Source: a virus | Lineage: Duplodnaviria > Heunggongvirae > Uroviricota > Caudoviricetes | IMG/VR virus record: IMGVR_UViG_2563366848_000001 | Length of the DNA: 36,138 nt | Direction: 5' to 3' (one strand) | Shown: one piece after another, positions 1 to 36,138 of the stretch | Numbering within the stretch: position 1 is the first letter of the stretch | Layout: each line of letters begins with the position of its first letter | Translations under genes and position numbers: made by a program | Notes under the pieces: model-generated | Told to the model about the DNA's origin: nothing | Database searches by the model: none | The model's input: the letters and a program-made list of their open reading frames with translations, nothing else

Positions 1-9285: not shown

Positions 9286-9909
9286 TTAGCGTTTACGGCG
9301 GTAAATGCGGTGCTCGATCATGACACCGATGATCTGTAACTTCATGTCAGCACTGCGCAAAACAGGATAGTCTGGGTTAAGCGGAACCAATTCGAAGTCA
9401 TCAACACCTATTCCCAACGGGCGATATTTTTTGAATGTGGCTTCATGGCCGCCGTTCTTTGCAACCACGAATTCTCCTGGGGTAGGGCACAGATCCGGGT
9501 CGATAATCACGATATCGCCTTCTTTAAACTCCGGCTGCATGCTGTCGCCATCGATGCGAAGAGCGAAGCACGTTTCCGGTACGTCTGCATCAGCCAGAAC
9601 ATATTCAAAATCTCCTGTCAGGTCAGTAACGTCTCTTGCTTCAGTGAGACAACCCGCTTGTACGTAACTCAAAACAGGGATTCTTCTGGTGCTGATTTCA
9701 GCGAGCGGCATTATGTTTTTACCGTTCAATAGCCAGTCCGGGCTGCATTTCAGCGCCTTAGCCAGATCGAGAAGGTTACGCGGCTTTCGGGTGCGTCCGC
9801 TTTCTATAGACTCAATTGATTGCTGGCTAACTCCCGCAGAGTTTGCGACTTCTGTTTGTGTCATTCCAAGTTCGAGACGGCGGGCTTTGAAGCGTGCTGC
9901 GAGAGACAT
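9286..9909 (-). CDS. CI-like repressor (HTH-XRE plus S24 LexA-like peptidase domain)
   Basis: 207 aa from MSLAARFKARRLELGMTQTEV; HTH in N-terminus, GDSM serine and downstream Lys of S24 autopeptidase; start chosen at internal ATG 9909. Confidence 0.9.
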   Translation of the reverse strand: MSLAARFKARRLELGMTQTEVANSAGVSQQSIESIESGRTRKPRNLLDLAKALKCSPDWLLNGKNIMPLAEISTRRIPVLSYVQAGCLTEARDVTDLTGDFEYVLADADVPETCFALRIDGDSMQPEFKEGDIVIIDPDLCPTPGEFVVAKNGGHEATFKKYRPLGIGVDDFELVPLNPDYPVLRSADMKLQIIGVMIEHRIYRRKR

Positions 9910-10029
9910 TTTTAATACCTTGTAAGAGTTGAAATAATGACCTCCTATTATTAAATACAATTTTTGTTGTATTTGACAAACATGATTAGCTGTTGCTAAA
10001 TACCACTAAAATTGTATGAGGTGATAACT
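9910..10029. promoter_or_regulatory. cI-cro intergenic switch region with operator palindrome AAATACAA-N6-TTGTATTT (9953-9974) and putative PR (-35 TTGACA)
   Basis: Divergent repressor genes flank a 120-bp AT-rich region with a 22-bp palindrome overlapping a TTGACA hexamer; GAGGTG SD before cro. Confidence 0.6.
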
Positions 10030-10242
10030 ATGACTCTGGCTACCCGATTAAAAGAGCGACGTAAAGAGCTCAAAATGACGCAGGTCACGCTGGCTGAGCT
10101 AACAGGGGTTAGTCAGCAGGCTATCAACAGGATCGAAAGCGGTGTTATCTCACGCCCACGTTACCTTCTTGAAATCTCCGTTGCGCTTGATTGCGACCCA
10201 AACTGGCTGCTGCACGGCTCACAAAACGATAAAAAGGCGTAA
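10030..10242 (+). CDS. Cro-like HTH (XRE family) regulator
   Basis: 70 aa from MTLATRLKERRKELKMTQ; HTH similar to CI N-terminus; divergent from cI. Confidence 0.8.
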   Translation: MTLATRLKERRKELKMTQVTLAELTGVSQQAINRIESGVISRPRYLLEISVALDCDPNWLLHGSQNDKKA

Positions 10243-10245
10243 CCC

Positions 10246-12423
10246 ATGCCAGAGAAAAAGATCTGGGGGGCGACGCCTGATGAATGGTTCCACTTCGATC
10301 TGGTGCTGGGGCGTACTGACCAGCTGCTGCCGGTCGTGTGCAACCCGGGCGCGACCATATCCCCGAACAGCAAACTAAAAATGCTTGGCAAAACGCCGAG
10401 CCTCTATAACCGCGACCGACTGGCTACCGGGATCAAAGACTGGACCGAGCACGTTGTAACCGAGCGTGACTTTGCCCGCTGGTCGAACGAACCGGATTAC
10501 GGCATCTGCGTGCGTACAGGTCATGGCTGGCTGGCGCTGGACTGTGACAGCGAAGACGAAGACATCCAGGCCGATATTCGCAAAACGCTGGTGCAGCTGC
10601 TTGGCGAGCTGCCGCCGCGTCGCTGGCGCGCCAACAGTAATAAATGCCTGTACCTGCTGGCAGTCGACGGCGATTTCCGTAAGCGCACCCACCGTCTGGC
10701 GTGCGATATGGGGATTATCGAGCTGCTGGCTAACGGCCAACAATTCGTTGCCTGCGGTACGCACAGCAGCGGCGCGCGTATTGAGTGGGACGGTGGTCTG
10801 CCGGACGAACCTCCGGCGGTTACTGCAGACCAGCTCGAAACGCTTTGGCAGCGCCTTGCTGAACAGCTACCTGTGTCGGTTACCACCGAAGCGGGCAGCA
10901 CGAAGATGCGCGACCGCTCAACCTTCACGCCCGGCGCGACGGATGATACCGCCGAATACCTCGACGCAAATGGCTGGACGCTGCTTGATGGCGCGAACGG
11001 CGAGCGATATATCCGCTGCCCGTTCGAAGACGGCCACAGCACCGGCGGCGACCCGACCAGTACGGTTTACTTCCCGGGCGGTACCGCGGGCTTTGAGCAG
11101 GGGCATTTCAAGTGCCTGCACGCCAGCTGTGCGCATCGCGACGACGGCGATTTCCTTAATGCCATCGGGATCCGCAACGACGATTTCGAAGACCTGACCA
11201 GCACCGACGTTGCCGAGCCATTACCGCTGCCGGCGTTCGAGCGCGATAAGTGGGGCCGCATCGAGGCCACCATCAGCAACGCGGCAAAAGCCGTTGTGCG
11301 TCCTGATTTCGTGGACATCGATATCCGCTTTGACCAGTTCCGCGATGAAATCATGTTCGCCCAGGCGGGCTCCGGCCAGTGGCAGGCGTTCACCGATGCG
11401 GACTATGCGCGCCTGCGCATCACGATGGAAAAGCGAGGCTTTAAGCCTGTCGGGCGTGAGCTGATACGCGACGTGGTGCTGCTGGCCGCTGACGAACAGC
11501 CTTTCGACTCGGCGACCACCTGGCTTAACGGGCTGGAGTGGGACGGCGTGCCGCGTATCGAAACTTTCTACCATACGCACTTCGGTACCGCCGACACGCC
11601 ATACACCCGCGCGGTGTCCATGTATATGTGGACGGCGCTGGCGGGCAGGGTGCTGGAGCCCGGCGTCAAAGCCGATATGGTGCCGATCCTCGTCGGTCCT
11701 CAGGGCTGCGGTAAGTCCTCCGGCGTGGAAGCGCTTAGCCCCGACCCGGCGTTCTTCACCGAGATCTCTTTCGCTGAGAAAGACGATGACCTCGCACGCA
11801 AGATGCGCGGACGACTGGTAGCGGAGATTGGCGAGTTGCGCGGCCTCAATACCAAAGAGCTCGAATCCATCAAAGCATTCGTGACGCGCACGCATGAGAA
11901 CTGGATCCCTAAATACCGGGAGTTCGCTACCCAGTTCCCGCGTCGCCTGGTGTTCGTCGGTACCACCAACGAGGACGAATTCCTCGCTGACAAGACCGGT
12001 AACCGCCGGTGGTTGCCTGTGGAGGTGTCGAAAGTCGACGTGAAAGCGATAAAAACCGACCTCCTTTTGCTGTGGGCTGAGGCCCGCGAGACGTTTAAGC
12101 GCCTCGGCGGCATCCAGTTCCGCGATGCTGAGCGGCTCGGTGCGAGTGTCCACGAGCAGTACACGATTAAGGACGCGTGGCTCGAGACGGTCGAGAAATG
12201 GCTCGACACGCCTGACCTGATGACTAACGACATTCCGCGAAATTGCGAATTTTTACTAACTAGTGATGTGTTGAAAGAAGCGATTGGGCTCGATTCTCGC
12301 AACATTGGGAAACGTGAAGAAATGCGAATCGGTAATGTTTTGCAAAATTGCGGATATTTACGCGATAGGCGTTTCGTAAACGGTAAACAGATACGCGTTT
12401 GGGTGAAAACTAGTACCACCTAG
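10246..12423 (+). CDS. DNA primase-helicase (prim-pol N-terminal domain, zinc-binding region, VirE/D5-like P-loop NTPase)
   Basis: 725 aa; acidic DxD cluster LALDCDSEDED, Cys/His cluster CPFEDGH..HFKCLHASCAHRD, Walker A GPQGCGKS; P4-alpha-like arrangement. Confidence 0.85.
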   Translation: MPEKKIWGATPDEWFHFDLVLGRTDQLLPVVCNPGATISPNSKLKMLGKTPSLYNRDRLATGIKDWTEHVVTERDFARWSNEPDYGICVRTGHGWLALDCDSEDEDIQADIRKTLVQLLGELPPRRWRANSNKCLYLLAVDGDFRKRTHRLACDMGIIELLANGQQFVACGTHSSGARIEWDGGLPDEPPAVTADQLETLWQRLAEQLPVSVTTEAGSTKMRDRSTFTPGATDDTAEYLDANGWTLLDGANGERYIRCPFEDGHSTGGDPTSTVYFPGGTAGFEQGHFKCLHASCAHRDDGDFLNAIGIRNDDFEDLTSTDVAEPLPLPAFERDKWGRIEATISNAAKAVVRPDFVDIDIRFDQFRDEIMFAQAGSGQWQAFTDADYARLRITMEKRGFKPVGRELIRDVVLLAADEQPFDSATTWLNGLEWDGVPRIETFYHTHFGTADTPYTRAVSMYMWTALAGRVLEPGVKADMVPILVGPQGCGKSSGVEALSPDPAFFTEISFAEKDDDLARKMRGRLVAEIGELRGLNTKELESIKAFVTRTHENWIPKYREFATQFPRRLVFVGTTNEDEFLADKTGNRRWLPVEVSKVDVKAIKTDLLLLWAEARETFKRLGGIQFRDAERLGASVHEQYTIKDAWLETVEKWLDTPDLMTNDIPRNCEFLLTSDVLKEAIGLDSRNIGKREEMRIGNVLQNCGYLRDRRFVNGKQIRVWVKTSTT

Positions 12424-12588
12424 ACCACCTCGGCGTTTTAGGTGGTCTAGCAGCAAATGGCTGAAATTTAAGGCGAAAGCCAACCTAGACCACCTAGACC
12501 ACCTTTTTACTAAGAACCCCATATATATATATAAGTCGATTTGGGGAAAGGTTAGAAAATAGTGGTCTAGGTGGTCACAGGTGGTCTA
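12411..12588. repeat. iteron cluster (about 8 copies of TAGACCACC / GGTGGTCTA in both orientations) flanking an AT-rich (AT)n tract; putative origin of replication
   Basis: Direct copies at about 12411, 12421, 12486, 12495; inverted copies at about 12440, 12561, 12571, 12580; ATATATATATATA at about 12520-12533; immediately 3' of the primase gene. Confidence 0.7.
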
Positions 12589-12723
12589 GCAATGAATATG
12601 TAATTTATTGCAGGTAGCGATATGCAAACACGATTTGATTCCGCCACGGCGATTAACGAGCGCCAGAAGCTAAATAAAATCGCTCTCTATGCTCGCGCGT
12701 GCGCGCGTTTTGCGAGGTGACCT

Positions 12724-12999
12724 ATGCCAGTTGTCGCAACGTTCAAAACAGACTGGTTCCGGGTGATTAACGACATCACACGCAGCGGCATTCCCCTGCA
12801 GGAGATAGCCAGAGAGCTCGACGTGTCAAAGTCTGCTATCATCGGCTGGAAGCAGGGCGCAGCGCCGAACCACCACACAGGCGAAGCACTGATAGATTTC
12901 TGGTGCTACGTAACGCAGCGCCCGCGTTCCGAACTGCCAGCACAGGTTACATCACGGCGATTCGTTTACGCCTGGCGCACAAAGCGTTTGGCACCATGA
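12724..12999 (+). CDS. small HTH-containing protein (91 aa), candidate regulator
   Basis: Helix-turn-helix-like stretch IPLQEIARELDVSKSAIIGWKQG; GAGGTG SD; sits between origin and the late operon promoter. Confidence 0.5.
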   Translation: MPVVATFKTDWFRVINDITRSGIPLQEIARELDVSKSAIIGWKQGAAPNHHTGEALIDFWCYVTQRPRSELPAQVTSRRFVYAWRTKRLAP

Positions 13000-13009
13000 A
13001 AACTTGCAA

Positions 13010-13062
13010 AAACAGGGCGTTCATCGGTTAAAAACGCTATGCAAAAACCGCCCTGTTTTATG
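13010..13062. terminator. hairpin with flanking T-runs (possible bidirectional terminator)
   Basis: 10-bp inverted repeat AAACAGGGCG..CGCCCTGTTT with a structured loop, T-run on both strands. Confidence 0.4.
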
Positions 13063-13150
13063 CACGATTTATGCAGTCCATTTTCACCACTTCCCGCCAG
13101 TAAACCGCAACAAATAACCGCTTCGCCCATTTAACGTAATGAGTCCACTT

Positions 13151-13179
13151 TTGATGGTGCGTGTAAGGACCATTATGTT
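13151..13179 (+). promoter_or_regulatory. sigma70-like promoter candidate (TTGATG-17-TATGTT) upstream of the late operon
   Basis: Hexamers with 17-bp spacing about 35 nt upstream of motif copy 1 and about 100 nt upstream of the first late gene. Confidence 0.35.
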
Positions 13180-13212
13180 AAATCGGCCCTGTTTTTAACA
13201 AATCTTCCATTT

Positions 13213-13228
13213 GGTCGGGATTCCGACC
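13213..13228 (+). repeat. conserved hairpin motif GGTCGGGATTCCGACC, copy 1 (extended CATTTGGTCGGGATTCCGACCGC)
   Basis: Exact 16-mer; 6-bp stem GGTCGG/CCGACC with GATT loop; precedes the 13277 gene. Confidence 0.8.
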
Positions 13229-13276
13229 GCGACCCCGTTTCACACTTACGGCTCAATCATCACAGGAGCCACCACA

Positions 13277-13696
13277 ATGGGCCGACCAAAGAAACCTATC
13301 GAAGTACCGGGGCAGGAACCTGAAACGGGCGCAGAGCTGATTACAGGCGCGACCGGTGAAGCCATAACACCGGACCCACAGCGCGCAGAACAGGAAGTTA
13401 TCCAGCATCGCGTTGCTAACCTGCTGGACGATGCCGCACTCGCTGAGCGCAATACTCTGCTGGGTACCATCAACGAGCAGGGCGCGGCTATCATCGCCCG
13501 CTTTGAAACGCTGGGTTACACCGACCTGGCTGACCAGCAGCTGACCGACAATCTCGAATTCCTCCAGCTCGTAAAAAAAGCCACCACGGCGACACCTGCT
13601 GCGCCGCTGGGCTACGTGACGAACGACGAGGGCAAGCCGCAGCCCGTGACGGGTAAACCCGTTCTGACTGAGCACGGCTGGCACGTTCCAGGCTAA
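13277..13696 (+). CDS. hypothetical protein (140 aa), first gene of late operon
   Basis: ATG with AGGAG SD 7 nt upstream; start chosen over the upstream TTG start of the ORF track. Confidence 0.6.
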   Translation: MGRPKKPIEVPGQEPETGAELITGATGEAITPDPQRAEQEVIQHRVANLLDDAALAERNTLLGTINEQGAAIIARFETLGYTDLADQQLTDNLEFLQLVKKATTATPAAPLGYVTNDEGKPQPVTGKPVLTEHGWHVPG

Positions 13697-13708
13697 GAGG
13701 GTATCGAT

Positions 13709-13939
13709 ATGTGTGGAGGCGGAGCACCAAAGGTCGTACAGACCGACCCGCAGGCCGAAGCGGATGCGGCTGCCGATGCAGCGGCAAAAGCGGCAAACGC
13801 GGACGCAGCATCGCGCAAGAAGCGCAAAAAAGGCTCGTCCCTTCTCGCCAGTGGTGCAGAGGGCGCAGCTGATTCTGGCAGCTCACTGCTGTCCTCTGGT
13901 GCGCAGGCAGCGCAGCAGAAAAACACTCTGGGGGCGTAA
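13709..13939 (+). CDS. hypothetical Ala/Ser-rich small protein (76 aa)
   Basis: AGAGGG SD; low-complexity Ala-rich composition; upstream of portal gene. Confidence 0.5.
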   Translation: MCGGGAPKVVQTDPQAEADAAADAAAKAANADAASRKKRKKGSSLLASGAEGAADSGSSLLSSGAQAAQQKNTLGA

Positions 13940-13942
13940 CTG

Positions 13943-15568
13943 ATGGATGAACTCGCCGTTAAGCTGATTAAGCGTTCCGACACGCTGAAAGCCAACCGCC
14001 AGCAGCATGAAAGCGTCTGGCGCGAGTGCTATGACTACACCTATCCGCTGCGCGGCGCGGGATTCTCTGACGAAGTGCTCGATGCTCAGAGCGCAAAACA
14101 CAAGGTGGCGAAGCTACTGGACGGCACCGCCACCGACAGCGCCCGCATGCTGGCCTCTGCGCTCATGTCCGGCATGACCCCGGCAAACGCGCAGTGGCTG
14201 AACCTCGACAGCGAATCGCTACCGGACGACGCCAAAGCCTGGCTGTCTGAGTGCGCAACGCTGGTATGGGAAAATATCCACGCGGCCAACTTCGACGCCG
14301 AGGGCTACGAGGCGAATCTCGATGTGGTGTGCGCTGGCTGGTTCGTCCTGTACATCGACGAGGACCGTGAAGAGGGTGGCTACACCTTCCAGCAGTGGCC
14401 GCTGGCGCAGTGCTATGTCACGTCCACCCGCAAGGATGGCATCGTGGACACGATCTACCGCCGCTACCAGCTTACCGCAGAGCAGGCCATCAAAGAATTC
14501 GGCGCGGACAAGGTCAGCGAGAAGATCCGCGACGCGGCGAAGCAAAAGCCCGACGATAAATTCGATTTCCTGCACTGCATTTTCCCGCGCGAAACCTACA
14601 TGGTCGATGCCCGCCTGGCGAAAAACATGCGCTTTGCGTCGTACAACGTCGACGTGAACAATAAGCAGATTGTGCGCGAATCCGGCTATCACGAATTCCC
14701 GTGCTGCGTTCCGCGCTGGATGAAAATCCCCGGCAGCTCCTACGGCATCGGCCCGGTGTACGACGCGCTGCCGGACTGCAAAGAGCTGAACGAAACCAAA
14801 CGCATGGAGAAAGCCGCGCAGGATCTGGCTATCTCCGGCATGTGGATTGCCGAAGACGACGGCGTACTCAACCCGTGCACGGTCAAGGTCGGCCCGCGTC
14901 GCATCATCGTGGCGAACAGCGTCGACAGCATGAAACCACTGCTGACCGGTTCAGATTTCAGCGTGGCATTCACTGCCGAAGAGCGCCTGCAGGCGTCAAT
15001 CCGCAAAATCATGATGGCCGACCAGCTGCAGCCGCAGGACGGGCCAGCCATGACCGCAACCGAGGTACACGTGCGCGTCGCGCTGATTCGCCAGTTGCTC
15101 GGCCCGGTGTATGGCCGTTTCCAGGCGGAATATCTCCAGCTGCTGGTGGTGCGCTGCTTTGGTATCGCTTTCCGCGCAGGCATCTTCTCCCCGCCGCCGG
15201 AAAGCCTGCAGAACGCCAATTTCAACGTGCGTTACATCTCCCCTCTGGCACGCGCCCAGAAGCTGGAAGACGTAACGGCAATCGAGCGCCTCGGCGCGAA
15301 CGTGGCAAACCTCGCCGGCATCAGCCAGGACGTTATTGATCTCATTGATACCGACGAAGCCACGCGCGTTGTGGCCGATGCGCTTGGCGTCCCGGCTAAG
15401 GTTATTCGCTCATCCGATGCTGTGGCAAATATCCGCGACCAGCGCCAGAAAGCACAGCAGCAGGCCGCTCAGCAGCAGCTCATGATGCAGGCGGGAACCG
15501 AGGCCGCAGGAGCCGCAGGGCAGACCGCTGGTGCGGCAATAGGGCAACGACTGGCAGGTAACCAATGA
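13943..15568 (+). CDS. portal (head-to-tail connector) protein, T7 gp8-like
   Basis: 541 aa, size and position (before scaffold and capsid) as in T7-like phages; recognisable from overall sequence character. Confidence 0.75.
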   Translation: MDELAVKLIKRSDTLKANRQQHESVWRECYDYTYPLRGAGFSDEVLDAQSAKHKVAKLLDGTATDSARMLASALMSGMTPANAQWLNLDSESLPDDAKAWLSECATLVWENIHAANFDAEGYEANLDVVCAGWFVLYIDEDREEGGYTFQQWPLAQCYVTSTRKDGIVDTIYRRYQLTAEQAIKEFGADKVSEKIRDAAKQKPDDKFDFLHCIFPRETYMVDARLAKNMRFASYNVDVNNKQIVRESGYHEFPCCVPRWMKIPGSSYGIGPVYDALPDCKELNETKRMEKAAQDLAISGMWIAEDDGVLNPCTVKVGPRRIIVANSVDSMKPLLTGSDFSVAFTAEERLQASIRKIMMADQLQPQDGPAMTATEVHVRVALIRQLLGPVYGRFQAEYLQLLVVRCFGIAFRAGIFSPPPESLQNANFNVRYISPLARAQKLEDVTAIERLGANVANLAGISQDVIDLIDTDEATRVVADALGVPAKVIRSSDAVANIRDQRQKAQQQAAQQQLMMQAGTEAAGAAGQTAGAAIGQRLAGNQ

Positions 15569-15798
15569 GAATAAAACAGGCTACACCTCAGGACTTTAAG
15601 CGCATTTTTGAAGAAATGCCCGGCGGCTCTCAGGTGCTGGAAGAATTAACGCGCCGCTTCGGGCGTGCGGCATACGTCCCCGGCGGTACCGAGGGCGACC
15701 GTGAAACGTGTTACAGGGCAGGGCAGCGATCCGTACTGGATTACATCCTGCGCGAAATCAACAAGGCCGATGGAGTAGAAGACGATGTGGAAGCTTAA
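15565..15798 (+). CDS. hypothetical protein (77 aa)
   Basis: ATGA overlap with portal stop; between portal and scaffold genes. Confidence 0.5.
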   Translation: MRIKQATPQDFKRIFEEMPGGSQVLEELTRRFGRAAYVPGGTEGDRETCYRAGQRSVLDYILREINKADGVEDDVEA

Positions 15799-16621
15799 AC
15801 ACTTATTCATGAACGCTGAGCAGGGCGCAGAACAGCCAGGCGGCGGTAACGGAGGTGGTGAAGATGGCGGCAATAATCCGGGTGCTGGCGAACCTTCTGG
15901 TAATTCTCTGCTCAGCACCGGCGCGGGCGAACCGGGTGCTAATGACTGGCTACCTGAGAAATTCCGCGTTATGGGCGAAGACGGAAAGCTCAGTATTGAA
16001 AGCTCTGCCCGCAAACTGGCGGAAAACTACACTCATCTTGAAAAACGCATGGGTAGCGGCGACGCGCCGCCGAAAACGGCGGATGAGTATGCACCTAAGG
16101 TAGAGGTCGAGGGATTCAACTGGGAAGAGTTCAAAGCCGATCCGCGCATGCAGGGCTTCATGAAAACAGCGCACGCCAAAGGCATCACCAACGATCAGAT
16201 GAGCTTTATCCTGGGTGAATATGCACAACGCGCACCAGAGCTGGTAGGCGGTGCCGCTGCGCTGGATTCTGAAGCCGCAACCACGCAGCTGCGCGAGGTG
16301 TGGAAGACTGACGCAGAGTTTAAGCAAAACATCGGTCTGGCTTTCCGCGCGTTCAACTCTCTGGCGGACGACGCCGACAAAGGCCGTATTGACGAGATCG
16401 GCAATAACCCGATGGTTATCCGCATGCTGGCTAAAGTCGGCGCAGAAATGCAGGAGGATGCGCCAGCGGGTGGCGATGTGAACCTTGAAGAGCAGCAGAC
16501 AATTCGCGACCTGATGAAATCCCCTGCGTACATGGACCCTAAAAACCCAGACCATGAGCGCGTATCAGCGAAGGTCAAAGCGTATTACCAGAAGCGCTAT
16601 GGCGATCAAACTGTAGCGTGA
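15785..16621 (+). CDS. scaffolding protein, T7 gp9-like
   Basis: 278 aa, acidic, Gly-rich N-terminus, positioned between portal and capsid. Confidence 0.6.
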   Translation: MWKLKHLFMNAEQGAEQPGGGNGGGEDGGNNPGAGEPSGNSLLSTGAGEPGANDWLPEKFRVMGEDGKLSIESSARKLAENYTHLEKRMGSGDAPPKTADEYAPKVEVEGFNWEEFKADPRMQGFMKTAHAKGITNDQMSFILGEYAQRAPELVGGAAALDSEAATTQLREVWKTDAEFKQNIGLAFRAFNSLADDADKGRIDEIGNNPMVIRMLAKVGAEMQEDAPAGGDVNLEEQQTIRDLMKSPAYMDPKNPDHERVSAKVKAYYQKRYGDQTVA

Positions 16622-16643
16622 CATGTCACAGTAACATATCAAA

Positions 16644-16668
16644 AGCCAGCCTGACCCGCCGGCTTTTT
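16644..16668 (+). terminator. weak hairpin plus T-run after scaffold gene
   Basis: AGCCAGC..GCCGGCT stem with one mismatch followed by TTTTT. Confidence 0.4.
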
Positions 16669-16673
16669 CATTT

Positions 16674-16689
16674 GGTCGGGATTCCGACC
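16674..16689 (+). repeat. conserved hairpin motif GGTCGGGATTCCGACC, copy 2 (extended CATTTGGTCGGGATTCCGACCGC)
   Basis: Exact 16-mer with the same 23-nt extended context as copy 1; about 150 nt upstream of the capsid gene. Confidence 0.8.
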
Positions 16690-16838
16690 GCACACCTCGC
16701 TAACAATCTCCCCACTACCAGCCCGGCGGGGACGCCGGATAACTGAATTTTCCCGCAGTGCGTAAGCGCCACGCGCATTGTGTTAATCGGGCCGGGAAAC
16801 CGACAACCCAGCAGGCGATATTTTCTGGAGTGATTGTT

Positions 16839-17750
16839 ATGTCATTTGATGCCAATAAGAACATGATCACCGCTGCGTTTATCACGCAGTTTCATGATTC
16901 TTTCGAAATCGCCGCGCAGCAGAAGGATTCCCGCCTGCAGGCAGCGGTAAACGACCGAGGGATGATTACCGGCGAAGCATTCACCATCAACGATATGGGC
17001 ACCATCGAAATGACGCAGATCACCACGCGTTTCGGTGACACCGTATGGGACCTGCCAGAAGCCGGCACCCGTAACGCGTTGATGGCGGACTACGCTGTAT
17101 TCGTGCCAGTTGAAAAACGTGACCTGCGTAAACTGCTGGCCGACCCGCAGGGGCCATATCTGCAGCTTACCCTGGCGGCCTCCAACCGTAAAAAAGACGA
17201 TGTTGTTTATCGTGCTCTGCTCGACCCTGTGATGCGTAAAACATCCAGCGGCGGCGCGTATGCACCGGTGGCGCTGCCTGCGTCGCAGAAAATCGTTGTA
17301 GGTGGCACTGGCATGACCAAAGCCAAGCTGATCGCCGCGAAAGCGATGTTCCGCCGCAACGAGTGCGACGAACAGAACGGTGAAGAGCTGTATATCACCT
17401 ACAACGCCGACATGCTGACGCAGATCCTCAGCGATACCACGCTGACTTCTGCCGACTTCATGGCGGTGAAAATGCTGCAGGAAGGTGCCGTGTCCGGTAA
17501 CTGGCTCGGCTTTAAGTGGCTGGCATATGAAAAACTGGATTCTGCGACCGCAGGCGATCCGGCAGTTACCACCAAAACCGCCGTCGCATGGTGTAAATCC
17601 GCTGTGCATTTCGGTACCGGCGCTGAGTACAACGTCGATATCGGCCCACGCCGCGATAAAAACAACACCATTCAGATCTCTGTTGATGCGTCTTATGGTG
17701 CTGGCCGTGCCAACGAGAAAAAAGTCGTCGCCATCGATTTTGTTGTTTAA
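16839..17750 (+). CDS. major capsid protein, T7 gp10-like
   Basis: 303 aa from MSFDANKNMITAAF with GGAG SD; position after scaffold; strong terminator directly downstream. Confidence 0.75.
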   Translation: MSFDANKNMITAAFITQFHDSFEIAAQQKDSRLQAAVNDRGMITGEAFTINDMGTIEMTQITTRFGDTVWDLPEAGTRNALMADYAVFVPVEKRDLRKLLADPQGPYLQLTLAASNRKKDDVVYRALLDPVMRKTSSGGAYAPVALPASQKIVVGGTGMTKAKLIAAKAMFRRNECDEQNGEELYITYNADMLTQILSDTTLTSADFMAVKMLQEGAVSGNWLGFKWLAYEKLDSATAGDPAVTTKTAVAWCKSAVHFGTGAEYNVDIGPRRDKNNTIQISVDASYGAGRANEKKVVAIDFVV

Positions 17751-17765
17751 GCCGCTGGCGTTTTT

Positions 17766-17791
17766 GCCGGGGTATACCCCCGGCCTTTTTT
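17766..17791 (+). terminator. strong intrinsic terminator after major capsid gene
   Basis: GCCGGGG-TATA-CCCCGGC hairpin followed by CTTTTTTC; analogous to a T-phi-type terminator after the capsid gene. Confidence 0.8.
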
Positions 17792-17807
17792 CATCTGAGG
17801 CTATGCC

Positions 17808-18371
17808 ATGACTTCGAGTGTCTCTATCTGCTCAAACGCACTTCTGGCGCTGGGTGCACACCCGATAAATGATTTCGACGAAGACACGGATCATGCCCGT
17901 CTTTGCGCCAACCTTTACCCTACTGTCCGCAATAAATTACTCCGCGCTCACCCGTGGAACTGTGCAATAAAGCGCGTTGTGCTCTCACCCGTCAGCGCCG
18001 CGCCCGTCTTCGGATATGGCTATCAGTTTTCGCTGCCGGGCGACCTGATTCGCGTCCTTTCTGTGGGGGAGCCACGGGATGATATTGATTACCGTATTGA
18101 GGGTACCCGGCTGTTGGCTAACGTCGATGCGATTCGCCTGCGTTATGTCTACCGTAACGAGGACGAGTCCACGTGGGACGCTGCGCTGGTGGATGTTGCT
18201 GAAATGATGATGCAGTCCAAGCTGGCTTATGCGGTGACCGGGTCCACCAGCCTGCGCGATAGCCTGGCGCAGGAGGCCTCATTCCTGCTGAAACAGGCAA
18301 AAGCCGTCGATGGTCAGGAAGAACCGCCGGAAGAGCTGGACGGCTATCCAACTTATGAGTCGAGGTTCTGA
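17808..18371 (+). CDS. tail tubular protein A, T7 gp11-like
   Basis: 187 aa; size and position match gp11. Confidence 0.65.
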   Translation: MTSSVSICSNALLALGAHPINDFDEDTDHARLCANLYPTVRNKLLRAHPWNCAIKRVVLSPVSAAPVFGYGYQFSLPGDLIRVLSVGEPRDDIDYRIEGTRLLANVDAIRLRYVYRNEDESTWDAALVDVAEMMMQSKLAYAVTGSTSLRDSLAQEASFLLKQAKAVDGQEEPPEELDGYPTYESRF

Positions 18372-18372
18372 C

Positions 18373-20361
18373 ATGCGCGCGAACCTTATAAAAACCAATT
18401 TTACAGCTGGCGAAGTTTCCCCACGCCTGATGGGGCGCGTTGATATTGCCCGCTATGCCAACGGCGCGAAGATTATCGAAAACGCGGTAGTGGTCGTGCA
18501 GGGTGGCGTTGTCCGCAGACCTGGCAGCCGATATGCGGCGGCCACGAAATTCGGCAATAAAAAATCCCGCCTTATTCCGTACGTGTTCAACCGTTCTCAG
18601 GCCTACATGCTTGAATTCGGCGATGGCTACATGCGCATTTATCAGAACGGTAAGCAGCTGGTTAATGGCGACAATACGCCGTATGAAATCGCTAGCCCAT
18701 ACACCGCCGATATGTTGTCTGCTGTGAATTATGTCCAGGGCGCTGACACCATGTTTCTGGTACATCAGTCTGTTAAGCCTCATCGCCTCCAGCGACGCGG
18801 CCAAACCGACTGGGTGCTTGAGCCAGCGCCATTTGTCGTTGAGCCATTCGACGAGGTGCGCGATACACCGCAGAAGTGGTGTAAGTCGTCCGTAAAAGAA
18901 TTCGTGGGCTCTGAAATTACGCTTACGCTGAGCGACGCTGATCCAGGCACCAACCCAACACCTCCATTTACGGGGGGCGGCTGGGTTGCTCAGGACGTGG
19001 GCTCCTACGTTCGCCTTAATGGTGGTCTGGTACTGATTAAAAGCATCACCAGCCCGCAGGTTGCCGTTGGTACTATCCGCAGCGACTTAACCGCCACGCA
19101 GGCGGCATCACCGGGTTCATGGACGCGTGAGGACACGGTCTGGACCAATGAATTTGGGTACCCCGGCGCGGTGACGCTATACCAGCAGCGCCTTGTCCTG
19201 GCGGGTTCGCCAAAATATCCGCAAACAATCTGGTGGAGCGAAACGGGCGTTTACCTGTCCTTTGAGATTGGTACCGAGGACGATGACGCGATCAGCTTCA
19301 CGCTGTCTTCTGACCAGCTCAACCCGATTGTGCATCTGGCGCAGATGAATACCCTGATTGCGCTGACCTACGGCGGGGAGTTTACGATCACCTCCGGCAA
19401 CGATGCGGCCATAACACCGACCAATATTTCGGTGAAAAATCCAAGCCCGTACGGCTGCAACGGGATCCGCCCGGTGCGCGTTGGTACCGAAATCATGTTC
19501 GTGCAGCGCGCTGGCCGCAAGCTTTATGCAGTGGCATACGACCCCGACAGCTTTGTTTCCTATTCGGCCAACGATATGACTGTGCTGGCCGAACACATCA
19601 CCGCTGGTGGGGTGCTGGACATGGCCTATCAGCAACAGCCTGATGCGTTTATCTGGATGGTTCGGGCTGATGGCGCTGCGGTCACGATGGCTATCGACCG
19701 TGGTCAGGATGTAATTGCATGGTCACGTCAGGTTACAGATGGCGCGTTTGAGTCGGTGGCGACCATACCATCGGAAGCTGACGATGTGGTTTATGCGATC
19801 GTCCGTCGCGAGATAAACGGTCAGACCGTACGTTATGTCGAGGTGTTCGACAGCAAACTCTATACGGATGCTGCAGTAACCGGAACAAGTAGCGCCGGTT
19901 CTGCGACATGGTCTGGGCTTGCGCACCTCGAGGGCCAGACGGTTGATGTGGTGGCCGATGGCGCGGTTATGCCGCAGTACACCGTTTCCTCTGGTCAGAT
20001 CACCCTCTCACGCCCGGCGAAAAGCGTGGAAATTGGCCTGCACTTTGAAAGCACGATCGAAACGCTTACGCCTGAAGTTCAGACCACCGAGGGTACGACA
20101 CAGAACGCGAGAAAACGCACCAGCGAAGTGACTATGCGTTTCCTCGAAACGACTGGCGCTGAGTGCAACGGCCAGGTTATTCCGTTCCGCCGTTTCGGAC
20201 CAAAAATCCTCAACCAGCCCGCTCCATTATTTACCGGCGATCACTATTGGGGAAAACTCGGCTGGGAACGCGGAGAAGATACCCTGCTTATCCAGCAGCG
20301 CCAGCCGCTGCCATTCCATCTTCTTGCCATTATTTTCACATTCACCAGTAACGGGGGCTGA
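18373..20361 (+). CDS. tail tubular protein B, T7 gp12-like
   Basis: 662 aa from MRANLIKTNFTAGEVSPRLMGR; ATG 1 nt after gp11 stop. Confidence 0.7.
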   Translation: MRANLIKTNFTAGEVSPRLMGRVDIARYANGAKIIENAVVVVQGGVVRRPGSRYAAATKFGNKKSRLIPYVFNRSQAYMLEFGDGYMRIYQNGKQLVNGDNTPYEIASPYTADMLSAVNYVQGADTMFLVHQSVKPHRLQRRGQTDWVLEPAPFVVEPFDEVRDTPQKWCKSSVKEFVGSEITLTLSDADPGTNPTPPFTGGGWVAQDVGSYVRLNGGLVLIKSITSPQVAVGTIRSDLTATQAASPGSWTREDTVWTNEFGYPGAVTLYQQRLVLAGSPKYPQTIWWSETGVYLSFEIGTEDDDAISFTLSSDQLNPIVHLAQMNTLIALTYGGEFTITSGNDAAITPTNISVKNPSPYGCNGIRPVRVGTEIMFVQRAGRKLYAVAYDPDSFVSYSANDMTVLAEHITAGGVLDMAYQQQPDAFIWMVRADGAAVTMAIDRGQDVIAWSRQVTDGAFESVATIPSEADDVVYAIVRREINGQTVRYVEVFDSKLYTDAAVTGTSSAGSATWSGLAHLEGQTVDVVADGAVMPQYTVSSGQITLSRPAKSVEIGLHFESTIETLTPEVQTTEGTTQNARKRTSEVTMRFLETTGAECNGQVIPFRRFGPKILNQPAPLFTGDHYWGKLGWERGEDTLLIQQRQPLPFHLLAIIFTFTSNGG

Positions 20362-20362
20362 C

Positions 20363-20812
20363 ATGGTACGTAACGCAACGGCCGGGGATATCCCGGCGCT
20401 GATCGAGCTGGGAGCAAGGATGTATATCGAGTCCCGTTATTCGCGGAATTCTCCCTTCGATGAAGGAAAGTGCGCAGAGCTCGCCCGCAACCTTATTTCG
20501 TCCCCCGCCGGTTGTCTGCTGGTGGTCGAAAAAGACGGTGCTGTAATCGGCTGGCTGGCCGGGGGGATTGCTGAGCAATGGTTCAGCCGCCAGCTGATGG
20601 CGTTTGAGTATGGGCTGTTCATTGCTCCTGAGCATCGCGGCGGCACTGCGGGACCGCGTCTCGCTAAAGCGTTTATCACCTGGGCTGAAGAGCACGGCGC
20701 TGCGCTCATAAACATGGGGATCACCACGGGCGTGCATGAAGAACGCACCGGCGATTTGTATTCACGTCTCGGCCTGTCGCGTACCGGTCTGCTTTATTCC
20801 AAAGAGGTGTAA
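20363..20812 (+). CDS. GNAT-family N-acetyltransferase embedded in virion gene cluster
   Basis: 149 aa; acetyl-CoA-binding-like stretch (LLVVEKDGAVIGWLAG ... RGGTAGPRL); ATG 1 nt after gp12 stop. Confidence 0.7.
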   Translation: MVRNATAGDIPALIELGARMYIESRYSRNSPFDEGKCAELARNLISSPAGCLLVVEKDGAVIGWLAGGIAEQWFSRQLMAFEYGLFIAPEHRGGTAGPRLAKAFITWAEEHGAALINMGITTGVHEERTGDLYSRLGLSRTGLLYSKEV

Positions 20813-20814
20813 CG

Positions 20815-21282
20815 ATGTGCACTGGCATAGAAATTGCGGCGATCGGCGCATCAGTTCTTGCGGCTGGTGGTGCGGTTTATAGCGGGCAGCAGCAAAAGAA
20901 AATGTCCAACTATCAGGCTGCACAGGCGGAAGCTGATGCCGAGGCTGCACAGGCAGCTGCACGGGTGGAAGCCGATCGCATCCGTAAAGCTGGACGAGCA
21001 CAGGCAGCTGCAGCGCGAGCTTCTCTTGCTGGGTCTGGTGTGGACACGGGGGAAGGTACTGCATTACGTATCCAGTCCGGCATCGTGGGTGATGCGGAGC
21101 AGGATGCGTACCAGACCATTTTGAATGGTGCGAACCAGAGCTCACGGCTCAACGCACAGGCGTCTGCCGACCGCATTAGCGGCCGTAATGCTTCAACATC
21201 TGGCTACATCAGCGCGGGCAGCTCGCTGCTGAGCGCTGGCGGGACAGCGTATAACGGCTGGAAAAAAGCAGGGAGTAAATAA
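20815..21282 (+). CDS. internal virion protein (gp13/14-like), Ala-rich
   Basis: 155 aa, GAGGTG SD, low complexity typical of small internal core proteins. Confidence 0.55.
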   Translation: MCTGIEIAAIGASVLAAGGAVYSGQQQKKMSNYQAAQAEADAEAAQAAARVEADRIRKAGRAQAAAARASLAGSGVDTGEGTALRIQSGIVGDAEQDAYQTILNGANQSSRLNAQASADRISGRNASTSGYISAGSSLLSAGGTAYNGWKKAGSK

Positions 21283-21284
21283 CC

Positions 21285-23993
21285 GTGAGAATTCCAACGG
21301 GTAATTTTGGCAACGTTACGCCGCAGGCTAATCCGACCCGGATCGGGGTCAGTAATGTTGGTCAAATAGGTAATGCTGTAGCTGGGCTGGGAGCCGCTCT
21401 GGGTCAGACTGTAGAGGATTTGCAGCGCACCCAGGATAAAGCGGACGTGGCGGCAACCCAGGCCATTCTTACCGATCTTGATGCGAAATCCAGTGACCGC
21501 TGGGAAAACCCGGAGACCGGCGCGCTGGTAACCCGGCAGGGGTTCAAGTCTTCTGGCGTTGGTCTGGACATGGATAAACAGGACTCTTCCGACTATGAAG
21601 AGGCCCGTAAACGCGTGCCGCAGAGCCAGCAGCAGTATTTTGACGCGCAGTGGAAAGCGGGTCAGGTCCGCAGAGCCAGCACTTATAACAGCTTTGAGCG
21701 TAGCCAAACTGAACAGGCGCAGCGCCAGCAGCTCGACGCGACGGTTAAATCGTCTGTTGAACAGGAAGCGGGGGCGTTTGACGATCCGCAGGCTGCCGCA
21801 CTGATTCGCAGCGCCCGGCAGCACTCAATTTCATTGTATGGCCAGGCGCAGGGGTGGTCACAGGAGCAAATAGACCAGGCGGTTTCTGAGGCCAATTTGC
21901 GAGCAATGGACCAGCGAGCCCAGAACTATGCGGTTACCAATCCTCAGGGCTGGTTAAATGGCGATTTCCCGGTGAAAGATACAGGCGCGCTGGATATGCG
22001 CGCTATTGGTATCGTTGAATCCGGTGGTAAACATTTCAATGCCGACGGCAGCATTATCACTTCGCCCGCCGGCGCGCAGGGAAAATACCAGATGATGCCG
22101 GATACGGGCAAAGAGCTGGCGGCGAAGCGCGGAGTTGAATATAACCCGGCAGATGAAGAGCAAAATGCCCTGCTGGCGAGCGATTACGCAAATCAGCTGT
22201 ACGGTAAATATGGCTCTGAAACGCTGGCGGGTGCTGCGTATAACTGGGGTATGGGTAACGTTGACAAGCTGATCGCGAAAACCGGAGACCCACGCAAAGG
22301 CGAAATTTCTGAGGCTGATTTTATTCGGCAATTACCTGCTGAAACCCGCGGGTGGCTGGCCCGGTACCGTAAAAATAAAACCGGTCTCGATCCTGTTTCT
22401 GTCAACAAAATCGATAACATTGCCGAGTCAAAAATCCGTGAGCAGCGTACGGCGCTGCGCGAGCAAATTGACCCGATTCTGAACAACACGATGGTGCAGC
22501 TGTACAATGGGGAAGTGCCTGACGCGATGCCCGATAAAGCGTCAATTATGTTTGCGTACGGTGAGCAGGGGGCAAAAGCCGTTAAGCAGCTCGACATCGC
22601 GATCAACAACGCCAAAACCTTCCAGGCGATACAGTATGTTCCCCCGGAACAGCAGCAGGCAGAAATCGCAAAGCTGAAGCCTCAGGCAAATGACCCTGAT
22701 TATGCGCTCAAGCTCGATGCGTATGGCAAGCTCGGCGCGCTGGTGCAGAAAAGCAATGAAGCGATACAGGCGCAGCGTGATACCCGTCGTTTTAATGAAG
22801 CACTGTCTATGGGGGAGAAGCTCGACCCCAGCAATAAATCTATGCAAAAAGCCGCCGACGCCACGCCAACGGCGCAAAGCTTCCGGATTAACGACGCCAC
22901 CACCCATGACGGGATTGTGCAGCAGGTGGCCCAGACCGGGATCATTCCTTCGCAGGTAACCACCCAGTTATCGGCGGTTTCCCGCGCGCGCAGTCCCGAG
23001 GCGGTCCGTCAGGGGGCTGAGTTATTTAATCGTCTCTATGACACGGATCCCGCCTCTGTTGGCGACATGCCAAAGGATATGCAGGGATTTTATCTCACTG
23101 TTAAGCAGCTTACCGATTCTGGCATGGCGTCCGAAACTGCTATCGAGCAGGCGCAGAATCTTACCTACAACCAGACCGATGCGCTCAAAGCGCAACTGGC
23201 ATCAACCCAGAGCACTAAGGAGTACAAAAAAGACCGCGGCAAAGCGATGGATTCTGCCGTGAGTAGTATGTCCGGCTTTTTTAGCTGGGGTAATCCATCC
23301 GCCGACGACCAGACACCGGAAGCCGCACGCTTCCGCAACGATTACCAGTCGCTGTACGACATCAATTACCGCACCGCTGGTGGTAATGCGGATGCGGCCA
23401 AAAAAATGACCAACCAGCAGATCGCCCGCACATGGAGTATCAGCGAGGTTAACGGCGACGCCAAACTCATGAAATACGCGCCAGAGGCACTCTATAACTA
23501 CGGTCCGTCAGGCTGGCAGTCGGCACAGTGGAAAGAAGAAAAAGAGAGCCTGATGTATGGCGAGCGCAAGGGTGACATCACCACCAGCCCGACGCAGCTG
23601 GGTATTACCTCCGGTAACGCAGCGCCTGTCACCAGCAAAACGCCGGAGTCGCGTATTGGCGGCGATCTGGAAATTACCCCTGATGTACTGACGGCCCGCA
23701 ATGGCGATTACGCCATCATGGTGCGAACAAAAGATAAGGATGGTATCGAGGCGGTACAACCGTTCTACGATTCGTACGGCAGGCCGATGCGCTGGAAACC
23801 GTCACTGGAAGAGTGGGCGCCATACAAAAAAATGCAGGAAGAGCGCGAAGAACATGATCGCAATGAGCTGCAACGCGGGCAGGATATTCGTGGGTTCAAA
23901 GATAAGCACCGTGCGCTCGATGAGCAGTACAAGCGCCTGCATAACGAGCGCATGGACAGGGTTAAAAATTACTTTTCGTGGAGCACTGAATAA
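21285..23993 (+). CDS. internal virion protein with soluble lytic transglycosylase domain
   Basis: 902 aa; SLT-like region GIVESGG..GAQGKYQMMPDTG..AAYNWGMGNV; GTG start after AGGGAG SD. Confidence 0.7.
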   Translation: MRIPTGNFGNVTPQANPTRIGVSNVGQIGNAVAGLGAALGQTVEDLQRTQDKADVAATQAILTDLDAKSSDRWENPETGALVTRQGFKSSGVGLDMDKQDSSDYEEARKRVPQSQQQYFDAQWKAGQVRRASTYNSFERSQTEQAQRQQLDATVKSSVEQEAGAFDDPQAAALIRSARQHSISLYGQAQGWSQEQIDQAVSEANLRAMDQRAQNYAVTNPQGWLNGDFPVKDTGALDMRAIGIVESGGKHFNADGSIITSPAGAQGKYQMMPDTGKELAAKRGVEYNPADEEQNALLASDYANQLYGKYGSETLAGAAYNWGMGNVDKLIAKTGDPRKGEISEADFIRQLPAETRGWLARYRKNKTGLDPVSVNKIDNIAESKIREQRTALREQIDPILNNTMVQLYNGEVPDAMPDKASIMFAYGEQGAKAVKQLDIAINNAKTFQAIQYVPPEQQQAEIAKLKPQANDPDYALKLDAYGKLGALVQKSNEAIQAQRDTRRFNEALSMGEKLDPSNKSMQKAADATPTAQSFRINDATTHDGIVQQVAQTGIIPSQVTTQLSAVSRARSPEAVRQGAELFNRLYDTDPASVGDMPKDMQGFYLTVKQLTDSGMASETAIEQAQNLTYNQTDALKAQLASTQSTKEYKKDRGKAMDSAVSSMSGFFSWGNPSADDQTPEAARFRNDYQSLYDINYRTAGGNADAAKKMTNQQIARTWSISEVNGDAKLMKYAPEALYNYGPSGWQSAQWKEEKESLMYGERKGDITTSPTQLGITSGNAAPVTSKTPESRIGGDLEITPDVLTARNGDYAIMVRTKDKDGIEAVQPFYDSYGRPMRWKPSLEEWAPYKKMQEEREEHDRNELQRGQDIRGFKDKHRALDEQYKRLHNERMDRVKNYFSWSTE

Positions 23994-26896
23994 TGCCGGT
24001 ATACGCCACCCCTGAAGAACTCAATAACGGATTCACTCCGGCGGGTAATGTCCTGGCTGCACCTACCGGATTTGATGTGCCTTTGCCTGAAGGTACTAAC
24101 CCAGCACCTCAGCAGGATGAGCCGTCTGTGTGGGGCGCTGCATTTCGTCAGAATAACCTGCTGGCTGGAATGTTCCGCTCGGCCAAACAATTCGAACCGG
24201 CGGACGGGTATAACCCTTATTCTGATAAAAACGAACTAAAGGGGTACGAACAATGGGGATCCGCCTTTGCGGATTCTCGATCGCCAGAGGAAACCGCCTG
24301 GATAAAAAACCAGATAGACGATGAAAATGAAGACCGTCGGGTTTTGTCTGAGGCAGGCGCTGAAGGAACTCTGGCCAGTATCGCCGCCGGGGTTATCGAC
24401 CCTGTCACGGTCGCATCGATGTTTATTCCCGGTGCGCAGGGAAGCCTGGCTGCTCGTATTGGTTCTCAGATTGCTATTGGCGCCGCCGGTACCGCACTTA
24501 GCGAGGTTGCGCTCAATAACGAGCAGTACACCAGAACAGCAAGGGAGAGCGCCGCGCACATTACAGCCGGCGCGCTTCTCAGCGGTGTATTTGCTACTGC
24601 TGGCGCGATGATCACCCCATCGGTAAGAAACGCGGCTACACGGGAAGTGGCGGAGGCGCTCGATAACATGAATGCCGCGCCAACGATTAACAACGCAGCT
24701 GACGCCCTGGCGGATACTTTACCGAACGGTGGCAGCGTCGGCGCCATGCGTATTCGCGAAGCAACGCTGGAAGACCTCACACCGGTGTCTGGCGGCCCGC
24801 TCGGCAAGCTGGCTAAAAAGGCCGGTAGCTATCTGACGCCGATCACCCGCCTGATGGAATCCCCATCAAAAGAAGCGCGCCGGACAGCGCTGGAGTTGGC
24901 GGAGAATAACTTCACGCTGGAAGGCAACCTGCGCGGTATCGAAACACCGGTAGCAGCCGAGACGCGCGTACGTGGCTGGCACCGCGAAGAGGCGGCCGTC
25001 GTTACTGCGAATAAGCAGGCATACACCCAGTATAAAGCCGAAGGCGGCGATCTGGGTTATACGGCCTTCCGTGAACAGGTTGGCGAGGCGCTGCGTAACG
25101 GCGACGTGCACGTTAATGCAAAAGTGCAGGAAGCTGCGCAGGCAATGCGTACGGTCATTAACCGCGTGAAGACAGCCCAGCAGGAACTGGGCTTACTCCC
25201 GCCGGATGCCGAACTGAAAGCGATGGGACAGACCAGCTATTTTCCGCGCGTGTACAAGGTGGGTAAAATCGTTAGCGAGCGAGATAAATTCCGCAATATG
25301 CTGGTTGACTGGTGGTCACGCGGTGAGAAAACCATGTCCCGCGAAGATGCTGAAATCGCCGCCGATACCACTATTAACCGTATTGTCGGGGCCAAAATTC
25401 CGCAGGAGTTTGCCAGCGTCTTTATGGTGAAAGCGCCGGGCAGCACCAAATCGCGTACGTTGAGCGTTCCCGATCGCCTGATGAAAGATTATCTGGAGAG
25501 CGATGCAAACTACGTCCTGCAGCGTCATATCCGCGAAGCCTCAGCGGAAATTGAATTAACCCGTACCTTTGGCAACAAGTCGCTGGATTCGCAGCTCGCT
25601 GCCATCCAGGACGAATACGACGCGCTGATGCGGTTACGCCCGGCAGAGCAGGAAAAGCTGGCGAAGGCGCGCGAAGCCGATCTGCGCGATATTCTGGCGC
25701 TTCGCGATCGCCTCGTCGGTACCTACGGTATGCCGGATGACCCATCATCATTTTTCGTTCGCGCCGGTGCGTTTCTGCGTAGCGCCAACTTTGTCACCAA
25801 GCTGGGCGGTATGACCGTTTCCGCTATTCCTGATCTCGCCCGCGGTGTGATGGTTAACGGGTTTGGCAATACCATGCGCGGTTACTCTGCGCTGATAACC
25901 CGGTCGCCGGCATTCAAGGCCAGCCGGGCCGAACAGTTAAAAATGGCCGTCGGGCTGGAAACCATCCTGCATACCCGTGCGCGTACGATGGGTGACCTGG
26001 TAGACAGCTCCTCCCGCACTACAGCGGTAGAGGCGGGAATGGAGCGCGTCACCGATGCGTTCGGCAAGCTCACGCTGATGGGCCACTTCGACGATATGAA
26101 CAAATCGGTAAACGGCATGATCACCTCCGACGGCATTCTGTCCGGCGCGTTTGCGGGCCGCCGCCTTGCCAAGCTCGGCATTAACGACAATATGGCCGCG
26201 CGTATTCGCAGCGAATTCGAAAAACACGGTGAGGTAATCAATGGCTGGCATATCGGCAATTTTGAAAAATGGGACGATCAGCATGTGGCTGGCGTTTTTC
26301 AGTCGGCCGTGCTCAAAGACGTTAACAATACAGTTATCACACCGGGGATCGGCGATACGCCATTGTGGGCCAGCACGCCACTGGGTAAAACTATCTTCCA
26401 GTTTAAATCGTTCGCTACCGCGTCCTACAACCGCGCAACGCTGGGCGGCCTGCAGGAGGGAACCGGACAGTTTTATTACGGTACCGCTTTCCAGATTAGC
26501 CTCGGCGCACTGACGTACGCACTTAAACAATCCGCAAATGGTAAAGAGGTTGACTGGTCGCCTCAGAAACTGGCCATTGAAGGTATCGACCGGTCCGGTA
26601 TTCTCGGCCCGCTGATGGAATATAACAACATGGCAGAAAAAGCCTCCGGCGGTATGGTGGGGCTGGGTGCACTGCTCGGTACCGGCACACAGTCTCGCTA
26701 TGCCAGCCGTGGCTTTATTGGCTCCGCTCTCGGCCCGACGTTTGGCTTGCTGGATACCGTCACCGATGTGACCGCCGGAGTGCTCAACGGTGATGCTGGC
26801 GATCGGGTACTGCATAACGTGCGTACGCTGCTGCCGGGTAATAATCTTTTCTGGATAGCGCCGCTGATAAATCAGGTTGACCCCGGCATGCGGTAA
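23993..26896 (+). CDS. internal virion (ejection/core) protein, gp15/16-like
   Basis: 967 aa, start overlaps previous stop (TAATG); position before terminase genes. Confidence 0.6.
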   Translation: MPVYATPEELNNGFTPAGNVLAAPTGFDVPLPEGTNPAPQQDEPSVWGAAFRQNNLLAGMFRSAKQFEPADGYNPYSDKNELKGYEQWGSAFADSRSPEETAWIKNQIDDENEDRRVLSEAGAEGTLASIAAGVIDPVTVASMFIPGAQGSLAARIGSQIAIGAAGTALSEVALNNEQYTRTARESAAHITAGALLSGVFATAGAMITPSVRNAATREVAEALDNMNAAPTINNAADALADTLPNGGSVGAMRIREATLEDLTPVSGGPLGKLAKKAGSYLTPITRLMESPSKEARRTALELAENNFTLEGNLRGIETPVAAETRVRGWHREEAAVVTANKQAYTQYKAEGGDLGYTAFREQVGEALRNGDVHVNAKVQEAAQAMRTVINRVKTAQQELGLLPPDAELKAMGQTSYFPRVYKVGKIVSERDKFRNMLVDWWSRGEKTMSREDAEIAADTTINRIVGAKIPQEFASVFMVKAPGSTKSRTLSVPDRLMKDYLESDANYVLQRHIREASAEIELTRTFGNKSLDSQLAAIQDEYDALMRLRPAEQEKLAKAREADLRDILALRDRLVGTYGMPDDPSSFFVRAGAFLRSANFVTKLGGMTVSAIPDLARGVMVNGFGNTMRGYSALITRSPAFKASRAEQLKMAVGLETILHTRARTMGDLVDSSSRTTAVEAGMERVTDAFGKLTLMGHFDDMNKSVNGMITSDGILSGAFAGRRLAKLGINDNMAARIRSEFEKHGEVINGWHIGNFEKWDDQHVAGVFQSAVLKDVNNTVITPGIGDTPLWASTPLGKTIFQFKSFATASYNRATLGGLQEGTGQFYYGTAFQISLGALTYALKQSANGKEVDWSPQKLAIEGIDRSGILGPLMEYNNMAEKASGGMVGLGALLGTGTQSRYASRGFIGSALGPTFGLLDTVTDVTAGVLNGDAGDRVLHNVRTLLPGNNLFWIAPLINQVDPGMR

Positions 26897-26898
26897 TC

Positions 26899-26914
26899 GG
26901 TCGGGATTCCGACC
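26899..26914 (+). repeat. conserved hairpin motif GGTCGGGATTCCGACC, copy 3
   Basis: Exact 16-mer 3 nt after stop of the 967-aa gene, about 20 nt before a strong terminator. Confidence 0.8.
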
Positions 26915-26932
26915 TCAAAAAGCATACACCAT

Positions 26933-26960
26933 AGCCCTGTATTCACTACAGGGCTTTTTT
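26933..26960 (+). terminator. strong intrinsic terminator abutting the next start codon
   Basis: AGCCCTGT-ATTCACT-ACAGGGCT followed by TTTTTT, the T-run ending at the ATG of the 26961 gene. Confidence 0.75.
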
Positions 26961-27302
26961 ATGCATCAGGATTACAAGACACGCCTTACCGCGCTGAGCG
27001 ATAAACTCACTGACGTGGTGCTCGAAGAAGCCGATCCGGACAACTGGCCGGGGGCGGGGAAGAAACCCAGCGAACTGACCAAAGACGAGCGCGGCGATCG
27101 ATACTGGGACAAGAAGAACGCGGCGGCTTCGCTGACGCTGCTGATTAAGGTGCATTCCCTTATTGGCATGCAAACGCGCGGTGGTACGCCTTCAGATAAC
27201 CCCGGGCAGGATGATGAAGCCTTTGCGCTGGGGCAGCAGGTATCGAAGGCGGAGCGTGAAGCCCTCGCCATTATCGAGCGCCTGCAGAAAGGCAAAAAAT
27301 GA
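26961..27302 (+). CDS. putative terminase small subunit (113 aa)
   Basis: Position directly upstream of and overlapping (ATGA) terminase large subunit; no obvious SD; assignment is positional only. Confidence 0.45.
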   Translation: MHQDYKTRLTALSDKLTDVVLEEADPDNWPGAGKKPSELTKDERGDRYWDKKNAAASLTLLIKVHSLIGMQTRGGTPSDNPGQDDEAFALGQQVSKAEREALAIIERLQKGKK

Positions 27303-28909
27303 TTTCGTTCCTCGCCTTCTTTTTAATGTGGGCGGAGCGGATGAACTGGGACGTTCCGGACTGCCACTATCGTGCCTGTCACTGGCTGGAGCATCGCGGA
27401 AATCTTGCGGTGCTTCGCTGTTTTCGTGGTTTCGGTAAATCTACCATACTGGGCGTTTATAACGCATGGCGATATTACTGCGACCGCCAGTACCGGGTCC
27501 TGCACCAGTCTGAATCAGATTCCACAGCGCGCAAAACCAGCCGCGATACGCAGAACGTTTTACGCAATCACCCCCTGACAAAAGGCATGTTGCCGGATGG
27601 ACTCGGCACAGTCGAGCAGTGGTGGGTTAACGGTTCGCTGGATATGCGTAACGCGAGCATGTTCGCAAAAGGTATCCTGTCGAACGTTACCGGCGCGCGT
27701 GCAAATGAGTGCCAGAACGACGACGTGGAAGTCCCCGGCAACATCCAGACGCCGGAAGCGCGTGAGAAACTGCGATACCGCCTGAGCGAGCAAACTCACA
27801 TCCTGATCCCCGGCGGGCGAAAGCTCTTTATCGGTACACCGCACACACATGACAGCCTCTACGATGAAATGGAATCGGCAGGTGCTGACTGTCTGACCAT
27901 TAAACTGTTTGAGAAAGAAAAGCGCATCGAGGCGAAGGATGCCACGCAGCTGCGCTACGTTATTCCGTTCCGGCCGGAGTACGTTTTCGCGGGCATCCAT
28001 AAAGCGGCGCGACTGCTGGTCGAGGGTGTTGACTACAAGCTGACCGCCGACGGCGTGGAGTTTGCTGCGGCGCCAGAGACGGTTATTGATTTCTACGCCG
28101 GATGTGCCTGGCCTGAGCGATTCGATCATGACGAGCTGGAGTTGCGCCGTAAAGAATGTCGCACCGTTAACGAGTGGGACAGCCAGTACCAGCTGCACAG
28201 TAAACCCGTTGGCGACGTTCGTCTCGATCCTGATCGCATCCGTGAGTACAACATCCATCCTGAAATTCGCTACGCCAACCGTACCGCCTCGATGTGGCTC
28301 GGCAGCACGCAAATTGTTGGTGCTGTGGCGTGGTGGGACGTGGCAACCGGTAAAGTGAAAGCGGACGCCTCAGCGTTATCCCTGATACTGACTGACGCGC
28401 GCGGACATCTGTACTGGCATGTTTGCAAGGAGCTGACTGGTGAACTGGCAGAGTTTGACGATAACGACAAGATTACTGGCGGGCAGGTCGCCCAGATTAA
28501 AGAGCTGGTTATCCGATACCAGATCCCCGTTGTTTGTGTCGAGGTAAACGGCCCCGGCGGCTTTGCGGGAAAACTGCTGCGGCAGGCGTTAAAAGGTACC
28601 GGGTGCGGCGTGCGGGAAGAATTCAGCGTGACAAACAAGCAGAAGCGTATCCTTGATGCGTTCGAAGCTCCTTTGTCTTCCCGTTTCCTGTGGGCGCACA
28701 CTGACGTGCTTGATGGCCCGATGTACGACCAGATGCGGGACTTTAACCCGGCACTGACCAACCAGCCGGACGATTTCATTGATTCTGGTGCGGGTGCTAT
28801 TAGTGCAACGCCGGTTCGTATCGGCAAAGTGGTCGGGATTCCGACCGGACAATCGCGGGAACATTGGCAGTTAAGTGACGGAGACCATGAGGTCGAAGTC
28901 GATTATTAA
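27299..28909 (+). CDS. terminase large subunit, T7 gp19-like
   Basis: 536 aa; Walker A-like FRGFGKST near N-terminus; acidic nuclease-type C-terminal region. Confidence 0.8.
   Translation: MISFLAFFLMWAERMNWDVPDCHYRACHWLEHRGNLAVLRCFRGFGKSTILGVYNAWRYYCDRQYRVLHQSESDSTARKTSRDTQNVLRNHPLTKGMLPDGLGTVEQWWVNGSLDMRNASMFAKGILSNVTGARANECQNDDVEVPGNIQTPEAREKLRYRLSEQTHILIPGGRKLFIGTPHTHDSLYDEMESAGADCLTIKLFEKEKRIEAKDATQLRYVIPFRPEYVFAGIHKAARLLVEGVDYKLTADGVEFAAAPETVIDFYAGCAWPERFDHDELELRRKECRTVNEWDSQYQLHSKPVGDVRLDPDRIREYNIHPEIRYANRTASMWLGSTQIVGAVAWWDVATGKVKADASALSLILTDARGHLYWHVCKELTGELAEFDDNDKITGGQVAQIKELVIRYQIPVVCVEVNGPGGFAGKLLRQALKGTGCGVREEFSVTNKQKRILDAFEAPLSSRFLWAHTDVLDGPMYDQMRDFNPALTNQPDDFIDSGAGAISATPVRIGKVVGIPTGQSREHWQLSDGDHEVEVDY
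28831..28846 (+). repeat. conserved hairpin motif GGTCGGGATTCCGACC, copy 4 (inside 3' end of terminase gene)
   Basis: Exact 16-mer within coding sequence (encodes VVGIPT), about 85 nt upstream of the tail fibre start. Confidence 0.8.
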
Positions 28910-28930
28910 CCCTGCCAGAGGTTACACGCC

Positions 28931-36138: not shown

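Follow-up and report, generated by a model that had tools for sequence, protein, structure and literature searches.

A putative PICI-like replication origin beside the primase-helicase gene of a dusA-integrated Escherichia coli prophage

A cluster of nine-nucleotide repeats in the window (the whole 36,138-nt stretch of viral DNA analysed here, IMG/VR record IMGVR_UViG_2563366848_000001) is probably the vegetative replication origin of a dusA-integrated temperate E. coli prophage, built in the style of SaPI and PICI origins and served by a self-loading initiator. Every computational test that we ran favours this organisation, in which repeats placed around a putative AT-rich unwinding core would be recognised through the C-terminal domain of the neighbouring primase-helicase. 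The evidence comes from the anatomy of the cluster, its conservation, protein–DNA covariation, helicase homology to SaPI Rep, and the modelled C-terminal fold. It provides a concrete putative origin and initiator for a widespread, unstudied prophage group, to which the APSE phages of aphid symbionts and the dusA prophages found in ~2% of complete E. coli genomes belong. Genomes of this group carry no annotation for the putative origin region, except that APSE-1 lists it as a protein-coding ORF. Literature searches turned up no account of an origin in APSE-like phages, and one APSE study relied solely on originX.

The element is a complete prophage that has a PICI-like replicon but is not itself a PICI. 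The window carries portal, capsid, large terminase, tail, lysis-region, integrase, and DNA polymerase genes, flanked by a dusA fragment on one side and an intact dusA gene on the other; a PICI, as a satellite, would have to lack the full virion gene set that is present here and to depend on a helper phage. The prophage also codes for its own family-A DNA polymerase, an Enc34-type ssDNA-binding protein, and a nuclease.

We infer a succession of binding, melting, loading, and priming. Upon induction the rightward early operon would be expressed, with a Cro-like gene followed by the 725-aa Prim-Pol/SF3-helicase gene. The C-terminal winged helix of this protein would bind the 9-bp repeats, arrayed as two head-to-head sets, each of about three copies, that flank the conserved 59-nt AT-rich core, with an auxiliary 2+1 palindromic site covering the stop codon. 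Two-sided oligomers could then melt the (AT)6 tract and two SF3 hexamers self-load on the melted DNA, the first primers coming from the Prim-Pol domain before the phage family-A polymerase and ssDNA-binding protein take over.

Repeat cluster and adjacent initiator gene

Positions 12410–12589 hold nine copies of CTAGACCAC, six exact and three degenerate, in both orientations, flanking the (AT)6 tract (Table 1). The initiator gene runs into the cluster, its final codons and stop overlapping the first repeats, and the cluster ends 166 nt past that stop. A preliminary description had reported about eight copies in mixed orientation beginning in the last codons of the gene; the copies mapped in the 9-nt register of CTAGACCAC, the ORF end at 12423, and the TAG stop inside a repeat show this account to be accurate. 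Its exclusion of a CRISPR array also holds. Such an array needs direct repeats in one orientation with unique spacers of uniform length, whereas the copies here are 9 nt long, mixed in orientation, partly abutting, and irregularly spaced.

Table 1. Coordinates of the initiator gene, the repeat cluster, and other genes discussed in the text
Feature	Position	Strand	Remarks
Initiator gene, 725 aa	10246-12423	+	Prim-Pol, VapE-like SF3 helicase, and predicted C-terminal winged helix
Winged-helix codons (predicted)	12259-12408	+	~aa 672-721
Degenerate repeat CTAGTACCAC	12410-12419	+	One base inserted; codes for the initiator's final residues
Repeat CTAGACCAC	12420-12428	+	Includes initiator stop codon TAG (12421-12423)
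Inverted copy of CTAGACCAC	12442-12450	-	Pairs with 12420-12430: 11-nt palindrome, 9-nt loop
Left set	12476-12502	+	Three tandem repeats, 9-bp period
Left-set unit 1	12476-12484	+	Degenerate, AAAGCCAAC
Left-set units 2 and 3	12485-12493, 12494-12502	+	CTAGACCAC each
Core, 59 nt	12503-12561	no strand	TTTTTACTAAGAACCCC-(AT)6A-AGTCGATTTGGGGAAAGGTTAGAAAA; putative DNA-unwinding element
AT tract ATATATATATATA	12521-12533		Inside core
Right set	12562-12589	-	Three inverted repeats
Right-set outer units	12562-12570, 12581-12589	-	CTAGACCAC each
Right-set middle unit	12571-12579	-	Degenerate, TGTGACCAC
ORF91	12724-12999		91-aa HTH protein; PHROG family annotated transcriptional repressor
Probable terminase partner gene	26877-27302
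Large terminase gene	27299-28909		~14 kb from cluster

This is the strongest short-repeat cluster of the window. The exact 9-mer TAGACCACC occurs five times, always within 12421–12588 and nowhere else in the 36 kb. The densest 9-mer cluster per 180-bp span reaches six copies here compared with two to four in 200 local shuffles, so that even five copies per 180 bp were attained in 0/200. The core has a GC content of ~0.32 and falls among the third to seventh least stable duplex stretches of the window. Since its AT tract is among the weakest sites rather than the single weakest, duplex stability backs the origin reading weakly. Matches to the DnaA box and IHF consensus are absent from the cluster region, and their window-wide counts are at chance level. 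Cumulative GC skew has its minimum at 8.3 kb, where gene orientation switches; because skew tracks that orientation, it is uninformative for 12.5 kb.

The initiator combines a helicase domain at aa 427–626 (Pfam PF05272, VapE-like, E = 2.4e-60) with a Prim-Pol domain at aa 53–184 (PF09250, E = 6.6e-11), which a full-length Pfam scan missed and a scan of the N-terminal 320 aa alone revealed. It is assigned to PHROG DNA primase/helicase families, while an NCBIfam scan gave no match. A phmmer comparison aligns aa 393–656 with SaPI1 Rep (PDB 7PDS, E = 3.4e-33). Modelling gives the C-terminal domain a winged-helix fold that superposes on the SaPI1 Rep chain, with a predicted helix at aa 672–680 and a predicted beta-hairpin wing formed by aa 704–711 and 714–721. 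The alignment behind this model is shallow, because a protein search with the C-terminal 90 aa yielded only nine fragments. Between these elements lies an invariant putative recognition helix (aa 689–701, KREEMRIGNVLQN).

Conserved layout and covariation with the initiator

We compared ~110 related loci, from Enterobacterales to Burkholderiales, all of which place the putative origin immediately 3′ of the initiator gene. The common layout consists of two direct copies and one inverted, about three direct copies at a 9-bp period, the AT-rich core, and about three inverted copies (most commonly ++-+++---). It is found in Yersinia YeP4, APSE-1, Caulobacter JessA, and 80 IMG/VR loci, as well as in Pectobacterium, Xenorhabdus, Photorhabdus, Gilliamella, Burkholderiales, Thauera, and Accumulibacter genomes, and it persists down to ~45–50% initiator identity with unrelated repeat sequences. 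The repeat itself varies, with at least 12 types among the ~110 loci (for example, TAGACAACC in locus L019 and TGTAACCAC in L006). Relatives carrying other repeat sequences have the left-set triplet, and inverted triplets of the locus-specific repeat are likewise seen. The copies of one locus all change together while the intervening core stays constant: loci that differ in repeat sequence have nearly the same core, which holds little information on repeat type. An alternating AT tract is present in 87/89 loci, and the spacer is mostly 55–64 nt long.

Repeat type tracks the predicted wing residues 715, 716, and 719 in these alignments, and does not track neighbouring genes. The mutual information between protein residues and repeat type is highest at 715/716, ~20 nt before the first repeat, and among the initiator and the neighbouring genes compared, only the initiator has alignment columns exceeding 0.5 of H(type). 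Values for cI, Cro-like, ORF91, ORF161, ORF76, and ORF307 do not exceed 0.45, the maximum for ORF91, which lies 135 nt to the right of the cluster, being 0.17. The window protein has Q715 and I716 (nt 12388–12393), R717, and W719 at the positions that vary with repeat type. At position 7 of the repeat, C is found alongside W719 (55 loci) and A alongside F719 (27 loci), three exceptions aside, and the same wing motif accompanies the same repeat despite 71–76% identity (YeP4 and L019; L072 and L057). The relation is strong but not one-to-one (ARI = 0.76), since KS and KC wings share one repeat type, as do VT and MT wings. For most E. coli relatives, similarity ends at a mosaic boundary at 12357, shortly ahead of the wing codons. 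Because a mere 20–190 bp separate the covarying codons from the repeats, co-inheritance in a mosaic block contributes to the association, which cannot be fully split between co-inheritance and functional coupling.

Recognition appears to be divided between two elements of the predicted domain, with the invariant helix corresponding to the invariant repeat half C-N-A-C, and the hypervariable wing residues 715, 716, 717, 719, and 706–711 corresponding to the variable 5′ half. The covariation supplies a testable recognition rule. A bolder proposition, possible but somewhat doubtful, is that the family forms a natural specificity-swap series in which the helix reads C-N-A-C and the wing reads the 5′ half in an RFX-like, wing-dominated mode, giving at least 12 orthogonal specificities. 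If true, at least 12 mutually orthogonal origin specificities would exist in nearly isogenic prophages of E. coli and other Enterobacterales, and the driver could be selection against cross-activation between co-resident prophages or against hijacking by satellites. The specificity variants could also serve as orthogonal replicon parts.

Alternative functions of the cluster

The cluster could instead be a structure-recognised origin like that of pRN1, in which both arms form a stem-loop or cruciform of ~100 nt, the replication protein would assemble on this fold, and the units are not individual duplex sites. As ssDNA, 12470–12600 folds into a long hairpin (dG = -26.9 kcal/mol, z = -5.9) whose pairing reaches into the conserved core (TTTTACTAA with TTAGAAAA, CCCC with GGGG), and most relatives share the fold. 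pRN1 needs a stem-loop 3′ of its Prim-Pol/SF3/winged-helix gene for replication, and the same study also predicts a stem-loop 3′ of the primase gene of Bordetella BIP-1 (PMC4234260). Concerted change of left and right sets would also keep the arms complementary, and agreement between plus and minus copies at each position does not separate this model from iterons. However, stem arms do not need tandem 9-bp units, and copies occur outside the palindrome, at 12410–12450 here, as five unpaired tandem copies in L081, and as extras in APSE-1 and L111. In L007, L098, and L091 the arms pair poorly (z = -1.2 to -1.7) but the repeat units are retained, and covariation with wing residues is unexpected for a purely structural signal. 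We therefore consider recognition by structure in place of individual sites unlikely, although iterons and a stem-loop are compatible with each other.

We find it quite improbable that the cluster is an auxiliary initiator-binding region like P4 crr, needed in cis or acting in titration or autoregulation, with replication starting elsewhere. The P4 precedent is close in position: crr, with type-1 repeats in both orientations, lies directly 3′ of alpha, and ori is ~2 kb off on the other side of alpha. However, a second cluster of the repeat, or any other origin-like cluster, is absent from the 36-kb window, and the cluster has its own conserved AT-rich core, as SaPI and PICI origins do.

A role in transcriptional control between early and late operons, with the first palindrome terminating the early transcript and the repeats serving as operators (e.g., for ORF91), is very improbable. 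The 12420–12450 hairpin is stable as RNA (dG = -24.9 kcal/mol), TTTTAA follows it in many relatives, and the next gene, ORF91, belongs to a family annotated as repressors. Yet no U-run follows the hairpin here, and a promoter and terminator scan found no such site inside the cluster, the sole nearby promoter-like site being at 12653–12680, upstream of ORF91. ORF91, Cro-like, and cI sequences do not track repeat type (maximum MI/H 0.17–0.34), and nine sites flanking a conserved AT tract would be an atypical operator geometry. An RNA gene was rejected as well, since an Rfam search of 12200–12800 returned only a chance miRNA match (E = 0.64).

Some packaging sites, such as that of P1, are short repeats flanking a cleavage region, and terminase genes come shortly after the cluster in Caulobacter phage JessA, but we give almost no credence to a pac site for small terminase: the large terminase and its probable partner are distant in the window, the APSE-1 cluster remains beside the primase-helicase gene, with a hypothetical gene and a Q-like antiterminator gene coming next instead of terminase genes, and the repeats follow initiator residues.

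Comparison with known replicons

The preliminary description likened the cluster to iteron origins bound by P4-alpha-type proteins. The likeness stands for the iterons, the AT-rich core, and the C-terminal domain of an adjacent initiator, but the P4-alpha-type label does not, the two proteins being analogous only. P4 alpha likewise joins primase, SF3 helicase, and a C-terminal winged helix in one polypeptide, and its winged helix binds the origin (PMC4234260). P4 also has short repeats in mixed orientation, its TGTTCACC resembling the TGTTACCAC type of relatives, and crr occupies the equivalent place beside its gene. However, BLASTP of the window protein against alpha detected no similarity (E = 0.66). 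Whereas alpha is a TIGR01613 match with Zn-ribbon, Toprim, D5_N, and Pox_D5 domains, the domains of the window protein are Prim-Pol and VapE-like, and it matches no P4-family model above threshold, TIGR01613 included; its DUF5906 score is 24.4 bits against a cutoff of 27.6. P4 carries its type-1 octamer TGTTCACC in two separate regions, ori and crr (NC_001609 annotation), compared with CTAGACCAC(C) in a single cluster here.

The pRN1 protein ORF904 has Prim-Pol, SF3 helicase, and winged helix in the same order, and a cis element 3′ of its gene folds into a stem-loop of ~100 nt. Its authors saw no iterons and proposed recognition of structure (PMC4234260). Unlike in pRN1, the window arms consist of repeated 9-bp units whose sequence covaries with that of the protein, and additional copies lie beyond the stem. 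The Bordetella BPP-1 primase shares the Prim-Pol domain (E = 1e-6) but not the helicase part, and its repeat module lies ~450 nt from the primase gene.

The lambda origin also sets short repeated O-protein sites beside an AT-rich unwinding region; lambdoid phages differ in origin specificity, and early rightward transcription crosses the lambda origin. In lambda, however, four direct iterons lie inside the O gene, and O has neither helicase nor primase activity, lambda depending on host DnaB and DnaG via P, whereas in the window the overlap with the gene is confined to the first repeats and the final codons, the repeat sets are in inverted orientation, and helicase and primase domains are part of the initiator itself.

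The closest characterised system is the Rep-ori module of SaPIs and PICIs, which we compared in S. aureus SaPI1, SaPIbov1, and SaPI5 PriRep and in E. coli EcCICFT073. The winged-helix C-terminal domain of SaPI Rep is reported to recognise iterons immediately downstream of rep that run in opposite directions around an AT-rich centre (PMC9371898), and E. coli PICIs have the same origin design, a pri-rep-ori segment having been tested for plasmid maintenance (PMC6092414). Common to these systems and the window are a VapE-like SF3 helicase initiator, self-loading by homology, with a C-terminal winged helix (predicted here), a putative origin immediately 3′ of its gene, and two sets of short iterons in opposite orientation around an AT-rich centre; as in SaPI5, primase is fused to Rep. 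Unlike them, the window is a complete temperate phage rather than a satellite island and has the extra 2+1 palindromic site over the stop codon, and its units are 9 bp at a 9-bp period as against SaPI penta- and hexanucleotides. The structural work on SaPI Rep (PMC9371898) stops short of a residue-level account of how the winged helix reads iterons, and the near-isogenic specificity variants offer a ready hypothesis for such reading by VapE/Rep proteins. At the level of sequence, the phage family is a counter-example to an origin design described as unique to PICIs, and suggests that this “PICI-type” architecture is not restricted to satellites. If the specificity-swap proposition is true, the design would be ancestral to, or shared with, complete temperate phages of Proteobacteria.

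Repeat cluster and prophage context

Short repeats set in both orientations around an AT-rich core suggest that the cluster at the end of the initiator gene very probably functions as a replication origin. Re-reading 12200–12900 bears out the preliminary description of repeats in both orientations around an AT tract, with six exact and three degenerate copies in the 9-nt register CTAGACCAC. The cluster does start at the end of the primase-helicase gene, as had been proposed: one repeat includes the TAG stop codon of the 725-aa ORF (10246–12423). TAGACCACC has five exact matches in the 36-kb window, every one of them within 12421–12588, and the best 9-mer cluster per 180 bp (six copies) is at this site. 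None of 200 locally shuffled windows contained any 9-mer at five copies per 180 bp, and no comparable repeat cluster was found elsewhere in the window.

Features of the window, with positions in window coordinates
Feature	Position	Strand	Basis
dusA fragment	~1071-1175
LexA/S24-type repressor	9286-9960	-
Cro-like HTH protein	10012-10242
Degenerate copy CTAGTACCAC	12410-12419		sequence
Exact CTAGACCAC copies	12420, 12485, 12494	+	sequence
Exact CTAGACCAC copies	12442-12450, 12562-12570, 12581-12589	-	sequence
Degenerate copy AAAGCCAAC	12476-12484		sequence
AT tract ATATATATATATA	12521-12533		sequence
Degenerate copy TGTGACCAC	12571-12579	-	sequence
TTGCA-N10-TGCAA palindrome	12608-12627
AAAACAGGGCG / CGCCCTGTTTT copies	13009-13019, 13049-13059, 13186-13196
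Large terminase	27299-28909
CAGCACCCCA / TGGGGTGCTG copies, weaker	34828, 34864
Integrase	33923-35011
CAGCACCCCA / TGGGGTGCTG copies	35032-35041, 35048-35057, 35061-35069
Intact dusA	35101-36138

The window holds a complete prophage between the dusA fragment and intact dusA; the ends of the window carry a frameshifted DUF2713 gene and the dusA fragment at left and the stop codon of intact dusA at right. The window matches part of the E. coli B379 chromosome at 100% identity; there, RefSeq names the initiator gene 'VapE domain-containing protein' and annotates no feature in the intergenic region holding the repeats. Related initiator genes occur in 103/5426 complete E. coli genomes. The prophage also encodes portal and capsid proteins and a leftward replication operon (family-A DNA polymerase, Enc34-type ssDNA-binding protein, DUF2800 nuclease, SNF2 helicase, and VRR-NUC protein), and among named relatives the nearest are Yersinia phages YeP4-6 (71% initiator identity) and Hamiltonella APSE phages (71% identity in the helicase half of the initiator). 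Two other repeat groups were seen. AAAACAGGGCG / CGCCCTGTTTT occurs in inverted and direct orientation in the gap between the genes ORF91 and ORF161 (within 13005–13200), where the copies may serve as operators or terminator hairpins. CAGCACCCCA / TGGGGTGCTG recurs between the integrase gene and dusA, and its copies are candidates for arm-type integrase sites close to attR.

The initiator combines a Prim-Pol domain (aa 53–184; PF09250, E 6.6e-11 with the N-terminus scanned alone) with a VapE-like domain (aa 427–626; PF05272, E 2.4e-60), and aa 393–656 match the SaPI1 Rep initiator-helicase (PDB 7PDS, E 3.4e-33). The Prim-Pol region (window 10246–11205) is absent from the full-length Pfam scan and scores 43 bits (cutoff 22.8) when the N-terminal 320 aa are scanned alone, a caution for domain calls on this family. 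The preliminary description likened the putative origin to those bound by P4-alpha-type primase-helicases; the origin reading is supported, but the protein is SaPI/PICI-Rep-like. A relationship to P4 alpha was rejected (BLASTP E 0.66): alpha carries Zn-ribbon, Toprim, D5_N, Pox_D5, and TIGR01613 matches, whereas the initiator has none of these. In two loci (L041, L067) the initiator ORF passes the usual stop to reach 737 aa, with the tail ...EPPKREGGSTLQAL, and spans the first palindromic repeat pair. The coding sequence of initiator C-terminal tails (TSTT, EPPGTT, SQPVPASK) is the repeats themselves.

Layout of the module in relatives

All relatives examined have the module 3′ of the initiator gene, with the repeats TAGACAACC in YeP4, GTAACAACC in APSE-1, and GTAACCAC in Caulobacter phage JessA. 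It is present in 80 IMG/VR loci whose initiators are 69–100% identical, and in genomes of Pectobacterium, Trabulsiella, Xenorhabdus, Photorhabdus, Symbiopectobacterium, Gilliamella, and Orbaceae as well as Burkholderiales, Thauera, and Accumulibacter, a set in which initiator identity is as low as ~50%. The shared layout runs from a pair of direct copies overlapping the stop codon, a ~9-nt loop, and one inverted copy, through ~35 AT-rich nt and three direct copies at a 9-bp period, to a ~59-nt core and three inverted copies; '++-+++---' is the most frequent orientation string among loci. The core is near-invariant among close relatives (YTACTAAGAACCCC(AT)6AAGTCGNTTGGGGAAAGGTTAGAAA), the alternating AT tract is found in 87/89 loci, and the spacer between both repeat sets is mostly 55–64 nt with a mean GC of 33%. 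At least 12 repeat types occur among close relatives, and more distant hosts carry unrelated units (e.g., TTTCTACAC, TGTTACCCT).

A TTGCA-N10-TGCAA palindrome, possibly an operator or an origin component, closely follows the last repeat on its right and is upstream of the 91-aa HTH gene. Its strict form occurs in 32/81 loci versus 0.6% of background windows, one-mismatch variants (TTGCG...) in many others, and the loci of Burkholderiales, Thauera, and BPP-1 have a related TTTTTTGCA(CGTT) motif after their right-hand repeats. In APSE-1 (NC_000935), the hypothetical ORF 'P4' (3445–3666) starts within the AT-rich core and extends through the right-hand inverted repeats (GGTTGTTAC x3), and is possibly a false gene prediction covering the origin.

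Covariation of repeat type with the wing

When 79 initiators are aligned, mutual information with repeat type (H(type) = 2.86) is low except at the C-terminal end, where it peaks at residues 715 (2.11 bits) and 716 (2.33 bits), with additional signal at 708/709, 717, and 719. Codons 715/716 (12388–12393) are situated upstream of the first repeat. In the DNA itself, variation associated with repeat type is limited to ~12360–12590, with the core a low-information island and little signal beyond 12600. Seven neighbouring proteins were compared, and columns exceeding 0.5 of H(type) occur in the initiator alone; ORF91, whose start is 135 nt right of the cluster, reaches 0.17. When the wing motif GK-x-x-[RK]-[VI]-[WF] is compared with repeat type, the two agree with an adjusted Rand index of 0.76 (90 loci), and at repeat position 7, C accompanies Trp719 in 55 loci and A accompanies Phe719 in 27, with three exceptions.

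Repeat types among close relatives and the wings paired with them
Type	Repeat	Wing
1	CTAGACCAC	QI-R
2	CTAGACAAC	QQ-R
3	TGTAACCAC	VQ-R
4	TGTATCCAC	VL-K
5	TGTTACCAC	LM-K
6	TGGAACCAC	K[SC]-K
7	TGTACCAAC	MT-R
8	TGTCCCAAC	KM-R
9	TGTCCCCAC	KQ-R
10	TGAAGCCAC
11	CGTAACAAC
12	TGTAACCAA

Because wing codons and repeats are physically close, the association stems partly from inheritance as one mosaic block. Linkage does not, however, explain the constant mutual agreement of eight or nine copies flanking an unchanged core. Pairings are shared by YeP4 and locus L019, and by loci L072 and L057, at only 71–76% overall identity. Megablast similarity to the window ends in most E. coli relatives at 12357, the start of the wing-repeat cassette. 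In the enterobacterial set, neither the putative recognition helix (KREEMRIxNVLQN) nor the C-N-A-C half of the repeat varies; in Gilliamella and Thauera both are altered in step.

Three loci of the TGTATCCAC type (L013, L027, L030) mix TGTATCCAC and TGTAACCAC copies in single origins; they carry the VL-K wing, versus VQ-R in pure TGTAACCAC loci, and may represent specificity-switch intermediates or relaxed-specificity initiators. Some genomes hold two such prophages: IMG genome 2837389702 (CTAGACCAC and TGGAACCAC types; L005/L065), Xenorhabdus yunnanensis XENO-10 (CGTAACAAC and mixed TGTAACCAC/TGTATCCAC types; L095/L097), and Symbiopectobacterium sp. RP (the same type twice; L098/L099). Their bearing on whether co-resident origins tend to differ is anecdotal.

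Alternative readings and known systems

A single-stranded hairpin could itself be the functional element, a reading that can be true alongside the iteron model. Work on pRN1 put forward a ~100-nt stem-loop, located 3′ of a Prim-Pol/SF3/winged-helix gene, as the origin and showed that replication needs it, and a similar 3′ stem-loop origin was predicted in Bordetella BIP-1 (PMC4234260). The window element folds in this way as single-stranded DNA (dG -26.9 kcal/mol, z -5.9), as do most relatives. In our view, the hairpin nevertheless follows from the inverted arrangement of the repeat sets, since its arms are made of tandem units, further copies lie outside the stem, some loci pair poorly (z -1.2 to -1.7) yet keep the units, and the units track protein residues. 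A role in transcriptional control is weakly supported: the hairpin at 12420–12450 is stable, but a scan called neither terminator nor promoter there, and no regulator among neighbouring proteins tracks repeat type. P4 has an auxiliary crr region 3′ of alpha, and a counterpart here is unlikely because the window has no second cluster of the repeat. A pac site is likewise unlikely, as the terminase genes lie 14 kb away and the APSE-1 cluster remains with the initiator gene and has no terminase genes following it.

As a putative origin, the cluster most closely resembles the SaPI Rep-ori module among studied systems. SaPI Reps load themselves as SF3 helicases and use a C-terminal winged helix to recognise 6–12 iterons directly 3′ of rep, with at least two on each side of an AT-rich region, in opposite directions; ATP is not required for origin binding or melting, and two hexamers are thought to load, one per side (PMC9371898). 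E. coli PICIs share this design, and a pri-rep-ori segment of EcCICFT073 was tested for plasmid maintenance (PMC6092414). Because this is the closest studied system, we propose a SaPI-like mechanism: initiation at the cluster would proceed as at SaPI Rep-ori, priming would fall to the initiator's fused Prim-Pol domain, and elongation to the phage's own polymerase.

Taken as a natural series, the repeat and wing variants offer a testable recognition rule. Bordetella phage BPP-1 (NC_005357) has TTTGCCTCG x2, a palindromic AT-rich centre, CGAGGCAAA x2, and then AAAAAATTGCACGTT (L114 ~600–730; record 26599–26729), the same layout as the window module, but separated from the 3′ end of its Prim-Pol primase gene by ~450 nt that include an opposite-strand gene. 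The putative origin in the window is an additional example of the known SaPI/PICI-Rep-like kind; while SaPI and PICI origins are satellite-type modules, here the carrier is a full-size temperate phage family, and the design extends to complete phages of Gamma- and Betaproteobacteria.
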